In this document: positions 1-64,000 of the stretch, one piece after another
How positions within the stretch are numbered: the stretch's first letter is position 1
How the letters are laid out: the number at the start of each line of letters is the position of its first letter
NCBI GenBank assembly: GCA_964604195.1
Contig: CAZRXW010000001.1
Location: 2,358 to 66,357, forward strand
DNA from: an uncultured Bdellovibrionales bacterium
Lineage (GTDB): Bacteria; Patescibacteriota; Minisyncoccia; Moranbacterales; UBA1568
Direction: 5' to 3'
Length of the DNA: 64,000 nucleotides
The notes under the pieces: generated by a model
Seen by the model: the letters and a program-made list of their open reading frames with translations, nothing else
Told to the model about the DNA's origin: nothing
Databases searched by the model: none
Position numbers and translations under genes: made by a program

Positions 1-1553
1 CTCATATTCCCAAAGGAGGTATTGTGGTCCGGGATGCCAAGAAAAATGAAGCGCTCACGCTTTTGGATGATACAGTGCTTTCTCTCTCCAAGGACGACAT
101 TGTCATCGCTGATAGTCGCCGCGCCTTGGCTCTTGCAGGAGTCATGGGGGGCAAACACTCGGGTATAAGCAGCGATTCAAAGTCTGTGGTGTTTGAGCTC
201 GCTCATTTTGATGCCAAGAGTATTCGGCGTACCGAAAAGCGCTATCGGATGCAGACGGATGCGGCCTATCGTTTTGAGCGCGGCATTGATCTTGGCCGAC
301 CGGGTGAGGTGATGGCTCTTTTAGCGGAGAAGGCTGCTCTCTGGGGTCTTGGTCATGATTTCTTTTACCGAGAGGTGGGGGTTAAGCTTCCTAAGCCAAA
401 ATCTATTACGCTCGAACTCGAAGCGGTGGCGAGTCTTTTGGGGGCTAAAGTACCACTTTTTGAAATCGTACAGTATTGTTCCTGGCTTGGTCTTTCGGTC
501 AAAAAACTTCCCAATCGCCAAGCGCTTCAGGTTACTCCACCACTGCGTCGACCAGATCTGAGCACCCCAGAAGATATTATTGAAGAAATTGGGCGAACAC
601 GCGGGTATAGCGCTATAGAGCCGCTCCCTCTTGCTCTTCCAGCGGTACCATTGGTCCGAGACGGGGATAAAGCATTTGAACGTACACTGAAACATACCCT
701 CGCTCATCTTGGTTTTGATGAAGTCATGACCTATTCCTTTTATAGCGAGAAGTCAGCTCTCGCGTCGGGATATGCTCCGACCGAACATTTGAAATTGGCC
801 AACCCCATGAATCCTGATCAGGCTCTCATGAGGAGAAGTCTTTTCCCGGGGCTTCTTCGAGCGGCACTCAACAATACTGCCCACTCAACCCGCTTCTCGC
901 TCTTTGAATTTGGCAGTGTTTATTTTCCCACTAAGGAAAAGCCCGATGAAGAGAAAAAAGTAGCACTCCTCTGTTTCGATCGTGAAAGCACTTCTGTTGA
1001 GGCAAGTTTTCTTGATTTCAAAGGACGGGTAGAAGCACTTTTTGGTCAGCTCAAGGTCCCGGTAAAGTTTTTGCCAGTATTGGTAGCGGTGCCGCGCTAT
1101 CTCGAGTCAGGGGGAGCCGCCAATCTTACTGTGCAGGGTGAAATTTTTGGAACGATTGGTATTGTAAAAGATGTTGCTATCCAGAAGTTTGGCAAGCGTG
1201 CTGTATTATTCTTTGTCGAATTTTCGGTCAAGACGGCCGCTGCTTTCCAAGAACAAGAGCGAGTCTTCCAAAGGATTGCTCGTTTTCCTATGGCAGAGAG
1301 GGATATTTCTCTCATTGGTCCAAAAGAGGTAACGTACGATAGGCTGCTTCAGGTTATTGAGTCAGCTGGCGCACCACTCCTGAGGAAGGTAGAACTGTTT
1401 GATGTCTATCCCACTGAAGAAGAAAAGAGCTTTTCTCTTCATCTTGGTTTTCAGTCTGATGAACGGACGCTCTCCGGCGAGGAGATGGATCGCTCTTTTG
1501 ACGCGATAGTAGCAGCAGCTGGGGAACATCTCAATATGAGATTAAAGCTTTAA
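1..1553 (+). CDS. pheT: phenylalanine--tRNA ligase beta subunit, C-terminal ~515 aa (5' end lies upstream of window)
   Basis: Reading frame is open from nt 3 to the stop at 1551-1553; the track ORF starts at an internal GTG (24). Translation shows PheT B3/B4 and C-terminal FDX-ACB-like regions (e.g. ...VFELAHFDAKSIRRT..., ...GVMGG...). Confidence 0.8.
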   Translation, partial: HIPKGGIVVRDAKKNEALTLLDDTVLSLSKDDIVIADSRRALALAGVMGGKHSGISSDSKSVVFELAHFDAKSIRRTEKRYRMQTDAAYRFERGIDLGRPGEVMALLAEKAALWGLGHDFFYREVGVKLPKPKSITLELEAVASLLGAKVPLFEIVQYCSWLGLSVKKLPNRQALQVTPPLRRPDLSTPEDIIEEIGRTRGYSAIEPLPLALPAVPLVRDGDKAFERTLKHTLAHLGFDEVMTYSFYSEKSALASGYAPTEHLKLANPMNPDQALMRRSLFPGLLRAALNNTAHSTRFSLFEFGSVYFPTKEKPDEEKKVALLCFDRESTSVEASFLDFKGRVEALFGQLKVPVKFLPVLVAVPRYLESGGAANLTVQGEIFGTIGIVKDVAIQKFGKRAVLFFVEFSVKTAAAFQEQERVFQRIARFPMAERDISLIGPKEVTYDRLLQVIESAGAPLLRKVELFDVYPTEEEKSFSLHLGFQSDERTLSGEEMDRSFDAIVAAAGEHLNMRLKL

Positions 1554-1640
1554 ATAAGCCATTTATTTTGCTTTCTTGGCGTTAGTTTTCTGTTGACTAA
1601 AATTGTTTTTTGTGATATGATGGTCCAGTTGGAAGATCTT

Positions 1641-2340
1641 TTACAAAACAGGTTGGACTACTGCGCTACGGTGTGGAAAGTCCGGACATCGACCCTCTCA
1701 TTTTTGGAGAGGGAAGGGTAGTGGGTAACGCCCACACGTCGTGAGACGCGAGGTGCGAGCAGAGACGCTCATGGAATGAGAATTTCAGAGCCCTTGTCTT
1801 TGACAAGGTGAGTCCTCGTAGTGATATGAGGGGTGAAACGGCTAAATCCTTACTTCGATGCAAGGTCGTGTCCCGCACCTTTTCAGGTTGATAAAGATAA
1901 TTTTGGTATATACCAGATGACCGTCTTTTTAGAGAGATGGTTGTTGGTTTACGAGTCTGAAAAGGTGCGGGAAGAACCGCAAAGATTTCTCTAGTAATAG
2001 AGAAGCAAGAGAAATAGTAGTCACCCCGCACCTTTTAGTCTTGAGAGAGTTTTATGTACTATATGTACTGAGGAGCAGGCAAAAAGATATTTTCTATATT
2101 GGCTGTACTGAAGATCTTAAGAAAAGAATTCTTCAGCACAACAATGGAGAGTCTCGAGCCACAAAGTCCGCTGCTCTTTGGGAGTTGATATATTACGAGG
2201 CTTATACTTCTTTAAGTTTAGCGAGACGTCGTGAGTTGAGGTTAAAACATCATGGAAAAGGTTTAGCTGAACTCAAAAAGAGAGTTATTGAAGACTAAAA
2301 GGTGCGGGGTACAGAATCCGGCTTATAGACCTGTTTTGTA
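1641..2340 (+). ncRNA. rnpB: RNase P RNA (bacterial type), ~700 nt with large ORF-containing insertion
   Basis: P4 5' strand GGAAAGTCCGGAC at 1675-1687. Universal GGGTAACGCC at 1723-1732. AGGGGTGAAACGG and CAAGG elements follow. P4 3' strand ACAGAATCCGGCTTA at 2311-2325. Terminal P1 pairing ACAAAACAGGT (1643-1653) with ACCTGTTTTGT (2329-2339). No protein-coding signal on + strand in 1560-2040. Confidence 0.75.
2041..2298 (+). CDS. GIY-YIG nuclease family protein (COG2827/YhbQ-like, 85 aa) encoded inside the RNase P RNA gene
   Basis: ATG 2041, TAA 2296-2298. N-terminal FYVLYVLRS...IFYIGCTEDLKKRILQHN matches the GIY-YIG motif pattern, followed by conserved R/E-rich helix (LARRRELRLK). Lies entirely in the loop of a 13-bp hairpin, CCCCGCACCTTTT 2024-2036 paired with AAAAGGTGCGGGG 2297-2309. 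Confidence 0.7.
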   Translation: MREFYVLYVLRSRQKDIFYIGCTEDLKKRILQHNNGESRATKSAALWELIYYEAYTSLSLARRRELRLKHHGKGLAELKKRVIED

Positions 2341-2372
2341 AAAGTGCTTTCAATTATTAGTTATTCAAGCTT

Positions 2373-3788
2373 GTGAAACGATCAGAAATCTATTTTGGTG
2401 CCCTGCAGCTCCCGGTGGATTTCGTGATGATACTGTTGGCGGCCGCCTCCGCTTATTTTTTGCGTGGCACAGAATTTTTTCAGCCGTACGTTTCGCGAGT
2501 GTTCAACCTGGCCTTTGATGATTATTTTCGGTTTGCACTCACGGTAGCACCACTCTTCATCGTTATTTTGGCGATCGAAGGATTGTACCGTATGCGGGTC
2601 ACTCGTCGTTTGTGGCAAGAACTCTATGGGGTGACCAAGGCTATTACGATTGGTCTCATCATTCTCATGATTGCGGTATTCCTCCAGCGAGAATGGTTTT
2701 CGTCACGCTTTGTTATCCTGGTCTCTTGGTTTTTGGCAGTGGTCTATGTTGTTTTTGCTCGTTTTCTCTTGCAGCGCGTACAGCGTTGGTTTCTTATTCA
2801 TCGGGGAGTAGGAGTACACAGACTTCTCCTTATTGGGACCAATCAACGCATGTATGCTCTCAAGAAGCTGCTCACCCGAGATAAGACACTTGGCTACCGA
2901 GTAGTTGATCATATTGATACGGCGAGCGTGACGAGAGTCAAAGAGATTCGTGCCAAAAAGGGGATTGATGAGATTGTTATTGGCGATCCGACTCTGACTG
3001 ATGATGAACAGGAGAAATTGTTTGACTATTGTCAGATCAACAATATTACCTACAAGTATTTCCCGACAACTCTCCAGACGCCACGTTTTGAAATGAAAAT
3101 TTTCAATGGCGAGCCAGTGATCGAATTTCAGCATACACCGCTTGATGGGTGGGGCAAGGTTTTGAAGCGAGCCTTTGATATCGTGGCGGGAGTTATCCTG
3201 ACGATTCTCTTTTCCCCAGTGATGCTCATTATTGCTCTCCTCATCAAACTTGAGGATGCTGGTGGTCCAGTTATTTATACCAACGAACGTATTGGTGAGA
3301 ATGGTGAGAAAATTCCTGTCTTCAAGTTTCGCTATATGCAGTGGAAGTGGTGTATTAATAAGGCGAATCCCAATTTTCAAGAGGCGCTGGCCTATGAAAA
3401 AGAGCTCATCGCCGAGCGCAGTCTCCGTGAAGGGCCACTCTACAAAATCAAGGATGATCCACGTAAGACGAGGGTGGGAGCGATTATTGAGCGCTATTCT
3501 ATCGATGAACTTCCACAGCTTTTCAATGTTCTCCGAGGAGAGATGAGTCTTGTGGGCCCACGGCCGCATCAGAAGCGAGAAGTGGAAAAGTATAGTGAAT
3601 ATCACCGTCGTCTCCTTACTATCAAACCCGGAGTCACTGGGATGGCCCAGGTATCCGGCCGCTCAGATCTCGATTTCGAAGACGAGTATCGACTGGATGT
3701 GTTTTATATCGAGAACTGGTCTCTTTGGCTCGACATCCTCATCTGCTTCAAAACAGCTGCCGCTCTTATCCGCCGCCGCAGGAATTAG
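2373..3788 (+). CDS. undecaprenyl-phosphate sugar phosphotransferase (WbaP/WcaJ-type bacterial sugar transferase, polyisoprenyl-phosphate hexose-1-P transferase)
   Basis: GTG start. N-terminal 5 TM helices. C-terminal bacterial sugar transferase domain (RAFDIVAGV..LSPVM..IIALLIKLEDAGGPVIY..ERIG.NG..F.KFR.M, ..DELPQLFNVLRGEMSLVGPRP). Confidence 0.85.
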   Translation: MKRSEIYFGALQLPVDFVMILLAAASAYFLRGTEFFQPYVSRVFNLAFDDYFRFALTVAPLFIVILAIEGLYRMRVTRRLWQELYGVTKAITIGLIILMIAVFLQREWFSSRFVILVSWFLAVVYVVFARFLLQRVQRWFLIHRGVGVHRLLLIGTNQRMYALKKLLTRDKTLGYRVVDHIDTASVTRVKEIRAKKGIDEIVIGDPTLTDDEQEKLFDYCQINNITYKYFPTTLQTPRFEMKIFNGEPVIEFQHTPLDGWGKVLKRAFDIVAGVILTILFSPVMLIIALLIKLEDAGGPVIYTNERIGENGEKIPVFKFRYMQWKWCINKANPNFQEALAYEKELIAERSLREGPLYKIKDDPRKTRVGAIIERYSIDELPQLFNVLRGEMSLVGPRPHQKREVEKYSEYHRRLLTIKPGVTGMAQVSGRSDLDFEDEYRLDVFYIENWSLWLDILICFKTAAALIRRRRN

Positions 3789-3813
3789 AGAGCGCCTATA
3801 CGTAAGTCCGAAA

Positions 3814-3837
3814 AGTCCCGAGAAAGGGACTTTTTTA
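3814..3837 (+). terminator. rho-independent terminator (AGTCCC-GAGAAA-GGGACT + T6)
   Basis: Perfect 6-bp GC-containing stem with 6-nt loop followed by TTTTTT, immediately after the sugar-transferase stop. Confidence 0.6.
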
Positions 3838-3938
3838 CTCCCATTTTTTGTATTTTTAAAATAACGCTATACTTTTCTAAGAGCGTCAATATTTACATTT
3901 TTACCCCACTTGCTACAGTGGAGTGTCACACAATCCTT

Positions 3939-4595
3939 ATGGACAAACGCCTTTTCATTATCCTCTTTGCTCTCGTCATCCTTCTTGTAGGTGGCTATTT
4001 CGCCTGGCAGAAGCAGCAATCAGTGACTACTCCGACACCGGTCGTCACTGAACCAGTGGTGAAGGAACCAGTGCCAGCCCCAACCGAAGAACCTATCGAT
4101 ACCTCTGACTGGAAGACCTATCGGAACGAGGAGTATGGGTTTGAGTTTAAGTATCCGAAGGAGTGGGCTATTAAGAAAACTACGACACCTGCCGTGTTTT
4201 ATCTAAGATCAGAAAAATTTCAACCAGTGTTTCTAGGGAATTTAGCGTCAGGGGAACCATTTTACTCAGATGGAGAGATAAAAGTAGAAATATTTACTAA
4301 TGTACATAACCTATCCATTCAGGAGAGATATTCACAGTTTGATGATATTTATCGTGCATATGCGAATGATCCAAAACTTTTGTCCACTTTAACGAACGTC
4401 AATCATAATGACTTGTTAACCTTTGAAACACATAGAGGCTTTGGCAGAAATTTAGATTCGGATGAATACCAAACAGTGAGAATTCTTAAAATCAAAGACA
4501 AAATCCTTCACTTCGACTACATCTCTCAGAATCAGCCCGATTCACGGGTCGAGCAGATTCTCGCAGGTGTAGTACATTCAGTGAGCGAGCTATAG
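3939..4595 (+). CDS. hypothetical secreted/membrane-anchored protein (N-terminal TM, Pro/Thr-rich linker)
   Basis: ATG 3939 (the track's 3918 is an upstream GTG). Sequence MDKRLFIILFALVILLVGGYF then TPTPVVTEPVVKEPVPAPTEEP linker; no recognisable catalytic motifs. Confidence 0.5.
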   Translation: MDKRLFIILFALVILLVGGYFAWQKQQSVTTPTPVVTEPVVKEPVPAPTEEPIDTSDWKTYRNEEYGFEFKYPKEWAIKKTTTPAVFYLRSEKFQPVFLGNLASGEPFYSDGEIKVEIFTNVHNLSIQERYSQFDDIYRAYANDPKLLSTLTNVNHNDLLTFETHRGFGRNLDSDEYQTVRILKIKDKILHFDYISQNQPDSRVEQILAGVVHSVSEL

Positions 4596-4646
4596 CCATA
4601 GCAAGCAAGCTGGTTCGTTAACAACTTTCTATGGAAGGAAAGCAAG

Positions 4647-6650
4647 ATGAGTACGCTCATCAAGTTGGTGCTGGTTGGGTGGCTTGTCTCGCTCTCCCAG
4701 TTCGCAGTGGCTGCTATGCCAAGTCTCAAGTTGCCATTCGATACGAGTGAACCCTGGCGGGTAAACAGAGGCTACGAGCAAGGCTGGTCTCACAAGGGGA
4801 AAGATCGCTACGCACTTGATTTTGCGTCTGGTGACTGCGATCGAACTTACGGCAAACCGATTCTGGCTGCCGCATCAGGAACAGTGAGGTCAATCGATAG
4901 AGTCGAGAAGCAAACCCCAACGGATTATCCTAGCTACGGGAACCAAATCATCATCGATCATGGTGACGGGTGGACGACACGCTATGCCCATCTGAGCGAA
5001 ATCGACTCCTCAGTCGCTGAGCATGGTGAGAGGCGTTTCGTCGTGCAGGGTCAGAAGATCGGTGAAGCGGGTGGGACGGGATCAGTTGAAGGATCGATGT
5101 GTACGCGTACCGATATCCCTGTTGGCGTCCTTGGAGTCCATCTTCACTTCGCCCTCTACTATAACGGTGATGGCGTGAAACCAGAGCCAATGAGTGGGTA
5201 CAGTGGATTTGCTGCTGAGACGTGGTATGCCTCCAACAACACCCAGCAATCCCCAGCCATGACCCAACCTGCTATCTCTTGTGTTTACGTGGCTGGAGAC
5301 AACCAGTTCTGCTGGAAGAGCGCCAATGCCACACCGGCCTCATGCGGGAAGGCAGTAGCGTGGATCCTCAACGACAACACTGCTCAGGTGTTGTACAACA
5401 AATCAGCGAGTGACTGCCCGACATACTGTACGGTCTCCAATAGTTACTGCAGAGATGTTTCCGGTAGCTTGAGTGTCGGTGGTTTCGGCTCCCTCTCCTC
5501 CTTCAACCTCAAGATCAACCGCTTCTGGGTGAGAGATGTAGCGACACAACTCGATTTGGTTTCAGGTGGTCACACCGTCCGTACTGGTCAAGCTCTTGAG
5601 GTGCGGCTTCAGCAAAAGGCGGTCAATGGCAATACCAACGACTACATGCGCCCCGGCAAGGATCGGGTCGAGACTGACCTTTACAACAGAGAAGACAGTG
5701 GTGACTGGCGTTTCCTTGGTCGGGAATACACCCAGGCTATCAACTTGCCGAAGGACGCTACCCACACCGAGCATGTGGTCTATACCGTCCCTCCTGGTGC
5801 TACGGAAGTGTGCTTCAAGGGGAAGATCGATGCCGAAGACGAAGCCTCCGAAAACAATGAAGGGGACAACTGGTCGCCGGTGGCCTGTTTCCGGGTCGAC
5901 AACAATCCGACGGTCAATTTCATTACCACCTTTATCGGCCTGACCAATACCCCGACCCCAGTGCCACCTGGGAGTGCTATGCGGGCCAGGATGGCCATCC
6001 GGAATGTTGGAACGACGGCACCTAGTGCTGCCATCAGGAGTAGCTACAGCTATCGACCACTCGGTTCGACAGGTCCCTGGATCCAAATCGCTGATGATGG
6101 CTCGGATCCATCAGATCTCGTGCCCAATCGAGATCACTGGGAGGAGACTCTTTCAGCGGTTACTGCTCCGCAAGTGCCGGGTTGGTACGAACTGCGTGGT
6201 TGCGCCGACTACCAGAACGCTGTCCTTGAATCGAACGAAACCGACAACTGTCTCACGACAACTTTTGAAGTCGCTGCCTACCCCGACCTCATCATCACCT
6301 ACATCGAGATTGATCCTTGGCCAGATCGGTCGATCCAGAAGGACAAGGAGCACCATCCTACCATGAAGATCAAGAACGTCGGTCCTGGACCGGTTACCTC
6401 GGGCATCCGGAGTGCCTACTACTGGTACGGACCCTCTACCGGAAATGTCTGGAGACTCATCGCTGACGATGGGACAGAAGCTCAGGAACTCTGCGCTGGT
6501 TGTGAGGTAACGGAAACCATGAGGAGTGGTTTCAAGGCTACCAAGACAGGAACTCACTACCTCAAGGCTTGCGTTGACTACCAAGGCAACCAACCTGAAG
6601 GAGATGAAGGAAACAACTGTCTTCAGAGTGCTCCCATCACGGTGAAGTGA
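4647..6650 (+). CDS. secreted M23 (LytM-type) metallopeptidase with C-terminal CARDB-like repeats; GC-rich gene
   Basis: Signal peptide (LVLVGWLVSLSQFAVAA). M23 motifs (YALDFA..G.PILAAASGTV, IIIDHGDGWTTRYAHLSEI, GQKIG.AGGTG, LHFALY). Three C-terminal repeats carrying NETDNCL / EGDNWSP / EGDEGNNCL motifs typical of CARDB/adhesin-like beta-sandwich domains. GC and GC3 are clearly higher than flanking genes. Confidence 0.8.
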   Translation: MSTLIKLVLVGWLVSLSQFAVAAMPSLKLPFDTSEPWRVNRGYEQGWSHKGKDRYALDFASGDCDRTYGKPILAAASGTVRSIDRVEKQTPTDYPSYGNQIIIDHGDGWTTRYAHLSEIDSSVAEHGERRFVVQGQKIGEAGGTGSVEGSMCTRTDIPVGVLGVHLHFALYYNGDGVKPEPMSGYSGFAAETWYASNNTQQSPAMTQPAISCVYVAGDNQFCWKSANATPASCGKAVAWILNDNTAQVLYNKSASDCPTYCTVSNSYCRDVSGSLSVGGFGSLSSFNLKINRFWVRDVATQLDLVSGGHTVRTGQALEVRLQQKAVNGNTNDYMRPGKDRVETDLYNREDSGDWRFLGREYTQAINLPKDATHTEHVVYTVPPGATEVCFKGKIDAEDEASENNEGDNWSPVACFRVDNNPTVNFITTFIGLTNTPTPVPPGSAMRARMAIRNVGTTAPSAAIRSSYSYRPLGSTGPWIQIADDGSDPSDLVPNRDHWEETLSAVTAPQVPGWYELRGCADYQNAVLESNETDNCLTTTFEVAAYPDLIITYIEIDPWPDRSIQKDKEHHPTMKIKNVGPGPVTSGIRSAYYWYGPSTGNVWRLIADDGTEAQELCAGCEVTETMRSGFKATKTGTHYLKACVDYQGNQPEGDEGNNCLQSAPITVK

Positions 6651-6690
6651 AGCATCGAGGATATATGGGGGGGATTCTCGATCGATCTAG

Positions 6691-6732
6691 GACCCGGAGG
6701 TACCGTGAGTACTTGCCGGGTCTGTTTATATT
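6691..6732 (+). terminator. terminator-like hairpin (GACCCGG ... CCGGGTC) followed by T-rich tract
   Basis: 7-bp GC stem with 18-nt loop (loop contains the recurring CCGTGAGTACTTG motif), then TGTTTATATTT; located 40 nt after the M23 stop. Confidence 0.4.
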
Positions 6733-6784
6733 TAGAAAGTCTACAAACTTATTAAGAAATCTGATAGACTTTAGAAAGTCTGTT

Positions 6785-7222
6785 ATGACTGATACAAAGC
6801 TGAAGAGAAATTTAAATATACAATTTGTTGTAAGGGTGATTTTTTGGTCACTCCTGTTTCTATCCCTGATTTTGACGGTTAAGCGGGTATATATAGATCG
6901 AGATTTTGTCCTCTCTCAAGAAATAGAATGTGATCCTTGGACTGAGAGTTGTTTTACTCGGCTTTGCGAGGAAGACTGTGACACAGAGAAGGAATATTAC
7001 AAATTACAGACTGTCTCTGCGCGGTACATGTCAACGTGTGATCCCCATATTGAAGAATGTCCAGAAATTGACTGTAATGAAACTCCAACCTGTGAGATTG
7101 TTTTCTGTGATGAGATCACCGTGACGGATGGTGAATGGTGTACAACTCCAGAAACATATCATGGGGATCAATCTGAAGAGGGGACGGATGATCTAGAAGA
7201 GGATAATGCAATAAACCAGTAA
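6785..7222 (+). CDS. hypothetical small Cys-rich acidic protein with N-terminal TM anchor
   Basis: In-frame ATG 6785 (the track ORF begins upstream at 6647, inside the terminator region). One TM (VVRVIFWSLLFLSLILTV), then 14 Cys in CxxxC / CxxC-like spacing and an Asp/Glu/Thr-rich C-terminus. Confidence 0.45.
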   Translation: MTDTKLKRNLNIQFVVRVIFWSLLFLSLILTVKRVYIDRDFVLSQEIECDPWTESCFTRLCEEDCDTEKEYYKLQTVSARYMSTCDPHIEECPEIDCNETPTCEIVFCDEITVTDGEWCTTPETYHGDQSEEGTDDLEEDNAINQ

Positions 7223-7229
7223 GATTGCT

Positions 7230-8522
7230 ATGCGCGTCCTCTTTATCTCCCGAGAACTTGGAGCTTCCGAGCTTGCTGTGGCCCTTCAACAGGAGGGCTG
7301 TGAAGTTAAAATGTTTGTCGATGACCCTGTAGTGAGTCACGGTCTTGATGGAATTGTGTCAAAAATTACCGACTGGGAATCTGAGTTGACATGGGTTGGG
7401 AAGCAAGGGCTTATCATCTTCGATGATACGGGATATGGTAAGCGTCAGATGGAATTACGAGCTTTGGGATATCGAGTGGTTGGTGGGAGCCAGGAAGCAG
7501 ATAGAATAGAGATTGATCGACTAGTAGGGAAACAAATATTTGAAGCGTCTGGTCTCCAGTCACTGACGACTTGTAGTTTTGATAACCTTGAGGAGGCTAT
7601 CCATTTTTTGTGTTCCCAGAACAATAAACGTTGGGTAGCAAAAGTAAACGGGGGCCACATTAGTTCATTGTGCTATGTCGGAGAAAATTATGACCAGAGT
7701 GATATTATTGGAGTATTGAGTCATTATCATCAGCAGGGAGTAACTCACGTAAATCTCCAAGAGCGAGTAGAAGGCGTGGAAATAGGAGTAGGACGCTACT
7801 TTAATGGATCAGATTGGGTTGGTCCAGTTGAGATTAACGTTGAGCATAAGTCACTTATGCCAAATAATGTTGGTCCCAAGACAGCGGAGATGGGTACACT
7901 CATGTGGTATGAAAGTGATGAAGAATGTCGCCTTTTTCAATCTACTTTGGCTCCGATGAAAGAATATCTGAGGAGTATAGATTTTCGTGGAGATGTAGAT
8001 ATTAATTGCATTATTCATGAAAATAATCTTTGGCCGCTGGAATTTACGGCTCGTTTTGGCAATCCTGCTACGGCATTGCAAATTGAAATACATGACTCTC
8101 CTTGGAGAGAGTTTCTTGGTGCGGTAGCGGATGGAGCTCCCTATGATCTTAAATTTAAGAAAGGTTACGGGGTCGTTGTAACGGTAGCAGTGCCACCCTT
8201 TCCTTACTATGTAGATGTCTCATCAGCTGAGACCTCTTTTGGTTTACCGGTAGTTTTTCGACAGTTATTGAATGAAAACGAATGGAAGCACTATGGCTTT
8301 GAAGAGATTGGTCGCGATAGTTCAGGAAACTTTTTTGTCGCAGGTAATCGTGGCTGTGTGGCGCATGTGACTGGTTTTGGTGAGACTATTGAGAAGGCTC
8401 GGGAAGAAGCCTATCAACGAGTAGGTAACATAGTGGTACCGAAGATGTTCTATCGGTCGGATATAGGGTTAAATTTTTTTGAACGAGAGCAGTCTCTCTT
8501 AAAGCAATGGGGATGGCTCTAA
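7230..8522 (+). CDS. divergent PurD-like ATP-grasp ligase (phosphoribosylamine--glycine ligase family)
   Basis: Collinear with PurD. N-domain MRVLFIS..GASE.A.A. ATP-grasp core with NVGPKTAEMG (cf. GPNTGGMG). C-domain WPLEFTARFGNPAT (cf. EFN.RFGDPET) and FYRSDIG (cf. FCRKDIG). Lacks the canonical GNGGREHA N-terminus, so substrate is uncertain. Confidence 0.6.
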   Translation: MRVLFISRELGASELAVALQQEGCEVKMFVDDPVVSHGLDGIVSKITDWESELTWVGKQGLIIFDDTGYGKRQMELRALGYRVVGGSQEADRIEIDRLVGKQIFEASGLQSLTTCSFDNLEEAIHFLCSQNNKRWVAKVNGGHISSLCYVGENYDQSDIIGVLSHYHQQGVTHVNLQERVEGVEIGVGRYFNGSDWVGPVEINVEHKSLMPNNVGPKTAEMGTLMWYESDEECRLFQSTLAPMKEYLRSIDFRGDVDINCIIHENNLWPLEFTARFGNPATALQIEIHDSPWREFLGAVADGAPYDLKFKKGYGVVVTVAVPPFPYYVDVSSAETSFGLPVVFRQLLNENEWKHYGFEEIGRDSSGNFFVAGNRGCVAHVTGFGETIEKAREEAYQRVGNIVVPKMFYRSDIGLNFFEREQSLLKQWGWL

Positions 8523-8547
8523 TTTAAAACCCCAGATCTTTTTCTAT

Positions 8548-9486
8548 ATGGATACGTGGCTCATTATTTCTTTAATTGCTCCAGCGTTATGGGCAATTAC
8601 CAATCTTATCGATGTCTATTTTGTTGCATCGTCTTATGATGATGAATATGATGGTGCTGTTATCTCCGGATTCTTCCAACTCTTCCCCTGGTTGTTAGTG
8701 TTGATTGGGTGGCAACAGTTTCATGGGTTTGGTGATGGGAGTGCTTATCTTTTTATCGGTGGCGTTTGTTATCTCCTCTTCCTTTTCTGGTATTTTAAAG
8801 CGTTGTTTTCAAAAAATGACGTTGCTCTTATTCAATTACTTCTTAATTTGGCAGTACCAGTAACGCTCATCCTTTCTTTTGCCTTCTATAGAGAGTTTAT
8901 TTCGGGACTACAATTTGTAGGTGGACTGCTAATTTTTGGCGGTGTTAGCGTGTTAGGTTTCCAGTCATCGTTTCAATGGTCTCAAATAAAGCACCTGGCT
9001 TTTCCTATGGGGTTGGCCGTTATTTTTCTTTCCCTAAGTATGATTTTTTCGAGCAAGGGATATGATTATGGGCATGGTTTTTTTAGTTCGTACCTTATTT
9101 ATTCTCTTGGCATGATGGCTACGGCAGCCGTCTTACTCCTCTTTAAACAGAAGAAAGACAGTGCATTTATAGGGCATCTTGTTACTTTGACAAGGAATTA
9201 TTTTGGTATTTTTCTTGTAGCTGAATTTATCGGGCTTCTGGGTTATATATTCTCTCAGCGTTCACTTGATCTGGCACCCTCGGCATCTTTAGTGGTACTA
9301 GTTGAATGCCTTCTTCCAATATTTATTCTTGTTTTTAGTTTTTTCATACTGGTATTTTTCAAAATTACCAATTCACATCAATCCCTTGTGGACGAAATTT
9401 ATCGAGATCAGCTTATTGGATATCCAGTTAAAATTATAGCTACGGTACTGGTCAGTCTAGGTGTTTATGTTTTATCATTGGGTTAA
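8548..9486 (+). CDS. hypothetical polytopic membrane protein (~9-10 TM)
   Basis: Continuous hydrophobic helices throughout, no soluble domain; follows ATP-grasp gene by 25 nt. Confidence 0.55.
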   Translation: MDTWLIISLIAPALWAITNLIDVYFVASSYDDEYDGAVISGFFQLFPWLLVLIGWQQFHGFGDGSAYLFIGGVCYLLFLFWYFKALFSKNDVALIQLLLNLAVPVTLILSFAFYREFISGLQFVGGLLIFGGVSVLGFQSSFQWSQIKHLAFPMGLAVIFLSLSMIFSSKGYDYGHGFFSSYLIYSLGMMATAAVLLLFKQKKDSAFIGHLVTLTRNYFGIFLVAEFIGLLGYIFSQRSLDLAPSASLVVLVECLLPIFILVFSFFILVFFKITNSHQSLVDEIYRDQLIGYPVKIIATVLVSLGVYVLSLG

Positions 9487-9494
9487 TTTAATCT

Positions 9495-11165
9495 ATGTTT
9501 TGTATTGACATACCATCTCCTGTAGCGCTTATTTTCTCGGAGTCTACACCGACGCTGCTTTATTATTCGCATCTCCCAGTGATATTTGTGTCTATTTTAA
9601 TTGGTCTGCTTGTTTTTTCTAAAAATAAAAGTCTTGAAAGCCGATTGCTCTTGGCAGTCGTGGTTTCTTTTGCGACATGGAATCTGATTGATCTCGTTAA
9701 TTGGACAAATGTTGATGCTCGCATCATCATGATTTCCTGGTCTTTCATGAACTTCTTCTTTTGTTTGGTTGTAGCGCTCACTCTTTATTTCTCTTATGTC
9801 TTTTTAAGAAAAGAAGAGCCGAGGCTATGGGCACTGCTAGTTGGAGCTCTGCCTCTTATTACTTATATCCTATTTATTCCTACATCATTCAATCTTATAG
9901 GGTTCGATCTAGCCATTTGTGAGGCAATGGAGGGTTCTTTAGTTACCTACTTTCATTTGCTCCAGGCATTTTACTTTGTTTGGCTGGTTCTCTTTTTGAT
10001 TCATGAATGCTATCAAGATTGGAAACTAAAAAAGAAACAAGCTCTTTACTTGGGATTAGGTATAGGCTTCTTCATTCTGAGCTTCTATACAGGTAATCTT
10101 GTGGCTGATATTCTCGATAATTGGGAATTGGAACAGTATGGTCTTTTCGGAATGCTTATTTTCATGATGTTTCTGGTCTATCTAATTGTCCGCTACCAGG
10201 CTTTCAACATGAAGCTCCTAGGGGCTCAGGCTTTAACAGCGGCCTTTGTTATTCTTATAGGAACTCAGTTCTTCTTTGCTACAACTACCATTACAATTGT
10301 TCTTACCACCATTACATTTGTCCTTTCTCTTATTTTTGCTTATTTCCTTATCAGGGAAGTGAAAAAAGAGGTTCAGCGGAAGGAGGAGTTGGAGGTGCTG
10401 ACCAATGAGTTGTCAGTCGCCAATACCGAGCTCAAACGGCTTGATAGTGCCAAGAGTGAATTCATCTCAATTGCATCTCACCAACTCCGTACGCCACTTA
10501 CTGCTATCAGGGGATTTCTTGATCTTTTGCTCGAGGGAGCGTATGGAAAAATTGAACCAAAGGTAAAGGATACTTTGGGCAAGTTGACCATTGCTAATAA
10601 TCGTCTCATGGGTTTGGTGGAAAATCTTTTGAATATCTCTCGTATTGAGGCGGGGAGGATCCAGTATCAGTTTAATCCAGCTCATATCGAAGATATAGTA
10701 AATGAACTGGAAGATATGTTTGTACTGGCCGCAAAAGAAAAGGGTATAGCTTTCTCAGTCAAAAGGCCCAAGCAGTCACTGCCTCTTCTCTCGCTTGATG
10801 CCACCAAGATTCGTGAGGTAATTTCCAACCTTATCGATAACGCTCTGAAGTACACTTCTCAGGGGTCGATAACGGTTTCGTATGAGCACCACCCTCACTC
10901 TGTCCGGGTCATTATAACCGACACAGGTATGGGCATCGAACCTAAAGATTTGCCGCATATATTCAAGAAGTTTGAGCGTGGAACAGGAGCGGAAAAAGTC
11001 AATGTATCAAGTACGGGGTTAGGGCTCTATGTAGGGAGTAAGTTTGCTGAGGCGCATGGAGGAACTATTCGTGCTGAATCAGCGGGCAAGGGTCAGGGCT
11101 CCCGGTTTATTCTGGAGCTCCCGGTGCACATTGTAGAACGGGCCAAGGAGTTGCCCCAAGCCTAA
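9495..11165 (+). CDS. sensor histidine kinase with N-terminal multi-TM sensor domain
   Basis: About 8 TM helices. Coiled coil. HisKA H-box SIASHQLRTPLTAIRGF. HATPase_c N/G1/G2 boxes (NLIDNALKYT, DTGMGI, GLGLYV). Confidence 0.8.
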   Translation: MFCIDIPSPVALIFSESTPTLLYYSHLPVIFVSILIGLLVFSKNKSLESRLLLAVVVSFATWNLIDLVNWTNVDARIIMISWSFMNFFFCLVVALTLYFSYVFLRKEEPRLWALLVGALPLITYILFIPTSFNLIGFDLAICEAMEGSLVTYFHLLQAFYFVWLVLFLIHECYQDWKLKKKQALYLGLGIGFFILSFYTGNLVADILDNWELEQYGLFGMLIFMMFLVYLIVRYQAFNMKLLGAQALTAAFVILIGTQFFFATTTITIVLTTITFVLSLIFAYFLIREVKKEVQRKEELEVLTNELSVANTELKRLDSAKSEFISIASHQLRTPLTAIRGFLDLLLEGAYGKIEPKVKDTLGKLTIANNRLMGLVENLLNISRIEAGRIQYQFNPAHIEDIVNELEDMFVLAAKEKGIAFSVKRPKQSLPLLSLDATKIREVISNLIDNALKYTSQGSITVSYEHHPHSVRVIITDTGMGIEPKDLPHIFKKFERGTGAEKVNVSSTGLGLYVGSKFAEAHGGTIRAESAGKGQGSRFILELPVHIVERAKELPQA

Positions 11166-11201
11166 TAGTCTGCTAATCTAGGGCGGTTAGAAGCAAAATA
11201 T

Positions 11202-11570
11202 ATGTCAAAAATATTGTTGGTTGAAGACGATCCATTTATAGCTGAGATTTACGAGAAAAAGCTCGCTGACGCTGGTTTTGAGGTGGTCAATGCCAAGACG
11301 GGCAAGGAGGTCCTCAAACGAGTTGCCGAATCGGCATATGATCTGGTGCTGCTTGATATGGTCCTTCCAGAGCTTTCAGGCATGGAGGTTCTCCAGGAGC
11401 TCCGCAGTAAGCCGGAATATGATCAGAATCTCAAAATAGTGGTGTTTAGCAATCTTTCGAGTCCAGAAGAGCAAGCGGCTGCCATCAAAGCTGGGGCAAC
11501 GGGTTTTATTTCCAAAACCTCATTTGCTCCCTCTCAAGTAGTGGATGAAATAAAGCGATATTTGATGTAA
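11202..11570 (+). CDS. single-domain response regulator (CheY-like receiver)
   Basis: ILLVEDD...DLVLLDMVLP...K at expected positions of the REC fold; no output domain. Confidence 0.8.
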   Translation: MSKILLVEDDPFIAEIYEKKLADAGFEVVNAKTGKEVLKRVAESAYDLVLLDMVLPELSGMEVLQELRSKPEYDQNLKIVVFSNLSSPEEQAAAIKAGATGFISKTSFAPSQVVDEIKRYLM

Positions 11571-11581
11571 TTGAATGGCGT

Positions 11582-12907
11582 ATGTCCTCGAGAGTTTTGG
11601 TTCTTGATGCGGTGCACAAAATTGGTGAGACGATCGAACTTCGTGGTTGGGTGAGTGTTCGTCGTGACCACGGTAAGTTAATTTTCCTCGAACTTCGTGA
11701 TCGTAGTGGGTCAGTGCAGCTGGTGGTTACTCCAGAAAAGGAAAATGTTTTGACGGTGGCAAAAGAAGTTCGTCCAGAATATACGGTCTCGGTAACTGGA
11801 TTAGTCAAAGAACGTCCCGGAAAAGCAGCTGAGAGTTCACCTACTGGCGGAATAGAAATTGAGGTTACATCACTCTCGATTCTCTCCCAGCCAGCAGAAG
11901 AACTTCCTATTGATGTTTCCAAGACTGATCTCGAACTCAATCTCGACACACTTCTTACTCATCGCACCCTGGCTCTTCGTAATGAAAAAGTGCGAGCCAT
12001 TTTCAAGATTTACTCCGAAATGCTTTTTGCTTATGGTGAAGCACTTCGGCAGGAGGGATTCCTCGAAATCAAGACCCCCAAGATTCTTTCGGCAGCTACG
12101 GAGGGCGGGGCAAACTTCTTCAAAATTAAATACTTCGATCGAGATGCTTTTTTGGCACAGAGCCCTCAGTTCTACAAGCAGGCTGCTATGAGTGCCTTTG
12201 AGCGAGTCTTTGAGGTGGGTGTTGTGTTTCGAGCGGAGCCAAGTTTTACTACTCGCCATGTGACAGAGTATACCGGTCTTGATGCTGAGATGGGTTTTAT
12301 TGAGAATGTCGAAGAGGTGATGGCTATGCTAGAAAAAACCATGATGCATGTCTTCGCTCATATTGGTAAAACCTGCCAGAAAGAACTCGCCCTGTACGGA
12401 GCCACCGTTCCAGAGGCGGTGCCTATCCCACGCTTGCGACTAGCGGAAGCTTTCGAGATTCTCAAGAATGAATTTGGAAAAGTAATCCCTGAAGGCGAGG
12501 ATATTGATAGTGAAGGAGAGCGTCTCATTGGTGAGTACGTTAAAAAGAAATACAATTCCGATTTTGTTTTCCTCACTCATTATCCAACGGCGGTACGGGC
12601 TTTTTATTCATTGCCGAGTCCTGAAAATCCCAAGCTGTGTGAAAGCTATGACCTCGTGTTTCGTGGTCTGGAAATTGCCTCAGGAGCTGAGCGTGTACAT
12701 GAGTATCAGATGTTGGTGGATATTCTCAAAGGTCGCGGGCTTGATCCGGCTCAGTTTAGTGACTATCTGGATATCTTCAAAAACGGAGCGCCTCGGCATG
12801 GTGGATGGGGATTGGGTTCTGAACGTATAGTGCAGAAGCTTCTCGGGCTGGAGACTATCAAAGAAGCGATTCTCTACCCTCGAGATGTGAAGCGTCTCAC
12901 CCCCTAG
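11582..12907 (+). CDS. aspS: aspartate--tRNA ligase, archaeal/eukaryotic type (class IIb; AsnRS not fully excluded)
   Basis: N-terminal OB anticodon-binding domain (IELRGWV...GK.IFLELRD). Class II motif 2 FRAEPSFTTRHVTEYTGLDAEMGF. Motif 3 GGWGLGSERIVQ. Length 441 aa fits archaeal-type AspRS. Confidence 0.7.
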   Translation: MSSRVLVLDAVHKIGETIELRGWVSVRRDHGKLIFLELRDRSGSVQLVVTPEKENVLTVAKEVRPEYTVSVTGLVKERPGKAAESSPTGGIEIEVTSLSILSQPAEELPIDVSKTDLELNLDTLLTHRTLALRNEKVRAIFKIYSEMLFAYGEALRQEGFLEIKTPKILSAATEGGANFFKIKYFDRDAFLAQSPQFYKQAAMSAFERVFEVGVVFRAEPSFTTRHVTEYTGLDAEMGFIENVEEVMAMLEKTMMHVFAHIGKTCQKELALYGATVPEAVPIPRLRLAEAFEILKNEFGKVIPEGEDIDSEGERLIGEYVKKKYNSDFVFLTHYPTAVRAFYSLPSPENPKLCESYDLVFRGLEIASGAERVHEYQMLVDILKGRGLDPAQFSDYLDIFKNGAPRHGGWGLGSERIVQKLLGLETIKEAILYPRDVKRLTP

Positions 12908-12923
12908 TTTTTCCAGTTTCCCT

Positions 12924-12960
12924 AACCCGTCCTTTAGCCCTGGGCGGGTTTCTTTTTGTT
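12924..12960 (+). terminator. rho-independent terminator (AACCCGTCC ... GGGCGGGTT + T-tract)
   Basis: 9-bp stem (one G-U) and 9-nt loop followed by TCTTTTTGTTTT, 17 nt after aspS stop. Confidence 0.55.
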
Positions 12961-12985
12961 TTATATAGGGTACAATGTGAGTGCT

Positions 12986-13543
12986 ATGCAAACAACTCAG
13001 ACAAACATCGAGGGACTCCTTATTCTTCAACCAGCTCTCTATGCTGATGAGCGGGGTTGGTTTATGGAGAGTTTTCAGGAGGAACGGTATCAGGGGCTTC
13101 TGGGTACAGATATTCATTTTGTTCAAGATAATCTTTCGTTTTCCAAGCGAGGGGTTCTGAGAGGACTACATTATCAAGCGCCGCCATTTGCTCAGGGGAA
13201 GCTCGTCTCGGTCTTGCATGGCCGAGTCATGGATGTGGCGGTTGATATTCGGTTTGGATCGCCGACCTTTGGGCAACATGTCGCAGTCGAGCTTTCAGCC
13301 GAGAATCATAAACAATTTTGGATTCCAGCAGGTTTTGCCCACGGTTTTATTGCACTCGAAGATGATACGGTGTTTGCCTATAAATGCACCAATGTTTATT
13401 CACGCGAACATGACCGAGGAGTGCGGTGGAATGACTCAGCTCTTGGTATACGCTGGGGAATAGATAATCCTATTGTGTCAGAAAAAGACAGAGTTCACCC
13501 ATTGTTGAAGGACATTCAAAAGGATTTCGTATTTGAAAGTTAA
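12986..13543 (+). CDS. rfbC: dTDP-4-dehydrorhamnose 3,5-epimerase
   Basis: ATG 12986. Cupin-type RmlC motifs (DERGWFMESF, RGLHYQ, QGKLV.V..G.V.DVAVD.R..SPTFG). Confidence 0.85.
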   Translation: MQTTQTNIEGLLILQPALYADERGWFMESFQEERYQGLLGTDIHFVQDNLSFSKRGVLRGLHYQAPPFAQGKLVSVLHGRVMDVAVDIRFGSPTFGQHVAVELSAENHKQFWIPAGFAHGFIALEDDTVFAYKCTNVYSREHDRGVRWNDSALGIRWGIDNPIVSEKDRVHPLLKDIQKDFVFES

Positions 13544-13565
13544 TCAGCGAGGTAACTGGAAAGCT

Positions 13566-14567
13566 ATGAGACTACTCGTGACGGGAGGTGCTGGATTTAT
13601 CGGAGGTAATTTCGTTCACCACGTATTACAAGCCTCTCCAGAATACACCGTAGTGGTGTTGGATGCGCTGACCTATGCGGGGAATTTAGAAAACTTAGCG
13701 AGCGTACAGGATGCTGCTCATTTTCGGTTTGTGAAAGGTGATATTACCGATGCAACGCTGGTGGATACTTTGGTCAAGGAGTGTGACGCGGTCGTACATT
13801 TTGCTGCTGAATCACACGTAGACCGCTCCATTTTGGGGCCGGAAGCATTTGTACGGACCAATGTGCTCGGAACCTTTACTTTGTTAGAAGCCGCCCGCAA
13901 GTATAGCAAGCGTTTCCATCATGTCTCCACCGATGAGGTGTTTGGCACTCTGGCCCAGACCGATCCAGCGTTTGACGAATCAACAGCCTATGATCCACGA
14001 AGCCCCTATAGCGCCAGTAAGGCAGGGAGTGATCACCTCGTGCGTGCCTACTTCCATACCTATGGGCTGCCGATCACGATTTCCAATTGCTCCAATAATT
14101 ATGGACCCTACCATTTCCCAGAGAAACTGATTCCGCTCGCTATTACCAATCTTCTTGAAGGAAAAAAGGTGCCGGTGTATGGTGACGGGCTTCAGGTACG
14201 GGACTGGCTCTATGTCGAGGACCATGCCAGGGCTATCGCGCTCATTCTCGAAAAGGGAAGGGTTGGTGAAACGTACTGTATCGGTGGCAATGCAGAGAAA
14301 GAAAATATCTGGATTGTGAAGAAACTGTTGGAAGTCCTTGGCTTTGGGGAAGAATACATCGAGTATGTGCAGGATCGACCAGGGCATGATCGCCGCTACG
14401 CGATCAATTTTGGCAAGATCAAAAATGAGCTCAGCTGGGAGCCAAGCGTAAGTCTTGAAGAAGGCCTCGTCAAAACGGTCGAGTGGTTCAAGGAAAATAG
14501 AGAGTGGTGGCAGCGAGTCAAAAGCGGTGAGTACCAGAAGTATTATGAAAAACAGTATGGAAAATAG
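13566..14567 (+). CDS. rfbB: dTDP-glucose 4,6-dehydratase
   Basis: MRLLVTGGAGFIGGNFV Rossmann motif. YSASKAGSDHLVRAY catalytic YxxxK. Extended SDR fold; track ORF extends 33 nt upstream (13533), overlapping rfbC end. Confidence 0.9.
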   Translation: MRLLVTGGAGFIGGNFVHHVLQASPEYTVVVLDALTYAGNLENLASVQDAAHFRFVKGDITDATLVDTLVKECDAVVHFAAESHVDRSILGPEAFVRTNVLGTFTLLEAARKYSKRFHHVSTDEVFGTLAQTDPAFDESTAYDPRSPYSASKAGSDHLVRAYFHTYGLPITISNCSNNYGPYHFPEKLIPLAITNLLEGKKVPVYGDGLQVRDWLYVEDHARAIALILEKGRVGETYCIGGNAEKENIWIVKKLLEVLGFGEEYIEYVQDRPGHDRRYAINFGKIKNELSWEPSVSLEEGLVKTVEWFKENREWWQRVKSGEYQKYYEKQYGK

Positions 14568-15126
14568 CACATCTGCTTACTTATGTAGTAAATGTGGGAT
14601 GAAAGCTAGTATAGTGGATGGAAGAATAAAAAGAACCTGCACGTGTAGTGCAGACAGGACAGTACTGACTAATATCAGTGCAAATTTACAATATGCTGGC
14701 AGCAGAGCGGAATACTACCAGCTTTTTGAAACGGGCAAGGTATTTTATGAAGCGGCATTATATCTGAAACGAGCAGGGCGGCCGTCAATCGTGTACTTAC
14801 ACTTAATATGCCAAGCATTTGAAAATATATCGAAATACATTATCTGTGAAGGAAAAGGGCACATATATTGTTACCCGAATCCGAAGGAGAAACCATCAGG
14901 TAAATTTGGTCATTGTTTATATGATCTTTTAACAGAGGTTAAGACGTGCAGTGGAAATCCTGTGACCTTTGCATTGGAAGAAGAAGTTAAAAAATTATCA
15001 GATCCTTATAAAAAAAGAGTGTTTGCGTACGGAGATTTTAAGACCTCATTCAATGGGGATTCTGAATATAAGGTGAGTCACCTTTTTGAGTATTTAAAGA
15101 AAGTATTGAGTTTAGTTGATAGTTAA
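14557..15126 (+). CDS. hypothetical protein with N-terminal Cys cluster
   Basis: ATG 14557 overlaps the last 11 nt of rfbB in another frame. CSKCG...CTCSADR motif at N-terminus. No recognisable domain. AT-richer than neighbours. Confidence 0.4.
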   Translation: MENSTSAYLCSKCGMKASIVDGRIKRTCTCSADRTVLTNISANLQYAGSRAEYYQLFETGKVFYEAALYLKRAGRPSIVYLHLICQAFENISKYIICEGKGHIYCYPNPKEKPSGKFGHCLYDLLTEVKTCSGNPVTFALEEEVKKLSDPYKKRVFAYGDFKTSFNGDSEYKVSHLFEYLKKVLSLVDS

Positions 15127-15138
15127 TTTTAATAAACT

Positions 15139-15801
15139 ATGAAATTTCTCCTCACGTCAGCAGGAATAAGCAATCCTTCAATTGAAAAAGCATTGTTTGA
15201 GTTGTTAGAGAAACCAGTAAGTGAGACGAGAGTGGTTTTTATCCCAACAGCAGCCAATCTTGTAGCGGATGACAAGAGTTGGTTGGTGCAGAATTACAAT
15301 GATTTCTTGAAGTTGGGTTTACAGTCTTTTGATATTGTCGATATATCAGCAGTGCCAAAAGAAAATTGGATGAAGCGCTTTGAGGCAGCTGATGTACTTT
15401 GTTTCGGTGGTGGTGATGAACAGTATCTTACCCACCTCATGCGAGAGAGCGGAGTAGTCGAGGTGTTGCCTGAGTTACTCAAAACACGAGTTTATATGGG
15501 CATCAGTGCCGGGAGTATGGTAGTGGGTAAGTTACTTTCTGGTGAATTGACCAAAGAGCTGTGGCCAGAGGAATCCTTTGAGGGGAGTGAGGAAGGTTTG
15601 GGGTTATATGATTTTTCAATCTTGCCGCATTTGAACTCCGATTACTTCGCTCATCTCCGTGTGCCACTTATCGAGTCAATGAAGGATCGATTTCCTCAGA
15701 CAATCTACGCTCTTGATGATGCTTCGGCCCTGAAGGTGATAGAAGGTCAGATTGAAGTGGTGAGCGAGGGTCAATTTTTAGAGTTAGAAAAACAAATATG
15801 A
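15139..15801 (+). CDS. S51 family peptidase (peptidase E / cyanophycinase-like)
   Basis: FIPTAA, CFGGGDEQYL and GISAGSMV (catalytic Ser nucleophile elbow) in PepE order. Confidence 0.75.
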   Translation: MKFLLTSAGISNPSIEKALFELLEKPVSETRVVFIPTAANLVADDKSWLVQNYNDFLKLGLQSFDIVDISAVPKENWMKRFEAADVLCFGGGDEQYLTHLMRESGVVEVLPELLKTRVYMGISAGSMVVGKLLSGELTKELWPEESFEGSEEGLGLYDFSILPHLNSDYFAHLRVPLIESMKDRFPQTIYALDDASALKVIEGQIEVVSEGQFLELEKQI

Positions 15802-16451
15802 ATATCACCAAATTTGGGCATTGTTGCATCTTGATTGAAATAGATGGGGTACGGATACTGACGGATCCAGGGAATTATAGTGAGACGCCGATGGTTTCGG
15901 ATATTGATGGAATACTCATTACTCATGAACATCAGGATCATTGCCATGTGGAAAGTCTTCACATTGTCCTTGTCAAGAACCCGGGCGCGCAGGTCATTAC
16001 CCATGCTGGGGTAGGCAAGATACTCGATGAAGCAGGGATCAAGTGGGAACCCATCAGTGATGGAGGGGAAAAAGAAATCAAGGGGGTGAAGATCCAGAGC
16101 TTTGGTAGCGAACACGCCTGTATCCATCACGACCTTCCACCGGTACAAAACACTGGATTTTTGATTGCCGAAAAACTATTCTATCCGGGCGATTCATTTC
16201 ACAATCCCCATCGGGAGATTGAGATTCTAGCTCTCCCAGTGGCAGGACCATGGATGAAACTTTCCGAAGCGATCGAGTATGCCAAGGCTATGAAGCCAAA
16301 AGTTGTTTTTCCGGTGCATGATGGGATGCTCCGGCAGGGGATAGAACTTGGGCCAACACGTCGCATCCCCACACTCCTTCTCGAGCCGCTGGGTATCAAA
16401 TATGTCGACATGACCGAAGGATCGGTACAAGATTTTAATGCCATCATATGA
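15798..16451 (+). CDS. MBL-fold metallo-hydrolase
   Basis: THEHQDH (HxHxDH) motif plus downstream His/Asp ligands. Start overlaps previous stop (ATGA). Confidence 0.75.
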   Translation: MNITKFGHCCILIEIDGVRILTDPGNYSETPMVSDIDGILITHEHQDHCHVESLHIVLVKNPGAQVITHAGVGKILDEAGIKWEPISDGGEKEIKGVKIQSFGSEHACIHHDLPPVQNTGFLIAEKLFYPGDSFHNPHREIEILALPVAGPWMKLSEAIEYAKAMKPKVVFPVHDGMLRQGIELGPTRRIPTLLLEPLGIKYVDMTEGSVQDFNAII

Positions 16452-16774
16452 CCTTTGAAGATTTCCAACAATTTATTGAGGCTCAGCATGCGTTCTTTCG
16501 GAAGGTGAAGAAGCAGACGAAGAAAGACCGGATCTTTGCTCGAACGATTAAGCTAGGGGAAGAATACGGCGAATTGTGCGACGAGGTATTGGCTTCAGTG
16601 GGGGATCAGCGGAAAGGAAAGCTGGCTAAAGAGAAGGTTGGGGACCTGGAAAGTGAATTTGCGGATGTGCTCATTACGCTCTTTATGCTGGCCAAAGCGA
16701 TGGACGTCGACATTATGCAGGCGCTCGATACCAAGGTGAAGAAAATAAAAGCCAAGTACAATAAACAAGTATGA
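16448..16774 (+). CDS. MazG-like nucleotide pyrophosphohydrolase (single all-alpha MazG domain)
   Basis: LGEEYGELCDEV ... ESEFADVLITLFMLA matches the EExxE/D metal-binding helices of the MazG/NTP-PPase family. ATGA overlap with upstream gene. Confidence 0.7.
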   Translation: MTFEDFQQFIEAQHAFFRKVKKQTKKDRIFARTIKLGEEYGELCDEVLASVGDQRKGKLAKEKVGDLESEFADVLITLFMLAKAMDVDIMQALDTKVKKIKAKYNKQV

Positions 16775-16881
16775 TCTTTTCTTCATATACGCAAGTACTC
16801 ACGGTCGTAGCAAGTTGCGTAGTTTTGGTTTTTGGGTTACACTCAGCCGAAGATATCTAAAGAGTACATATAGAGATATTT

Positions 16882-17460
16882 ATGCCAGAACAATCAGTTA
16901 AAACGGGTTCGATACAACATAGCCTCATTACCAGGACTATTCTTGGAGTGATTGCTACGGCTGGTATAGTAGGTGTGGCAGCGGTAGCCCCGGGTGCCTT
17001 TCAGCTGGTTCGACTTTTACGAAAAAGTACTGTTCGGCGTTACGAAGCCCCATCCTATATTCGTCGCACGATCAAAAGTCTGCAAAAAAGAGGATTGGTA
17101 CGAGTGACAGTGAAATCAGGCGAAATGAGAGTATACCTTACTGAAAAAGGGGAACGGGAAGTTTTGAAGTATCAGATCAAGGAAAAGTGTTTACTACAGG
17201 GTCATTGGGATAAAAAGTGGAGAATTATTATTTTTGACATAGAGGAGCGGCGTCGTTTTGCTCGAGATGGCATTCGCTCTGATATGGAAGAATTGGGCTT
17301 GGTGCGATTGCAAGACAGCGTCTGGGTATATCCTTTTGATTGTGAGGAAGTGGTGACTTTGCTCAAGGCACATTATAAACTTGGAAAACAACTCGTATAT
17401 ATTACCGCTGGGGATATTGAAAATGACACTTGGCTACGGAAGCAATTTAACCTAAAGTAA
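16882..17460 (+). CDS. membrane-anchored PaaX-like protein (N-terminal TM, wHTH-like segment, C-terminal PaaX-C/Cas2-like fold)
   Basis: TM ILGVIATAGIVGVAAVA. wHTH-like IRRTIKSLQKRGLVRV..YLTEKG. C-terminal WRIIIFDIEERRRFARDGIRSDMEELGLVRLQDSVWVYP resembles the PaaX C-terminal / Cas2 / VapD fold pattern. Confidence 0.5.
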   Translation: MPEQSVKTGSIQHSLITRTILGVIATAGIVGVAAVAPGAFQLVRLLRKSTVRRYEAPSYIRRTIKSLQKRGLVRVTVKSGEMRVYLTEKGEREVLKYQIKEKCLLQGHWDKKWRIIIFDIEERRRFARDGIRSDMEELGLVRLQDSVWVYPFDCEEVVTLLKAHYKLGKQLVYITAGDIENDTWLRKQFNLK

Positions 17461-17591
17461 CGCTCTATGCTGTGGCTCTCTGGTTCTACTCAAGTTGTCA
17501 CGGTCGTGAGTACTTGAGTAGGTGTATTTTCGAGGGTAAGTGGAAAGAAGGGGGATGATATACTGGTTTTGGGGATTGAAAAAAGAGTTAC

Positions 17592-18023
17592 ATGACGCAA
17601 CAGCCGAAATTTGTACCGAAACCTGGACAGGTAGACTTTACGGATATACGCTATTGTCCGGTGATGAACTGTGTTGTGCAGCACAGGCGAAAAATTCTGG
17701 TGGTACAGCGGAGTGCAGCGTTGCGACTCTATCCAGAGTATTGGAATGGGATTAGTGGTTTTCTTGATGATAAGCGAAGCTTTAAGGAAAAAGTGTGTGA
17801 TGAACTAAGGGAAGAATTAGGAATAAAAAAGAACAATATCCTTTCTATTGAAATGGGAAATATTTTTCATCAGGAATCGCCAAAATATAAAAAAACATGG
17901 ATTGTGCATCCGGTACTGGTCGAAGTGGATACCGACAAAGTAAAACTCAACTGGGAAGCTCAAGATTTCCAATGGCTCTCGGCCCAGAGAAGCAATGAGG
18001 CTCAAACTTCTGCCAGGTTTTGA
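17592..18023 (+). CDS. NUDIX hydrolase
   Basis: NUDIX box variant (E.VCDELREELGI) in a ~140-aa protein. Confidence 0.7.
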   Translation: MTQQPKFVPKPGQVDFTDIRYCPVMNCVVQHRRKILVVQRSAALRLYPEYWNGISGFLDDKRSFKEKVCDELREELGIKKNNILSIEMGNIFHQESPKYKKTWIVHPVLVEVDTDKVKLNWEAQDFQWLSAQRSNEAQTSARF

Positions 18024-18924
18024 TCAGGTGTTGGGCTCATTTTTCAAAAGGTAACTGTTATGAAAAAAAAGTATTGATTCTTGGAGCGAGAGGGATGCTG
18101 GGACAAGAACTGGTCCGGGTATTTGGTATGGATGAACAGTATGAAATCATAGCTTGGGATAGAGTAGAGATGGACGTGACGGATTTTCAGGCTTTGACAG
18201 CGGGGATTGAACGCTTGAATCCAGCTATTATTCTAAATGCAGTGGCTTACAATGCGGTAGACCTTTGTGAGACGAGCGATGAGGAATTCGCTAAGGCAAA
18301 GCTTCTCAATACCCGTGTACCAGAAAAATTGTCTCAAATAAGCCAAAAAATAGGGAGCATTTTGGTGCATTACTCCACAGGCTATGTCTTTGATGGGAAA
18401 TCCGAGTCGGGGTATGATGAGAAAGTGCCCACGGAGCCACTCTCCCACTACGGGGCAACCAAACTCGGGGGGAAGAAAAAGTACTCGAGAGTGGGGCGAA
18501 GACCTATGTTATTCGGCTCTCGAAGCTTTTTGGGAAACCAGGGAGTTCTGCAGTAGGCAAGCGGAGTTTCTTTGATGTCATGCTTGAGAAAGGCAGGACT
18601 TCTGTTTCAGTGAAGGTAGTGGATGATGAGAAAAGTTGTTTTACCTACGTACCCGACTTGGCCGAAGCAACAAAATCTTTGATTGAAGATAAGGCACTCT
18701 ATAGTATCTATCATCTGCTTAATGAAAATGCGGTGACGTGGTGTGAGGCAGTACAGGAGCTTTATCGGTTGGCAAATGTAACGACGAAAGTGATTCCGGT
18801 GACGAGTGCCGAATTTCCGCGACCGGCGAGGAGACCACATGCTTCGGTTTTACAAAATACCAAACGACCAAAAATGCGACACTATCAGGAAGCATTGGCG
18901 GAATATCTGCATCAAGAATTATGA
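18020..18924 (+). pseudogene. rfbD: dTDP-4-dehydrorhamnose reductase, interrupted by frameshift(s)
   Basis: Frame A (18020-18556) encodes the RmlD N-terminus through ...HYGATKLGG. The continuation (VLESGAKTYVIRLSKLFGKPGSS...MLEKG...VKVVDDE...) is in the +1 frame (up to 18924) after a G6/A5 homopolymer at 18466-18480. The likely native start ATG 18060 (MKKKVLILGARGMLG) is also out of frame because of an A8 run. Confidence 0.65.
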
Positions 18925-19002
18925 ATAAGGAATCAAGCGTATGAGAAAAAATTGTTGAGCATGATAGTATTTTATTTTTGATAGTTGATTTTTGACTTGA
19001 TT

Positions 19003-20244
19003 ATGAATCATCCACAACTCAAAAAATCTGATCTAGCTGTTTATCGAGCGCTCATGGGTGAAGAAAAGCGTCAGGCGGAAGGTCTCGAAATGATTGCTTC
19101 CGAAAACTATGTTTCCAAAGCAGTTTTGGAGACACTCGGTACAGTCTTTACCAATAAATATTCAGAAGGATATCCTGGGAGGCGTTATTATGGTGGGCAA
19201 GTCTTTACTGATGTTGTCGAAACTTTAGCTCTCGATCGGGTCAAGAAACTCTTTGGTGCTCAGCATGCCAATGTACAGCCACACTCTGGTGCCCAAGCCA
19301 ACCTGGCTGTCTATGCGGCTCTCCTCGAACCCGGTGATACCGTGCTGGGGATGGATCTCTCTCACGGTGGTCACCTGACTCATGGCCATCCGGTGACGCT
19401 TCCTGCCAAAGTGTATCGTTTTGTGCGGTATACCACAGAAGCTGATGGCAGTCTGGATTACCAAAAACTGGAAGCATTGGCCAAAAAAGAAAAGCCCAAA
19501 CTGATGCTCGCTGGATTTTCTTCGTACACGAGACAGATTGATTATGAAAAGTTCACAGGCATTGCCAAAAAAGTGGGCGCTCGCTCGATGATGGATATGG
19601 CTCATATCGCTGGTCTCGTGGCGGGTAAAGCGCTTCCCAACCCAGTACCTCATTTTGATGTAGTAACAGCGACGACTCACAAGAGTTTGCGCGGTCCACG
19701 TGGAGGGCTTATTCTCTGCAAGGCAGAGTTTGCCAAAGCTATTGATAAAGCAGTCTTTCCTGGGACACAAGGAGGTCCTCATATGCAGGTAGTGGCAGCC
19801 AAAGCGGTAGCCTTTGGTGAAGCACTCAAGCCTGCCTTTAAGAGTTATGCCAAACAGATTTTGAAGAATGCTCAGGCTCTTGAGGCAAGTTTCCGAAAGC
19901 TTGGGTTCGTGATTGTTTTTGGTAAGACAGAAAATCATATGGTGGTGGTGGACGTAGTCAAAAGCCATGGAGTGACCGGCAAAGTAGGCGAAGAGCTTCT
20001 CGATACCATCGGCATTACGGTGAATAAGAATGTAGTCCCAGATGATCCTCGTGGACCACTTGATCCATCGGGACTGCGGATTGGTGTGCCAGCACTTACT
20101 ACTCGCGGTATGAAGGAACGAGAAGTAAAACAGATTGCTCAGTATATTGATGCGGCCCTGCGCTCTCAGGGGGATACCAAAGAGCTGCTTCGTTTGCAAC
20201 GGGAAGTAAAAAAACTTTGTAAACAGTTTCCGGTGTATCGCTAA
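19003..20244 (+). CDS. glyA: serine hydroxymethyltransferase
   Basis: ATG 19003 (the track's 18985 is an upstream TTG). Shows the SHMT N-terminal GLEMIASENYVSKAVLE block, the PLP-lysine site THKSLRGPRGG and the FPGTQGGP block. Confidence 0.9.
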   Translation: MNHPQLKKSDLAVYRALMGEEKRQAEGLEMIASENYVSKAVLETLGTVFTNKYSEGYPGRRYYGGQVFTDVVETLALDRVKKLFGAQHANVQPHSGAQANLAVYAALLEPGDTVLGMDLSHGGHLTHGHPVTLPAKVYRFVRYTTEADGSLDYQKLEALAKKEKPKLMLAGFSSYTRQIDYEKFTGIAKKVGARSMMDMAHIAGLVAGKALPNPVPHFDVVTATTHKSLRGPRGGLILCKAEFAKAIDKAVFPGTQGGPHMQVVAAKAVAFGEALKPAFKSYAKQILKNAQALEASFRKLGFVIVFGKTENHMVVVDVVKSHGVTGKVGEELLDTIGITVNKNVVPDDPRGPLDPSGLRIGVPALTTRGMKEREVKQIAQYIDAALRSQGDTKELLRLQREVKKLCKQFPVYR

Positions 20245-20261
20245 ATAGTTTCTTGCCAAGT

Positions 20262-21059
20262 ATGAAGGGTATTATTCTTGCTGGAGGAACTGGGACCCGT
20301 CTCCTTCCTTCCACGGCCATTGCTTCCAAACAGCTGCTGCCAGTGTATGATCGGCCAATGATTTTTTATCCGCTCAATACGCTTCTCTCGGCTGGCATTA
20401 CGGATGTCCTCATTATTGTGGCCCCAGAACATTCTGGACACTATCTGAATCTTTTGGGATCACTCCTCAGAACCAGAGGAATCAATATCTCGTTTGTCGT
20501 GCAAAAAGAGCCTAGGGGTTTAGCTGAAGCCTTTATTCTCGGAGAGGATTTTATTGATGGTGGACACTGTACCATGATTCTGGGAGATAACCTTTTTGAA
20601 GAGGATTTTACAGGGGCTATCCAGAGTTTTGAGGGTGGCGGAAGAATTTTTGCCAAAGAAGTTCCTGATCCGGAGCGGTTCGGTGTTGTTTCCTTTGATG
20701 ATGCATCAAAGACAGTGCTTTCTATTGAAGAAAAACCAAAAAATCCCGAAAGTCATTTCGCCATCCCGGGCCTCTATATTTATGACGGTCAGGTAGTGGA
20801 CGTAGCCAAGTCTCTCCAGCCGTCTTCACGAGGAGAGTTAGAAATTGTCGATCTCCACAATCATTATCTTCGGCAGGAAAAACTCGATGTGAGGGTCCTC
20901 TCTGGAGCCTGGTTTGATGTCGGTACTCATGATTCCCTGTTGGATGCTGGTCTCTATGTACGGGCCAACCGCCTCCATGAGCGATTTTATCCACCATTGA
21001 CGGAAGCCCTGGAAGAGTTTAAGCTCGAGTTCAAAAGACTGGTATCATTAAGTACATAA
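20262..21059 (+). CDS. rfbA: glucose-1-phosphate thymidylyltransferase-like sugar nucleotidyltransferase
   Basis: GIILAGGTGTRLLP...KQLLPV N-terminal nucleotidyltransferase signature. ATG 20262 (TTG 20253 alternative). Confidence 0.75.
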   Translation: MKGIILAGGTGTRLLPSTAIASKQLLPVYDRPMIFYPLNTLLSAGITDVLIIVAPEHSGHYLNLLGSLLRTRGINISFVVQKEPRGLAEAFILGEDFIDGGHCTMILGDNLFEEDFTGAIQSFEGGGRIFAKEVPDPERFGVVSFDDASKTVLSIEEKPKNPESHFAIPGLYIYDGQVVDVAKSLQPSSRGELEIVDLHNHYLRQEKLDVRVLSGAWFDVGTHDSLLDAGLYVRANRLHERFYPPLTEALEEFKLEFKRLVSLST

Positions 21060-21075
21060 TCCCCATAGTATTCTT

Positions 21076-21954
21076 ATGCCACAAAAGATCAAAAAAGCGG
21101 TGATTGCTGTAGCGGGAAGCGGTACGAGACTTCTTCCAGCTACTAAGGCTATGCCCAAGGAAATGCTTCCTATTGTTGATAAGCCAGTGATTCAATTGGT
21201 GGTAGAAGAACTTGTAGCAGCTGGCATTGAGGATATCATTTTTGTAACTCGTTGGGACAAGAAGCCGCTCGAAGATCATTTCGATTTTTCTTCAGCGCTC
21301 GAAGATGACCTCAGGAAGAATGGGAAAGAGGATCGTTATGAACAGGTACACGCGATTGCTGAAATGGCTAATTTTGTCCATATTCGTCAGAAGGGACCAT
21401 ACGGTAACGGTACACCGGTTTTGTCAGCAGCAAGCTTGGTAGACGATGAACCTTTTGTGTATTGTTTTGGTGATGATTTAGTGAAATCGACAGTCTCCTT
21501 TACCAAGCAGATGGTTGATGAGTATAACCAACATGGACATCCCATGATTGGGGTGCAAGAGGTTCCGCTTACTGAGGTCTCTAAATATGGCATTGTTGAT
21601 GTGGATCAGGCGACTATGCAAGTGCGTAATATTGTCGAAAAACCGAAGCAAGAAGAGGCTCCCTCGCAGTTAGCAAATTTTGGGCGAATGATTTTAAATC
21701 AAGAGATTATTGATATTCTCAAGACTACTGCATTAGGAAAGGGGAATGAGTTATGGATTGTTGATGCTATTCACAATTACATTAAGAACGGAGGGAAGTT
21801 TTATGCCAAAACGGTGGAGGGTGGTCAATGGATGACAACGGGTGATCCGCTGAATTACATGACAACCATTCTTACGTATGCTGTTGAGCGTCCGGATATT
21901 GGCGAGCAGCTGAGAGCATATATGAAACAGCTTTTGGATAAGCAAAGCTCCTAG
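21076..21954 (+). CDS. galU: UTP--glucose-1-phosphate uridylyltransferase
   Basis: KAVIAVAGSGTRLLPATKAMPKEMLPIVDKP matches GalU/UDP-glucose pyrophosphorylase N-terminus, plus VEKP motif. Confidence 0.8.
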   Translation: MPQKIKKAVIAVAGSGTRLLPATKAMPKEMLPIVDKPVIQLVVEELVAAGIEDIIFVTRWDKKPLEDHFDFSSALEDDLRKNGKEDRYEQVHAIAEMANFVHIRQKGPYGNGTPVLSAASLVDDEPFVYCFGDDLVKSTVSFTKQMVDEYNQHGHPMIGVQEVPLTEVSKYGIVDVDQATMQVRNIVEKPKQEEAPSQLANFGRMILNQEIIDILKTTALGKGNELWIVDAIHNYIKNGGKFYAKTVEGGQWMTTGDPLNYMTTILTYAVERPDIGEQLRAYMKQLLDKQSS

Positions 21955-21962
21955 CTTTTGTC

Positions 21963-22661
21963 ATGTATTGGATCTATCTTTTCCTGTTTATCTGCATGAT
22001 TTTTACTCCAGAAGTTGTTTCTGATGGATTGTTTTTCTTTGGAGAGGAAGATTTAGAATCAGTAATTATATTTGTTTTCGGGCTCATCGGTCTTCTCCTG
22101 TATCTTGGGAAAGAATCAGCCCTTATTCGAACCGTCACCGAAAAACTTTCACTGCAACAGGAGTCAAACAAAATCCGCAAGGATCTCGCCCAGACCTATA
22201 CTTATATAGGGGAGATAAATCGACAGTTGGAGATTCTAAAAAATATGATTGTCGAAAGTCCTCACACGGCCAAAGAACTCTTGCAGGAAGATCGAGAACA
22301 GGTGTTCCAATCAGTTTTTGGGGCGGCACTCCTTTTAGCACAATCTGATGCGGCAGAGCTGGTATTTCTCGATGTGAATAAGCAGCATATCGTAGGGCGT
22401 TATCGATCGAAAGGACTGACTGAGCCGCTATTGTCTGCTGAAGCCAGTGATCTTATTGAACAGCGGCGATACTGGTGGCATGAGGATGGATTAGCTGTCG
22501 TGCGTTCCCAAGAGGAATCTTTGGGGATAGCAGCATTTCTGCTTGTTCGCTCAGCTAAAAATAAGATTGAAGAAATTGGTGTCTTTCAAATATTGGTGAC
22601 GCATGCTCTTTTGTTGTTTTCTCTAAGGCAGGTACGTGATCAGCAAACTTTTGAATGGTAG
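21963..22661 (+). CDS. hypothetical membrane protein (2 N-terminal TM, coiled-coil cytoplasmic part)
   Basis: Two hydrophobic helices then a charged helical region; no motif recognised. Confidence 0.45.
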   Translation: MYWIYLFLFICMIFTPEVVSDGLFFFGEEDLESVIIFVFGLIGLLLYLGKESALIRTVTEKLSLQQESNKIRKDLAQTYTYIGEINRQLEILKNMIVESPHTAKELLQEDREQVFQSVFGAALLLAQSDAAELVFLDVNKQHIVGRYRSKGLTEPLLSAEASDLIEQRRYWWHEDGLAVVRSQEESLGIAAFLLVRSAKNKIEEIGVFQILVTHALLLFSLRQVRDQQTFEW

Positions 22662-22664
22662 ATT

Positions 22665-23798
22665 TTGCGTATGCGTATTGGTATTGATGCGCGATTTTAT
22701 GGATCAATTGGTAAGGGTTTGGGGCGCTATACTCAGAAGCTTATTCAAGAGTTAGAAAAGCTGCCAGGCGACGATCAGTTTGTCATTTTTTTGCGCCGAG
22801 AAAATTATGCCGAATATCAGCCAATGAATTCGCGTTTTACCAAGGTGCTGGCTGACTTCTCTTGGTATGGGTGGCGTGAGCAATTTCTTTTCCCTGTTCT
22901 CCTATACCAACACAAGGTTGATTGTATGCATTTTCCTCACTTCAATGTCCCTTTGCTTTATTGGAAAAAGAGTATTGTAACCATTCATGACCTCATTCTT
23001 TTTCACTATCCAACAGTGAAAGCTTCAGAACTGTCACCGCTTCTGTATTGGATAAAATACTGGGTATACCGTTTCGTTATTTTGATGGCGGTACACAGAG
23101 CTCGGAGAGTTATCGTTGTATCTCGCTTTACTGCTGATGATGTATTAAAGGCATTCCCGTTAGTCGGGGATAAGGTTTTAGTTACGTATGAGGCTGCTGA
23201 AAACTATTGTTTTTGGAACGACAAGGATACTTCTCAGGATTTTTTACAGTCTCTGGGACTGCGTTCAAAAGAATACATTCTCTATGTAGGTAACGCCTAT
23301 CCGCATAAAAATCTGGAATGCCTACTCTCTATAGCCGAACAGCTCTCTGAGAAGATTTTTGTATGTGTTGGGAAGGAGGATTATTTTTATAGGAATCTCC
23401 ACCAAAAAGCCAAAGGTATGGGAATAGAAAACGTTTTTTTTGTTGGATTTATCTCCGATAGAGAGCTGGCTATCCTGTATAGGGAGGCGATGTGTTATTT
23501 CTTCCCCTCTCTTTATGAAGGATTTGGTCTTCCTGGATTGGAGGCGCTTGTGCATGGACTTCCAGTCGTAGCAGCACGGGCAGGTGCTTTGCCAGAGATT
23601 TTGGCCAGGGCTGCTTGTTATTTTGATCCAGAAGACCAGGCGTCAGCAATTGATCTTTTAAAGCGGGTTGAAAAAGACATGTCTTTTCGTTCACATTTGA
23701 TTCAAAATGGGTACCGGCGTGTAGCGGAATTTTCGTGGGATCATATGGCCTCGCTAACCCTTCGAGGGTATCATGAGGGAGAGAGTATTACTGTATGA
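22665..23798 (+). CDS. glycosyltransferase family 4 (GT-B, group 1)
   Basis: C-terminal EGFGLPGLEALVHGLPVV (E-x7-E motif region) typical of GT4. Confidence 0.8.
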   Translation: MRMRIGIDARFYGSIGKGLGRYTQKLIQELEKLPGDDQFVIFLRRENYAEYQPMNSRFTKVLADFSWYGWREQFLFPVLLYQHKVDCMHFPHFNVPLLYWKKSIVTIHDLILFHYPTVKASELSPLLYWIKYWVYRFVILMAVHRARRVIVVSRFTADDVLKAFPLVGDKVLVTYEAAENYCFWNDKDTSQDFLQSLGLRSKEYILYVGNAYPHKNLECLLSIAEQLSEKIFVCVGKEDYFYRNLHQKAKGMGIENVFFVGFISDRELAILYREAMCYFFPSLYEGFGLPGLEALVHGLPVVAARAGALPEILARAACYFDPEDQASAIDLLKRVEKDMSFRSHLIQNGYRRVAEFSWDHMASLTLRGYHEGESITV

Positions 23799-25888
23799 GA
23801 GATATTATTCCCGGATTACCATCAGAGGATATACGTAAAGATTTCCTGCCCGTCAAACCGCGTGCCTTTGATTATGAAGGCACGAGAGGGAATCTTCAGT
23901 ATGACCGGCAGACATTTCCTGCTCAAAATTATGGTACTCAATTCTTTCAAGAGAATAAGCGGGTTAAGTGGGGTCGCTGGTTTTTCTTGGCTGTTGTTAT
24001 CTTTGTGGCAGCTATTTTGGTCTGGCAGTGGAAGATAGCTTTGATAGAGCGAGGAGAGCAGGGGTATGCTGCCTTAGAAGAGGCTGCTCGTGCCTTGAAA
24101 TCACAGGATCGAGTACGTGCTGAGCAGAAACTGCATGAAGCGAGTGAGCGTTTCGAGAGTGGCTCGAGACTTCTCTGGGGAGCTCAGTATAGTTTACCGG
24201 TGATCGAGAAAATTCCAGGGGCAGGATTTTTAACGAGTGGTATTGCTTTGATGAAGGCGGGGGAGCATTTGGCGATTGGAGCCCAAGAACTTGCTGGATT
24301 TCTTGATCAATCACTGAGTCATATAGAGACAGAAAAACAACCATCTTTGTTGGAGATCCTGAAGAGTGGGGAGAAAAATTTAATTCAGGGTAATGACGAA
24401 ATACAAAAAGCACTGAAGTTTCTCCAGTATGTCCATCCAGAAAGTCTTCCTGAGGATAAACAGGGTCCGTTTAGGAAAGGAGAGGCACTTCTCCCAGTGT
24501 TAGCACATGCGCTCAATTTGTCCGTTACCCATCTTGATTTGCTGAATGAACTGCTTGGTGGTAATGGTCCACGTCTCTACTTATTTCTTTTTCAGAACAA
24601 TCATGAGCTTAGGCCAACGGGTGGATTTATTGGCAGTTATGGAATTTTAGAAATGCGATCAGGAATGGTAAGGAGATTTTTTGTTGACGGTATCTTCAAT
24701 CCTGATGGTCAATTAAAAGAAAATATTGTTCCTCCCGCCCCGATCCAAAAAATTAGTACCGGTTGGAGTTTGCATGACAGTAATTGGTTTCCAGATTTTC
24801 CTACCTCAGCGGAAAAAGCAAGATTCTTTTACGAGAAAACAGGTGGTCCCACAACTGACGGGGTAGTAGCGATGACTCCTGAAGTACTTGAACGGGTTCT
24901 ACGAGTTCTTGGGCCAGTTGATTTACCGGAGTACGGAGTGACAATTGATGCTGATAATTTTATACCGTTAATCCAAGAGGAAGTTGAGGTGAATTATGAC
25001 AAGGAGGAGAATAATCCAAAGAAAATTTTAGGCGATTTGACTGGTGTATTGATCAGACGACTGGTGGAAAAGCCAGATCCTGATATCTTACTTGGCCTAG
25101 GTGATGTTTTGGTGAATTTGTTGAATGAGCGGCACATACTTTTGTTTGCCCGTGATGATCGTGCCCAGAATCTTATTAGATCCTCTGGTTGGTCAGGGGA
25201 GATGCTAAATACCCCCTATGATTATCTTTCAGTGGTACACACAAACATTAACGGGTTTAAGACCGATGGGGTTGTAAAGGACAATATCCATCATCAGGTC
25301 AGTATTCAGGGGGATGGTTCAGTAATTGACACTGTGTCTGTTACCAGGGTGCACACTGGTGGCAATAGCCCATATGAGTGGTGGAATAAAGTAAATGCAA
25401 ATTATATGAGGGTATATGTACCGCTTGGATCAGAGCTTCTTTCGGCGAGCGGTATGACGCGGGAAGTGAATGTTTCACCGGTAGATTATGACGCCCTTCG
25501 TTTTCGACGTGATGAAGAGGTGATAAATGAAGAGGGGAAGATACGTATTGATTCAGAAAGCGGAACCCGTATTGGTGAAGAATTTGGCAAAACAGTTTTT
25601 GGCAATTGGGTTTATGTTAGTCCTGGGGAACAGGTAACAGTGGTCTATCGCTACAAACTTCCCTTTAGACTTGCTCTTGAAGGCGAGTTTTCGGACCCAT
25701 TACCCTTCTCTATCCTCTATCAAAAGCAAGCGGGTACAACTGGCTGGCGGTTATTAACAGAGATTGAACATCCTAATGAGAGGAGAATAATTTGGCAGAG
25801 CGCTGAAAATTTGGTACCGTACGGGCGTATCCTGAAACAAGAAACAAATTTAGATCGTAATGTTTTTCTCGGCCTCGTTTTGCAGTAA
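23795..25888 (+). CDS. DUF4012 domain protein (large extracytoplasmic protein with N-terminal TM anchor)
   Basis: ATGA overlap with GT4. TM anchor WFFLAVVIFVAAILVW. Core LFLFQNNHELRPTGGFIGSYG matches the DUF4012 signature found in wall-polysaccharide loci of Patescibacteria/Gram-positives. Confidence 0.6.
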   Translation: MRDIIPGLPSEDIRKDFLPVKPRAFDYEGTRGNLQYDRQTFPAQNYGTQFFQENKRVKWGRWFFLAVVIFVAAILVWQWKIALIERGEQGYAALEEAARALKSQDRVRAEQKLHEASERFESGSRLLWGAQYSLPVIEKIPGAGFLTSGIALMKAGEHLAIGAQELAGFLDQSLSHIETEKQPSLLEILKSGEKNLIQGNDEIQKALKFLQYVHPESLPEDKQGPFRKGEALLPVLAHALNLSVTHLDLLNELLGGNGPRLYLFLFQNNHELRPTGGFIGSYGILEMRSGMVRRFFVDGIFNPDGQLKENIVPPAPIQKISTGWSLHDSNWFPDFPTSAEKARFFYEKTGGPTTDGVVAMTPEVLERVLRVLGPVDLPEYGVTIDADNFIPLIQEEVEVNYDKEENNPKKILGDLTGVLIRRLVEKPDPDILLGLGDVLVNLLNERHILLFARDDRAQNLIRSSGWSGEMLNTPYDYLSVVHTNINGFKTDGVVKDNIHHQVSIQGDGSVIDTVSVTRVHTGGNSPYEWWNKVNANYMRVYVPLGSELLSASGMTREVNVSPVDYDALRFRRDEEVINEEGKIRIDSESGTRIGEEFGKTVFGNWVYVSPGEQVTVVYRYKLPFRLALEGEFSDPLPFSILYQKQAGTTGWRLLTEIEHPNERRIIWQSAENLVPYGRILKQETNLDRNVFLGLVLQ

Positions 25889-25897
25889 GAGTTTCTC

Positions 25898-27559
25898 ATG
25901 AAGTTTCTCAATAAAATTTTTCGGCGATGTTTTCTTGCTAGCAATGCCCCTATAGCTTCATTAGGTGGAGCAGCTTTTATAATTGCCATTGCAGGGATAT
26001 TGAGTCGACTACTTGGTTTTGTTCGTGATAGATTACTCGCCTCTACTTTTGGTGCGGGTGATACGCTTGATATATACTATGCCGCGTTTCGTTTGCCAGA
26101 TTTCATTTATGGACTGTTGGTTTTAGGAGCACTTTCTGCGGCTTTTGTTCCCGTGTTTACAGAGCTTATAAATAAAGATGACTCTAAACTTGCTTGGCGA
26201 CTGACAAACAATGTGCTCACCTTACTTCTCCTTACCCTGGGAGGTATATCACTTGTAGGTATTATTTTCGCCCCGATGGTTGCTGCTTTGGTAGCCCCTG
26301 GTTTTTCTCCTGAAAAGCAAGCGGCTGTGGCAAATTTGACGAGGGTGATGCTTCTTTCCCCGATACTACTATCCCTCTCTGCTGTTTTTGGTGGAGTACT
26401 TGTTTCTCTCAAACGATTTCTGGCTTATTCGCTTGCCCCAATTTTTTATAATGTAGGTATTATTGTTGGTATTGTTGGATTTGTTCCCCTGGTAGGTATT
26501 GTTGGACTAGCGTGGGGAGTGGTATTAGGAGCCTTTTTGCATGTATTTGTTCAGTACCCAGCTATTCGTGAATCAGGATATCGTTTCGAGTATATTCGTT
26601 GGAAGAGTCTTGTTGATGATTCAACTCGTCAGGTGATTCGACTCATGATACCGCGGTCACTTGCTATGGCTATCAATCAGATAAGTCTTCTTTTGGTCAC
26701 CATTTTTGCCTCAACCCTAGCATCGGGAAGTTTGGCGGTAGTAACGCTTGCTACTAATATCCAGAGTGTGCCTTTGGGTCTCTTTGGTATCTCATTTGCC
26801 GTAGCAGCGTTTCCTGTTCTTTCTCAATATGCCGCCAAAGAAGCTCATGAGACTTTTTTTAAAACTCTCTCACGGACAGCGAGGAGAATCTCATATTTTG
26901 TTATCCCGCTCTCTTGTTTTCTTATTATTTTTCGTGCTGAGATTGTTCGTGTAGTGTTGGGAGCTGGTGCGTTTAATTGGGAGGACACCATCCTTACTTT
27001 CCAGGTATTGGGACTCTTGGCGGTCTCTCTCCTTGCCCAGTGTCTTATCCCACTCTTTGTTCGTGCCTTCTTTGCTCTCCAGGATACAAGGTTACCACTA
27101 TTTGCTGCTCTTTTTGGTGAAGTCATTCATCTAGTAAGTATCCCTCTTTTACTTCCACGATTTGAAGTGCTTGGTCTAGGGATAGCCTTTTCATTAGGTG
27201 CTTTTTCTCAGCTTATTCTCCTCTACATATTTCTTCGTCGTCGTTTGCCATATTTTCGTGACGAGAACATCCTTTCTCCAATTTTAAAAGTTATCCTTAT
27301 CGCTTTTGCCTCATCAATGGTGGCCCAACTCTCCAAGGGGTTATTCGCCCTGACGATTGATCGGGTAGATACCTTCGCTGAAGTTTTTGTGAAGCTTTCT
27401 CTGGGGCTACTTATTGGAGTGGGTACTTATATAGCCCTTTCAGCTTGGTATCGCTTGCCAGAGTATCTCGATATAAGACGATTTATTTTACAACGCGTGT
27501 TTCGTCGTCCAGAAACAGTGGCACTTACTCAGGATCATCCCGAGCAGGGGGATTGGTAG
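25898..27559 (+). CDS. murJ: lipid II flippase MurJ (MviN)
   Basis: 14-TM MOP-family protein. N-terminal A.IIAIAGILSRLLGFVRDRLLASTFGAGDTLDIYY.AFRLPDFIY is the MurJ signature. Confidence 0.85.
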   Translation: MKFLNKIFRRCFLASNAPIASLGGAAFIIAIAGILSRLLGFVRDRLLASTFGAGDTLDIYYAAFRLPDFIYGLLVLGALSAAFVPVFTELINKDDSKLAWRLTNNVLTLLLLTLGGISLVGIIFAPMVAALVAPGFSPEKQAAVANLTRVMLLSPILLSLSAVFGGVLVSLKRFLAYSLAPIFYNVGIIVGIVGFVPLVGIVGLAWGVVLGAFLHVFVQYPAIRESGYRFEYIRWKSLVDDSTRQVIRLMIPRSLAMAINQISLLLVTIFASTLASGSLAVVTLATNIQSVPLGLFGISFAVAAFPVLSQYAAKEAHETFFKTLSRTARRISYFVIPLSCFLIIFRAEIVRVVLGAGAFNWEDTILTFQVLGLLAVSLLAQCLIPLFVRAFFALQDTRLPLFAALFGEVIHLVSIPLLLPRFEVLGLGIAFSLGAFSQLILLYIFLRRRLPYFRDENILSPILKVILIAFASSMVAQLSKGLFALTIDRVDTFAEVFVKLSLGLLIGVGTYIALSAWYRLPEYLDIRRFILQRVFRRPETVALTQDHPEQGDW

Positions 27560-27611
27560 AAGAAAGGGCTGTTCCATTGATTTTTCCCTTCTTTTCGGCT
27601 AGTCTTACGGA

Positions 27612-29435
27612 ATGGAAAAAGGATCTCCTAGCCAAAAATATATTCGTAACTTTTGCATTATCGCCCATATTGATCATGGGAAGAGTACTTTTGCTGATCG
27701 ACTTTTGGAACTTACCCAGACGATTGAGAAGCGTCAGATGAAGGAGCAGCTTCTCGATACGATGGACCTAGAGCGTGAACGAGGGATTACTATCAAACTT
27801 CAGCCGGTAAAAATGAAGTATACCCTAGACGGAAGTGAGTATACGCTCAACCTTATTGATACCCCGGGGCATGTTGATTTCCATTATGAGGTTTCACGAT
27901 CACTCGCAGCAGTGGAGGGAGCAATTCTTTTGGTTGATGCCACCAAAGGAGTTCAAGCTCAGACGCTTGCCAATCTCTACCTTGCCATTGAACAAGGACT
28001 TGAAGTAATTCCAGTAATTAACAAGATCGACCTTCCGAATGCTGAAATTGATAAGGCAAAAAAAGAAATTATTCATGTACTTGGTTGTGCTGAAGACGAC
28101 ATCCTTTTGGCATCAGGGAAAACGGGAGTGGGGGTTCAGCAGGTATTGGAAAGAGTTATCATGCGAGTGCCTTGCCCCAAGGGAGATTTATCAGCCCCGC
28201 TGAGGGCACTCATTTTTGATTCGGTCTATGACACTTATAAAGGTGTAGTAGCCTTTACTAAAGTTGTTGATGGTAGTGTTGAACGAGATACTCCTTTGCA
28301 TTTTTTAGCGACGAGTGCAGAAACTACTACTGTAGAGGTGGGACATTTTCGACCAAAACTTACCGCTGGAGAGAAACTCTCAGCTGGCGATATTGGCTAC
28401 ATTGCGACTGGCCTCAAAACCATAGCCGAGTGTCGAGTGGGCGATACTATTACGCTGAAACTTCGTGAGCGGGATCCAGTAAAAGTGGAGGCACTTCCTG
28501 GATATACTGAAATTAAACCGGCAGTTTATGCGAGTTTGTATCCAACAGATGGTGAAGATTATGGGTTTATGCGTGATGCACTTGAGAAACTTAAACTCAA
28601 TGACGCGGCCTTTGTTTTTGAACCTGAGAGCAATCAGGCGCTCGGACGAGGGTTTCGCTGTGGCTTTCTTGGTCTTCTTCATCTTGAAATTATTCAGGCA
28701 AGACTTGAACGAGAGTTTGGTCTTGTCCCAACTATCACCACACCCTCGGTGGTGTATCAGATGAAAATTGCTGGCCAAGAGGCGCTTGTTGATCTGTATT
28801 CTCCGACAGATATGCCGGATCCAAGCATGATAGAGGAGATCTTTGAACCCTATGTAGCACTTTCAATTATCACGCCAAGTGAGTATCTCGGGAACGTCAT
28901 GGAGCTCGGCCAATCCATACGGAGTATATACAAAAATACCGAATACATTGATGCTGAGCGGGTTTTGCTTACCTTTGATGCTCCACTTATGGATGTAATC
29001 GTTAATTTTCATGACGACCTCAAGAGTGCTTCTTCGGGATATGCGTCCATGAACTATGAACCGATTGGCTATCGTGAAAGCGATGTGGTGCGACTTGATA
29101 TTTTGGTAGCTAATGAAAAAATTGAAGCTTTTTCTCGAATGGTTCCACAGCGTCTTGCTCAACATGAGGGAAAGAAGACTGTTGAGAAGCTCAAGAAAGT
29201 TTTGCCCCGACAGAATTTTGCCGTAGCCCTTCAGGCAGCTATTGGTGCCAAGGTGATTGCTCGCGAAACCATATCGGCTTTTCGTAAAGATGTGACTGGT
29301 TACATGTACGGAGGGGACTTCTCTCGTAAAAAGAAACTTCTTGAAAAACAGAAGGCTGGGAAAAAACGTATGCAGGCAACGGGGAGAATGACTATCCCAC
29401 CCAAGGCATTTCTCGAGATTCTGAAGAATCAATAG
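27612..29435 (+). CDS. lepA: elongation factor 4 (LepA)
   Basis: IRNFCIIAHIDHGKST G1 motif. DTPGHVDF. LepA-specific C-terminal domain; 607 aa. Confidence 0.9.
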   Translation: MEKGSPSQKYIRNFCIIAHIDHGKSTFADRLLELTQTIEKRQMKEQLLDTMDLERERGITIKLQPVKMKYTLDGSEYTLNLIDTPGHVDFHYEVSRSLAAVEGAILLVDATKGVQAQTLANLYLAIEQGLEVIPVINKIDLPNAEIDKAKKEIIHVLGCAEDDILLASGKTGVGVQQVLERVIMRVPCPKGDLSAPLRALIFDSVYDTYKGVVAFTKVVDGSVERDTPLHFLATSAETTTVEVGHFRPKLTAGEKLSAGDIGYIATGLKTIAECRVGDTITLKLRERDPVKVEALPGYTEIKPAVYASLYPTDGEDYGFMRDALEKLKLNDAAFVFEPESNQALGRGFRCGFLGLLHLEIIQARLEREFGLVPTITTPSVVYQMKIAGQEALVDLYSPTDMPDPSMIEEIFEPYVALSIITPSEYLGNVMELGQSIRSIYKNTEYIDAERVLLTFDAPLMDVIVNFHDDLKSASSGYASMNYEPIGYRESDVVRLDILVANEKIEAFSRMVPQRLAQHEGKKTVEKLKKVLPRQNFAVALQAAIGAKVIARETISAFRKDVTGYMYGGDFSRKKKLLEKQKAGKKRMQATGRMTIPPKAFLEILKNQ

Positions 29436-29488
29436 GTTTTGACAGCTTTCTATTTGTCGGGTAGGGTAGGGGCATTGTCTGCATTCTG

Positions 29489-29779
29489 GTGGAGCGACAC
29501 ATGAATGATCGACATGATGAATTGAGGCGTTACTTGGAAAGGGAGGCAGAACTCAGACGGGCGTGGGATGATCTTTTGTCGGCTATTACGACTCGTTTCT
29601 TTGCTGATCGGCCCTCTGGAGGCCGTTGGACTGAAGAGGAGTTACTTCAGGTAATGCGGCAGCTTACCATTATGGTAAGGCAGTCAGATTGTTCTGGGGG
29701 ATCCCTGTCGGCTTTTGGGAAGGGCGATTTTCCTGAGCCGAGCATTCTGCCTCATCGTGGAAGTGACCCTGGCTCCTGA
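29489..29779 (+). CDS. hypothetical small protein (weak call)
   Basis: 96-aa ORF, moderately GC-richer than neighbours, no motif recognised. The region could alternatively be non-coding. Confidence 0.3.
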   Translation: MERHMNDRHDELRRYLEREAELRRAWDDLLSAITTRFFADRPSGGRWTEEELLQVMRQLTIMVRQSDCSGGSLSAFGKGDFPEPSILPHRGSDPGS

Positions 29780-29869
29780 GGGATGTGATGACTGTAGCAA
29801 CAGGCCACATCCTTTCTTTTTTTACAAAACCGTTCTAAAATGGAGGGGTAATTGTCAAGTTATTTTTGT

Positions 29870-30184
29870 ATGGCCATGGAATTTACGAAGGAGAATTTTG
29901 ATGCTGAAGTTTTGAAGAGTGACAAGCCAGTGCTTGTGGATTTTTGGGCGCCATGGTGTGGGCCTTGTCAGATTATGGGGCCAGTGATTGACGAATTGTC
30001 TCAGGAGCTTTCTAATGTAAAAATTGGGAAACTGAATGTTGATGAACATCCAAGCATAGCTCAGGAGCACGGTATTATGTCTATCCCTACGATGAAAGTT
30101 TTTAAAGGAGGGCAGGTAGTGAAGGAATATGTTGGCACTCAATCAAAGGACTCTCTCAAGAGTGAGTTGTCAGCGCTTGCCTAG
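29870..30184 (+). CDS. trxA: thioredoxin
   Basis: FWAPWCGPCQ active site; ~105 aa; ATG 29870. Confidence 0.85.
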   Translation: MAMEFTKENFDAEVLKSDKPVLVDFWAPWCGPCQIMGPVIDELSQELSNVKIGKLNVDEHPSIAQEHGIMSIPTMKVFKGGQVVKEYVGTQSKDSLKSELSALA

Positions 30185-30242
30185 TTAATCCTCAGTGGAG
30201 TCGGTTTGAAGTTAGTTCAAAAAATATCAAAAGACATTGTGT

Positions 30243-30683
30243 ATGAAGATTCATAAAGAGCGGATTGATGTTGAGAGTAAATCTCAGATAGAGTTTATTG
30301 ACATCACAGAATCTGTACAGGATGTTATAGATCGCTCAGGCATTCGTGAGGGACAAGTCTTGGTGTACGTCCCGCACACCACGATGGGAGTAGCTATCAA
30401 TCATCATGAAACTATGCTTCTTCAGGATTTTATGCGTATTTTGTATCGCATTGTTCCTGTCGACGATCAGTATAGTCATGATTTGTTTGAACTTCGCCGG
30501 GAAGGCGGTTCGGATGGTCGATCCAATGGTCACTCGCACTGTAAAGCTATTCTCCTGGGAAACAGTGAAGTGATTCCTGTTGAAAAGGGTAAACTCCTCC
30601 TTACAGAGCGTCAGAATGTTTTTGCGGTGGAGTTTGATGGTGCTCGCAAGCGAGACGTAGTGATTCAAGTTACTGGTTACTAG
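30243..30683 (+). CDS. YjbQ/UPF0047 family protein (secondary thiamine-phosphate synthase-like)
   Basis: LVYVPHTTMGVAINH...GNSEVIPVEKGKLLL..Q.VFAVEFDG.R.R pattern characteristic of YjbQ. Confidence 0.7.
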   Translation: MKIHKERIDVESKSQIEFIDITESVQDVIDRSGIREGQVLVYVPHTTMGVAINHHETMLLQDFMRILYRIVPVDDQYSHDLFELRREGGSDGRSNGHSHCKAILLGNSEVIPVEKGKLLLTERQNVFAVEFDGARKRDVVIQVTGY

Positions 30684-30690
30684 AATTTTC

Positions 30691-31734
30691 ATGGAAACCC
30701 CTTCCTTTTTGTCGTACATGACGAGGCTTTTTGTTTGGGTGTTTGGTGTGATTCTGCTTTTAGGTGGACTGGCTTTTTGGTATTGGAGTGGACAAGTTGA
30801 TACTTCACATGGGTCCCATAAGGAAACCATGGTATTTGCTATCAACAAGGGTGAAGGAGCAACAGAGGTTGCTGAAAATCTCGAGCAATCAGGGCTTATT
30901 GAAAGTAAGCTTATTTTTCTCTATTATGTCATGCGCTCTCGGCTTCAGGATAAACTTCAATCGGGAGAATATCAGTTGTCGGGTACTATGTCGATTCCCG
31001 AGATAGTCTCTCGCTTTACTGAGGGTAAGGTGATTCCTCCTGGGGTGAGGGTGACCTTTCCTGAGGGGTTTACCTTGATTATGATGGCCGAACGACTCAA
31101 TCAGAATAAATTACCTGGTGATGACTTTTTAAAGATCGCCACCAGTCCGTATCCAAAATGGCGTGAGAAATTTTCTTTTTTGCAATCAGTTCCTGCAGGG
31201 AAGAGCCTTGAGGGATTCTTGTTTCCGGATACATATATTTTTCCGCAAGAGGCTACTGCCGAGCTTATCGTTCATGAGTTACTTCAAACATTTGAACGAA
31301 AGGCCTTACCACTCTTTCAACAGTATCAGGGAGGGACCGCTCTTTCCTTTTACGAAAGCCTGATTTTAGCGAGTATTATTGAAGAAGAAGGAAAAAATGC
31401 TGAAGAAAGGAGAATTATTAGTGATATTTTTTTGAAGCGATTGAAAATTAATCAGCCACTTCAGAGTGATGCTACGGTAAACTATGCTTTGGGTACTAGC
31501 AAGATGCAGCCAACTTTCAAAGATATAGAGACGGATTCTCTTTATAATACCTACAAGCATTCTGGATTACCACCTACGCCTATTGCGAGTCCAGGCCTTG
31601 ATTCTGTTCGTGCTGCACTCGATCCAATACCAAATGATTATTATTATTTTCTGAATAATCTCAAGACCGGGGAAACGGTCTTTTCTCGGACTTTTGAGGA
31701 ACATGTTGCCAATAGGACGAAGCATGGTTTGTAG
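30691..31734 (+). CDS. mltG: endolytic murein transglycosylase MltG (YceG-like)
   Basis: N-terminal TM and YceG domain containing the LQSDATVNYALG signature. Confidence 0.8.
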   Translation: METPSFLSYMTRLFVWVFGVILLLGGLAFWYWSGQVDTSHGSHKETMVFAINKGEGATEVAENLEQSGLIESKLIFLYYVMRSRLQDKLQSGEYQLSGTMSIPEIVSRFTEGKVIPPGVRVTFPEGFTLIMMAERLNQNKLPGDDFLKIATSPYPKWREKFSFLQSVPAGKSLEGFLFPDTYIFPQEATAELIVHELLQTFERKALPLFQQYQGGTALSFYESLILASIIEEEGKNAEERRIISDIFLKRLKINQPLQSDATVNYALGTSKMQPTFKDIETDSLYNTYKHSGLPPTPIASPGLDSVRAALDPIPNDYYYFLNNLKTGETVFSRTFEEHVANRTKHGL

Positions 31735-31748
31735 TAATAACCAAAAAC

Positions 31749-32717
31749 ATGTCGTGGACCCCTCGTCAAAAATTAAGCATAGGCCTTCTCGTAGTTTTAG
31801 CACTTCTCAGCTCACTAGCTTGGCAGATAGTGGAGAGAGCTGTTCTTGTTGAGGAAGCGAGTAGTTTTCTTCTCCCAGCATTTGCTCTTGGGTTGACCAT
31901 GGCAACTCTTTTTTTGGGCTCTTTGATATGGAAGGAAAAAGGCTTGATGGCGTTGGCTGCCGCATTCATGGTGATCCCTAGTTTATTTGTGGCGATATCA
32001 CTCGTCCATGGCATTGTTCTCTTGGTTGCTGCTATGGTTATCTATTTCGGAATAAGGCGGATCCATTCTGATATGGTAGAGCGAATTCATATCGCTGTCA
32101 GAAGGAGTCTTTTGGTAGGTATGGGTATGGTGTTTCTCGGAGTTAGTCTCTTGCTTTCCAGTCAATACTATGTACATGTACAACAACTTTCTTGGGAGCA
32201 ATTGGTACCAAGTTTTAATTTAGCTGATGGGGTAGGGCCAATTGTCCTCAAGGTCATAACCCCGCTATATCCAGAGATTGGTCAACTTGCGAATGATCAA
32301 GTGACAGTAGATGGTTTTTTGCAAGATGTTCAAAAACGTGAGGGGGGTACGTTACTTGATTCGATGCCTCTTGCTACCCAGAGGATTTTTTTAGAACAGG
32401 AACTAAAACGGACAAAAAAACAGTTGGGCGATCTTTTAGGTCGAGAGATTGTTGGTAATGAAAGTATGCAGTCGCTTCTTTCTGAGGCAGTACATCGAAA
32501 AACAATAGCTTTTTTTTCTGGAGAGCAGGCACATTTGCCTGTACCAATTCTTCCTTTTTTCCTTTCGATACTACTATTCTTGACAGTGTATCCTATTATG
32601 AATTTTCTCGCCCCAATACTTGTCGTGGTGGTGGTAATTCTTTTTCGGTCTTTCCGATTGTTGCACTGGCTAGATATCCGCCAAGAGAAGGTTGAGCAGG
32701 AGGTTTTGGTGGATTAA
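31749..32717 (+). CDS. hypothetical polytopic membrane protein
   Basis: At least 6 TM helices; no conserved motif recognised. Confidence 0.45.
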   Translation: MSWTPRQKLSIGLLVVLALLSSLAWQIVERAVLVEEASSFLLPAFALGLTMATLFLGSLIWKEKGLMALAAAFMVIPSLFVAISLVHGIVLLVAAMVIYFGIRRIHSDMVERIHIAVRRSLLVGMGMVFLGVSLLLSSQYYVHVQQLSWEQLVPSFNLADGVGPIVLKVITPLYPEIGQLANDQVTVDGFLQDVQKREGGTLLDSMPLATQRIFLEQELKRTKKQLGDLLGREIVGNESMQSLLSEAVHRKTIAFFSGEQAHLPVPILPFFLSILLFLTVYPIMNFLAPILVVVVVILFRSFRLLHWLDIRQEKVEQEVLVD

Positions 32718-32786
32718 GGTGGCAAAAGAAGGAGGGTTGACATTCTATCGTTAGCACTCAATAATAGAGAGTGCTAATATGTTTTT

Positions 32787-33881
32787 ATGGCAGGAAAAGA
32801 TTATTATTCAATTCTCGGGGTTTCCAAGACAGCTTCTCAGGATGAGATAAAAAAGGCATACCGGAAACTCGCTCATACTCACCATCCTGATAAACAGGGT
32901 GGTGATGAAGCTCGTTTCAAAGAAATTAATGAGGCGTATAGCGTATTGGGGGATTCAGAAAAACGTCGTCAATATGACCAGTTCGGTTCCTCTTTTGGCC
33001 AAGGGGGGTTTTCTGGACAGGGAGGAGCGGGTAATTTTGGAGGGTTTGATTTTTCGGGGTTCGGTGAGCAGGGATTTAATTTTGGAGGAGCAAATTTTGA
33101 AGACCTTTTTACCGACATTTTTACTGGTGGCCGTAGCGCTGGTCATCGTGAAGCTCGTGGTCAAGATATTCAGGTGGATGTCGAAATTTCTTTTGAAGAA
33201 ATGGTTCGGGGAGTTAAGAAATCAATTTCCTTGCGGACGTATATTGCCTGTGACACTTGTCAGGGAAATGGTGGGAAACCAGGCAGTAAGGAGGTAAAAT
33301 GTACCACCTGTGACGGTAATGGTCAGGTGAAAAAACAGGTCAGGACTATTTTGGGTGTTTTTACACAGGTAGCACCGTGTGATGCTTGTCATGGGCGGGG
33401 GAAAAAATTTGCTGAATCTTGCCACGAATGTCGTGGGAGTGGGCGAGTTCAGAAGGAGCGATCACTTGAGGTAGCTATTCCTGCTGGTATTGAGAATGGG
33501 CAGGCACTTTCCCTGAGGGGTGAGGGTGAGGCTGGTGGTGTAGGTATAAAGCCAGGTGACCTTTTTGTGGTAGTGCATGTAAAACCCCATGCTGATTTTC
33601 AGCGGAGAGGGGATGATATCGTTTCTGATTTACGAGTAAAATACAGCCAATTAGTGCTTGGTGATAAAGTTGATGTTCCCACTTTGGAAAGGTCTGTTTC
33701 TATGAAAATCCCTGCTGGGACTGAGCCGGGAGAGGTTTTCCGGATCAAGGGTGGTGGTATTTCTCGGGTCTCACGCTTTGGAAAAGGGGATCATTTGGTG
33801 CGAATTTTATTGGAAATTCCCAAGAATCCAGCGAGTAGTGTAAAACGAATTATTGAGTCGCTTCGTGAAGCCGGGCAGTAG
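32787..33881 (+). CDS. dnaJ: molecular chaperone DnaJ
   Basis: J-domain with HPD (HHPDK). G/F-rich linker. Four CxxCxGxG zinc-finger repeats. C-terminal domains. Confidence 0.9.
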   Translation: MAGKDYYSILGVSKTASQDEIKKAYRKLAHTHHPDKQGGDEARFKEINEAYSVLGDSEKRRQYDQFGSSFGQGGFSGQGGAGNFGGFDFSGFGEQGFNFGGANFEDLFTDIFTGGRSAGHREARGQDIQVDVEISFEEMVRGVKKSISLRTYIACDTCQGNGGKPGSKEVKCTTCDGNGQVKKQVRTILGVFTQVAPCDACHGRGKKFAESCHECRGSGRVQKERSLEVAIPAGIENGQALSLRGEGEAGGVGIKPGDLFVVVHVKPHADFQRRGDDIVSDLRVKYSQLVLGDKVDVPTLERSVSMKIPAGTEPGEVFRIKGGGISRVSRFGKGDHLVRILLEIPKNPASSVKRIIESLREAGQ

Positions 33882-33920
33882 GGGTTTCTCTCGAGTTGCG
33901 GTATACTGAGGGAGAAATTA

Positions 33921-34481
33921 TTGAATGTTTACCCTATGTCAGACGAACGTCGTATTTTGGTCGTTGATGATGATGATGAAACTCGTGGCGCTTATGTTGA
34001 CTATCTGAAGGAAGCTGGCTTTAGTGTGATTGAGGCAGTCAACGGATTGGATGGGTTGAATAAGATAAATGAGAGCCGTCCAGATCTAGTTTTGACAGGT
34101 ATTATCATGCCGCAGCTTGATGGTTTTGGTTTGGTTGAGGCACTCAAAAAAAATATCTCAACAGCAACAATCCCAGTGGTATTTCTTTCTCATCTTGGTC
34201 GTCAAGAAGATGAATCCCGAGCGAAAGAACTCGGAGTAAACGATTTTATTGTTCGCGATGTAACGCCCCTTCCAGAGGTGGTTTCACGGATTAGGGCATT
34301 TTTCGGTTCAACGGAATACCTAGTGGCTATCGATCCTACTCTGTACGACGGGTTAAAGTTCGCTCGGGATATGGCCCTCCCGGATAACTATCTCTGTGAG
34401 ACCGGTGAGCGTTACGTGCTTCGTATTCGATTGACTGATACTACGCGTAAACATCTCTCAGCAGAGATTATTTGTGCCTAG
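33921..34481 (+). CDS. response-regulator receiver domain protein with uncharacterised ~60-aa C-terminal domain
   Basis: TTG start with good SD (GGGAG 6 nt upstream). RILVVDDDDE...DLVLTGIIMPQLDGF...K REC fold. The C-terminal part (DPTLYDGLKFARDMALPDNYLCETGERYVLRIRL) has no recognised family. Confidence 0.6.
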   Translation: MNVYPMSDERRILVVDDDDETRGAYVDYLKEAGFSVIEAVNGLDGLNKINESRPDLVLTGIIMPQLDGFGLVEALKKNISTATIPVVFLSHLGRQEDESRAKELGVNDFIVRDVTPLPEVVSRIRAFFGSTEYLVAIDPTLYDGLKFARDMALPDNYLCETGERYVLRIRLTDTTRKHLSAEIICA

Positions 34482-34498
34482 CTCTAGAGGAGAGGTAT

Positions 34499-36199
34499 AT
34501 GGCCGAGCTTCGTTGGAAGTTCCTTTCTGATTTTGTTCCAGAACATCCAGAGGGAGTAGAAAATGTCTGGCAATCGTTACTTGCTCAGCGTGCGTCAAGA
34601 GATGACGAGCGCCGCTTTTTGATGCCTGACTATGATCGTGATATGTATGACCCATTCCTCTTTCGGGATATGGAAAAAGTAGTAGCGCGTTTAGGAGAAG
34701 CGAGAAAAAAAGGTGAGCGAGTTGGAGTCTTTGGTGATTTTGATGCTGATGGCGTAACCTCATCGGTTTTATTTCGTGAAGCACTAGAGGCTCTTGGGGT
34801 GGCGGCGGAAGTATATATTCCTCACAAGATACATGAGGGCCATGGATTGAGTACCCAAGCCATCCGGCATTTTCAACAAGCGGGGGTTACTCTGGTAGTA
34901 ACACTTGATTGTGGCATGATGAATCATGAGGAAATCGAGCAGGCTCTTGAGGCGGGAATGGATACTATCATCATTGATCATCATCACGTGCCGGAGGTTT
35001 TGCCAAAAGCCTTGGCTATTATTAATCCCAAGCTTCCCAATGAACAGTACCCCTTTCACGATCTTTGTGGCGCCGGTACAACATTTAAGGTGGTGACAGC
35101 TCTCTATCATCGCTATCTCCCTGATCGAATAGGAGAGCTAAAATGGCTTTTGGATGTTGCAGCCATAGGTACGGTGGCCGATGTTATGCCACTGGTTGGT
35201 GAAAATCGAGTACTTGTAAAGTACGGGCTTTTGGTGTTGGCAAAAACAAGACGGGTTGGTCTCCAAGAGCTTATTGCTGTTGGGAGGATTCCTATGGATA
35301 ATGTAACCCCTCCCACAGCGAGGTTGATTGCTTTTCATATCGCCCCTCGAATCAATGCTGCTTCTCGTATGGCCCATGGAAAGCTAGCGCACGATCTTCT
35401 TATGGAACGAGATAGAGTGAGGGCGAGGGGGTTGGCTTTGGAACTTGAGGCGTATAATGTAGCTCGTCAAAAGCAAAGTCAAGAAATTACCGAGCTTGTC
35501 CTGACATTAGCAAAAGAAAAATATCATGATCAGAAATTTATCTTTGCTGCTGGAGAAGAGTACCCTCTCGGTATTGTTGGTCTGGTAGCAGGAAGAGTAG
35601 CTCATGAAATTGGAAAACCAACTTGTATTCTTCAAACCGCGGGAGAGGTAAGTACAGGTTCTTTTCGGAGTATTCCAGGGCTGAGTATTATTAAAGTTCT
35701 GGAGCAGTGTGGGGATATACTTGAGAAGTTTGGTGGTCATGATCAGGCAGCGGGGATGACTATTCGAAATGACAATCTTGTATCATTTTACAATCGCTTC
35801 AATGCTTTAGTGGAGGAGGCTTTACAAGGAGTCGAGACAAAGCCAGAGCTCCTTATAGATCGGGTACTTCATCCTGATGATATATCGCTGGATTTAATTC
35901 AGCGATTAACATCATTGGAACCATTTGGGGAAGGGAATCCTGAACCAGTGTTTGCCCTGAGAGGAGTTCGTTTAGGAGCAGTGCGAAAAGTAGGCAAGGA
36001 TGAGAAACATTGGAAGCTCTCCGTTGATCGAGCGAGACTACATCCGCCTTTGGATGTGGTAGGCTGGTCACTTGCTCTAACGTATCCAGATTTGCGCCCA
36101 GGAATGGAGGTTGATCTTGCTGGTACAATAGCGATAAATAGTTGGAATGGGAGAGAGAGCGTGCAGATGGTTCTCAGAGATATACAGGTGCTTAATTAG
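34499..36199 (+). CDS. recJ: single-stranded-DNA-specific exonuclease RecJ
   Basis: DHH motifs (GDFDADGVTS, DCGMM, IIIDHHH), DHHA1 domain and C-terminal OB region. Confidence 0.85.
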   Translation: MAELRWKFLSDFVPEHPEGVENVWQSLLAQRASRDDERRFLMPDYDRDMYDPFLFRDMEKVVARLGEARKKGERVGVFGDFDADGVTSSVLFREALEALGVAAEVYIPHKIHEGHGLSTQAIRHFQQAGVTLVVTLDCGMMNHEEIEQALEAGMDTIIIDHHHVPEVLPKALAIINPKLPNEQYPFHDLCGAGTTFKVVTALYHRYLPDRIGELKWLLDVAAIGTVADVMPLVGENRVLVKYGLLVLAKTRRVGLQELIAVGRIPMDNVTPPTARLIAFHIAPRINAASRMAHGKLAHDLLMERDRVRARGLALELEAYNVARQKQSQEITELVLTLAKEKYHDQKFIFAAGEEYPLGIVGLVAGRVAHEIGKPTCILQTAGEVSTGSFRSIPGLSIIKVLEQCGDILEKFGGHDQAAGMTIRNDNLVSFYNRFNALVEEALQGVETKPELLIDRVLHPDDISLDLIQRLTSLEPFGEGNPEPVFALRGVRLGAVRKVGKDEKHWKLSVDRARLHPPLDVVGWSLALTYPDLRPGMEVDLAGTIAINSWNGRESVQMVLRDIQVLN

Positions 36200-36232
36200 C
36201 TTGGTGAGTGCATTTTCTGGTACAATATTCCT

Positions 36233-36673
36233 ATGGAGAAGATTATTGTCTATACCGATGGTGGGTCGCGGGGTAATCCGGGGCCAGCGGCTCTCGGTGT
36301 CTATATTGAGACGCTTGGTAAGCGTTTCGGGGAGTTTTTGGGTGAAAAGACAAACAATGAGGCTGAGTATGCAGCCATTGTGGCCGCTTTGAAAAAAATA
36401 AAGTCACTGGTAGGGAAGGAAAGGGCTAAGCAAGTTATTGTAGAGTGTCGAATGGATTCGGAGCTTGCCTGTAGACAACTGAATCATCAGTACAAGATAG
36501 AGAATGAGAGATTGCAGCCATTGTTTTTGATGGTGTGGAATTTAATGCTTGATTTCAGTGGAGTGGAGTTTATCCATGTGCCGAGAGAACAAAATACTAT
36601 GGCTGATGCTGAGGCTAATAAGGCTATGGATAATGCGACTCGACCAAGTTTGGTACAACAGCAATTACTGTAA
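36233..36673 (+). CDS. rnhA: ribonuclease HI
   Basis: IVYTDGGSRGNPGPAALG ... TNNEAEYAAIVAAL ... catalytic DEDD arrangement of type 1 RNase H. Confidence 0.85.
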   Translation: MEKIIVYTDGGSRGNPGPAALGVYIETLGKRFGEFLGEKTNNEAEYAAIVAALKKIKSLVGKERAKQVIVECRMDSELACRQLNHQYKIENERLQPLFLMVWNLMLDFSGVEFIHVPREQNTMADAEANKAMDNATRPSLVQQQLL

Positions 36674-36679
36674 GAACTT

Positions 36680-37693
36680 ATGACTCTAAAAGGAAAAATT
36701 TTCAGTATAATTCTCTTCGCACTTATTGTAGGTGGGGGGTATTGGTGGTGGAGTGGTCGGCAGCAGGGTGAAGCTATTCCGACAGAGACAGTAACTCGAG
36801 GAACAGTGAGTGAGACGATCTCTATAACAGGTGAAGCGGTGCCACAACAGTACGCGGATCTCTCGTTTAAGAGCGTCGGTCTTATTGAAACAGTTTGGGT
36901 GGCTGAGGGAGAGCGAGTAAAAAAAGGAGATCCTCTCATGCAGCTCGATCGAGAGATGCTTCTTCAACAGCTTCGATCTTCTCAAGCGACGCTTGCTATT
37001 GCGGAAGAAAATGAACGTCTTGCTCGCCGAGATTGGTCAAGTCTTGCCCCTGAGGAACGAGAGGCCAAGGTTCTTTCGAGTGAGAAGGCTCGAGCAGACG
37101 TTGCTGTTATTCGCAGTCAGCTCATGGAAAGAGTGCTCAGGGCGCCTTTTGATGGGATGGTTACCAAGGTTTCTCAGAGAGTGGGTGAGGTGGTTATGGC
37201 TGGCACTCGAGTAGTACGTATTGTTGGATATGATGCAACGGGAAATATTCCTTTAAAAATTGAGGCTCAGATACCAGAGTCTGATGTAGCTAAAGTGAAG
37301 ACTGGTATGCGTGGAGAGGTCACTTTTGATGCCCTAACAAATGATGAGATTTTTTCTGTAGAAGTAAAGGATATCGAACCAAGCGCAACAGTAGTGCAAG
37401 ACGTAGTTTCTTATATGGGTACTTTTTCTTTTCTCCAAGCATCAGATGCACGGTTGCGTGATGGTATGACGGCAAATCTTGATATCGAGACTGGTTATCG
37501 AGAAGGGGTTTTGGTACTGCCGTTTCGTACTATTGTTCGAGAAGAGGGCCGTTATTTTGTGGAGGTTGAAGAGAATGGGGCTTTTGTAAAACGGGTGGTG
37601 AAGATTGGACTTGAAGGCGATGAGGGAGAAGTGGAAATAATTGAAGGGGTACGTGAGAATGATCGAGTCAAAATGAGTGTTAAGAGTGAATAG
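36680..37693 (+). CDS. efflux transporter periplasmic adaptor subunit (HlyD/MacA family)
   Basis: N-terminal TM, biotinyl/lipoyl-like and coiled-coil hairpin, beta-barrel domains; upstream of MacB-like ABC genes. Confidence 0.75.
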   Translation: MTLKGKIFSIILFALIVGGGYWWWSGRQQGEAIPTETVTRGTVSETISITGEAVPQQYADLSFKSVGLIETVWVAEGERVKKGDPLMQLDREMLLQQLRSSQATLAIAEENERLARRDWSSLAPEEREAKVLSSEKARADVAVIRSQLMERVLRAPFDGMVTKVSQRVGEVVMAGTRVVRIVGYDATGNIPLKIEAQIPESDVAKVKTGMRGEVTFDALTNDEIFSVEVKDIEPSATVVQDVVSYMGTFSFLQASDARLRDGMTANLDIETGYREGVLVLPFRTIVREEGRYFVEVEENGAFVKRVVKIGLEGDEGEVEIIEGVRENDRVKMSVKSE

Positions 37694-37697
37694 GGTT

Positions 37698-38423
37698 ATG
37701 TCATCGCTTATTGTTGTCAAATCTCTTGGGAAAACTTACGCAAATGAAGGAGTGGAAACAGTGGCCTTGCGTGAGGCCACTTTTGTCATAGAAAAAGGAG
37801 AGTTTGTTTCGATTATGGGACCATCGGGATCGGGGAAATCGACCCTGATGCATCTCCTTGGTCTTCTTGATAGACCAACCGCAGGAGAGTACTTTTTGGA
37901 TGGTCAAGACGTGTCTACTCTTTCAGATGACGACCTTTCTCAACTACGGAATGCGAAGATCGGTTTTATTTTTCAGTCTTTTAATCTTCTTCCGAAAACG
38001 ACTGTTGCAGAAAATGTTGAATTACCACTCCTGTATGACAGTCAATTAGCTTCAGATAATCGAGCGAAAGTTGAGGCTGCTCTTAAGGCTGTTAACATGC
38101 TTCATCGAAAGGATTATTTTTCTAATCAGCTTTCTGGTGGAGAAAAACAGCGAGTTGCCATCGCGAGGGCTCTGGTGAATGATCCAGATATCATTTTTGC
38201 TGATGAACCTACGGGTAATCTAGATTCAAAATCAGGTTTGCAAGTGATGGATATATTGCAGAGTCTTAATGAAATGGGACGAACGGTTATTTTGGTGACT
38301 CATGAAACAGCAACGGCAGAACATGGTAAACGCATGCTTCGGATGGTAGATGGGGGAATTATCGAGGATACACCTATTACAAAGCGTCGCTTTGCCCGGG
38401 AAGAGGAGGAGCTTCATAAGTAG
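37698..38423 (+). CDS. ABC transporter ATP-binding protein (MacB/LolD-type)
   Basis: Walker [10 protein letters not shown], signature [15 protein letters not shown], Walker [14 protein letters not shown]-loop. Confidence 0.85.
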
Positions 38424-38428
38424 GTTCT

Positions 38429-39670
38429 ATGAAAATTTCTGACCCACTTCGTATCGCTTATCGTTCTCTTCTGGCCGCTAAGACCAGATTCTTTTTGACG
38501 GTCCTTGGAGTAGTTATTGGAGTAGCTGCCGTCATTATGGTGATGGCTATCGGTGCCAGTGCTCAGGCACTAGTCCTCTCTCAGGTACAGAAAGTAGGGT
38601 CTAATCTGGTGGTGGTACTTCCCGGAGCTTCAGAAGAGAGTGGTCCACCAGCTCAAGCGCTCGGTATTGTAACCACGAGTTTTGTGTACGATGATGTCCG
38701 GGCTATTCGCGAAAAGCGCCATGTACCTCACCTGGTAGCTTTTTCTGGTTACGTAACAGGATCCGGAACTATTGAGTCGCGTTATGAATCATTTGAAACA
38801 AGCTTTCAAGGTGTATCGCCAAACATGATTGAGGTGGAGTCAATGAGGGTGACGGAAGGGAGATTCTTTTTCCCGGAGGAGGAGTCTGATCTTTCTCGTG
38901 TAGTAGTTCTTGGGGCGGTGCGAGCTAAAGAACTCTTCCCGCACGGAAGCCCTATTGGCGAAGTGGTAAAAATAAAAGACAATCCTTTCCGCGTGATTGG
39001 GGTTCTTGAAGAGCGTGGCAATGCTGCTTTTTCTAACCCTGATACATTGGTGTATGTACCACTCTTCACAGCTCAAAAAATTCTTCTTGGTATTAATTAT
39101 TTAAATTTTGGACGCGGTAAAGTGGATACTGCTGAAAATATAGAACGAACGAGAATGGATATCACAGCCCTTCTTCGGGACCGACATGATCTAGAGGAGG
39201 GTGAAGAGTCAGATTTTTCAGTTCGAAGTACGGCTATGGCTCTTTCTCTTCTGACCAATATTACTAATGTACTCAAATATTTTTTGATTGCTATTGCATC
39301 ACTTTCATTGGTAGTTGGTGGTATTGGAATTATGAATTCAATGCTTATTGCTGTGTCGCAGCGAGTGCGTGAGGTTGGTCTTCGTAAGGCAGTTGGAGCA
39401 CGTCCAGTACATATCCTTTTTCAATTTCTTATTGAGTCAGCCTTTATTACCGTTCTCGGTGGACTCCTAGGAATTATCTTGGGTGTAGCCATCGCTTTTA
39501 TTGCCGCTGTCATTATTCCAAGACTGGGGTATGCTTGGGAATTTCTCATTCCTCCGATATCAATTGTGATTGGCTTTAGCGTATCTTTTGTGATAGGAAT
39601 TAGCTTTGGGCTGTACCCTGCTCTTAAGGCATCAAAAGTTTCTCCTATGGAAGCGCTACGATATGAATAA
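38429..39670 (+). CDS. ABC transporter permease (MacB/FtsX-like)
   Basis: N-terminal TM, large periplasmic MacB_PCD-like domain, C-terminal FtsX 3-TM bundle. Confidence 0.8.
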   Translation: MKISDPLRIAYRSLLAAKTRFFLTVLGVVIGVAAVIMVMAIGASAQALVLSQVQKVGSNLVVVLPGASEESGPPAQALGIVTTSFVYDDVRAIREKRHVPHLVAFSGYVTGSGTIESRYESFETSFQGVSPNMIEVESMRVTEGRFFFPEEESDLSRVVVLGAVRAKELFPHGSPIGEVVKIKDNPFRVIGVLEERGNAAFSNPDTLVYVPLFTAQKILLGINYLNFGRGKVDTAENIERTRMDITALLRDRHDLEEGEESDFSVRSTAMALSLLTNITNVLKYFLIAIASLSLVVGGIGIMNSMLIAVSQRVREVGLRKAVGARPVHILFQFLIESAFITVLGGLLGIILGVAIAFIAAVIIPRLGYAWEFLIPPISIVIGFSVSFVIGISFGLYPALKASKVSPMEALRYE

Positions 39671-40940
39671 ACTCTTACTGTTCTACAAAAGACTTACTTT
39701 AGGTTTTCGTCTTGCCTGGCGAACTATTGTTTTGCATCCAACAAGAACGATTCTCTCCCTTCTCGGTGTCATGATTGGAGTGCTTTCTGTTGTAGTGGTT
39801 ATGTTACTTGGGGAAGGAGTTAAGGACTTTATTCTCAAACAGGGAGAGAGCTTTGGTTCTAATATCATTCAAATTGAAGTTAAGGTGCCAACTACTGGAA
39901 AAATGTCGAGTGAAAATGCTACCTCTAGAGCCCAGGGGACGCAGATTACTACTTTAGTTACTGAGGATGGCGAAGCTATTCGAGAATTGCCAAATGTCGA
40001 AGTTTTATATCCGGGGACAATTGGCCAAGAGCGGGCTACGGTTGGTTCCGTCGGAAAGAGGATTCTTCTCTTCGGTACCGGGGCTGATGCACCGTTCGTG
40101 GATGAAAATATCCGATTATCAGAAGGGCGTTTTTTTACCGAGGAAGAGGATCGGAGTTTGGCCCGAGTAGTGGTTCTTGGCCAGGATATCAAGGAAACTT
40201 TCTTTGGCTCTGGTGAAGCGGTTGGGGAGTCTATTACTCTCAAGGGTGAAAAATACCGCGTGATTGGTGTTTTGGAATCTCGAGGAGCAGCAGGATTTAT
40301 TAACCTTGATACTTTTACGTATGTACCAGTAGAAACCCTTAAGAAAAAAATCCTTGGGGTTGATTATGTTCAAATGATCTCGGTAAAAATGACCGACCCA
40401 TCACTCGAAACATCGACAGTGGCTGATATTACTGCACTTTTGCGTAAACGGCATGATATTGATGACCCGAAAAAGGATGATTTTTCAGTAACATCTACTA
40501 AAGAAGCTCTGGAGGCTATTGAAGATGTCCTTGGTTCGGTATCTATTCTCTTACTGGCTCTTACCTCGATTTCTCTCTTGGTTGGCGGGGTGGGGATTAT
40601 GAATGTTATGTACGTTTCGGTGGCAGAGCGTGTCTCGGAGATCGGTCTCCGTAAAGCTTTAGGGGCAACAGAAATCGTTATTTTAACGCAGTTTCTTTTT
40701 GAGGCGCTCCTTATCACCTCTCTTGGTGGGATAGCGGGGATTACCTTGGGAATGCTTCTTTCTTGGGGGCTTTCAGCACTTTTTTCAGTTCTTGGCGTAG
40801 GTGTTACTCTGACCTTCACTCCTATGGCACTATTACTGGGAGCAGCATTTTCAATTTTGACGGGAGTTATCTTTGGTATCGCACCAGCCTATCGTGCTGC
40901 TCGCCTCTCTCCTATGGAGGCCCTGCGGAAGGGAGAGTAG
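39663..40940 (+). CDS. ABC transporter permease (MacB/FtsX-like), second paralogue
   Basis: Same architecture as previous gene. ATG 39663 overlaps the upstream gene's end by 8 nt. Confidence 0.8.
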   Translation: MNKLLLFYKRLTLGFRLAWRTIVLHPTRTILSLLGVMIGVLSVVVVMLLGEGVKDFILKQGESFGSNIIQIEVKVPTTGKMSSENATSRAQGTQITTLVTEDGEAIRELPNVEVLYPGTIGQERATVGSVGKRILLFGTGADAPFVDENIRLSEGRFFTEEEDRSLARVVVLGQDIKETFFGSGEAVGESITLKGEKYRVIGVLESRGAAGFINLDTFTYVPVETLKKKILGVDYVQMISVKMTDPSLETSTVADITALLRKRHDIDDPKKDDFSVTSTKEALEAIEDVLGSVSILLLALTSISLLVGGVGIMNVMYVSVAERVSEIGLRKALGATEIVILTQFLFEALLITSLGGIAGITLGMLLSWGLSALFSVLGVGVTLTFTPMALLLGAAFSILTGVIFGIAPAYRAARLSPMEALRKGE

Positions 40941-40947
40941 ATGGTTT

Positions 40948-43056
40948 TTATTGGGCTGGATAATAAATACGTCTCAAGTCTTCGATAGTGGCTGGAGCGA
41001 AGTTGAGGTTGCCATCTTCCTTGGTATAAGAGAAAGTGGTGCCTCCAGCTACAATTCGTGTTTCAATATCGCTGGAGCGTTTCTTTTTTGCTTTTGTTTC
41101 AGAAATTTCCTTTCCTGTTTTCTTGTTGATATAGATTGTTTTAAATTCACCCACACTTGAAGTTTGTAAAGCATCAGGGGATTTATGAACATAGTCGGTA
41201 AAACCAGTTTCCGGATATTTCGACAGTAAGAAATCCATATATTCACGCCAGATAGGGGCCGCAACGTAGATGCCGTCCGATCCTGGTTTCATGGGAGTAT
41301 TGTTGTTGTTGCCTGTCCAAACACCAAGGGCAACTTTTGGAGTGTAGCCAATGGTCCAAGCGTCACGGAAATTCTGGGTAGTGCCAGTTTTGGCAGCCAC
41401 GACTGTTTCTTTTGGGAAAGCAAGTGGACTTCGTGGTCCAAAGGTTGGGGTGCGAGCAGTATTATCTGAAAGAATAGAGTTGATTTTTCGTGCTACCTCA
41501 ATATTGATAACCTCTTCTGGTGATGCCTTAAAATAGAGATCCTTTCCGTCGGTATCTCGTACAGACTGGATACCATCGATAGGTGTGCGGCGACCCTCTT
41601 GGCCGAAGACGCCAAAAGCTCCAGTTATGTCCACAAGGCGAACTTCAGCTCCACCCAGAACAAGAGCGAGACCATATCGAGCAGGATCAGTGAGAGTGGT
41701 AATGCCCATTTTAGTGGCGGTGTTAATAGTATCTTGGATACCCGCGAGGTAAAGTACCGATACTGCTGGGATGTTGAGCGATTGGGAAAGAGCTTCTCGC
41801 ATAGTCATGCGACCGCGGAATTTTCCATCATAATTTTCTGGTTTGTAATCATTTCCAGAGCCATCAGGTCCAAAGTTAATAGGAACATCGTAGATGGGAG
41901 TTTCTGGTTCAAAGCCTTCGGCGAAGGCTGTAGCATAGGCAAAAGGCTTGAAGGTTGATCCTGGCTGCCTTTTCTCAATGGCCACATTAACTTGTCCATC
42001 GATAGCGGTATCGAAGTAGTCTCGGCTTCCAACCATGGCTAGAACTTCACCCTTGGTGGGGTCGAGAGCGACAAGGGCAGCATTGCTAGCGTTTGCAGAC
42101 TTATTACGCTCAACTCCTTTTTTTACCACCTCCTCTGCCTTTGTTTGCAGTTCGAGATCGATGGTAGTGGTAATTTGGAGGCCATCAGCTTCTAGTCGTT
42201 CTCGACCATAGAGTGTCTCGAGTCTTTCTATAACGTAGAAGGTGAAGTGTGGTGCGACGATGCGTCGTTCGAGAGGGAGAATTTTTTCGAGCGTTTTTGT
42301 ATTGATAGCTTGCTCATATTCACTCTGTGAAATAAAATCGAGTTCGAGCATGCGAGCAAGGATATGATTCTTCTTTCGAATGAGTTCATCGGTATTTTTT
42401 CCGTAGGGAGAAAGTAAGGTGGGGGCATTGGGGAGAGCAGCTAGTATCGAACTTTCGTCAAGAGAGAGTTCTTGAGCTGGCTTTCCAAAGAAAGTCTGAG
42501 CAGCTGCTTCGATACCATAGGCATTGGAGCCATATGGCACAGCATTGAGATAAAGATCAAGAATTTCATCTTTGGAAAATTGGCGTTCTATTTTGATGGC
42601 GAGAATAGCCTCTCTTACTTTTCGTACCCAGGTTTTTTCTCGAGTTAAGAAGAGAGCTCGCGCGAGCTGTTGAGTAATAGTAGAGGCTCCCTGATCTATT
42701 TCTCCCTGGCGAAGATTGGCAATGCCAGCTCGTAAAATGGCAATTATATCAATGCCAGGATGAGAAAAGAAATGGGCGTCTTCGGCAGCTACAGTAGCAT
42801 AGCGAGCAGACTCTGGCATGGCTTCATGAGAAATGACACGGCGGTTTTCTTCTCCATGAATTTGATAGAGAATTGTCTTTCCAGTCCGATCGTAGATAAT
42901 CGAAGTTTCTTTGAGGGGATGTGCTGAGAGATTGAGTGAGTCAGCGGCGTCAAAGTAATAGATAGACAGTCCACCCATGGTAAGTCCAAGGGATAGTATA
43001 AGTACTAGCCAAGCACTTTGCCGGACGAGGAATTTAAGAGGAGAGAGAATGCTCAT
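40948..43056 (-). CDS. class A penicillin-binding protein (bifunctional transglycosylase/transpeptidase, PBP1A-type)
   Basis: Only convincing minus-strand gene. N-terminal TM. GT51 motifs (EDAHFFSHPGID, ...GASTITQQL..). Transpeptidase SxxK (STFKPF), SxN and KTGT motifs. Confidence 0.85.
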   Translation of the reverse strand: MSILSPLKFLVRQSAWLVLILSLGLTMGGLSIYYFDAADSLNLSAHPLKETSIIYDRTGKTILYQIHGEENRRVISHEAMPESARYATVAAEDAHFFSHPGIDIIAILRAGIANLRQGEIDQGASTITQQLARALFLTREKTWVRKVREAILAIKIERQFSKDEILDLYLNAVPYGSNAYGIEAAAQTFFGKPAQELSLDESSILAALPNAPTLLSPYGKNTDELIRKKNHILARMLELDFISQSEYEQAINTKTLEKILPLERRIVAPHFTFYVIERLETLYGRERLEADGLQITTTIDLELQTKAEEVVKKGVERNKSANASNAALVALDPTKGEVLAMVGSRDYFDTAIDGQVNVAIEKRQPGSTFKPFAYATAFAEGFEPETPIYDVPINFGPDGSGNDYKPENYDGKFRGRMTMREALSQSLNIPAVSVLYLAGIQDTINTATKMGITTLTDPARYGLALVLGGAEVRLVDITGAFGVFGQEGRRTPIDGIQSVRDTDGKDLYFKASPEEVINIEVARKINSILSDNTARTPTFGPRSPLAFPKETVVAAKTGTTQNFRDAWTIGYTPKVALGVWTGNNNNTPMKPGSDGIYVAAPIWREYMDFLLSKYPETGFTDYVHKSPDALQTSSVGEFKTIYINKKTGKEISETKAKKKRSSDIETRIVAGGTTFSYTKEDGNLNFAPATIEDLRRIYYPAQ

Positions 43057-43206
43057 ATTCTATAGTGTAGCGTATCTTCGAAGATCACGCGTTTTTCATC
43101 TTTTGTCAATGGTTGATTTCCCATGTAATCTAAAGAGGAAGGGTGGAGGAATTATGATCTAGAGTTTGAGGGGCCACCGAGTGCTCCCGCTCTGTACTTT
43201 TACTTT

Positions 43207-43728
43207 ATGCAATTACCAGTTAATAAATTATTGTACCGTATTCTTACCTGGGTAGGCGTTTCTACTGCCTGGGAAGTATCGGTGGGGGCAGTGCTCTATC
43301 GGGATGCTCGATCAGGTAACCGAGAGTATCTTTTGCTCCAGTATCCGAGTGGTCATTTTGACTTTGCCAAAGGTCATGTCGAGGAAGGGGAAAGTGAAAT
43401 CGAGACTCTTCGTCGCGAAACCGAGGAAGAAACAGGACTTTCTCAGGTGGACGTCCGAGAGACTTCAAGGATGAGTATCCGTTATTTCTATGTTGCCAAA
43501 GGGAGTGAGCGAGAGAAACGATTGAAGACAGGGCGTGGTCTCTGGATTTTCAAAGAAGTCCATTTTTATCCGGCTAAGGTTGTAGGAGAAGCTGTGGTTA
43601 CTCTCTCTCATGAGCATATTGGCTATGTGTGGCTTCTCTATGCTGAAGCAGTAGAAAAAGCCACCTTTGAAAATGCCAAGCATCTCATTGTTGAAACAGA
43701 AAAAATTATCAGCTTGGCCGAGTGGTAG
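43207..43728 (+). CDS. NUDIX hydrolase
   Basis: NUDIX box GHFDFAKGHVEEGESEIETLRRETEEETGL. Confidence 0.7.
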   Translation: MQLPVNKLLYRILTWVGVSTAWEVSVGAVLYRDARSGNREYLLLQYPSGHFDFAKGHVEEGESEIETLRRETEEETGLSQVDVRETSRMSIRYFYVAKGSEREKRLKTGRGLWIFKEVHFYPAKVVGEAVVTLSHEHIGYVWLLYAEAVEKATFENAKHLIVETEKIISLAEW

Positions 43729-43764
43729 GAGAGTAAGTCCTTCTCAGATTATCTTCCACTGGTA

Positions 43765-43793
43765 TTGATTTTTTTTAATAAATCTTGTAGAAT
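43765..43793 (+). promoter_or_regulatory. sigma70-like promoter TTGATT-N17-TAGAAT upstream of ABC-F gene
   Basis: -35 TTGATT 43765-43770, 17-nt spacer, -10 TAGAAT 43788-43793, ~20 nt before ATG 43815. Confidence 0.4.
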
Positions 43794-43814
43794 TTTTGTT
43801 CGATTATCTTAAGT

Positions 43815-45500
43815 ATGCTTACTGTCACTAAACTCCGAAAAAGTTTTGGTTCCAAGCGTCTTTTCTGGAACGCTGGTTTTTCGGTGAGCCGAGGGCAAAG
43901 GGTGGCTCTCATCGGCCCTAATGGAAGCGGGAAATCTACCCTTCTCAAAATGCTATCTGGCCTTGAACCACTCGATCGCGGGGAAATTCAGCTGGCCAAA
44001 GGCGCTCTTGTGGGGTATTTGGCTCAAGAAACGATTGCTGAGGGAAAAGAAACAACGCTCGAATTTCTTCGCAAAGCAGCTGGTCTTGGTGAGCTCGAGC
44101 AGGAAATGAAAATGCTGGAATCTCAATTGGAAGAAGAGAAAAGCCTTATGCGCTACGAGGTACTCCAAGAGACCTATCGGAAGCTTGGGGGATATAACTT
44201 TTTGGAGAGAGCAGCCTCTCTTCTAAGTGGGCTAGCGCTTCCAACTGAATTGCTTGAGCGACCTTTGATGACGCTCTCTGGCGGCGAGAAGAGAAAGGTC
44301 GCCCTTTCGGGTGTATTGCTCAGGGGGGTAGATCTCTTGCTTCTTGATGAACCTACCAATAACCTTGATCTTGCAGCGCTTCTTTGGCTTGAGGCCTATC
44401 TGAAAAAGTTTTCTGGAGCACTTATCGTTGCTTCGCACGACCGAGCCTTTCTTGATCGGACTGTGGAAAAGGTATTGGATATTGATACCGAGAAACATGT
44501 GCTTATCATGCAGAAAGGAAATTGGTCAACGGCAGCGGAAGTACGAGCTCACACACACAGGCGAGCCAAAGAAAAATATCGAGAGCAAGAGACAGAGAAA
44601 GAGCGCTTAGATGCTTCGTCTCAGGAAAAATTGATTTGGGTTGAGCGAACAAAGAAAAAGCGTGGACCGGATCGTGACAAACGTACTTCTAACTACAAAA
44701 AGGAGCGGGCGATTAAAAAATTTACCGGCTCATCTAAAGCCCTCTCAGCAAGACGAGATCGTCTTACACAGTATGAGAAGCCCTTTGAACGAACCCCGCT
44801 CGCTTTTTCTCTTTCTCGAGATGCGAAACTGAGACCGCCCACGATCACTCTTGCCAGAGTTTCCTTGGGTTACGAGAAAAAGAAACCTATAGCAACCGGA
44901 GTAAGTCTTCGCATCCCTTACGGTCGGCGCGTACAGTTCTTGGGTATGAATGGGTCAGGAAAAACTACCCTTATAAAAACCATCCTCGGTGAATGTAAAC
45001 CGCTCATTGGCCGAGTAACGGTAGGGAAAAGTGCTCTTTTTGGAGATCTTATGCAAGAACATCATCTCCTACCTCTCAATCTTACCCCGCTTCAGTATTT
45101 CTCTAAAAAACTCCATATTTTTGATGAACAGGCAATTCTCCTCCTCCTGGCCCGTTTTCAGTTTTCTCCTCAGGTAGCCAAAGAAAAAATTGCTTGGCTC
45201 AGTCCAGGAGAGAGAGTTCGTTTTATCTTAGCCACACTAGCTGCTCGTGGAGCGAATATTTTGATTCTTGATGAGCCAACTAACCATCTTGATGTAGAGG
45301 CTATTGAGGCTCTTGAAGAAGCACTTACTGAGTATCGGGGCACTCTTATTTTGGTGACGCATGACGAGGCTTTTCTCTCAAGGATGGAAATAGACGAGTA
45401 CTACCTCTTAGAGTCAGGGAAGGTATTGTCTGTAGATAGCTTTGAAGCCTATCGAGATCAGGCTCTGAAAGAGGCAAAGCGCAAGGTGAAGCGGCTCTAG
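43815..45500 (+). CDS. ABC-F family ATPase (two tandem ABC domains, no TMD)
   Basis: Two Walker A sites (GPNGSGKST; GMNGSGKTT), two LSGGE/LSPGE signatures, charged inter-domain linker. Confidence 0.8.
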   Translation: MLTVTKLRKSFGSKRLFWNAGFSVSRGQRVALIGPNGSGKSTLLKMLSGLEPLDRGEIQLAKGALVGYLAQETIAEGKETTLEFLRKAAGLGELEQEMKMLESQLEEEKSLMRYEVLQETYRKLGGYNFLERAASLLSGLALPTELLERPLMTLSGGEKRKVALSGVLLRGVDLLLLDEPTNNLDLAALLWLEAYLKKFSGALIVASHDRAFLDRTVEKVLDIDTEKHVLIMQKGNWSTAAEVRAHTHRRAKEKYREQETEKERLDASSQEKLIWVERTKKKRGPDRDKRTSNYKKERAIKKFTGSSKALSARRDRLTQYEKPFERTPLAFSLSRDAKLRPPTITLARVSLGYEKKKPIATGVSLRIPYGRRVQFLGMNGSGKTTLIKTILGECKPLIGRVTVGKSALFGDLMQEHHLLPLNLTPLQYFSKKLHIFDEQAILLLLARFQFSPQVAKEKIAWLSPGERVRFILATLAARGANILILDEPTNHLDVEAIEALEEALTEYRGTLILVTHDEAFLSRMEIDEYYLLESGKVLSVDSFEAYRDQALKEAKRKVKRL

Positions 45501-45587
45501 TTTTCTCTTTGGGGCGGATTTTTGGTTACCTTGAGTCTCAGGCGAAATTCCGGTACTATGACAGATGCCCTCTTGAGAGGGGGTTTT

Positions 45588-46673
45588 ATGACGGTATCCT
45601 GGCACACTTTTTTGAAACAACTGGAAGGTCGTTTTTTTGGTCACCTGACGCAAGACATTGGGGTGGATTTAGGTACGGCTAATACTCTCGTGTACGTTAA
45701 GGGGAGGGGTATTGTGATCAATGAACCATCAGTGGTGGCTGTAAATACCAGAACGGGGCAAATCTTGGCTATTGGTCGAGAGGCAAAAAAAATGGTTGGT
45801 AAGACTCCCGGGCATATTGTCGCCACGAGACCACTCGTCGATGGTGTGGTTTCTGATTTTGAAATTACGCAACAGATGCTTCGTTATTTTATTGCCAAAG
45901 TAACTGAAGGGAGTTTTAAATTTCTGCGCCGACCGAGAGTGCTTATCGGAATCCCATCTGGAGTAACTGAGGTAGAAAAACGAGCTGTGATTGAAGCGGC
46001 GATGAATGCTGGAGCCCGTCAGGCTTTCCTTATTGATGAACCGATGGCAGCCGCTATCGGTGGAAGACTCCCAGTAATAGATGCGGCAGGAAATATGGTG
46101 GTGGATATTGGGGGCGGGACAACGGAGATTGCTGTTATATCATTGGGAGGGGTGGTAATTGCCCGAAGTCTTCGCATTGCTGGTGATGAAATGAATGAAG
46201 ACATTGTTCGTTATTGTCGAGACGAATTCAATCTTTTGGTAGGTGAGCGAACTGCGGAAGATGTCAAAATATCTATTGGGAGTGCCTATCCCCTCAAAGA
46301 AGAACTTCGTTATGCTGTGCGTGGCCGCGATCTTGTCTCTGGCCTTCCAAAGGAAGTCTTGCTTACTGACACTCATGTTCGAGAAGCGCTTTCTCGCTCT
46401 ATTCGTATTGTTGTCAATAATGTAAAGACTGTAATAGAAGAGACCCCGCCAGAACTTCTCTCGGATGTGATGCAGCGAGGGATTGTTCTTTCTGGTGGAG
46501 GGAGCTTGATTCGTGGTTTGGATAAACTCTTGGCTAACCAAACCGGTATCCCAGTGAGAACTATCGATGACCCCCTGACGGCAGTGGTGCGGGGAACTGG
46601 CATAGTACTTGACGATATGGAAACTCTGAAAGAAGTTCTTATTGAGGATGAACAAGGGAAACCTCTCATGTAG
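45588..46673 (+). CDS. mreB: rod shape-determining protein MreB
   Basis: DIGVDLGTANTLVYVKGRGIVINEPSVVAV actin-fold phosphate-1 motif and remaining MreB blocks. ATG 45588 has SD GAGGGGG; upstream in-frame ATGs 45522/45558 lack an SD. Confidence 0.9.
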   Translation: MTVSWHTFLKQLEGRFFGHLTQDIGVDLGTANTLVYVKGRGIVINEPSVVAVNTRTGQILAIGREAKKMVGKTPGHIVATRPLVDGVVSDFEITQQMLRYFIAKVTEGSFKFLRRPRVLIGIPSGVTEVEKRAVIEAAMNAGARQAFLIDEPMAAAIGGRLPVIDAAGNMVVDIGGGTTEIAVISLGGVVIARSLRIAGDEMNEDIVRYCRDEFNLLVGERTAEDVKISIGSAYPLKEELRYAVRGRDLVSGLPKEVLLTDTHVREALSRSIRIVVNNVKTVIEETPPELLSDVMQRGIVLSGGGSLIRGLDKLLANQTGIPVRTIDDPLTAVVRGTGIVLDDMETLKEVLIEDEQGKPLM

Positions 46674-46712
46674 AGGGGATAATTTTGGTAATCGAGTGAT
46701 ACAGAAATTTTT

Positions 46713-47522
46713 ATGCGTGATTCTCATTCACCATATAAACAGAAACTTACTGCTTTTGTGGTGATTGGAATTTTGCTGAGCTCGGTGTTTTTTCTTCCAT
46801 CAAGATTCTTGGTACCGGTGCAGCAGGTAGTGGTTACTCTTACGCTTCCTTTTCAGAATTTATTTTCTTGGACTGCCTTTGAGCTTCGCGAGTGGGGGAC
46901 TTTCTGGGGGTCAATTCAAAAACTGAAAGAGGAAAATGAAAAACTTCATAAGGACGTGCTTAGTCTCAAGATAGGAGCAGCAGATCGCATCCGTCTCGAA
47001 GAGGAAAATACTGCTTTGCGTCAAGAACTCAATCTTCCTCAGCAGTCACAGCAGAAGTTGGTGGCAGCCGAGGTCATCGGACGTGATCAGAATGGTTCCT
47101 CGGTGTTTCTTCGGATTAATCGTGGTCAGCAACAGGGTGTCAAAATGGGAATGCCAGTAGTGGTGCAAGGCAATATTCTTGTGGGACGAATTGAGACAGC
47201 TGGACCTTTTTCTTCCGAGGTTCGTCTCCTTTCACATCCAGAGAGTTTGATAGCAGCTCGTGTCGAGGGTGCCAAGACAGAGGCAGTAGTCAAAGGTGAT
47301 CATGGCACTGGACTTTTACTTGATCTCGCTCGTCCAAATGAAAAAATCGAGACAGGAGCGACAGTGATGACGGCTGGTATGAGTGATGGATTGCCGGGTG
47401 GCCTTTTGATCGGAACGGTTGAAACAGTGCAGCTTTCAGGTGATCAGTTATTTCAGCAGGCTGTCATTATTCCGCCGGTGCGAGCAGATCTTTTACGTTT
47501 CCTGAGTATTATTATTGAGTAG
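46713..47522 (+). CDS. mreC: rod shape-determining protein MreC
   Basis: N-terminal TM, coiled coil (KLKEENEKLHKDVLSLK), two beta-barrel domains (GMPVVVQGNILVGRIET...). Confidence 0.8.
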   Translation: MRDSHSPYKQKLTAFVVIGILLSSVFFLPSRFLVPVQQVVVTLTLPFQNLFSWTAFELREWGTFWGSIQKLKEENEKLHKDVLSLKIGAADRIRLEEENTALRQELNLPQQSQQKLVAAEVIGRDQNGSSVFLRINRGQQQGVKMGMPVVVQGNILVGRIETAGPFSSEVRLLSHPESLIAARVEGAKTEAVVKGDHGTGLLLDLARPNEKIETGATVMTAGMSDGLPGGLLIGTVETVQLSGDQLFQQAVIIPPVRADLLRFLSIIIE

Positions 47523-47539
47523 TAGCCTGATAATTATTT

Positions 47540-48034
47540 ATGCGTTTTTTCGGCTGGTTTGGTTCACTGACACTTTTTTGGATTTTGATGGAGCTCTCTT
47601 TCTTTGAGATGCTTTTTCCAACAGTCAAAGCGCCACTTATCCTGATAGCCTTGGTGTTGGCACTTTCGGTTATGTTAGAGCAGAGAATTGCTTTTTGGTG
47701 GGCTATTGGGGCGGTCTCACTTTTTGATATCCTTCGTTCTGGTGGATTGACTTTGCTTGCACCCTTTTTTACTTGTGTGGCCTATGGTGCATATTTTCTT
47801 TCTCAAAGACTTCTCTTTGCTCGTGAACATACGAATCGTTTTCTTCTCTCACTACTTGTAGTTGGAATAACCGTTGTCTACGAGACAGTGTTTCCATTGT
47901 TTTCATGGCCGAGTTTCATTGATCTCATTCTTGTGGTCCCGATCTGGTTTGTGGTTTCATGGTCTGTCGAGAGGCTCCAAACCTGGGTTATAGCAACATC
48001 GTTTTCTGAATTTAGAGGCATGCGTCATTCGTAA
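47540..48034 (+). CDS. mreD: probable rod shape-determining protein MreD
   Basis: Small 5-TM protein immediately after mreC and before PBP2. The assignment is positional. Confidence 0.5.
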   Translation: MRFFGWFGSLTLFWILMELSFFEMLFPTVKAPLILIALVLALSVMLEQRIAFWWAIGAVSLFDILRSGGLTLLAPFFTCVAYGAYFLSQRLLFAREHTNRFLLSLLVVGITVVYETVFPLFSWPSFIDLILVVPIWFVVSWSVERLQTWVIATSFSEFRGMRHS

Positions 48035-48048
48035 ATTACCACTCTTGT

Positions 48049-49950
48049 ATGATGCTGTTTTCAAAAAAATCAACGATAGCTACTTCCCACGAAATTGACG
48101 ATGCTGTACTTACTCTTACTGAGAAAGACACAGCTCGGCTTGAGTGGCCTCTTGATCGGCGACGGAGCACGTATTTTTTTGTTTTGGGAGTTTTGCTTCT
48201 CGGCGTGTTTGCTGGCCGTTTAGCGTATCTCAATTTGATTCGGGGAGGAGAGTATCAAACGATGGCACAGAGGAATAGCTTGCGCTCCTTGGTGTTGGTC
48301 GCACCACGAGGTATTATTTATGATCGATTTGGTGAACCACTCGTTCAGAATGAACCAAGCTTAGATGCAGTTATTGTTCCCAATGATCTTCCTCAGGATG
48401 CTACTCAGCGCAGCCAAGTGCTTGAGAGAGCAAAGGCCTTTTTTGAGCCAGAAACAGAATTGTGGGAATCTTTGGTGAAAAGATTGGAGGCCAAGAGCTT
48501 GCAACCAGTCCTTGTCCGCTCACATGTTGAACAGGGCTTGATTGTTAAATTTCTTACTGAACGAAAACAATTTCCTGGAGTTGTACTTATGAAAAGTGCA
48601 GAGCGGGAATATATTGATGGGAAAATTTTTTCTCATCTGCTCGGGTATGAGGGGAAAATACGTCCAGAAGAATATGCAGCGCTTAAGGATGAAGGATACC
48701 TGATGACTGATGCTATTGGTAAGCAGGGGGTGGAACGTAGTTATGAGTCAGATCTTCGTGGAGTTCATGGCAAACAACTTATTGAGGTTGATGCTCTTGG
48801 TGAAGTGAAAAAAGAGCTTGGTATGGTATCACCCCAAAAAGGAAATGATTTATTTCTGACGATTGATGCTGATTTACAGCGGGAGGCTTATCGGATAATG
48901 GAAGATTCACTCGGAAAAGCAAATCTCAGAAAAGGAGCCTTAATTGCACTTGATCCGCGCTCAGGAGCTGTTAGGACATTAGTGAGTTTCCCGAGCTATG
49001 ATAATAATTTATTTTCTGGTGGTATTTCTAGTGCTGCTTACGGTGAGCTTGCCAATAACCCTGATAAACCACTGTTTAATCGCTCTATCGCTGGTGAGTA
49101 TCCGCCAGGATCAATGATTAAACCAATCCTCGCTGGTGCGGCCTTAGCGGAAGGGATTGTTTCTCCTGAAACGAGTATTGAGAGCCGTGGTGGTATCCGG
49201 GTAGGCAGGTTTTTCTTTGGTGACTGGAAAGCCCATGGATTCACTGATCTGAGGCGGGCTATTGCCGTATCAAGTGACGTATATTTTTATTCAATTGGTG
49301 GCGGTTATGGCAATATTTCAGGGCTTGGCATTGATCGTATGAGACAGTATGAAGAGCGTTTTGGGTGGGGGGGGAAAACAGGTATTGATCTCCCCGGCGA
49401 GCAAGACGGTTTTCTCCCTACTCCGAAATGGAAGGAAGATCGTTTTGGAGAACGTTGGTATATTGGTGATGATTATAACTCGTCGATCGGTCAGGGGTAT
49501 GTAACAGCTACACCGCTGCAGGTGGTCAACGCTACAGCAGCTATTGCTAATGGCGGAGTATTGTATCAACCCCGGGTGGTTGAAGCTGTTCAGTCTGGTG
49601 GTGAGCAGTTAAAAAAGACTTCTATTATCACGAATGAAAAAATTCTCTCTTCGGATATTTTGCGGATTGTTCGAGAAGGGATGCGAGAAACAGTTACAGA
49701 AGGAACAGCTCAGTCGCTGAATGATTTACCGGTAGCGGTGGCTGGGAAGACGGGGACAGCTCAGTTTGGCGGAGAGAAGCAGACGCATGGTTGGTTTACT
49801 TCTTTTGCTCCCTACGAAGATCCAGAGCTAGCGGTGGTGGTCTTGGTGGAAGACCAGCCAGAGGAGTCGACATACCATGCTGTCCCAATTACCAGAGCTC
49901 TCTATCAGTGGTACTTTGAAAACCGAAAAAATGGCCAAAATAAGCCATAA
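48049..49950 (+). CDS. mrdA: penicillin-binding protein 2 (class B transpeptidase)
   Basis: N-terminal TM and PBP dimerisation domain. Transpeptidase motifs (SMIKP = SxxK, SSD region, KTGTAQ). Confidence 0.85.
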   Translation: MMLFSKKSTIATSHEIDDAVLTLTEKDTARLEWPLDRRRSTYFFVLGVLLLGVFAGRLAYLNLIRGGEYQTMAQRNSLRSLVLVAPRGIIYDRFGEPLVQNEPSLDAVIVPNDLPQDATQRSQVLERAKAFFEPETELWESLVKRLEAKSLQPVLVRSHVEQGLIVKFLTERKQFPGVVLMKSAEREYIDGKIFSHLLGYEGKIRPEEYAALKDEGYLMTDAIGKQGVERSYESDLRGVHGKQLIEVDALGEVKKELGMVSPQKGNDLFLTIDADLQREAYRIMEDSLGKANLRKGALIALDPRSGAVRTLVSFPSYDNNLFSGGISSAAYGELANNPDKPLFNRSIAGEYPPGSMIKPILAGAALAEGIVSPETSIESRGGIRVGRFFFGDWKAHGFTDLRRAIAVSSDVYFYSIGGGYGNISGLGIDRMRQYEERFGWGGKTGIDLPGEQDGFLPTPKWKEDRFGERWYIGDDYNSSIGQGYVTATPLQVVNATAAIANGGVLYQPRVVEAVQSGGEQLKKTSIITNEKILSSDILRIVREGMRETVTEGTAQSLNDLPVAVAGKTGTAQFGGEKQTHGWFTSFAPYEDPELAVVVLVEDQPEESTYHAVPITRALYQWYFENRKNGQNKP

Positions 49951-50071
49951 ATGTGAGCCTTGACACTCGCTCGGGGGTCTTGTATGATGGGTGGCATCGT
50001 GTATCAAAGTTTTGCTAAGGGCAGCAAAATATCTAAAACACAATCGTACTAAGTTGATAATTCTATCTGTC

Positions 50072-50527
50072 ATGTCAAAAGTATTTACCGAAGAGGGTTT
50101 GAAGAAACTCGTGACTGAACTCGAGGAGCGAAAATCAGTGGTTCGTCAGGAAATTGCTGAGGCTATCAAGGAGGCCAAGGAACAGGGTGATCTTTCAGAA
50201 AATGCTGAATATAGTGAAGCTAAGCGTCGACAGAATGAAAACGAGATGCGTATTGCCGAGCTTGAGGCTGAACTCAAAGAGTCAGTGGTGGCTGCTCCTG
50301 TAAAAAAATCTTCAACAGTACAAGTAGGTTCTAAATTAACTGTGAAGGTGCAGGGAAAGGAAGTGAACTTTGAAATTGTTGGTTCCAATGAGGTTGATCC
50401 AAGCAAGGGACTTATCTCGAGCGAGTCGCCTCTCGGTAAAGAGTTCATGGGTAAAGGGAAAGGTGATACGGTGACCCTCAATGCTCCTGCTGGTACCGTA
50501 AAGTATGAGATTCTTGCAGTAAAATAA
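50072..50527 (+). CDS. greA: transcription elongation factor GreA
   Basis: Coiled-coil N-domain with acidic tip (DLSENAEY) and FKBP-like C-domain. ATG 50072. Confidence 0.9.
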   Translation: MSKVFTEEGLKKLVTELEERKSVVRQEIAEAIKEAKEQGDLSENAEYSEAKRRQNENEMRIAELEAELKESVVAAPVKKSSTVQVGSKLTVKVQGKEVNFEIVGSNEVDPSKGLISSESPLGKEFMGKGKGDTVTLNAPAGTVKYEILAVK

Positions 50528-50534
50528 GAAAGCA

Positions 50535-50560
50535 GCCGGGGCAACCCGGTTTTCTTTTTT
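50535..50560 (+). terminator. rho-independent terminator (CCGGG-GCAA-CCCGG + T-tract)
   Basis: 5-bp GC stem closed by GNRA-type tetraloop followed by TTTTCTTTTTT, 8 nt after greA stop. Confidence 0.65.
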
Positions 50561-50613
50561 GATGCACTAGAGAGAGTTTTTGCTTGCAGGAGCGCTCAAA
50601 AACCGATAGAGTG

Positions 50614-52128
50614 ATGACATATATATTTGGATCTATGCGTGAAGATATTCTTGAAACGAAACGTGAAAAGCTGACCAAACTGATAGAGGCTCGTGGCACG
50701 GCGTATCCTGAAAAGGCTGAACGTACTCATGAAGTGAGTCAGCTGCTGGATCAGTTTGATGCCCTCAATGGCACTGAAGAAAAAGTATCCATAGTTGGGC
50801 GAGTACGATCACTTCGAGTAATGGGCAAGATCGCTTTTGCTCATATTGAAGATGGGACGGGCAAGATGCAGGGATTTTTTTCTGAAGAAATGCTCGCACC
50901 TGTTGAGATGCCGAGTGATAAAAGTTCTTTTGCGCTTTTTAAAGAAACAGTTGAAATTGGAGATTTTCTTTCTATTACCGGAACAGTTTTTGAAACGAAT
51001 CAAAAGGAAAAAAGTATTCGGGTAGAGACATGGCAGATGCTTTCCAAATCTCTCTTGCCACTTCCGGCTGAATTTTATGGACTCAAGGACGAAGAGCAGC
51101 TTCTTCGGAGGCGCTATCTTGATCTCGTCATGAATTCCGAAACTCGTGAACTGTTCCGAAAGAAAAATAAATTTTGGCAGACGGTGCGGCAGTATCTCTC
51201 AAAGGAAGACTTTCTTGAAGTGCAAACCCCGGTTCTCGAACATATCCCCGGTGGAGCTGAGGCTGAACCATTTGTGACGCATCACAATGCTCTCAATCAG
51301 GATTTCTATCTACGTATTTCGCTGGAGCTTCCGCTGAAGAGGTTACTGGTTGGCGGATATGAACGGGTGTTTGAAATTGGTCGGGTATTCCGCAATGAGG
51401 GTATCGATCGAGAGCATCTTCAGGAGTTTGATCACATGGAGTTTTATTGCGCCTATACTGATTTTGAAACTGGCTGTGCCATGGTTGAAGATCTCTATCG
51501 AGAGGTCGTACGTTCAGTGGCAGGCGAGGCGCTGGTAACTACTTTTGAGGGAGAAACAATCAATTGGAGCAAGCCCTTTCCTCGAGTTGATTATTTTACC
51601 GAGTTCAAGCTCGAAACGGGTATTGATCTTTCCGGTGAAGTAACCGTCGAAATGCTCCGAGCTAAAGCTGATAAGCTTCATATCAAGTACGAACTGAATG
51701 CTGGGAAGGGACGACTTATTGATACGATTTATAAGAAAACAGTACGACAGAAACTTATCCAACCCTGCATTCTTGTGGGTCATCCGGTGGAGGTGTCGCC
51801 CCTGGCCAAGCTTGATCCTAAGAATTCTCGTCGGACGCTTCGGATGCAGCCGATTGCCGGGAAGAGCGAACTGGGGAACGGATTTGCCGAACTTAATGAT
51901 CCGATTGACCAGCGAGCTCGGTTTGAGGCACAGATGAAACTTCGTGAAGCAGGCGATCATGAGGCACAGATGATTGATGAAGATTTTCTGGAGGCACTTG
52001 AATATGGTATGCCACCTGCTTTTGGTTTTGGCATGAGTGAGCGACTCTTTGCGATTCTTATGGATCGTTCTATCCGTGAGACAGTCATTTTCCCGCCGAT
52101 GAAGAGCTTGTCAGGGGAGGGAAAGTAG
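50614..52128 (+). CDS. lysS: lysine--tRNA ligase (class II)
   Basis: OB anticodon-binding domain. Motif 2 FRNEGIDREHLQEFDHMEFY. Motif 3 region GFGMSERL. ATG 50614. Confidence 0.9.
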   Translation: MTYIFGSMREDILETKREKLTKLIEARGTAYPEKAERTHEVSQLLDQFDALNGTEEKVSIVGRVRSLRVMGKIAFAHIEDGTGKMQGFFSEEMLAPVEMPSDKSSFALFKETVEIGDFLSITGTVFETNQKEKSIRVETWQMLSKSLLPLPAEFYGLKDEEQLLRRRYLDLVMNSETRELFRKKNKFWQTVRQYLSKEDFLEVQTPVLEHIPGGAEAEPFVTHHNALNQDFYLRISLELPLKRLLVGGYERVFEIGRVFRNEGIDREHLQEFDHMEFYCAYTDFETGCAMVEDLYREVVRSVAGEALVTTFEGETINWSKPFPRVDYFTEFKLETGIDLSGEVTVEMLRAKADKLHIKYELNAGKGRLIDTIYKKTVRQKLIQPCILVGHPVEVSPLAKLDPKNSRRTLRMQPIAGKSELGNGFAELNDPIDQRARFEAQMKLREAGDHEAQMIDEDFLEALEYGMPPAFGFGMSERLFAILMDRSIRETVIFPPMKSLSGEGK

Positions 52129-52145
52129 GATACAACGGGAAAGTA

Positions 52146-52219
52146 GGTCGCATAGTTCAGTTGGTTAGAACGTTCGATTCACATTCGAAAGGTCCCTGGT
52201 TCGAGTCCAGGTGCGACCA
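52146..52219 (+). tRNA. tRNA-Val (anticodon CAC), CCA not encoded
   Basis: Cloverleaf: acceptor GGTCGCA/TGCGACC; D arm GTTC-AGTTGGTTA-GAAC; anticodon arm TTCGA-TTCACAT-TCGAA; T arm CCTGG-TTCGAGT-CCAGG; discriminator A. Confidence 0.8.
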
Positions 52220-52279
52220 CAACAGTCTAACGGGGCAGGCATTGCAGGGGTCGGTGGTTCCCTGCCCGCCTCTGGAGGG

Positions 52280-52297
52280 GAGTCCAGGTGCGACCAC
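52280..52297 (+). repeat. 18-nt direct repeat of the tRNA-Val 3' end (GAGTCCAGGTGCGACCAC), att-like remnant
   Basis: Exact copy of 52203-52220 located 60 nt downstream of the tRNA, preceded by a degenerate T-arm-like hairpin. Confidence 0.6.
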
Positions 52298-52395
52298 TAG
52301 ATTTTTAGAGTAAGTACTGAGAAGTGGTACCCCTTGCTGTTTGGGCGTGTGGCCCACTTATTGTTTTTACAACCAATTTTTCAGTATTATTTTTT

Positions 52396-54714
52396 ATGAA
52401 GGAGCAGATACTTCCTCCATCTTCCTCTCCAGAGAGTGTTTCCAAAAAACAAGAGCTCACCACGAGTCGAGAAGAGCTCATGGCTGATAAGTTAGGACAT
52501 TATCAGGCGCTGAAGACATCAGTACAGGAGATATTTGGGACTGTAGAGATTCCTGAAAGTATTCGGGATAAAGTGCTTGGGCTTCGCCAGGAGATCAAAC
52601 AGGCGATTTCGGAATCAGAGTATCTGGATACGTTTGACGCTCGTATTGAAAAAGAAATTGCTGGACTTACGGAGGTGATATTGGCCTATCAAGTCCCTCA
52701 AGGGAATATTATGGGTTTGGATGAGCGTGCAGTGCAGAAAGAAGCTTTGATTGATTCTCTGCGACTGTATCTTGATTCCTATCGTCTTGCACATAATGCT
52801 GCTCACTTTCGAAAGAATGTGGCAGATCTTCAAGATGATATCCTCAAGGAGCATCAGGCGAGAAGTTTAAACTTTTATGCAGAGGATGAGAAACAATCCG
52901 TGTTAGCTGACCGTGTATTCAAAAAGTACGAAACTGCTGGATTTACCAAGGAGGAAATTGCTGAACTCGTGGCGACGTGCCATCTTGAGCGATTGGATGC
53001 ATTAGAAATTCAAGATCTAAAAATTATTGAGAAAATTGGCAGCATTTTTTCTCGTTTCATGGGTGGTGACAAGACCCGCTATGTTGGTCTCTCGGCGGCT
53101 CTGATGGTGCCGGCTGTGATTGAGGGTTATGCTCCCTCTGTTCTCGCAGATGCTTTTCGAGAGAATAGTATTGATTTGACGCAGGTAGGCTTGTTTGCCC
53201 TCCTGACTTCGGTGGCGGCTGGTGGATCAGCCTTTCTTCAAAAGCGATTCAAAGAATTTCTTGATAAAAATTTTGCTAAAGAAGATGGTTTTGGCCAGTA
53301 CATCGCCGAAGGGGTAGCTGAATTTCCTGGGACGGAAATTGGTACTTTTGGTGCCGAGAAAATAAAGCGTCGGTTGGCAGAGTCCAAATCAAGTTATGAA
53401 CGTATATTACGAAAAATAAGTTTTGATATTGTTCCAGCCGCTGTGACCTTGGCCACGAGTGCTGCGGTTTTGTATCAGCGTAGCCCTGCACTCGCTGCTG
53501 GTACAGTGGTGGGGACAGGCATGATGATGGCCGTCGATCATTATGTTCATAAAAAAGGGAAATTTTGGGATAAGCGTCGGCGAGCCAAGGAAGAAGCGGA
53601 GCAGGTAAGTGAAAAAATGAGCGAGTTGCTCAATGCTCATATGGAGGTGATCCTCTCTGGAGAAAAAGATCGTTTTGCTGCGGATATGGAGGATCTTCTC
53701 GCAAAAGAACGCGTGGCGCTCTCTGATAAGACTTTTATGGACGTGGTTCGTGACAGGGTCGGGGAAATAACGCAAATGGTTAATTTTGTTATCGCTGCCA
53801 TGGCGGCCTATATTGCTGGTGGCACTTCCGATAAGTTTATCGCAGCACTGATGTATTCGGGCCGGTTTCATGAAGGGATAGCCATGATGCTGAGCGCCAA
53901 ACAGGATCTATTAGATTCACTTCGTGACATCGTCCAAATGGAGGTCATGTTTAATGGGTATGCTGCCGAGGAGAAAGAGAAAGATCGAGTGGGCATGAGT
54001 TCACTCGAGCATCAAGATATCCTCCTTTCAGGTGTTGGGGTAACCTTTGGCGAGAAACAGATTCTTGATTCTATCGATGTGACTATCCCCAGCGGCTCGT
54101 TTGTTTCTCTTGAGGGTATATCGGGATCGGGAAAAACAACACTACTGAAAGTATTGGCGGGGTATTATCGACCAACCGCGGGCGAAGTGACTCTTGGTGG
54201 ACAAAACATGGAAAATCTGAAAAAGAGTGGTCCAGACTCTGTTTATAGTAAAATAGCGTATCTTTCGCAATTTCCTTACATAGTGGAGGGTGATGTTCGA
54301 TCAAATCTCACTTTTGGAATTCAGGGTGACGTGAGTGATGATGAGATTCAGGAGGTGTTACAACAGGTGGGGTTAAGCGCTCGATTTTCCAATCTGAGAG
54401 AAAAACTTGTTGGAGGACGAGGTGATATGGGAACTGCTTCTGGCGGTGAAACTTCTCGTATTGGACTAGCAAGGACCCTACTCAAGATGCGAAAAAATGG
54501 AGCCAAGATTGTATTTTTGGATGAACCAACCGCTTCAGTTGATGAAAAAACAGCTACGGAAATAGCCAAGATTCTTAATGAGGAGAAAAAAAGAGACCAC
54601 GGAGTAACCTTTATTGTTATTAGTCACGATAAACATTTTCGTGAACAACTTGAGACGACGCAGATAGTCCAGCTTGGACATGGAAAACTTATGGAGGATA
54701 GTCCTGCGGCCTAA
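52396..54714 (+). CDS. fused ABC exporter (6-TM permease + C-terminal ATPase) with ~230-aa N-terminal cytoplasmic extension
   Basis: C-terminal Walker A GISGSGKTT, signature ASGGETSRIGLARTLL, Walker B IVFLDEPTASVD. Six predicted TM helices between residues ~240-560. Likely start ATG 52396 (track 52324). Confidence 0.65.
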   Translation: MKEQILPPSSSPESVSKKQELTTSREELMADKLGHYQALKTSVQEIFGTVEIPESIRDKVLGLRQEIKQAISESEYLDTFDARIEKEIAGLTEVILAYQVPQGNIMGLDERAVQKEALIDSLRLYLDSYRLAHNAAHFRKNVADLQDDILKEHQARSLNFYAEDEKQSVLADRVFKKYETAGFTKEEIAELVATCHLERLDALEIQDLKIIEKIGSIFSRFMGGDKTRYVGLSAALMVPAVIEGYAPSVLADAFRENSIDLTQVGLFALLTSVAAGGSAFLQKRFKEFLDKNFAKEDGFGQYIAEGVAEFPGTEIGTFGAEKIKRRLAESKSSYERILRKISFDIVPAAVTLATSAAVLYQRSPALAAGTVVGTGMMMAVDHYVHKKGKFWDKRRRAKEEAEQVSEKMSELLNAHMEVILSGEKDRFAADMEDLLAKERVALSDKTFMDVVRDRVGEITQMVNFVIAAMAAYIAGGTSDKFIAALMYSGRFHEGIAMMLSAKQDLLDSLRDIVQMEVMFNGYAAEEKEKDRVGMSSLEHQDILLSGVGVTFGEKQILDSIDVTIPSGSFVSLEGISGSGKTTLLKVLAGYYRPTAGEVTLGGQNMENLKKSGPDSVYSKIAYLSQFPYIVEGDVRSNLTFGIQGDVSDDEIQEVLQQVGLSARFSNLREKLVGGRGDMGTASGGETSRIGLARTLLKMRKNGAKIVFLDEPTASVDEKTATEIAKILNEEKKRDHGVTFIVISHDKHFREQLETTQIVQLGHGKLMEDSPAA

Positions 54715-54745
54715 ATTTTGTGTATAGGCAGAAATACATGGGAGT

Positions 54746-55090
54746 ATGAAAATCGTCTTTTTGGCTGGGCCGTACCGCGGCCGTGGCGAACCCGGGGAAA
54801 TCGAGCGCAATATCGCGCAGTCGGCCAAATTTCAGGCGGCACTGGCGCATGCGGAAATGGTCGCGTATAGTCCCAATATTCATGATGCTCATTGGGAGAC
54901 CCTCAATGGCGGGAGTGAAGCGGCTGCCAAAACATTGCGTGCTTTTACCGAATGGGTGTTTGCAGAATGTGTGACAGCATTGGCGGTTATGCCTGGTTGG
55001 GAGACCTCGACTGGCACCCAAAAAGAAATTGCGTCTGCTCGAGAGCGAGGTATCCCGATTTTTTTTTCCTCCAGAATCCAGATGATCTGA
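54746..55090 (+). CDS. DUF4406 family protein (nucleoside 2-deoxyribosyltransferase-like fold); GC-rich
   Basis: MKIVFLAGPYRG ... MPGWETSTGTQKEIASARERGIPIFF matches DUF4406 pattern (MKIYLSGPM...LPGWE.S.GA..E...A...G.PV) common in (actino)phages. High GC/GC3. Confidence 0.6.
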   Translation: MKIVFLAGPYRGRGEPGEIERNIAQSAKFQAALAHAEMVAYSPNIHDAHWETLNGGSEAAAKTLRAFTEWVFAECVTALAVMPGWETSTGTQKEIASARERGIPIFFSSRIQMI

Positions 55091-55240
55091 CTGAACTTTT
55101 GGCTTGGTATCAATCGTAGGTATCAAATAGTTGCCCCGCACTCCTTTTCATGGTATGAAAGAGGGGCTCTTTGACAATTCCGATGACAATAAAGTCAAGG
55201 AAAAAATCTTCCACAACCCATTACATGATGGAGGTCAGCG

Positions 55241-56428
55241 ATGGCGCAACCTATCCGTAGTTCTGCATTTGATCATGGGCAAGGTCCTTTTGAGCCCCTC
55301 TTGCGGCGCTATGGCGCGAACTTTCATCGGCTCTACGGTGAGCAGGGGATGGCGGTACTCCGTCAAAACGGTTACATCTTCATGGGTGACAGTCGTACAC
55401 CTGGTACTCGTTGGGCGCCGCCCTGGAACCCTACCAGAGTGTTGACGGTACCGTACAACGGGAAGCCGGTTATCTGGCGCAATGAGTGCCCGCACAACAA
55501 GAAGCGACTGGTTCAACCGACGGCCATGCCTGTCTCGGTGAACTTTGGTCAGCCGATCGTCTGCGGATTCCACCACCTGAGTTTCAACCAAGCTGGAGTC
55601 ATTCGTGGCTGTGGCCGGATGGAACTAGCGGTGGGGGCTTTGCCCGTGGATCGCTGTGAAGAGTCACCGCATTACGAGTGGCAGGGGCTGGTGTTTGAGT
55701 TGGGCCAGAATGCCGATCGAGCAGAAGAGCGGCTACGCCAGAGCCTGGCTTTCGCTACGGAGGCAGGTGAAGGGCTGTTCGATTTCACCGACTACGTTCC
55801 TCACTGCTCGGTTGAGGCTCTCCAACGAGCTGATGCCCTTATGTCGATCGTCAATTACCTCGACATCCGGCATATCCCGAGTCACAAGGGCACCCTGGCG
55901 CCATTCGTCAATACGAACGACTACACGCATCGCGGGAGCGATGCCGGTGTGATCCAGTTCATGGGTCTCAATCCCAGCTTCCTCAGCGAACACCCCCTGG
56001 GAAAGCTCTATGTCCAGTCTGGACTCGGAGCTCTCAGGTACGGGGCAGCGTGGCTCACGACCCCAGAAGGACTCATGATCGAGTGGTATCCAGGGGTGCT
56101 GGTCGTCAGTCAGTGCTTCCCACATCCACTCGACCCGATGGCCTGTATCTTCCACCACCTGTTCTACTACCACCGGGCAGTACTGAGGCTCATGGATGAT
56201 GATCCAGCGAATCCGTACTCCTATGTTCGTGCCCACCAACCTGTCTTCAAGGGGACCGGTGACGAGGATGAGCTGTGGTGTAGCGAAGCCACAGCTAATC
56301 TCGTAGCGATGGCAGCTGAAGGTCGAGGAGGAGAAGAGTGGGGCTTCTTTGACCCGGCTCAGGAGAACTATGGCCGTTGGTACTACCAGATGGCTGAGAA
56401 GCGTCTTCGCGAACTGGTTGGATGCTGA
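55241..56428 (+). CDS. putative Rieske [2Fe-2S]-type oxygenase-like protein (tentative); GC-rich
   Basis: CPH-x22-CGFHH resembles the Rieske CxH...CxxH ligand pattern, though the spacer is longer than the canonical 15-17. Downstream DIRHIPSH His-rich segment could be a mononuclear-iron site. No close family recognised. Confidence 0.35.
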   Translation: MAQPIRSSAFDHGQGPFEPLLRRYGANFHRLYGEQGMAVLRQNGYIFMGDSRTPGTRWAPPWNPTRVLTVPYNGKPVIWRNECPHNKKRLVQPTAMPVSVNFGQPIVCGFHHLSFNQAGVIRGCGRMELAVGALPVDRCEESPHYEWQGLVFELGQNADRAEERLRQSLAFATEAGEGLFDFTDYVPHCSVEALQRADALMSIVNYLDIRHIPSHKGTLAPFVNTNDYTHRGSDAGVIQFMGLNPSFLSEHPLGKLYVQSGLGALRYGAAWLTTPEGLMIEWYPGVLVVSQCFPHPLDPMACIFHHLFYYHRAVLRLMDDDPANPYSYVRAHQPVFKGTGDEDELWCSEATANLVAMAAEGRGGEEWGFFDPAQENYGRWYYQMAEKRLRELVGC

Positions 56429-56579
56429 CCCTGCTTTCCTTGATGAAGGTCTCGCCCGGTGCAGCTGCACTGGGCGGGACATGCCACCATACCGATGCAT
56501 ATTGGTGTGGTGGCTTTGCTTTTTATAGGGGAATTCCCTATGCTATACATATTGCTTTTGAACCAAAGTCATTTTTCTT

Positions 56580-57902
56580 ATGCTTGATATCCAATATATC
56601 CGTGACCACGTTGATGAGGTGAAACAGGCCGTTAAAAATAAGCGGCTGACTCTGGATGTAGATACACTCTTGGCAGCTGATCAAGATCGACGCAAGCTTC
56701 TTCAAGAAATTGAGGAACTCCAATCACTCAAAAATGATATCAATGACCTTATTCATGGCGCCAAGACGCCTGAAGAGCGAACTGAAGTAATTGCCAAGGG
56801 CAAAGAAATCAAAGCCAAGCTTGATGAACGCGAGCCGCTTCTTTTGGCCGCTAAAGCCAAATTTGAGGGACTCATGGTCCAGGTGCCGACAGTGCCATCA
56901 TCTGATACACCAGTGGGGGCGAGTGATGCTGATAATGTTGAGATAGGGAAATATGGCGAGCTGCCGCAGTTTGCTTTCTCTCCCAAGACTCATATCGAAC
57001 TCGGAAAAGATTTGGATATTCTTGATTTGGAGCGAGGAGCTAAGGTATCGGGGTATCGGGGTTATTACGTGAAGAATGAAGGAGTACTCCTCATCATGGG
57101 GGTCATGCTTTATGCGGTGCAGAAATTGGTATCCAAAGGATATCTCCCGATGATTCCACCGACTCTCGTGAAAGGTTTTCCACTTTTTGGTTCAGGGTAT
57201 TTCAAGGGACTTTCTTATGATAGTTCTATTGATGAAATTTATGAGGTAGCTACTCATGACAAAGAAAGTGATGGCAGTGTGAGTAAGGAAGAAAAATTTC
57301 TCGTAGGGACAGCTGAACCATCACTCCTCGCATACTACAGCGGTGAAGTATTGGATGGTGCGAAACTTCCTCTGCGATTGGCTGGCTACAGTCAATGCTA
57401 TCGGAGTGAAATCGGTAGTTATGGCAAAGATACCAAGGGCATGTATCGGGTGCATGAATTTATGAAGGTAGAGCAGGTAATTTTGGCCCCTGCTGATCGA
57501 GAGCTTGCCACACGGCTTCAGGATGAGATGATAGCTATTTCCGAGGAAATGCATCGAGAACTCGGCCTTCCGTATCGCAAAATCCAAATTTGTACCGGCG
57601 ATATGAGTGCTGGGAAATACCGAGCCTTTGATCTCGAAGCCTGGATGCCAGGTATGAACCGCTATGGTGAGACGGGGTCGGCCAGTAACTTTCTTGATTG
57701 GCAATCACGCCGCCTCAATGTGAAATATACTGATCCCGAGACGGGCGAGAAGAAATACGTTTATATGCTCAATAATACTGCTCTCCCGAGCCCACGCATT
57801 TTCATTGCGTTGCTCGAAAACTATCAGCAGGCTGATGGGAGTATTCTGGTACCCGAGGTACTGCGGCCTTTTGTTGGAAAGGAGAGAATTGAGAAAAAAT
57901 AA
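56580..57902 (+). CDS. serS: serine--tRNA ligase
   Basis: N-terminal coiled-coil tRNA-binding arm. Class II motifs (…FRSE-like YRSEIGSYGKDTKGMYRVHEF; motif 3 GSASNF…). Confidence 0.9.
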   Translation: MLDIQYIRDHVDEVKQAVKNKRLTLDVDTLLAADQDRRKLLQEIEELQSLKNDINDLIHGAKTPEERTEVIAKGKEIKAKLDEREPLLLAAKAKFEGLMVQVPTVPSSDTPVGASDADNVEIGKYGELPQFAFSPKTHIELGKDLDILDLERGAKVSGYRGYYVKNEGVLLIMGVMLYAVQKLVSKGYLPMIPPTLVKGFPLFGSGYFKGLSYDSSIDEIYEVATHDKESDGSVSKEEKFLVGTAEPSLLAYYSGEVLDGAKLPLRLAGYSQCYRSEIGSYGKDTKGMYRVHEFMKVEQVILAPADRELATRLQDEMIAISEEMHRELGLPYRKIQICTGDMSAGKYRAFDLEAWMPGMNRYGETGSASNFLDWQSRRLNVKYTDPETGEKKYVYMLNNTALPSPRIFIALLENYQQADGSILVPEVLRPFVGKERIEKK

Positions 57903-57973
57903 AAGATGAACGGTCTTGTCTTCGGGGCTTGCCGTCTCTCCTTTTTTATTGTAGGTTAAGGATTGTATTAGAT

Positions 57974-58049
57974 GGGTGCGTAGCTCAGTCGGTAGAGCAG
58001 TGGCCTTTTAAGCCAACGGTCGAGGGTTCGATTCCCCCCGCACCCACCA
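57974..58049 (+). tRNA. tRNA-Lys (anticodon TTT), CCA encoded
   Basis: Acceptor GGGTGCG/CGCACCC; D arm GCTC-AGTCGGTA-GAGC; anticodon loop CTTTTAA; T loop TTCGATT; 3' ACCA. Confidence 0.8.
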
Positions 58050-58069
58050 TACTTATTTTTTGAAATGAG

Positions 58070-58130
58070 CTTTTAAGCCAACGGTCGAGGGTTTCCGTCC
58101 GAAGGAGGACGCTTCCCCCCCGCACCCACC
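58070..58130 (+). other. partial duplicate of tRNA-Lys 3' half with 22-nt hairpin insertion (tRNA fragment / att-like remnant)
   Basis: CTTTTAAGCCAACGGTCGAGGGTT (identical to 58005-58028) + TCCGTCCGAAGGAGGACGCTTC + CCCCCCCGCACCCACC (identical to the tRNA 3' end); no 5' half present. Confidence 0.5.
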
Positions 58131-58170
58131 CTTATCTCCTCATGGTATACTAGAGGAAAGTCAAAAATGT

Positions 58171-59304
58171 ATGCGTATACTTTCTTTAGGTGGCCTCTTG
58201 TTTTCGTTTGTAGTTTTATCTGGTTGTTCACTTACTCCACCTCAAATTGGTGGTGGGGGAAATAATAACGATGGTACCCGTAACCCTTTTCAGGCCAAGG
58301 CTATCCCGGGATCAATTTGGCGTTCTACCGATGGTGGAAAAACGTTCGAACCAAAAGTGACTGTTGATGAGAAACGTAAAATTACTTCAGCCCAGGTACT
58401 GGATATCTCATTTCTGCTCCGAGATACTTCGGGGAATCTTGATGTGAAGCGTGCGCCAAGTGTATTTGTGGGAACAGTAGATAATGGGATCTTTAAATCC
58501 AACGATAGTGGAGAAGGATGGGAACCTCGCGAATTTCCTCCCAAAAAAGTCTATCGTTTCACAGCTGACTCCACCAATCCTGATCGTATGTTTGCAACAG
58601 GTGTGGTTGCTAATTTTGGCAAGGTTTTTCGGACAAAAGATGGTGGTGAGACATGGCAAGATGTTTACACTGAGCCAGGCGCAGGGACAGTTATTGTTTC
58701 ACTAGCGCAGTCCCGCTGGGATTCAGAAACTATTTTTATTGGAACGAGTACGGGGACTATTGTGCGCAGTAGTGATGGTGGTGATACCTGGAAAAATGTT
58801 GGGAGTGGTATTGATGGTCCCATTACGGAGATAGTATTTGATGCCTCTGTGAGAACTCGCTTATATGCACTGGTCTTTGATAAGAAGATCTATCGCTCAG
58901 ATGATGGGGGATTGACATGGACTGATCCGCTTCTTGAAGTGAAGGATCCTATTCCGACAGCTACCAATGTGATTGGTCAGGTATCGCTCGTAGCGGACCC
59001 ATATCACTCGGGTCGTCTCTATGTAGGGACCAAAAAAGGTCTCTACCGGAGTACGGATACCGGTATACATTGGGAGAAGATGAATATTATTGAAAGTGCT
59101 GAGAAGTTTCCTATTAGGGCGATTGCCATTAATCCCAAGAATTCCAACGAAATCAGTTTTGTGTCTGGACATACTTTCTATAAGTCAACCAATAGTGGTG
59201 ATACATGGTCAGTAGTGCCACTGGATGTTGACAGGGAGGTGTCGGTACTCGCTTATGACCCTTTTGATCCGACGGTGCTTTATCTGGGACTCCGTAAATT
59301 CTAA
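58171..59304 (+). CDS. lipoprotein with BNR/Asp-box repeat beta-propeller (Ycf48/sialidase-like)
   Basis: Lipobox LSGC at signal peptide end. At least 6 S/T-x-D-G-G-x-T-W repeats (STDGGKTF, TKDGGETWQ, SSDGGDTWK, SDDGGLTWT, STDTGIHWE, STNSGDTWS). Confidence 0.65.
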   Translation: MRILSLGGLLFSFVVLSGCSLTPPQIGGGGNNNDGTRNPFQAKAIPGSIWRSTDGGKTFEPKVTVDEKRKITSAQVLDISFLLRDTSGNLDVKRAPSVFVGTVDNGIFKSNDSGEGWEPREFPPKKVYRFTADSTNPDRMFATGVVANFGKVFRTKDGGETWQDVYTEPGAGTVIVSLAQSRWDSETIFIGTSTGTIVRSSDGGDTWKNVGSGIDGPITEIVFDASVRTRLYALVFDKKIYRSDDGGLTWTDPLLEVKDPIPTATNVIGQVSLVADPYHSGRLYVGTKKGLYRSTDTGIHWEKMNIIESAEKFPIRAIAINPKNSNEISFVSGHTFYKSTNSGDTWSVVPLDVDREVSVLAYDPFDPTVLYLGLRKF

Positions 59305-59329
59305 ATTCTGTATTTAATGAAAAACCTAT

Positions 59330-59887
59330 ATGGCTCAAGCAATGATTGAAGCAAAGCGTGGAGATTTTGATAAGGCAGTGGGCTTCCTTGAGGGAGAGCT
59401 TCTTAAACTCCGTACCGGCAGAGCCCATCCAGGACTCGTTGAGGATCTCCTGGTTGATTACTATGGCACCATGACGCCTATCAAACAGATGGCGAGTGTC
59501 TCGGTGCCTGAGCCACGTCAAATCCTCATCTCACCGTGGGACAAAGGGGCATTAGCTAAAATTGAGGCGACAATTAGGGAGTCTGATCTGGGTCTCAATC
59601 CGCTCAATGATGGGGTAGGGGTCCGGGTAGTTCTTCCAGCTCTCACAGAAGAACGGCGCAAGGATCTTGTGAAGGTGCTCAATACTAAGGCTGAAGAGGC
59701 TCGTATTGCTATTCGTTCAGTGCGTGAAGATATCTGGAAAGATATTCAGGAGGCTGAACAAAATGGCGAAATGGGTGAGGATGAGAAATTTCGCGGAAAA
59801 GAAGATTTGCAGAAGGTTGTTGATGAATACAATGCTCGGATTGAGGGGTTGCGCGACAAGAAGGAACAAGAAATCATGACTGTCTAA
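59330..59887 (+). CDS. frr: ribosome recycling factor
   Basis: 185 aa; L.TGRAHP.L...LLVDYYG..TP..Q.A.VSVPEPR.I.I.PWDK typical Frr. Confidence 0.9.
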   Translation: MAQAMIEAKRGDFDKAVGFLEGELLKLRTGRAHPGLVEDLLVDYYGTMTPIKQMASVSVPEPRQILISPWDKGALAKIEATIRESDLGLNPLNDGVGVRVVLPALTEERRKDLVKVLNTKAEEARIAIRSVREDIWKDIQEAEQNGEMGEDEKFRGKEDLQKVVDEYNARIEGLRDKKEQEIMTV

Positions 59888-59892
59888 CGCGT

Positions 59893-61041
59893 ATGTTGAC
59901 CGCTATTGTCTTTATTCTCATTCTTGGGGTACTTATTTTTGTCCATGAGCTCGGGCATTTTCTCACGGCCAGGCGAAATGGTATCAAGGCCGAAGAGTTT
60001 GGTTTCGGCTTCCCCCCAAGAGTATTTGGATTCGTGTTCGATGACTTTACCAAGAAGTATCGCTGGGTGAAGGGGAATGAAAATGTCGAAAGTCCCCATA
60101 CGGTTTTTTCGCTGAACTGGATTCCGCTTGGTGGCTTTGTTCGTATCAAGGGTGAAGATCGTGAGAGTGAAACAGCCAATGATCCAGATAGCTTTGTGAA
60201 TAAAAGTGCCTGGGTTCGCTTCAAGGTGCTCGTGGCTGGTGTTGTCATGAATTTTTTCTTGGCGTGGATTCTCTTTTCGGCGGTGCTCATGCTCGGGTTT
60301 CCAGAACAGATTAATCCTGCTGATCGGGGAGAGTACGCCGTGACTCAGGTGCAGATTTTGCAGATACAGCCAGGTACTCCAGCCGAGACTATGGGGCTTT
60401 TAGCTGGTGATGTGTTGCTCCAGCTTGATACTACAGCGGTCAAGAATCTTGGTATTGTGACTGAATATATTGCTGCCCATAAAGGAAAAGAAATTGCTGT
60501 TACTGTAAAACGAGGAGACAAGACGCTTGTCTTTACAGGGGTGCCGCGAATGGAAGCTCCTCAGGGTGAGGGAGCACTGGGGATTAGTTTTTCAGAAACA
60601 GCTATCGTCAGGTATTCATTCTTTGAAGCCATCTGGAAAGGGCTAGAACAAACCTATCTCAAGACAACTGAGATACTTATGGTGTTGGCTCAGACAGTCG
60701 GCAGTCTCTTTACTGGATCAAAGGCGAGTGTAGATATTGCTGGACCGGTAGGTATCGTCTATCTCACCAAGCAGATGACCGAGCTTGGTCTCGTGTATCT
60801 CCTCTATTTTGCAGCGATTCTTTCTATCAATCTGGGGATCATCAATGCACTTCCTATCCCAGCCCTTGATGGTGGTCGTATCTTGTTTGTGCTCATCGAA
60901 AAGCTCAAGGGTTCACCAGTATCTCAAAAAGTGGAGGGGTATGTTCATCAAATTGGCTTCATGCTCCTTCTGTTCTTGATGCTTTGGGTAACATTTTACG
61001 ATATTCTTCGTTTTGATATCTTTGGCAAATTCTTTGGTTAG
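59893..61041 (+). CDS. rseP: RIP metalloprotease RseP (site-2 protease) with PDZ domain
   Basis: HELGHF zinc motif in TM1, internal PDZ (GLLAGDVLLQLD), C-terminal LDGG motif. Confidence 0.85.
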   Translation: MLTAIVFILILGVLIFVHELGHFLTARRNGIKAEEFGFGFPPRVFGFVFDDFTKKYRWVKGNENVESPHTVFSLNWIPLGGFVRIKGEDRESETANDPDSFVNKSAWVRFKVLVAGVVMNFFLAWILFSAVLMLGFPEQINPADRGEYAVTQVQILQIQPGTPAETMGLLAGDVLLQLDTTAVKNLGIVTEYIAAHKGKEIAVTVKRGDKTLVFTGVPRMEAPQGEGALGISFSETAIVRYSFFEAIWKGLEQTYLKTTEILMVLAQTVGSLFTGSKASVDIAGPVGIVYLTKQMTELGLVYLLYFAAILSINLGIINALPIPALDGGRILFVLIEKLKGSPVSQKVEGYVHQIGFMLLLFLMLWVTFYDILRFDIFGKFFG

Positions 61042-61118
61042 AATATGGCTTATTTTAGCCAAAAATAGAGATATAAAGTCTTTCTACCTTCCCCCTATCG
61101 ATAGCTTCGGTGGGGGGA

Positions 61119-61147
61119 TTGACTTTTTATCAAAATTTTGCTATTAT
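61119..61147 (+). promoter_or_regulatory. sigma70-like promoter TTGACT-N17-TATTAT
   Basis: -35 TTGACT 61119-61124, 17-nt spacer, -10 TATTAT 61142-61147, preceded by a TCCCCC...GGGGGA hairpin; SD GGAG then ATG 61176. Confidence 0.45.
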
Positions 61148-61175
61148 CATAAGTCAGTTTTAATTGGAGCCAATT

Positions 61176-61799
61176 ATGCCATCAATTGATTTTTTGCGTA
61201 TTTTGAGCGAGAAAAAAGGGAGCTTGCTCTTGGCGGGTATTTTTTTCGCCGCATCAGCCTTCTTTGCCGTAACGATTCTTTCTCCTCGAGTCAAAACAAC
61301 GACTGATTTTATGGTAGTGCAGACTACGGCTCAGTCACAGGATTTTTATTCCCTGTTTAAATCCTCTGAGTATCTTGGCCGAGTATTGGCCCAAGCTATT
61401 GGGAGTGAGCGTTTTATTGATGCCGTTATTGAAACCGGTAAAGTCGAGAAAGGATTTCTTCCAGTAGAAAAAAGTGAGCGACTCAAGACTTGGCGTGAAA
61501 TGGTTACGGTAAAAAGCGATGCTGAGCTCGGGATGATGTCGGTGGTGATCAAGGCTGATACCGATCGTGAAGCTGGAAAGATTATGCAGGCAGTATCAGA
61601 GGTGCTGACGACCAAGAATGCTGCATTCCGAGGTGGTGATGAAAAGGCGGTAGAAATTAGAGTGCTGTCTGGTCCTATTACTGAACGGAACCCGGAACCC
61701 AAAGAACTTATTCTCGTTATTATGGTTGCTTTTATGAGTGGTGTAGCCCTCATGACAACACTACGAGTAGTGCAGAAAGCTATTAAGAGGGGATACTAA
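61176..61799 (+). CDS. hypothetical 2-TM protein (possible Wzz/polysaccharide co-polymerase-like topology)
   Basis: TM near each terminus flanking a ~150-aa soluble region. ATG 61176 with SD (the track's 61164 is an upstream TTG). Confidence 0.4.
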   Translation: MPSIDFLRILSEKKGSLLLAGIFFAASAFFAVTILSPRVKTTTDFMVVQTTAQSQDFYSLFKSSEYLGRVLAQAIGSERFIDAVIETGKVEKGFLPVEKSERLKTWREMVTVKSDAELGMMSVVIKADTDREAGKIMQAVSEVLTTKNAAFRGGDEKAVEIRVLSGPITERNPEPKELILVIMVAFMSGVALMTTLRVVQKAIKRGY

Positions 61800-61917
61800 G
61801 AGAGCGCTGCTCTCTCCTCTCGAGAGACTCTGAAGGTTCAGGTTTTCTCGAGAGGAAAGATTCGACCAAGTACCTAAAAATCCTACTTATCTTCAATCTT
61901 ATCAATGGAGGTCTCTC

Positions 61918-62763
61918 ATGAGGCTTGCTCCCTGGATACTGAGCTTGGCTATCGCTCTGCTTACGGGTTGTTCTTCTTTGCCACGTGATAGTGGCTTCGA
62001 AGTGCGGACCGTCGAGCCGATGGGTCGCCAAGATCCCTGGCAGAACCGTGCGATCAACCTCGCGCCGTTCACGCCGAAGGGTGTGGCAGTTCTCTATGTC
62101 CGGCTCCCGCAGCCGATACCGAGTTTCTGGCGACAGGAATTCGTCGACCCGGCACGGGTGTACGAAACGACCGAGGCAGGCCGCAAGGTTCGCCAACCGC
62201 TCGTACGAGAAGTCTTCCGGGCCATCGTCATGAGGAATGGGGTGACTCAAACTCATGACGCCGTGGTGGACCGCGAAGGTCGAGGGTTCCTCGTCTTCGC
62301 GCTGCTTACCGTAGCCGACACACTTCCGGGCCAGTCGCTCCTCATCCTGTCTTCGGACGGGAAATGGGGTATGACGAGCCTGGGAGAGCGTGTCGAGTTT
62401 CCTTCGGGTTTCGACCCGCGGGCAGTTCCCAGTGACTTCTTCGTCCAGCACCGCTCACCGATTACGCAAGTAATTCGGCTCGAGCCGGCAAAGGACGAGT
62501 ACGCCCGGCGTGTCCTTGATGGTCTTGCGCAAAGTTTCCCCAAGCTGTTCTGGCTGAGGGGGAAAGACGAATCCTATGCCGGGAAACCGGATGTGGCCGA
62601 TGTCCTTGCGCAATTCACCTCCCTCGAGGGAGTAGCTGACAAACTGCTCACCTGTACCAGTCTCAAGGCTGGTCCGGCGACGGCAGCAGCGCTCCCACTC
62701 GTCGCGACGCTCTACGGCATCCAAGCCGTGCGAGCGCTCAGCGTTGATGACTGCCTGAAATAA
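61918..62763 (+). CDS. hypothetical lipoprotein, GC-rich (~62% GC)
   Basis: Signal peptide with lipobox LTGC. Strongly elevated GC/GC3 versus the rest of the window. No motif recognised. Confidence 0.55.
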   Translation: MRLAPWILSLAIALLTGCSSLPRDSGFEVRTVEPMGRQDPWQNRAINLAPFTPKGVAVLYVRLPQPIPSFWRQEFVDPARVYETTEAGRKVRQPLVREVFRAIVMRNGVTQTHDAVVDREGRGFLVFALLTVADTLPGQSLLILSSDGKWGMTSLGERVEFPSGFDPRAVPSDFFVQHRSPITQVIRLEPAKDEYARRVLDGLAQSFPKLFWLRGKDESYAGKPDVADVLAQFTSLEGVADKLLTCTSLKAGPATAAALPLVATLYGIQAVRALSVDDCLK

Positions 62764-62899
62764 GGCAGAGAAAGGAGTCCGCTCATATGAGCAGCTCAAC
62801 TGTTTCAACCCGTTACCGGGACGAAGCGTGGGCTGCTCCTTGTGGCCCACCTTTGCTCCTGGATTCTTCAACTGAACCCATGCCCGAAGGAGGCACCAA

Positions 62900-64000
62900 A
62901 TGAAGTCAACTTCAAGAGTGGCAGCAGCAGCGGCCACACTCATCAACCCGCGAACGGTGATGCCTCTGGCAGCTATCGTTGCAGCGAGTCTCTTGGCAAC
63001 CTTCACCCAGGTGGTGAAGAGTGCTGGGCAGACAGCTTCAGCAGCCGCCAGTACTCCAGCCGTTCAGGCGTCGGCACCAGCTCGGGCAGCGAGTGCTCCG
63101 GCAGTTGCCGCGAGCACACCGCAGCCCCGGGCTCCGAAGCCTGCAGCGGTGACTACCACCGCTACCTCGACCGATGTCTACTATCTGACCCCCGGCAGTT
63201 CGCTGTCGGCAGCCTTCGGCAAGGGGTGGAAGAAGGTGTGTGACGCCAGTCACCTCCGCCAATGCGGAATCGTCCGACCGACGGATCCGCTGAGTGTTCC
63301 TGCCGACGTGAAAATCGTCGACGGGACCAAGCTGCGGGCGAAGCCAGCGGCTCAAGTAGCGGTCAAGCGTGCAGTGTCCAGGGACGCAAGTCCTCAAGCA
63401 ACGCGCGTTGTCCGCCGGGCAGTGATGCGGGAGCAATCCTGCATTACGCTCGGAGTGGCGCCGTGGAATCCTGATGGAGACCTCGCGCGTACTTTGGCGG
63501 GCATCGACCAGATGCAATCGCTGACGCCTGAGCAAAAGGCGCTGGTGAAGACCAAGGTCAAGGCTGGTGAATGGACGACGGAAAACGAGCTCGTTGGGAC
63601 GCAAGTCTTCGGCGAAATGCTCTACGCGGGTGCTCATTCAGGCAAAGCCCAATCTGTCCGTGGCAAGCCGCTCTGCACACCTGAACAAGGTGGGCAACCG
63701 GAAGTCATGAACACGATCGATCTGGGAGATGGGGTTCATTTCTCCCTCCCACGTCGGTGCAAGAACCCGAGCGTGTTCACACGCCCGATCGTTCCGCAAC
63801 CGCGACAGCCTGAACCCGAGTCGCCACCGCCAGACCAGCCACCGCCACCGCCAGACCAGCCACCGCCACCGCCAGACCAGCCCACAACTCCTCCAGTCGT
63901 GGCAGCCCCTCGGGGTATGTGCGACTTCGTCGATGTGGCCGGGGCACTGGGTCAACACCATGTGCCACGCCAGAACGGTGACAAGGCTAGCTCAGACTTT
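62900..64000 (+). CDS. secreted Ala/Pro-rich protein with C-terminal PPPPPDQ tandem repeats; GC-rich, 3' end beyond window
   Basis: ATG 62900 with strong SD GAAGGAGG 7 nt upstream. Frame (phase 2) is open to the window end; it is absent from the ORF track because no stop lies in the window. Signal peptide, then Ala/Ser/Pro-rich low-complexity region, several Cys, PPPDQ repeats. Confidence 0.5.
   Translation, partial: MKSTSRVAAAAATLINPRTVMPLAAIVAASLLATFTQVVKSAGQTASAAASTPAVQASAPARAASAPAVAASTPQPRAPKPAAVTTTATSTDVYYLTPGSSLSAAFGKGWKKVCDASHLRQCGIVRPTDPLSVPADVKIVDGTKLRAKPAAQVAVKRAVSRDASPQATRVVRRAVMREQSCITLGVAPWNPDGDLARTLAGIDQMQSLTPEQKALVKTKVKAGEWTTENELVGTQVFGEMLYAGAHSGKAQSVRGKPLCTPEQGGQPEVMNTIDLGDGVHFSLPRRCKNPSVFTRPIVPQPRQPEPESPPPDQPPPPPDQPPPPPDQPTTPPVVAAPRGMCDFVDVAGALGQHHVPRQNGDKASSDF
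63824..63880 (+). repeat. tandem 21-nt repeat (CCACCGCCACCGCCAGACCAG, 2 full + 1 partial unit) encoding (PPPPPDQ)n
   Basis: Direct reading of 63824-63880; also produces the WRWRW periodicity seen in the spurious minus-strand ORFs here. Confidence 0.7.

What the first reader, a model, noticed from the sequence alone, without database searches (positions are those of the whole stretch)
52146..52323. tRNA-Val followed by an exact 18-nt copy of its own 3' end (att-like direct repeat) and a degenerate T-arm hairpin
GAGTCCAGGTGCGACCAC occurs at 52203-52220 (tRNA T-stem/acceptor 3' strand plus one flanking base) and again at 52280-52297. The 60 nt between the copies form a GGGGCAGG ... CCCTGCCC hairpin and a CTGGA-GGGGAG-TCCAG pseudo T-arm. 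Duplication of a tRNA 3' end is the classical footprint of integrase-mediated site-specific integration or excision.

Downstream of this locus lie a fused ABC exporter and the GC-rich DUF4406/Rieske pair. This may therefore be the decayed boundary of an integrated element, although no integrase gene or distal repeat copy was found in the window.
Basis: seen in the sequence. Interest (0 to 1): 0.5.

Follow-up and report, generated by a model that had tools for sequence, protein, structure and literature searches.

The report
Hairpin-split tRNA-Val remnant beside tRNA-Val
The 18-base repeat is the tail of a broken, hairpin-interrupted spare copy of the tRNA-Val gene, a kind of scar found next to many tRNA genes in this group of tiny bacteria and which, where complete, carries a small DNA-cutting (GIY-YIG) gene rather than an integrase.

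Summary
GAGTCCAGGTGCGACCAC occurs exactly twice, at 52203 and 52280, against 0 expected by chance. Independent assemblies of the same species reproduce it.

The repeat is only the end of a longer feature. Positions 52240-52297 are a 5'-truncated copy of tRNA-Val positions 36-76, with a 19-nt GC-rich insertion (52261-52279) between T-loop positions 56 and 57.

The window's other tRNA (Lys) has the same kind of remnant. So do many tRNA genes in Moranbacteria and other Patescibacteria. Pieces upstream are always 5' parts and pieces downstream are always 3' parts. The same 19-nt insertion sits in remnants of Val, Thr, Ala and Gly tRNAs.

No integrase was found at any related locus. The ABC/DUF1937/Rieske genes are a lineage-specific insertion, but they lie outside the repeat pair.

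Where such arrangements are complete, a roughly 85-aa GIY-YIG nuclease gene lies between the partial copy and the intact tRNA. This held for 8 of 8 sampled homologues plus two loci found in the relatives. The two tRNA-Val alleles interleave on the LysS tree.

Best reading: this is a nuclease-less scar of a SegB-like homing cassette that replaces tRNA alleles, not an integrase att site. The GIY-YIG link at this particular locus is inferred, not shown.

The parts
52146..52219 (+). Intact tRNA-Val(CAC), 'type A' allele (GGTCGCA.../...TGCGACC)
   Evidence: ARAGORN; Rfam RF00005 at 72.3 bits. The same allele follows lysS in 15 related loci.
52203..52220 (+). Copy 1 of the exact 18-nt repeat: tRNA positions 57-73, the discriminator base and 1 flanking base
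   Evidence: D1.
52221..52239 (+). Spacer holding the conserved trailer motif GTCTAACGGGG (52225-52235). In L003 and L014 this motif is the right arm of an inverted repeat that flanks the intact tRNA; the window has no left arm.
   Evidence: Sequences: L003 CCGTTAGAC/GTCTAACGG; L014 CCCCGTTACAACT/AGTTGTAACGGGG.
52240..52260 (+). Pseudo-tRNA-Val, positions 36-56 (end of the anticodon loop, anticodon-stem 3' strand, variable loop, T-stem 5' strand, TTC). It is of the 'type B' allele family.
   Evidence: the repeat finder D2 gives 71% identity to 52182-52202. blastn-short gives 20/21 to the L024-type allele. Orthologous remnants occur in L003, L014 and L016.
52261..52279 (+). 19-nt GC-rich insertion CCTGCCCGCCTCTGGAGGG between T-loop positions 56 and 57
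   Evidence: The repeat spacings differ by 19 nt (58 versus 77). The same insertion sits at the same place in remnants of tRNA-Val (L005, L008, L017, L081, L090), Thr-CGT, Thr-TGT, Ala and Gly.
52280..52297 (+). Copy 2 of the 18-nt repeat: the 3' end of the pseudo-copy. It is of type A sequence, so its T-stem half CCAGG does not pair with the GGTGG at 52253-52257.
   Evidence: The chimeric B/A nature is read directly from the sequence.
52396..56428 (+). Lineage-specific cargo, not bracketed by the repeat: an ABC ATPase fusion (52396-54714), a DUF1937/DUF4406-like gene (54746-55090) and a Rieske/ring-hydroxylase-like gene (55241-56428, weak matches)
   Evidence: Pfam. Absent between tRNA-Val and serS in relatives, except for a DUF1937-like gene in L002 and L028. 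The same order is seen in same-species contigs.
57974..58049 (+). Intact tRNA-Lys(UUU), the window's second tRNA
58070..58130 (+). Pseudo-tRNA-Lys. Positions 32-55 (58070-58093) and 61-75 (58116-58130) are exact copies, separated by a GC-rich hairpin that replaces the T loop. This is a second instance of the same phenomenon in the window.
1645..2341 (+). RNase P RNA gene interrupted near its 3' end by a cassette that carries a small GIY-YIG ORF (about 2041-2298). The cassette is bounded by the inverted repeats CCCCGCACCTTTT and AAAAGGTGCGGGG. It shows that such cassettes are present in this genome.
   Evidence: Rfam RF00010 matched in two pieces, 57 and 21 bits. phmmer E = 3e-12 against the L048 GIY-YIG. 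Sequence and translation.

Best explanation
The 18-nt repeat is the 3' end of a dead, 5'-truncated copy of a tRNA-Val gene (52240-52297) whose T loop is split by a 19-nt GC-rich insertion. It is one member of a widespread class of scars in Moranbacteria and other Patescibacteria.

In this class, an intact tRNA gene lies nested between leftover pieces of an older allele of the same tRNA, with 5' pieces upstream and 3' pieces downstream. The leftover pieces carry short GC-rich hairpins in, or in place of, their loops and stems.

Where the arrangement is complete, a free-standing GIY-YIG nuclease gene of about 85 aa sits between the partial copy and the intact tRNA.

The most likely mechanism follows phage T4 SegB. 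A tRNA-gene-targeting GIY-YIG homing endonuclease cuts a resident tRNA gene. Repair then copies in the nuclease gene together with a resistant or complete tRNA allele. Part of the resident gene is left as a duplicate, and that duplicate is disabled or protected by the hairpin.

At the window's tRNA-Val locus the nuclease gene is gone, or acted in trans. Only the new allele (type A) and a chimeric remnant remain. The last 18 nt of that remnant were either the recombination junction or were later converted by the intact copy 77 nt upstream.

Shown: the anatomy, its recurrence, the polarity of the pieces, the allele turnover, the absence of integrases, and the GIY-YIG linkage at Lys, Asn and Gln tRNAs.

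Inferred: that this family of nucleases cuts tRNA genes, that the Val scar had the same origin, and what the hairpins do.
For: Anatomy in the window.

Homologous hairpin-bearing remnants occur after tRNA-Val in 11 type-A relatives, and 5' fragments occur upstream.

Second instance in the window: a tRNA-Lys remnant.

Survey of 96 tRNAs: 33 showed a same-strand partial match within 400 nt. After I set aside matches between neighbouring intact tRNAs, all 11 upstream pieces are 5' parts and all 27 downstream pieces are 3' parts (p = 8e-10). Fifteen of the 27 start at positions 56-59.

The same 19-nt insertion sits in T loops of Val, Thr, Ala and Gly remnants in metagenomes.

GIY-YIG ORFs (PF01541, E = 7.5e-18) lie between a fragment and the intact tRNA in L048 and L064.

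All 8 sampled homologues (16 loci) sit at tRNA-Lys or tRNA-Asn genes with hairpin-bearing partial copies.

A GIY-YIG cassette also sits inside rnpB of this very window.

The A and B tRNA-Val alleles interleave on the LysS tree. L013 (intact B) and L012 (A plus a B remnant) form a before/after pair at about 89% nucleotide identity.

Remnants are enriched at type-A loci: 12 of 16 versus 3 of 15, p = 0.004.

Precedent: SegB recognises the T-arm DNA motif GGTTCRANTCC, cuts near the tRNA 3' end, and spreads itself together with neighbouring tRNA genes (PMC2330249). SegB also amplifies tRNA segments (PMC13096335).
Against: No GIY-YIG ORF lies at the window's tRNA-Val or tRNA-Lys loci, and I found none at any tRNA-Val locus.

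The 8 sampled nucleases are all relatives of one tRNA-Lys-linked protein, so the sample is biased. Other GIY-YIG ORFs in my loci are not at tRNAs (L046, L079).

No member of this small GIY-YIG family has been shown to cut DNA.

The metagenome pattern included the T-loop flanks, so it could only find T-loop contexts.

The model does not explain how the hairpins arise, nor the inverted repeats that flank some intact tRNAs.

An exact identity block running from the T loop to the tRNA 3' end is also what a T-loop-type integrase core would look like.
Confidence: 0.55

Rival explanations
1. This is a classical attL/attR pair left by a tyrosine integrase that targets the T loop and 3' end of tRNA-Val. 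The element between the copies has decayed to 59 nt, and the site remains a hot spot for islands.
For: There is an exact 18-nt identity from T-loop position 57 to 1 nt past the discriminator base. The gene content between tRNA-Val and serS varies among relatives. The DUF1937/Rieske genes are GC-rich (55% against about 45%).
Against: No integrase was found at this locus in the window or in any related locus. The cargo lies outside the repeat pair and there is no distal copy. Remnants occur without cargo, and cargo occurs without remnants. 5' fragments lie upstream of the intact tRNA. The partial copies are never separated from the tRNA by a full element in about 40 loci. Viral contigs gave no matches.
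Confidence: 0.12
2. No dedicated mobile element is involved. Homeologous DNA taken up from relatives replaces the lysS-tRNA-serS region, anchored in conserved sequence on one side and joined illegitimately inside the tRNA on the other. This leaves partial copies. The 18-nt identity is later gene conversion, and the hairpins are a separate small palindromic insertion tolerated only in dead copies.
For: The tRNA-Val alleles and also the serS alleles (44-49% against 70-80% identity) are mosaic among close relatives. Each remnant keeps the 3' flank of its own allele (L082/L083). The window remnant is chimeric: B-type 5' part and A-type 3' part.
Against: This does not predict the tight linkage of partial copies to GIY-YIG genes at other tRNAs. 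It does not predict the recurrent junction at T-loop positions 56/57. It does not predict the clean nested insertion in L021, where the outer tRNA is split without loss of sequence.
Confidence: 0.2
3. The hairpin-bearing tRNA-like piece is a functional RNA or DNA signal. It could be a processing or termination element for the tRNA-Val transcript, a leader for the downstream gene, or a decoy or immunity site against a tRNA-directed nuclease.
For: The 19-nt insertion is nearly identical across different tRNAs and organisms. The sequence is identical in independent assemblies. It always lies next to an expressed tRNA gene. In pseudo-copies beside GIY-YIG genes the hairpin TCCGCCAGCTGGCGGA is conserved.
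Against: The fold is no more stable than shuffled sequence (z = +0.64). No Rfam family matches. There is no terminator-like site at the remnant. The remnants are truncated at different points and are absent from close relatives (L002, L004, L026, L040). There is too little variation to show covariation. In the window the T-stem halves do not pair.
Confidence: 0.08

Closest known systems
Phage T4 SegB: a free-standing GIY-YIG homing endonuclease in a tRNA gene cluster (PMC2330249, PMC13096335)
   Same: Both involve a small GIY-YIG gene lying among tRNA genes. SegB's target is the conserved T-arm DNA motif with a cut near the tRNA 3' end, which matches the recurrent junction at T-loop positions 56/57 seen here. 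SegB spreads together with the neighbouring tRNA genes, which matches the allele turnover among close relatives seen here. SegB also drives duplication of tRNA segments.
   Different: The proteins here are about 85 aa, a catalytic domain only, and sit on bacterial chromosomes rather than in a phage. The partial tRNA copies carry GC-rich hairpins, which are not reported for SegB. Cleavage activity is untested. At the window's tRNA-Val locus the nuclease gene is absent.
tRNA-gene att sites of tyrosine integrases (genomic islands, prophages)
   Same: Both show a direct repeat of the tRNA 3' end beside an intact tRNA, and a variable gene region downstream of the tRNA.
   Different: Here there is no integrase, only 59 nt between the copies, and the cargo lies outside the repeat. 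There are also 5' fragments upstream, and the copy is interrupted by an insertion.
tRNA-dependent lysogeny of mycobacteriophages (PMC10865867)
   Same: In both, a resident tRNA gene is disrupted by inserted DNA that brings its own tRNA of the same isotype, giving a nested arrangement.
   Different: That system uses a tyrosine integrase with a core of about 10 bp and a whole prophage. Here only a tRNA, sometimes with a GIY-YIG gene, lies between the pieces.
GIY-YIG-encoding non-intron insertions in rRNA genes of CPR bacteria (PMC11270868), and group I introns in Patescibacteria tRNA genes (PMC13011429)
   Same: These are from the same phylum and also involve insertions into structured-RNA genes. 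The rnpB insertion in this window resembles the rRNA insertions.
   Different: Those papers describe rRNA insertions and self-splicing introns at position 35/36. Partial tRNA duplications and hairpin insertions are not mentioned. The 19-nt insertion is far too short to be a group I intron, and nothing matched Rfam.
Repeats distal to E. coli tyrT that each end with the last ~19 nt of tRNA-Tyr (from my own recollection, not checked here)
   Same: In both, a tRNA gene is followed by short copies of its own 3' end with no integrase involved.
   Different: Those are 178-bp tandem units. They have no hairpin-split T arm and no allele replacement.

Membership tests
Integrase-generated tRNA att site (attL/attR of an island or prophage) | [quoted passage not shown] | tested here: met
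   Exact 18-mer at 52203 and 52280.
Integrase-generated tRNA att site (attL/attR of an island or prophage) | Tyrosine (or serine) recombinase gene beside one att copy | tested here: not met
   The ORFs from 48 to 61 kb are PBP2, GreA, LysS, an ABC ATPase, a DUF1937-like gene, a Rieske-like gene, SerS, a BNR protein, Frr and an M50 protease. There is no recombinase in the tRNA-Val to serS interval of any relative. The rest of the window was not scanned for integrases.
Integrase-generated tRNA att site (attL/attR of an island or prophage) | The foreign DNA lies between the two repeat copies | tested here: not met
   Only 59 nt lie between the copies. The lineage-specific genes (52396-56428) lie downstream of both, and no third copy exists.
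Integrase-generated tRNA att site (attL/attR of an island or prophage) | Relatives show an empty site (tRNA only) against an occupied site (repeat plus element) | tested here: not met
   Remnants occur without cargo (L005, L008, L012, L017, L021), and cargo occurs without remnants (L002, L023, L028, L032).
Free-standing GIY-YIG homing-endonuclease cassette at a tRNA gene (SegB-like) | GIY-YIG ORF next to the tRNA gene | tested here: not met
   There is none at 52-58 kb in the window. The feature is met at other tRNAs: L048, L064 and 8 of 8 sampled homologues. The window has one inside rnpB.
Free-standing GIY-YIG homing-endonuclease cassette at a tRNA gene (SegB-like) | Partial duplication of the target gene flanking the insertion, with one intact copy kept | tested here: met
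   Window positions 52240-52297 against 52146-52219. The same architecture, with the nuclease gene present, is seen in L064 and L093-L108.
Free-standing GIY-YIG homing-endonuclease cassette at a tRNA gene (SegB-like) | Patchy presence and allele replacement among close relatives (homing with co-conversion) | tested here: met
   The A and B alleles interleave on the LysS tree. Sister pairs differ: L016/L014, L012/L013, L002/L001.
Free-standing GIY-YIG homing-endonuclease cassette at a tRNA gene (SegB-like) | Site-specific cleavage of the nuclease-less allele | not testable with these tools
   This needs a biochemical assay. The only hint is the recurrent junction at T-loop positions 56-59 (15 of 27 downstream copies).
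Functional tRNA gene (second tRNA-Val) | Complete cloverleaf with acceptor stem and anticodon | tested here: not met
   ARAGORN and Rfam find only 52146-52219. The copy lacks positions 1-35, and its T-stem halves GGTGG/CCAGG do not pair.
Group I intron in a Patescibacteria tRNA gene | Intron of 200 nt or more with a group I core, inserted in an otherwise complete tRNA | tested here: not met
   The insertion is 19 nt, Rfam gives no match, and the host copy is truncated.

The most novel reading that the evidence does not exclude
Patescibacteria may carry a previously undescribed class of selfish cassette: a minimal GIY-YIG nuclease plus a tRNA allele that homes into resident tRNA genes. This would drive rapid turnover of tRNA alleles between close relatives. 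The GC-rich hairpins would be made or selected as part of the mechanism, marking the displaced tRNA piece so that it is neither re-cut, nor recombined with the intact copy, nor folded as a tRNA. On this reading the window's Val and Lys remnants are two fossil footprints of that system.
Probability: 0.3. Interest if true: 0.75.

Novelty: new variant of a known kind. Interest (0 to 1): 0.55.

Why it matters
Duplicated tRNA 3' ends are routinely read as integrase footprints and used to delimit genomic islands. In this phylum that rule would mislead. Here the duplicates are short, hairpin-split remnants tied to small GIY-YIG nucleases and to replacement of whole tRNA alleles.

If the homing model holds, it gives a concrete and testable route by which essential tRNA genes are exchanged between streamlined, uncultured bacteria. 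It would also explain why tRNA finders and assemblers stumble at these loci. And it would extend the SegB paradigm from T-even phages to bacterial chromosomes.

The hairpin-interrupted copies are a simple sequence signature that could be used to map such events across metagenomes.

Tried and rejected
1. I looked for a distal att copy or any other tRNA-Val piece in the window using the 18-mer with 3 mismatches and blastn-short. Nothing was found beyond 52146-52297.

2. Rfam was run at the gathering threshold on the window and 7 loci, and at a permissive E-value on 52100-52420. Only the intact tRNAs matched, and no family covers the remnants.

3. Folding of the spacer plus remnant is not more stable than shuffled sequence. 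There is no terminator-like site at the remnant.

4. Viral contigs contain neither the tRNA-Val 3' end nor the T-loop insertion pattern.

5. ARAGORN's 'tRNA-Val(GAC)' in L007 lies inside serS and is a false call. Its second 'tRNA-Val' in L020 is a remnant forced into a cloverleaf.

6. I considered the archaeal-type reading, in which the pieces are split or intron-bearing functional tRNAs. I rejected it because the pieces lack whole arms (L005, L017, L081, window) and because 5' and 3' pieces often come from different alleles (L014).

7. I considered the hairpins to be a genome-wide REP-like repeat. A scan of all loci found such GC-rich hairpins only in tRNA fragments, besides ordinary terminators and coding hits.

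8. I did not find a tRNA-Val locus that still carries a GIY-YIG gene.

Full report
**1. The observation**

The window carries tRNA-Val(CAC) at 52146-52219 (ARAGORN; Rfam 72 bits). GAGTCCAGGTGCGACCAC occurs at 52203-52220 and again at 52280-52297. There are no other matches in 64 kb, even allowing three mismatches, and no shuffle gave any match.

Contigs of the same species from independent public assemblies are identical over 52191-52400. The repeat is therefore real and is not an assembly artefact.

**2. What the second copy really is**

The similarity to the tRNA does not stop at the 18-mer. Positions 52240-52260 (CATTGCAGGGGTCGGTGGTTC) are collinear with tRNA positions 36-56 (71% identity, D2).

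The start-to-start spacing of this pair is 58 nt, whereas that of the 18-mer pair is 77 nt. So 19 nt (52261-52279, CCTGCCCGCCTCTGGAGGG) have been inserted exactly between T-loop positions 56 and 57.

The upstream part matches a different tRNA-Val allele better (20/21 to the L024 type). Its T-stem half GGTGG cannot pair with the CCAGG in the 18-mer.

The element is thus a 5'-truncated pseudo-tRNA-Val. It is chimeric (type B on the 5' side, type A on the 3' side) and has a discrete insertion at the junction. It is not a tRNA gene. It folds no better than shuffled sequence and matches no Rfam family.

**3. Organism and synteny**

LysS places the window in Candidatus Moranbacteria/Moraniibacteriota, within the Patescibacteria. 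The order PBP2-GreA-LysS-tRNA-Val-[0-4 kb]-SerS-tRNA-Lys-BNR-Frr is conserved.

In most relatives serS follows tRNA-Val within 100-300 nt. The window's ABC ATPase, DUF1937/DUF4406-like and Rieske-like genes (Pfam) are absent there. Only a DUF1937-like gene recurs, in L002 and L028.

However, that insertion lies downstream of both repeat copies, and no further copy lies before serS.

Other relatives carry other single genes at this spot: cytochrome d1-like, SDH protease, glucose/sorbosone dehydrogenase, DUF1360 and NUDIX. None carries a recombinase.

**4. The remnant is one of a family**

In L003, L005, L007, L008, L012, L016, L017, L020, L021 and L030 the intact tRNA-Val is followed within 10-100 nt by a 5'-truncated tRNA-Val copy. 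Many of these carry GC-rich hairpins in the D loop and T loop.

L005, L008, L017 and L090 have nearly the same 19-nt T-loop insertion as the window.

Upstream of the intact gene there are 5' fragments of another allele (L003, L005, L007, L017, L018, L020, L021, L090). In L021 the outer tRNA is split cleanly in its variable loop, with the intact tRNA inside it.

The window's second tRNA, Lys(UUU), is likewise followed at 58070-58130 by a copy of its positions 32-75 in which a hairpin replaces the T loop.

In a survey of 96 tRNAs in the loci held, 33 showed a same-strand partial match within 400 nt. After I set aside matches between neighbouring intact tRNAs:
- all 11 upstream pieces are 5' parts;
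- all 27 downstream pieces are 3' parts (p = 8e-10);
- 15 of the 27 begin at positions 56-59.

Some of these loci are duplicates of one another, so the p-value is only indicative.

**5. The insertion is a discrete, conserved sequence**

I scanned metagenome contigs for GGTTCCYTGCCCGCCTYKGGAGGGGA and obtained 12 loci. In them the same 19 nt sit in the T loop of 3' remnants of tRNA-Val, tRNA-Thr(CGT), tRNA-Thr(TGT), tRNA-Ala(TGC) and tRNA-Gly(TCC). In the 11 of these loci that hold sequence on both sides, the remnant lies next to an intact gene or another fragment of that tRNA (the L085 contig starts at the match).

L082 and L083 show arrays in which each remnant keeps the 3' flank of its own allele, with the newest intact gene at the left.

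One caveat applies. The search pattern contained the T-loop flanks, so it could not have found other contexts.

**6. Allele turnover**

Two tRNA-Val allele families occupy the same site after lysS: type A (GGTCGCA...) and type B (GGATGAT, GGACGAC, GGACAAT, GGTCGCT...). On a LysS tree they interleave, and sister genomes differ (L016 A / L014 B at about 91% nucleotide identity; L012 A / L013 B at about 89%).

The remnant in L012 aligns with the intact tRNA of L013, giving a before/after pair. Remnants accompany 12 of 16 type-A loci but only 3 of 15 type-B loci (p = 0.004). Type A therefore looks like the invading allele.

**7. What drives it**

No integrase appears in any of these loci. Instead, L048 has an 80-aa GIY-YIG ORF (PF01541, E = 7.5e-18) lying between hairpin-bearing 5' fragments of tRNA-Gln and the intact gene. 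L064 has one lying between pseudo-tRNA-Lys copies and the intact tRNA-Lys.

I then searched for homologues of the L064 protein and found 74 proteins of about 85 aa; the source names that are given are Patescibacteria lineages. I fetched the genomic context of eight of them.

All eight (16 loci) lie at tRNA-Lys or tRNA-Asn genes and are flanked by partial copies of that tRNA bearing GC-rich hairpins (TCCGCCAGCTGGCGGA, or TCCCGA...TCGGGA). Two examples:
- L098: [flank + tRNA positions 1-52, with hairpin] - GIY-YIG - [same flank + intact tRNA].
- L095: intact tRNA - GIY-YIG - [T arm to 3' end + same flank].

The sample is biased towards one clade. Other GIY-YIG ORFs in my loci lie elsewhere.

One of those is in this window. 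It sits inside the RNase P RNA gene (1645-2341) and is bounded by inverted repeats.

**8. Comparison with what is known**

T4 SegB is a free-standing GIY-YIG homing endonuclease in a tRNA gene cluster. It recognises the T-arm motif GGTTCRANTCC, cuts near the tRNA 3' end, and spreads itself with neighbouring tRNA genes (PMC2330249). It also drives amplification of tRNA segments (PMC13096335).

In tRNA-dependent lysogeny, a disrupted host tRNA is complemented by an incoming tRNA of the same isotype (PMC10865867).

GIY-YIG-encoding non-intron insertions are known in CPR rRNA genes (PMC11270868). Group I introns are known in Patescibacteria tRNA genes (PMC13011429). Neither paper mentions partial tRNA copies or hairpins.

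I found no description of the arrangement seen here in the held library. That library is incomplete.

**9. Verdict**

The integrase/att reading and the island-boundary reading are not supported.

The best explanation (confidence about 0.55) is a nuclease-less scar of a SegB-like GIY-YIG homing cassette that replaced the resident tRNA-Val allele. The exact 18-mer would be either the junction itself or a young gene-conversion tract.

Three things remain open:
- how the hairpins arise and what they do;
- why some intact tRNAs are flanked by inverted repeats (L003, L014, L083, L094);
- whether any tRNA-Val locus still holds the nuclease gene.

Noticed in passing
window 58070-58130: tRNA-Lys(UUU) (57974-58049) is followed by a copy of its own positions 32-55 and 61-75, with a GC-rich hairpin (TCCGTCCGAAGGAGGACGC) in place of the T loop.
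   Followed up: yes
window 1645-2341: The RNase P RNA gene (class A) matches Rfam only in two pieces, below the gathering score. It is interrupted near its 3' end by about 270 nt that carry a small GIY-YIG ORF (about 2041-2298). The interruption is bounded by CCCCGCACCTTTT and AAAAGGTGCGGGG, and further copies of that motif lie at about 1874 and 1961.
   Followed up: partly
L008, L092, L017, L023, L006, L051 (tRNA-Lys) and L060 (tRNA-Gln), downstream of the tRNA terminator: These loci hold non-coding elements of about 85-220 nt. In several (e.g. L023, L008, L092, L060) each begins with the reverse complement of the tRNA T arm/acceptor 3' strand; all end with a direct copy of the tRNA 3' end, followed by a terminator of their own. 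Several share an internal hairpin (GAATGC-GAGCG..GCGA-GCATTC). No Rfam family matches.
   Followed up: partly
L014, L083, L094, L003; window 52225-52235: Intact tRNAs nested in broken ones are flanked by 9-15-nt inverted repeats that abut the tRNA, for example CCCCGTTACAACT/AGTTGTAACGGGG. The window keeps only the right arm, GTCTAACGGGG. Whether these are processing stems or element ends is unknown.
   Followed up: no
serS in L002, L003, L005, L010, L019, L031, L062 compared with the other loci: SerS comes in two forms among close relatives: 44-49% against 68-80% identity to the window's protein. This suggests that serS, next to the tRNA-Val site, is also replaced laterally.
   Followed up: no
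L079 9937-10287: A GIY-YIG ORF is flanked by perfect 27-bp inverted repeats (GTCATTCCTGCGGAGGCAGGAATCCAG). It is not at a tRNA and is probably another type of small mobile cassette.
   Followed up: no
window 52119-52147: The 11-nt sequence GGGAAAGTAGG occurs twice, 18 nt apart. The first copy spans the lysS stop codon and the second runs into the first bases of tRNA-Val. The homologous sequence in L001 and L002 makes a chance or ancestral origin likely.
   Followed up: partly
window 62001-64000 and 5001-6000: G+C rises to 60-63% at the window's end and to 55% at 5-6 kb, against about 45% elsewhere. I did not examine this.
   Followed up: no
L110 and L111 (same species; first base corresponds to window 52191/52192): Two independent Logan contigs both start inside tRNA-Val at about position 46. 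This suggests that the 5' half of the tRNA or its upstream flank varies among co-occurring strains.
   Followed up: no

Follow-up and report, generated by a model that had tools for sequence, protein, structure and literature searches.

A variable tRNA-Val–serS slot in a Patescibacteria genome carrying a predicted, divergent Rieske-type oxygenase

In the 64,000-nucleotide stretch of DNA analysed here (the window), which belongs to a Moraniibacteriota-like genome of the CPR/Patescibacteria, two neighbouring genes lie between tRNA-Val and serS. The original prediction read them as a GC-rich, phage-type island coupling a DUF4406 protein (gene 1) to a Rieske-like oxygenase (gene 2). This raises the question of what the unit at the locus is: a two-gene island, or a site whose content is exchanged. 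The placement of both genes between tRNA-Val and serS was borne out, and the locus comprises the following features.

52146-52220, + strand: tRNA-Val(CAC), left boundary of the slot (ARAGORN and Rfam).
52203-52297, + strand: a perfect direct repeat, the last 18 nt of tRNA-Val occurring at 52203-52220 and again at 52280-52297.
52396-54714, + strand: gene for an ABC-type ATPase, a member of the slot (Pfam ABC_tran, 2e-22).
54746-55119, + strand: gene 1, NDT-like (DUF1937/DUF7768/DUF4406; Pfam, PHROG, AF2 and Foldseek).
55059-55067, + strand: T9 homopolymer in gene 1, cause of a frameshift (T6-T7 in relatives).
55241-56428, + strand: gene 2, predicted divergent alpha subunit of a Rieske non-heme-iron oxygenase, 395 aa.
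56449-56480, + strand: hairpin 1, 14-bp stem, containing the palindrome 56453-56476.
56483-56524, + strand: hairpin 2, terminator-like site made up of a strain-specific insertion of about 35 nt followed by the T-tract TTTGCTTTTT.
56580-57902, + strand: serS, right boundary of the slot (Pfam and blastn).

Thirteen related loci with the common layout lysS–tRNA-Val–variable region–serS were compared, 12 of which are informative; tRNA-Val(CAC) lies downstream of lysS in nine related loci. Gene content differs between the two boundaries: four loci hold both the gene 1 homologue (hereafter the DUF gene) and the Rieske gene, five hold the DUF gene only and three the Rieske gene only. Of the 12 informative loci, 9 have the DUF gene, immediately downstream of tRNA-Val or upstream of serS, and 7 have the Rieske gene; just one of the two is found in 8. 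Rieske genes of a third clade, clade C, adjoin msrA and have no DUF gene beside them; small ORFs upstream of these genes (112 aa in L004, 94 aa in L005) were considered as DUF homologues and rejected, as BLASTP revealed no similarity. A scan of metagenome_contigs yielded a single additional locus, L012.

The most telling comparison is with the near-identical genome L011, whose flanks match those of the window at 97-99%. DNA identity is 98.7% until 52220, the content that follows is unrelated, and similarity returns in blastn at 56573 on the serS side, at 88% and then 96.7%; serS is mosaic, with 88% DNA identity between flanks of 97-99%. L011 lacks the DUF gene, and its Rieske gene is only 38% identical to gene 2. 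Horizontal replacement at the slot is directly evident from this comparison. Because the DUF and Rieske genes are often apart and L011 has different content, we conclude that the real unit is the variable slot 52221-56572 rather than a coupled two-gene island.

At the left edge of the slot, the two 18-nt repeats, for which the expected number of chance matches is 0, flank a 59-nt GC-rich spacer that is missing from L011 and is found in L025 at 87% identity. Duplicated in this way, the end of the tRNA gene resembles an att-type scar, and no third copy bracketing the cargo was found at up to three mismatches. No integrase or mobility gene lies within the slot, and we therefore infer the mechanism of exchange; the likeliest route is homologous recombination in the conserved sequences on either side. 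The ABC ATPase gene, between tRNA-Val and gene 1, encodes a protein of 772-796 aa (772 aa in L014). Its GC content of 44.9% is native, its large N-terminal region (535 aa) has no Pfam match, and it is found only in this strain, being missing from every other related locus.

The 12-bp near-perfect palindrome that had been claimed downstream of gene 2 was confirmed and lies in hairpin 1. It occurs once in the window, where 0 chance matches are expected, and its interpretation as a repeated element was thereby ruled out. Four relatives, L001, L006, L008 and L011, have a homologous hairpin that shows compensatory changes and stands immediately before GCTTTGCTTTTT; hairpin 1 is the conserved stem of the Rieske gene's terminator. 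In hairpin 2, an insertion relative to the four relatives, a T-run comes after 14 pairs, and the region has z = -6.5. The GC-rich hairpin, T-tract and covariation that define an intrinsic (Rho-independent) terminator are all present.

Base composition separates the two genes. The segment 54746-56428 is GC-rich, as predicted, the measured value being 55.2% rather than 58-60%, against 45.9% for the window (predicted, about 45%). Gene 1 has 53.0% GC, the intergenic spacer 42.7% and gene 2 57.4% (63% at third codon positions, GC3); values of 57-59% are attained in 300-nt windows only within gene 2. Gene 2 lies some 3.3 standard deviations above the mean of 1188-nt windows and is an outlier. Gene 1 alone is not, as 7.6% of 345-nt windows are equally GC-rich. 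The proposal of foreign composition and horizontal transfer thus stands for gene 2, with its outlying GC and the replacement in L011, and fails on composition for gene 1. Two further GC-rich stretches occur in the window, at 4647-6650 and about 61900-64000.

Gene 1 is annotated as an ORF of 114 aa on the + strand (54746-55090). The conserved C-terminus, ...DLTELLAWYQS, is encoded in another frame and extends to 55119 (ORF 54952-55119; alignment A3). The T9 run is identical in eight independently assembled contigs, and gene 1 is truncated by a homopolymer frameshift in this strain. Among Pfam families, DUF1937 scores best (2.7e-7; 31.6 bits against a cutoff of 23), followed by DUF7768 (27.6 bits, gathering score 26), whereas DUF4406 is marginal (23.0 against 22 bits) and covers only the 35 residues 72-106; the score for the true NDT family, PF05014, is 19.1 bits, under its cutoff of 28.8. 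The DUF4406 assignment was thus right as to superfamily and wrong as to best family. A match to PHROG 355 (7e-12) is at superfamily level, and NCBIfam gave none. The AF2 model (pLDDT 88) matches CtNDT (8pqr), 1t1j, DNPH1 and BcmB in Foldseek, which supports placing the predicted protein in the nucleoside 2-deoxyribosyltransferase-like superfamily.

The motif PGWE-x-S-x-G-T-x-x-E is conserved in the gene 1 family, and its E94, in S-x-G-T-x-x-E, corresponds to the NDT/DNPH1 nucleophile position and is kept in 10 of 11 sequences. The catalytic Tyr of these enzymes (CtNDT Tyr7, DNPH1 Tyr24) is presumably equivalent to Phe5 of gene 1, an assignment from motif alignment, not superposition. The DUF gene is under strong purifying selection (dN/dS 0.06-0.12). 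To our knowledge, no activity has been established for any DUF1937 or DUF4406 member, and the literature held nothing on DUF1937 and only passing mentions of DUF4406. Gene 1 would be an older, lineage-resident NDT/DNPH1-like gene whose normal place is between tRNA-Val and serS, and its product presumably acts on a nucleoside or nucleotide, as an N-glycosidase or a transferase.

Gene 2 has a GGAGG ribosome-binding site 5 nt before its ATG. Both cysteine/histidine patterns originally claimed for its product, CPH-x22-CGFH and DIRHIPSH, are present, with a spacer that is indeed long, and they correspond to the first two of three candidate metal-binding sites.

55487-55573, + strand: Rieske [2Fe-2S] motif C83-P-H85-x22-C108-G-F-H111, conserved ligands.
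55862-55885, + strand: D208-x2-H211-x3-H215, predicted bridging carboxylate and two histidine ligands of the mononuclear iron.
56264-56269, + strand: E342-D343, of which D343 may supply the carboxylate ligand to the mononuclear iron.

C83, H85, C108 and H111 are invariant in the 17 family members and in the alignment of core plus halo sequences. Their spacer, 22 residues in gene 2, measures 20-24 in 23 of 25 core sequences and 28 and 40 in the others, and falls outside the canonical C-X-H-X15-17-C-X2-H; in canonical relatives the mode is 16-17, with some reaching 39. The longer spacer is a loop insertion that leaves the ligands in place. D208, H211 and H215 are likewise invariant and align with NYMECYHCGPAH of CntA, with one residue fewer in the gene 2 motif than in the canonical H-x4-H: H-x3-H is found in 20 of 25 core sequences, and 52 of the 53 halo sequences that could be scored have H-x4-H. 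The E342-D343 pair, which the model places in a long C-terminal helix (residues 327-359), is invariant in the core and in canonical relatives (alignment A4). All seven metal-ligand positions and the bridging Asp are thus invariant among sequences only 20-45% identical.

The model of gene 2 comprises a Rieske domain and a START/Bet v1-like catalytic domain, the latter of high confidence, rather than the non-metal fold that would have told against the original prediction. Pfam scores fall below gathering thresholds for both PF00355 (17.5 against 20.3 bits) and PF00848, Ring_hydroxyl_A (19.9 against 24.9 bits), and NCBIfam gave no match; family members pass on single domains, P0029 with 35.7 on Rieske and P0038 with 56 on Ring_hydroxyl_A. 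The gene is under purifying selection (dN/dS 0.08-0.2). The modelled fold and the conserved ligands together support its assignment as a Rieske-type oxygenase. Neither a reductase nor a ferredoxin was found in the slot, the 13 related loci or the window by crude motif searches and Pfam spot checks; regular-expression candidates for a redox partner in the window proved to be DnaJ or to have no Pfam match.

The family is rare, with 17 matches in 5.8e9 proteins and 12 clusters (50% identity) at E<=1e-30 among 1.84e9 representatives. The best PDB sequence-profile match of gene 2 is CntA (8e-6). Its halo relatives contain PF00355 and PF00848, have GbcA as best NCBIfam match and carry the JGI name choline monooxygenase; their scores against the GbcA model (GlBtMonoOxGbcA) are at most 68 bits, where the cutoff is 670. 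Judged by sequence, gene 2 resembles the GbcA/CntA/choline monooxygenase group and is not a member of it. The literature gave no account of this family in CPR bacteria, nor of Rieske oxygenases linked to NDT-like proteins.

Overall, with a probability of roughly 0.7, we favour the reading that the tRNA-Val–serS slot in this Moraniibacteriota-like genome is recombination- and integration-prone, its content varying between near-identical genomes, that gene 2 is slot cargo encoding a functional, alpha-only Rieske oxygenase of a rare divergent subfamily whose nearest recognisable relatives are choline-monooxygenase/GbcA/CntA-like, and that gene 1 is the older resident. As to metal loading, electron donor, O2 chemistry and substrate class, we infer the following. 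An unlinked ferredoxin or reductase would reduce the [2Fe-2S] cluster on C83, H85, C108 and H111, and the electron would cross the subunit interface via D208 and reach a mononuclear Fe(II) whose ligands would be H211, H215 and D343. The Fe(II) would then activate O2 and hydroxylate or oxidatively demethylate a small, probably polar substrate.

A functional partnership, in which the NDT-like protein and the oxygenase form a module whose targets are nucleosides, nucleotides or nucleobases, is the best surviving alternative, and we regard it as unlikely. One might speculate, for example, that an N-glycosidase frees a modified base that the oxygenase hydroxylates or N-demethylates for salvage, a process on which CPR bacteria rely. 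The co-occurrence expected of such a module was found: in four separate genomes (the window plus L006, L008 and L025) the DUF gene has the Rieske gene next to it, downstream on one strand, and both families are rare and mostly confined to one shared lineage. Given this adjacency, a functional link retains some plausibility. The coupling originally claimed is nevertheless contradicted by the single-gene loci and by clade C. Moreover, the intergenic gap of 110-240 nt is not operon-tight, and in four of the five DUF-only loci the gap between the DUF gene and serS is 5-42 nt, suggesting that the DUF gene belongs with serS. An obligate partnership is made less likely still by this strain, in which gene 1 is frameshifted while gene 2 has stayed intact under purifying selection, and the nearest relatives of gene 2 are CMO/GbcA/CntA-like, not of the NdmA/VanA class. 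We conclude that genes 1 and 2 are neighbours through a shared insertion site and that a functional pairing, potentially the most interesting feature of the locus, is not supported.

A bolder view, which we rate as decidedly improbable, holds that the CPR bacteria have in the Rieske family an O2-dependent enzyme of their own that acts on a host-derived small molecule. Its deep alleles would be maintained interchangeably in a hypervariable slot, since substrate range tracks host or environment. The substrate might be an amine, methylated or quaternary, or else a modified nucleobase freed by the neighbouring NDT-like glycosidase. Were this true, episymbiotic and supposedly anaerobic Patescibacteria would gain an unrecognised oxygenase-based route of salvage or detoxification.

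CPR bacteria are mostly considered anaerobes, so the O2-dependent chemistry proposed for gene 2 is unexpected. It could be asked whether the protein keeps the Rieske fold and is no longer an oxygenase, serving instead in electron transfer or binding, or persisting as a pseudo-enzyme. The non-canonical spacings (x22 and H-x3-H), the sub-threshold Pfam scores, the lack of a nearby reductase and the likely anaerobic host point this way. The invariance of the seven ligand positions and bridging Asp across such divergent sequences, the complete START-like catalytic domain modelled with high confidence and the strong purifying selection all argue against it, and make such a loss of function very unlikely.

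Evidence for a defence- or conflict-type island, in which the ABC ATPase, NDT-like protein and oxygenase turn over under diversifying selection, comes from the hypervariability of the tRNA-adjoining slot, with deep alleles replaced in 97-99% identical backgrounds, and from matches of the ABC ATPase to the PADLOC mad3 and mad8 models; NDT/SLOG-like folds are found in conflict systems. These matches span only the generic ABC ATPase domain, however, genes 1 and 2 have no PADLOC match, and the ABC gene is confined to this strain. The DUF gene, kept in most relatives under low dN/dS, behaves like a housekeeping accessory, and we find this explanation hard to credit.

A phage origin of the two genes was rejected, neither having close phage relatives. 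The link of gene 1 to actinobacteriophages was not borne out: its best GenBank phage matches are 9NA-like enterobacterial phages at 27-29% identity; the DUF alignment found no relative among 2.9 million viral contigs, and the close relatives of gene 1 are chromosomal in CPR genomes, not phages. Gene 2 had no tblastn match in 50,697 phage records and no PHROG match. An assembly chimera or contamination as the source of the GC-rich segment, which the abrupt GC shift and the further GC-rich patches in the window might suggest, is effectively refuted by eight contigs from independent sequencing runs that are 99.97-100% identical over both junctions of the segment, and by homologous arrangements in other genomes.

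What is unusual here is an intact, selected and predicted O2-dependent enzyme in the CPR/Patescibacteria, usually called anaerobic and metabolically minimal, together with the extreme rarity of its family in public data and the swapping of deep Rieske alleles within one tRNA-Val–serS slot among otherwise near-identical genomes. Rieske oxygenases are well understood, and for enzymologists the lengthened cluster loop and shortened H-x3-H motif are a modest addition. The substrate, if identified, could indicate a metabolite exchanged by symbionts and hosts.

Among known systems, gene 2 is closest to the alpha-only enzymes CntA (carnitine monooxygenase), Stc2 (stachydrine demethylase) and the GbcA/choline-monooxygenase-like proteins, its top Foldseek matches. 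Like them, it combines a Rieske and a PF00848-type domain in some 370-400 aa with no beta-subunit gene alongside; the ligand set and bridging carboxylate predicted for it equal those of CntA and GbcA, and CMO/GbcA-like proteins are the nearest sequence neighbours outside its family. It differs in being only 12-15% identical to these enzymes, in a Rieske spacer of 21-22 residues for its type rather than 16-17, in H-x3-H rather than H-x4-H, and, relative to CntA and GbcA, in its CPR host and in having no CntB/GbcB-type reductase adjoining. Identity to the alphas of aromatic ring-hydroxylating dioxygenases (NDO, BphA, TPADO and NagG; 3n0q) is 10-13%; apart from the 3n0q type, these are alpha3-beta3 enzymes with alphas of 420-460 aa, whereas gene 2 has no beta gene.

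Gene 1 shares the flavodoxin-like fold of the superfamily comprising DUF1937 (PDB 1T1J, PA1492), DUF7768, DUF4406, NDT, DNPH1 and BcmB, and scores above threshold for all three DUF families. It resembles NDT and DNPH1 in the Glu at the nucleophile position and differs from them in the Phe that presumably aligns with the catalytic Tyr, from NDT in falling below the PF05014 threshold, and from the superfamily as a whole in that the window copy is frameshifted.

The slot itself invites comparison with tRNA-adjacent genomic islands. Unlike these, it has no integrase or mobility gene, and its direct repeats bracket just 59 nt, leaving the cargo outside. Its variability nevertheless begins exactly at the 3' end of tRNA-Val, 18 nt of which are duplicated, it carries a cargo gene of atypical GC, and its content varies among near-identical genomes, all as in such islands.

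Comparison of the window with L011, a near-identical genome with different content between tRNA-Val and serS, revealed the extent of the variable DNA around genes 1 and 2. The features concerned are as follows.

52146–52220, tRNA-Val(CAC), upstream of genes 1 and 2
52324–54714, ORF of an ABC-type ATPase gene, upstream of gene 1
54746–55090, + strand, gene 1, ORF of 114 aa
55241–56428, + strand, gene 2, ORF of 395 aa
56580–57902, serS, downstream of gene 2
57974, tRNA-Lys, downstream of serS

Identity between the two DNAs is 98.7% as far as 52220, where tRNA-Val ends, 88% over serS from 56573, and 96.7% from 58116 onwards. Across 52221–56572 they have nothing in common, the slot in L011 being occupied by a single Rieske gene of clade B whose product shares 38% identity with that of gene 2. 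Since identity ends at 52220 and resumes at 56573, we conclude that the true unit is the variable slot 52221–56572, ABC gene included, and not the two-gene island of the original prediction, in which both ORFs had been correctly placed. At the left border, a perfect 18-nt repeat of the tRNA-Val 3′ end (52203–52220 and 52280–52297) surrounds a 59-nt GC-rich spacer that is present in L025 and absent from L011. This duplication looks like the mark of earlier site-specific events, an att-type scar of a previous integration. At the right border, serS is mosaic: window 56573–58047 and L011 2182–3656 are 88% identical in DNA with flanks at 97–99%, and between the window and L006 the BNR-repeat protein is 91% identical and SerS just 54%. 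Recombination tracts therefore reach into or replace serS.

The GC content of 54746–56428 is 55.2%, lower than originally claimed, against 45.9% for the window. Gene 2 (57.4%, GC3 63.4%) is a clear outlier among 1188-nt windows (mean 45.7%, sd 3.6). Gene 1 (53.0%) does not stand out by itself, since 7.6% of 345-nt windows reach its GC content. The intergenic spacer has 42.7% GC, the ABC gene 44.9% (GC3 39%) and serS 46.3% (GC3 44%). In every context examined, the Rieske gene is richer in GC than its neighbours, which would fit its having spread from Moraniibacteriota lineages of higher GC content or from farther afield. Another GC-rich patch, 4647–6650 (∼55%), encodes a secreted-looking protein of 667 aa with Peptidase_M23 and CARDB domains. 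A third and stronger region, ∼61900–64000 (60–63%), holds an ORF for a 281-aa lipoprotein-like protein (61918–62763) and, from 62900, an open-ended ORF that shows PPPPPDQ repeats and stretches rich in Ala/Pro; Pfam gives no match for either ORF. Its junction is confirmed at 100% identity in the related contig L013, and it is possibly another acquired island.

The protein encoded by gene 2 gives sub-threshold Pfam matches to the Rieske and Ring_hydroxyl_A domains and no NCBIfam match. Its family is extremely rare, with 17 matches among 5.8 billion proteins; when 1.84 billion representatives were searched in full with a HMMER profile, 12 clusters reached E ≤ 1e-30, and beyond them lay a halo of ∼130 distant relatives. 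In the halo proteins, both Pfam domains of Rieske oxygenases are above threshold, the best NCBIfam match is the GbcA model at a score far under its cutoff, and the names, where given, are choline monooxygenase or ring-hydroxylating oxygenase alpha subunit. The AF2 model, for which 16 family members were used, is confident (pLDDT 87, pTM 0.87); its top Foldseek matches in the PDB are CntA and stachydrine demethylase (E ∼1e-15, TM 0.67–0.74), and the family profile finds CntA among PDB sequences at 8e-6, with NYLDIRHxxxH aligned with NYMECYHCGPAH. Residues C83, H85, C108, H111, H211, H215, E342 and D343 are invariant in the family and its canonical relatives, and D208 within the family. Modelling thus yields a Rieske oxygenase fold with conserved ligands and not a non-metal fold, and the Rieske-like reading of gene 2 is therefore correct. 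The Rieske spacer is 20–24 residues in 23 of the 25 core sequences, compared with a mode of 16–17 in the halo, and 20 of the 25 have a His-His spacing of x3, compared with x4 in the halo; both are derived, family-typical traits. Values of dN/dS of 0.08–0.2 among members show that the family is under purifying selection.

Gene 2 has its own ribosome-binding site and terminator, and no beta-subunit, reductase or ferredoxin gene adjoins it in any locus examined. The product would be a homotrimeric α3 oxygenase reduced by an unlinked ferredoxin or reductase, with D208 relaying electrons from the [2Fe-2S] cluster to Fe(II) bound by H211, H215 and D343; O2 would then be activated and a small substrate mono-oxygenated or oxidatively demethylated. 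Because the nearest relatives use quaternary amines, our best guess, a doubtful one, is a small polar N-methylated compound.

The palindrome noted after the pair (56453–56476) is indeed present, as the core of a 14-bp hairpin, 56449–56480. This hairpin is kept with compensatory changes in L001, L006, L008 and L011, directly before GCTTTGCTTTTT. Because it recurs in this way in four relatives, the palindrome is a conserved intrinsic terminator by which the Rieske gene is insulated from serS. A second, perfect 14-bp hairpin (56483–56514), followed by TTTGCTTTTT (z = −6.5 for the whole region), is formed by a ∼35-nt insertion between the conserved stem and the T-tract, found in this strain only among the five loci compared.

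Gene 1 matches DUF1937 (2.7e-7) and DUF7768 in Pfam; DUF4406, the family first assigned, passes too, but marginally, and the true nucleoside 2-deoxyribosyltransferase (NDT) family scores below threshold. PHROG 355, 'nucleoside 2-deoxyribosyltransferase', matches at 7e-12, and the AF2 model (pLDDT 88) resembles Chroococcidiopsis NDT, 1T1J (DUF1937), DNPH1 and BcmB. The motif PGWE-x-S-x-G-T-x-x-E is conserved, with E94 at the nucleophile position; from the motif alignment, Phe appears to replace the N-terminal catalytic Tyr of NDT and DNPH1. Most likely, the product acts on nucleosides or nucleotides, cleaving or transferring an N-glycosidic bond. The label 'phage-type' finds no support: close relatives are not viral and the best phage matches, proteins of 9NA-like enterobacterial phages, are 27–29% identical.

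In this strain, gene 1 is crippled. Homologues end in ...GIPIFYLKDETDLTELLTWYRS, whereas the window frame stops at GIPIFFSSRIQMI; the lost C-terminus, ...LQNPDDLTELLAWYQS, is still there in a different reading frame, which runs to 55119. The shift stems from a T9 run (55059–55067), which in relatives is T6–T7. As T9 is identical in eight contigs independently assembled from different sequencing runs (99.97–100% identical to the window), the frameshift is a real strain feature and not a random assembly error. Gene 1 may have been inactivated recently, or transcriptional slippage at the site may restore the frame.

Related loci were gathered by exact-protein look-ups and pattern scans and compared using tblastn, blastn and ARAGORN. 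They share the backbone mreBC-PBP2-greA-lysS-tRNA-Val-[variable]-serS-tRNA-Lys-BNR protein-frr-rseP.

Slot content, tRNA-Val to serS (DUF, gene 1 homologue)
Window: ABC, DUF (frameshifted), Rieske clade A
L025: DUF, Rieske clade A
L008: PNPOx-like, DUF, Rieske clade A
L006: DUF, Rieske clade B
L001, L011, L012: Rieske only
L007, L022, L023, L024, L026: DUF only

The pairing is thus partly borne out: DUF and Rieske genes occur together in four genomes, always in that order, but 8 of the 12 slot loci carry one alone. In the DUF-only loci, the DUF gene often starts 1–50 nt past the tRNA, and its distance to serS is 5–42 nt in four of the five and ∼240 nt in L022. The DUF gene seems to be the slot's ancestral occupant, with the Rieske gene apparently inserted between it and serS. 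The PNPOx-like (FMN-binding split-barrel) gene of L008 (43–495), separated by 4 nt from the DUF gene that follows it, is the sole flavoprotein-like neighbour among the loci seen. The ABC ATPase gene has native GC content, precedes gene 1 by 31 nt and is confined to this strain's slot; its N-terminal ∼535–570 aa have no Pfam match, and weak PADLOC matches to mad3/mad8 cover the ATPase domain only.

A third Rieske clade, C, lies outside the slot in higher-GC genomes (L004, L005 and L009), with no DUF gene and followed by msrA; L010 also carries clade C, on flanks too short to show a neighbour. In L004 (2409–7891), genes for a Rep-like protein, a large serine recombinase and a SocA/Panacea-domain protein lie just ahead of the Rieske gene, a setting suggestive of a mobile element. 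In L009, a SOUL heme-binding protein gene lies upstream on the opposite strand.

Related records are labelled Candidatus Moraniibacteriota (P0004/L002, L009) and, less plausibly, 'Thermomicrobiales' for one short contig. Three TPA MAG records with this backbone (L008, L010, L011) are labelled 'uncultured Bdellovibrionales bacterium', likely a taxonomic mislabel; L011 is 97–99% identical to the window, and other relatives are labelled Candidatus Moraniibacteriota. Contigs L013–L020 (window 52191–63851), 99.97–100% identical and from at least eight sequencing runs with SRR and DRR prefixes, imply a widely sampled, nearly clonal organism.

The literature searched holds no description of the gene 2 family, of the DUF/Rieske pairing or of such Rieske oxygenases in CPR bacteria. 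The speculation that genes 1 and 2 form a nucleoside-hydroxylation module is not supported. Overall, the interest of the family and the slot is modest: the tRNA–serS slot is a neat example of a swap-prone site, and the gene 2 family is no new kind of system but a new subfamily, with variant motifs, within a very well-known class of enzymes.

Follow-up and report, generated by a model that had tools for sequence, protein, structure and literature searches.

The tRNA-Lys gene and the fragment behind it

The window, by which we mean the whole stretch of 64,000 nucleotides analysed here, carries two intact tRNA genes, tRNA-Val(CAC) and tRNA-Lys(UUU), and each is followed by a 3′ half-copy with an insert at C56/G57 of the T-loop (Table 1; a slash marks a junction, and related loci and contigs carry L numbers). 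The flanking SerRS places the DNA in Candidatus Moranbacteria/Moraniibacteriota, within the CPR/Patescibacteria. The tRNA-Lys gene has the same sequence in related Moranbacteria (L001–L004, L200, L203, L210, L214, L215 and others). A first-pass annotation, made from the letters of the window, had described a fragment 20 nt past this gene that repeats it from the anticodon loop to the acceptor end, and the fragment is indeed there, as two exact blocks. Their lengths had been given as 24 and 16 nt; the first figure stands, while the second block measures 15 nt, the 16 having included the preceding T.

The first block comprises the anticodon loop, the 3′ strand of the anticodon stem, the variable loop, the 5′ strand of the T-stem and T54–T55. 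The fragment lacks positions 1–31 of the tRNA: the anticodon stem is without its 5′ strand, and all that lies upstream is missing too. The second block is followed by a C, where CCA would end in A. Between the blocks, the 22-nt insert that replaces the T-loop folds as the annotation had drawn it, with CGTCC (58096–58100) pairing to GGACG (58107–58111) around a 6-nt loop, GAAGGA, at −7.9 kcal/mol. Orthologues of the fragment read GGGTTC/CCGTCC..., which puts the insertion point after C56. By this comparison the core insertion would be about 16–18 nt long, with G57 and A58 lost or mutated.

Table 1. Features at the tRNA-Val and tRNA-Lys loci, with their positions in the window
Feature	Position	Strand	Basis or remark
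Intact tRNA-Val(CAC), allele A	52146..52220	+	ARAGORN, Rfam
tRNA-Val relic	52221..52297	+	Composite; orthologues in L205 and L062
Right arm of inverted-repeat bracket, ACAGTCTAACGGGG	within 52221..52297	+	Part of the tRNA-Val relic
Decayed allele-D-like segment, ~positions 36–56	52240–52260	+	71% identical to tRNA
Hairpin insert, 19 nt, CCTGCCCGCCTCTGGAGGG, at C56/G57	52261–52279	+
Copy of tRNA-Val positions 58–75, 18 nt	52280–52297	+	Exact
Intact tRNA-Lys(UUU), encoded CCA	57974..58049	+	ARAGORN; Rfam RF00005, 69.4 bits
AT-rich spacer, 20 nt, tacttattttttgaaatgag	58050..58069	+	Between tRNA-Lys and relic block 1
Relic block 1, tRNA positions 32–55	58070..58093	+	Exact, 24/24 against 58005–58028
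GC-rich hairpin insert, 22 nt, TCCGTCCGAAGGAGGACGCTTC, at T-loop position	58094..58115	+	Folding, orthologues
Relic block 2, tRNA positions 61–75	58116..58130	+	Exact, 15/15 against 58034–58048
Putative extended −10, TGgTATACT, of BNR/Sortilin-like gene (58171–59304)	58143..58151	+	Conservation in relatives; inferred

The gene that comes next encodes a BNR/Sortilin-like protein. Its putative −10 lies about 15 nt past the end of the relic, and the motif is conserved as catgGTATACT, catgCTATACT or catgTTATAAT across the window, L211, L212, L213, L214 and L215. A consensus promoter scan detected no promoter.

States of the locus in related genomes

Relatives were located through the identity of the neighbouring BNR/Sortilin-like protein, and about 100 related loci were compared; a metagenome scan for closer relatives gave a best match of 76%. 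Two of these relatives, L212 (neighbour protein 87% identical) and L213 (73%), have an empty site, in which the intact tRNA directly joins cttatct..catgNTATAnT, the flank that in the window comes after the relic, and the putative −10 stands as far from the tRNA 3′ end as it does from the relic in the window. Since the empty-site relatives join an intact tRNA to the same downstream flank, the 3′ end of the relic is the ancestral tRNA end. Block 2 is that end in situ, with the conserved flank still attached, as an alignment (A1) shows. The spacer, in turn, probably derives from the ancestral 3′ flank as a diverged copy, and would be the end of a first duplication unit. This rests on the same alignment, where the stretch behind the intact tRNA (tacttattttttg...) looks like the ancestral flank, taken as cttatctttg..catg in L213; the similarity is short and T-rich.

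A relic of the window type, with spacer and with the hairpin at the same place (GGGTTC/CCGTCCGAAGGAGGAT..), is found in L214, L215 and L216 (neighbour protein ~71% identical), and L009 has a partial one in which the start of the hairpin insert is present. Block 1 shows 2 substitutions in L214 and L215, and the insert reads CCCGTCCGAAGGAGGATAC in L214 and CCCGTTCGTCAGAAGGATGC in L215. The arms of the hairpin vary among three orthologues through transitions (CGTCC/GGACG, CGTCC/GGATA, CGTTC/GGATG), most of which keep G.U pairs, a weak hint of selection at the RNA level. When the relic of the window is set against that of L214, agreement is 37/39 positions in the tRNA-derived parts, about 14/18 in the spacer and about 60–65% in the downstream flank. 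The better conservation of the tRNA-derived parts could reflect constraint rather than junk, the numbers being small; conversion from the invariant tRNA next to it, or an exchange in recent times, would fit too.

The closest relative, L211 (BNR protein 99.2% identical), shares the right junction with the window (..CCCCCCGCACCCACCC/t.at.t.cctcatggtatactagagg) and has a different interior, made up of a terminator and a body of about 190 nt ('bodyA'). BodyA is recognisably an old tRNA-Lys copy expanded by several insertions. It was considered as a new non-coding RNA and rejected, as it has no Rfam match and what looks like covariation in its acceptor stem is accounted for by descent from different tRNA-Lys alleles. 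In L200, L203 and L210 (SerRS 85–90% identical), 5′ relics lie upstream of the gene and bodyA-like relics downstream. The interval is a recombination hotspot, because the empty sites of L212 and L213 and the differently filled site of L211 share one downstream junction. To that extent the annotation was largely right to see scars of tRNA-targeted recombination here; classical integrase-mediated integration and excision in particular finds no support, for reasons given below.

The tRNA-Val companion

A partial 3′ duplication had also been claimed for tRNA-Val. The last 18 nt of that gene are repeated as described, and the fragment proves longer than had been noted, though it has lost its anticodon loop. 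The orthologous 56/57 site has no insert in L004 and L011, 19 nt in the window, L062 and L205, and 39 nt in L026, and these different states suggest independent gains at one site.

At the lysS–serS locus at least four tRNA-Val(CAC) alleles substitute for one another. The intact gene of the window is allele A, and the relic resembles allele D as far as C56 and allele A from G57 onwards; L205 (SerRS 90% identical) has allele D as its intact gene together with the orthologous relic. Because relic and intact gene are different alleles, simple duplication is not the whole story, and allele replacement is needed as well. Duplication was presumably accompanied by allelic exchange, through homologous recombination with DNA of related lineages. 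Variable gene islets lie downstream of tRNA-Val. The 4.3-kb block after the gene was searched for a distal att repeat, and none was found.

Relics and hairpins across the lineage

The annotation had allowed for a lineage-specific family of tRNA-derived repeats, and had held that its reading would fail if other tRNA loci lacked the pattern. Of 71 non-redundant tRNA loci on Moranbacteria-like contigs, 24 are accompanied within 450 nt by a collinear relic with 18 or more matched nt, where shuffled flanks give an expectation of 0.35, and the idea of a family is largely right. The 3′ relics lie downstream of the intact gene and the 5′ relics upstream; the latter are followed, in relatives, by leader-like sequence, which fits the prediction of tandem duplication. 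Relics are found at all stages of decay, and no locus examined lacks an intact copy. Breakpoints and inserts cluster in loops, at 13/14 and 17/18 (D-loop), at 23..32 and chiefly at 56/57.

The inserts within relics are GC-rich hairpins of 16–40 nt, and the same ones recur in different tRNAs. In tRNA-Lys 5′ relics (L004, L007, L026, L059 and others) the D-loop contains the 18-mer CCTCCAGAGGCGGGCAGG, whose exact reverse complement sits in the T-loop of the tRNA-Val relic of the window, i.e. in a different tRNA and in the other orientation. A perfect 20-nt palindrome, CCTGCCTGCCGGCAGGCAGG, occupies 56/57 in two relics, one of tRNA-Arg (L017) and one of tRNA-Lys (L025); its occurrences in IMG/VR contigs of 38–68% GC may be genuine. 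Within bodyA a 20-nt insertion is polymorphic, present in L004 and lacking in L002 and L211. We define this mini-hairpin family as CC[T/G]CC-NNN-GGCGG-[G/A]CAGG with its reverse complement, together with CCTGCCTGCCGGCAGGCAGG.

The tRNA-Val insert matches the family at 18/18 positions. The tRNA-Lys insert of the window (CCGTCCGAAGGAGGACG) has a CCNNCC-loop-GGAGG-AC layout in common with variants such as CCCGCCTTCGGAGGGAC of L004, and a search allowing 4 mismatches gave no match; it would belong to the family by position and architecture, with no significant sequence match. Its mode of insertion is that of the family, in an apical loop, at C56/G57 and without target duplication, reading GGGTTC/CCGT... 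in the window, L214, L215 and L009. The same site is used in tRNA-Arg (L017), tRNA-Lys (L025) and tRNA-Val (window, L062, L205, L026).

GC-rich hairpins that are not terminators are enriched 4.2-fold within 300 nt of tRNAs (p=1e-7). A general REP-like family in the genome was considered and rejected, as the 64 kb of the window contain just 2 further GC-rich hairpins whose stems reach 6 bp or more, both unrelated. The inserts resemble REP or MITE-like repeats in being small, GC-rich, imperfect and non-coding palindromes with clean presence/absence polymorphism; they differ in that there are one or two copies per 64 kb, confined to tRNA-derived loops, and no RAYT or transposase was found.

How the fragment may have arisen

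We think it probable that the fragment is without function, a relic left by rapid turnover of the tRNA flanks through recombination, to which a lineage-specific mini-hairpin was added by insertion. In the ancestral arrangement, which some relatives have kept, tRNA-Lys would have stood right beside the promoter region of the BNR-like gene downstream. Some 65 nt, reaching from C32 to about +19 past the tRNA end, would next have been duplicated in tandem, or an equivalent homologous piece brought in by recombination. The gene would have remained intact, composed of the original positions 1–31 and new positions 32–76, with the original 3′ half stranded downstream. Into the T-loop of this stranded copy, exactly at C56/G57, a GC-rich hairpin of 16–18 nt would have been inserted, as a lineage-specific mini-insertion of the kind that recurs in the apical D-, anticodon- and T-loops of Moranbacteria tRNA-derived sequence. 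The direct repeats would afterwards permit deletion, conversion and exchange with relatives, and for this reason close relatives may show an empty site, another relic or the same relic. What speaks against duplication is that the flank homology supporting it amounts to about 11 nt, is T-rich and is possibly convergent; because this similarity is so short and T-rich, the duplication step is inferred rather than demonstrated. No enzyme that could insert the hairpin was identified among the window ORFs or the listed ORF families near related tRNAs.

The fragment might instead be a classical attachment-site scar. A tyrosine-integrase element with its own copy of positions 32–76 would have crossed over in the anticodon loop and later been almost wholly lost, leaving the intact tRNA as attL and the fragment as attR, 20 nt apart. 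The direct repeat does begin exactly at the anticodon loop (C32) and does reach the tRNA 3′ end, and many relatives have repeats that begin in the T-loop (56/57–76); integrases that target tRNA genes reportedly choose just these two loops (Williams, 2002). The distal flank is common to empty and filled sites (L212, L213), as tandem duplication predicts too, tandem modules in L015 each terminate in a repeat, and the gene islets past tRNA-Val are variable. However, the repeats stand merely 20 nt apart, with an integrase gene neither between nor beside them. Pfam searches over the 63 window ORFs returned no integrase, recombinase or transposase, and in the 119 ORF families lying no more than 3 kb from related tRNAs none of these is seen repeatedly (the best 25 of 137 families listed; single cases are possible). 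Moreover, the flank of the first copy is like the ancestral flank, 5′ relics with duplicated leaders exist too, and the hairpin is left unexplained.

tRNA gene fragments that arise from integration have been reviewed (van der Gulik et al., 2023; PMC9897764), and the likeness is real: a partial direct 3′ copy beside an intact gene, breakpoints in the anticodon loop and T-loop, an empty site in relatives, and a tRNA flank that is a hotspot for variable DNA. In contrast to such att repeats, the present ones enclose or adjoin no element or integrase, and the copy has an apparent flank homologue, which fits tandem duplication; upstream 5′ relics, a relic invaded by a hairpin, and the involvement of about 1/3 of the sampled tRNA loci set the case further apart. 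Taking these points together, we regard the attachment-site scar as unlikely, although it is the strongest of the rival readings.

A functional element kept by selection is more doubtful still. Such an element could help to process or terminate the transcript of tRNA-Lys, act as a decoy for a tRNA-targeting nuclease or recombinase, or belong to the promoter of the next gene, and three observations lean that way: the high identity retained where neighbouring proteins are only ~70% identical, the mostly G.U-compatible changes in the hairpin, and the fixed spacing between relic end and the putative −10 of the next gene. Yet the element is missing or replaced in its closest relatives (L211, 99%; L212, 87%; L200, L203 and L210), and other relics are found in all states of decay, that of tRNA-Val in the window without its anticodon loop. 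The fragment folds no better than shuffles (z=−0.93). A terminator role was rejected, a terminator-like site or T-run being absent both past the tRNA and past the hairpin. Most probably the fragment has no function of its own.

An interrupted but functional tRNA, in which the hairpins act as small introns or the fragment serves as one half of a split tRNA, strikes us as highly improbable. The tRNA genes of Thermoproteales archaea have multiple small introns, subject to 'intron transposition', with near-identical inserts of 15–30 nt at non-canonical positions that include the D-loop and T-loop 56/57. Identical short inserts at differing positions of different tRNAs are found here as well; on a phage contig (L104), ARAGORN accepts a tRNA whose long variable arm is made by the 20-nt palindrome, and Patescibacteria have unusual tRNA introns (PMC13011429). 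But the host here is a bacterium, positions 1–31 are missing, and the truncated copies are redundant with a complete canonical gene alongside, an intact copy being present at every locus examined. A bulge-helix-bulge intron was rejected by inspection: no such motif can be drawn, the junction of T-stem and insert being a roughly symmetric internal loop (TTC/GAGT-type) in an incomplete gene. Group I and II introns were likewise rejected, with an insert of 16–22 nt in the T-loop of a half-copy, no group I or II signal, and no Intron_gpI match in the window; a genuine group I match, for contrast, scores 86 bits in L111.

Nor does the fragment have tRNA character of its own. The thought that it might score as a pseudogene fails: ARAGORN reports the two intact genes and no third tRNA in the window, and the Rfam tRNA model has no match at 58040–58180 even at E≤10. 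As a cryptic tRNA or another known RNA it was rejected, since no Rfam family is hit at the gathering score or at E≤10 and the fold is unexceptional.

That the feature is an assembly or chimera artefact, or a chance similarity, can be given practically no credence: several Logan contigs do end within tRNA-Lys, but the 268-nt interval from serS to the next gene is identical in an independent Logan assembly (L195, which covers it whole and is one of several independent Logan assemblies with the identical SerRS sequence), three further data sets from other samples contain orthologous relics (L214, L215, L216), and shuffles of the window give 0.00 expected matches for the 24-mer and, with up to 2 mismatches allowed, 0.13 for the 15-mer.

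Precedents and implications

The closest precedent lies in the rRNA genes of the same phylum, where short, ORF-less, non-intron insertions have been described at stem-loop tops (Tsurumaki et al., 2024; PMC11270868). These insertions are under 200 nt, sporadic in distribution and of several independent kinds per site, and the tRNA-Lys insert is comparable in being 16–22 nt long, placed at a stem-loop apex (C56/G57), and free of an ORF or Rfam match. Unlike the rRNA genes, the host here is tRNA-derived, truncated and apparently dead; also unlike them, the inserts at 16–40 nt form a recognisable sequence family that occurs in both orientations. Neither the account of tRNA introns in Patescibacteria (PMC13011429) nor that of tRNA gene fragments (PMC9897764) describes the combination of relic and hairpin, and a literature search for the 20-mer palindrome CCTGCCTGCCGGCAGGCAGG and for tRNA relics or hairpins in Patescibacteria returned nothing.

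It is conceivable, and we offer it as speculation, that the hairpins of 16–20 nt are ultra-small mobile insertions of an undescribed type, which in Patescibacteria would specifically target the single-stranded apical loops of tRNA genes, namely the D-loop, the anticodon region and the T-loop at C56/G57, and maybe those of other structured-RNA genes, in either orientation and without target duplication, and whose inactivation of tRNA genes would drive the turnover. If so, single-copy tRNA genes would be put out of action either by the hairpins themselves or by whichever nuclease or recombinase mobilises them, leading to constant duplication, replacement and exchange of tRNAs. The fragment in the window would be one fossil of an ongoing conflict centred on tRNAs, and the hairpins a new kind of element.

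Taken by itself, the fragment is a scar that leaves the biology of tRNA-Lys unchanged. Its interest lies in its setting, as CPR genomes are tiny and usually have one gene per tRNA, yet about 1/3 of the sampled tRNA loci bear half-copies. Together with the replacement of alleles at a fixed locus and with mini-hairpins placed precisely in loops, these half-copies point to an unrecognised instability, and to horizontal exchange, at essential RNA genes. These findings also carry the pattern of insertions, known from the rRNA genes of CPR bacteria, over to tRNA-derived sequence and RNase P RNA. For annotation, caution is advisable in the Patescibacteria/CPR, a phylum in which tRNA fragments and insert-bearing copies are frequent.

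tRNA-Val alleles and the adjoining islet

In relatives (regions near tRNA-Val in L004, L007, L011 and L003), a new tRNA-Val gene is nested in the D-loop or the anticodon loop of an older allele, that is, of an earlier sequence version of the gene. Covarying inverted repeats, e.g. CCCCGTTACAACT / AGTTGTAACGGGG, stand on both sides of the nested gene, and in L003 the same bracket that elsewhere holds a nested tRNA-Val contains non-tRNA cargo. The decayed tRNA-Val copy in the window (its relic) retains only the right arm of the bracket, ACAGTCTAACGGGG.

The sequence immediately 3' of this relic is a small variable islet at the tRNA flank, which encodes an ABC-ATPase/SMC-like protein (796 aa) and a DUF1937/nucleoside-deoxyribosyltransferase-like protein. 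Neither ORF is present at this position in the related loci L200, L205, L208 and L210, where a Rieske-like gene comes directly, while other relatives have NUDIX or DUF1937 genes after tRNA-Val. No distal repeat of the window islet was detectable.

Apparent synthetase replacement and mosaic ancestry

Lysyl-tRNA synthetase (LysRS) belongs to class II (PF00152) in the window and others, whereas some close relatives have a class I enzyme (PF01921; L203, 4740-6329; L210, 503-2092). Both classes occupy the same syntenic position (GreA, LysRS, tRNA-Val), and the LysRS class looks to have been swapped in place at this locus.

Ancestry around the tRNA-Lys locus is mosaic. The SerRS proteins of two related loci, L214 (204-1523) and L215 (781-2094), are just 51-55% identical to that of the window, whereas the adjacent BNR-like proteins are more similar, at 70-72%. 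The opposite pattern is seen in L200 (SerRS 90%, BNR 69%).

Many independent Logan assemblies (L196-L199, L205, L206, L208) have contigs that end within tRNA-Lys or its 5' relic, likely because the tRNA is identical among co-occurring Moranbacteria species while its flanks are unlike. Hotspots of this kind will break up metagenome assemblies systematically.

Interrupted and possibly interrupted genes

The RNase P RNA gene of the window is split by a small GIY-YIG ORF, which lies between the arms of an inverted repeat that match perfectly over 15 bp, CCCCGCACCTTTTAG / CTAAAAGGTGCGGGG; the gene contains another, similar inverted-repeat bracket (see table). Homologues of the ORF in contigs L070 and L111 are located between tRNAs and the relics of those tRNAs.

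A 138-nt 'tRNA' in contig L037 (372-509; Rfam 38.5 bits) has ~66 surplus nt in the region of the anticodon arm. It is flanked by promoter-like and terminator-like sequences of its own, and no intact copy lies close by. The surplus may represent a small insert, not of group I, in a tRNA that would need its removal for function.

The RmlD (dTDP-4-dehydrorhamnose reductase) homologue of the window consists of two adjacent ORFs and may be frameshifted, interrupted or pseudogenised.

Features of the window, with positions and supporting matches
Feature	Position	Strand	Match or content
RNase P RNA gene, whole	1645-2341	+	
RNase P RNA, two parts	1645-2070 + 2254-2341	+	Rfam RF00010 class A; 57 bits + 21 bits, each under gathering score
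Second inverted-repeat bracket	~1868-1972		~75 nt inside
GIY-YIG ORF	2041-2298		Pfam PF01541, 48.7 bits
RmlD homologue, whole	18020-18924		
RmlD part 1	18020-18556		profile positions 2-134
RmlD part 2	18580-18924		profile positions 163-284
LysRS, class II	50584-52128		PF00152
tRNA-Val relic	52221-52297		
Right arm of bracket	52222-52235		
Variable islet	52324-55090		
SerRS	56580-57902		

A palindrome in viral contigs

The 20-mer palindrome CCTGCCTGCCGGCAGGCAGG has exact matches in 35 stretches of IMG/VR viral contigs (L080-L114; GC 38-68%), often beside direct repeats of 5-14 nt. In one of these contigs (L104, 2239-2330) it forms the long variable arm of a tRNA-Met gene accepted by ARAGORN, and in another (L111, 500-900) it lies within a 5' fragment of tRNA-Lys, in the D-loop. 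The fragment in L111 is followed by a GIY-YIG ORF and then by a second tRNA-Lys copy, broken at the anticodon loop, with a group I intron (1182-1416; 86 bits) ~330 nt further downstream.
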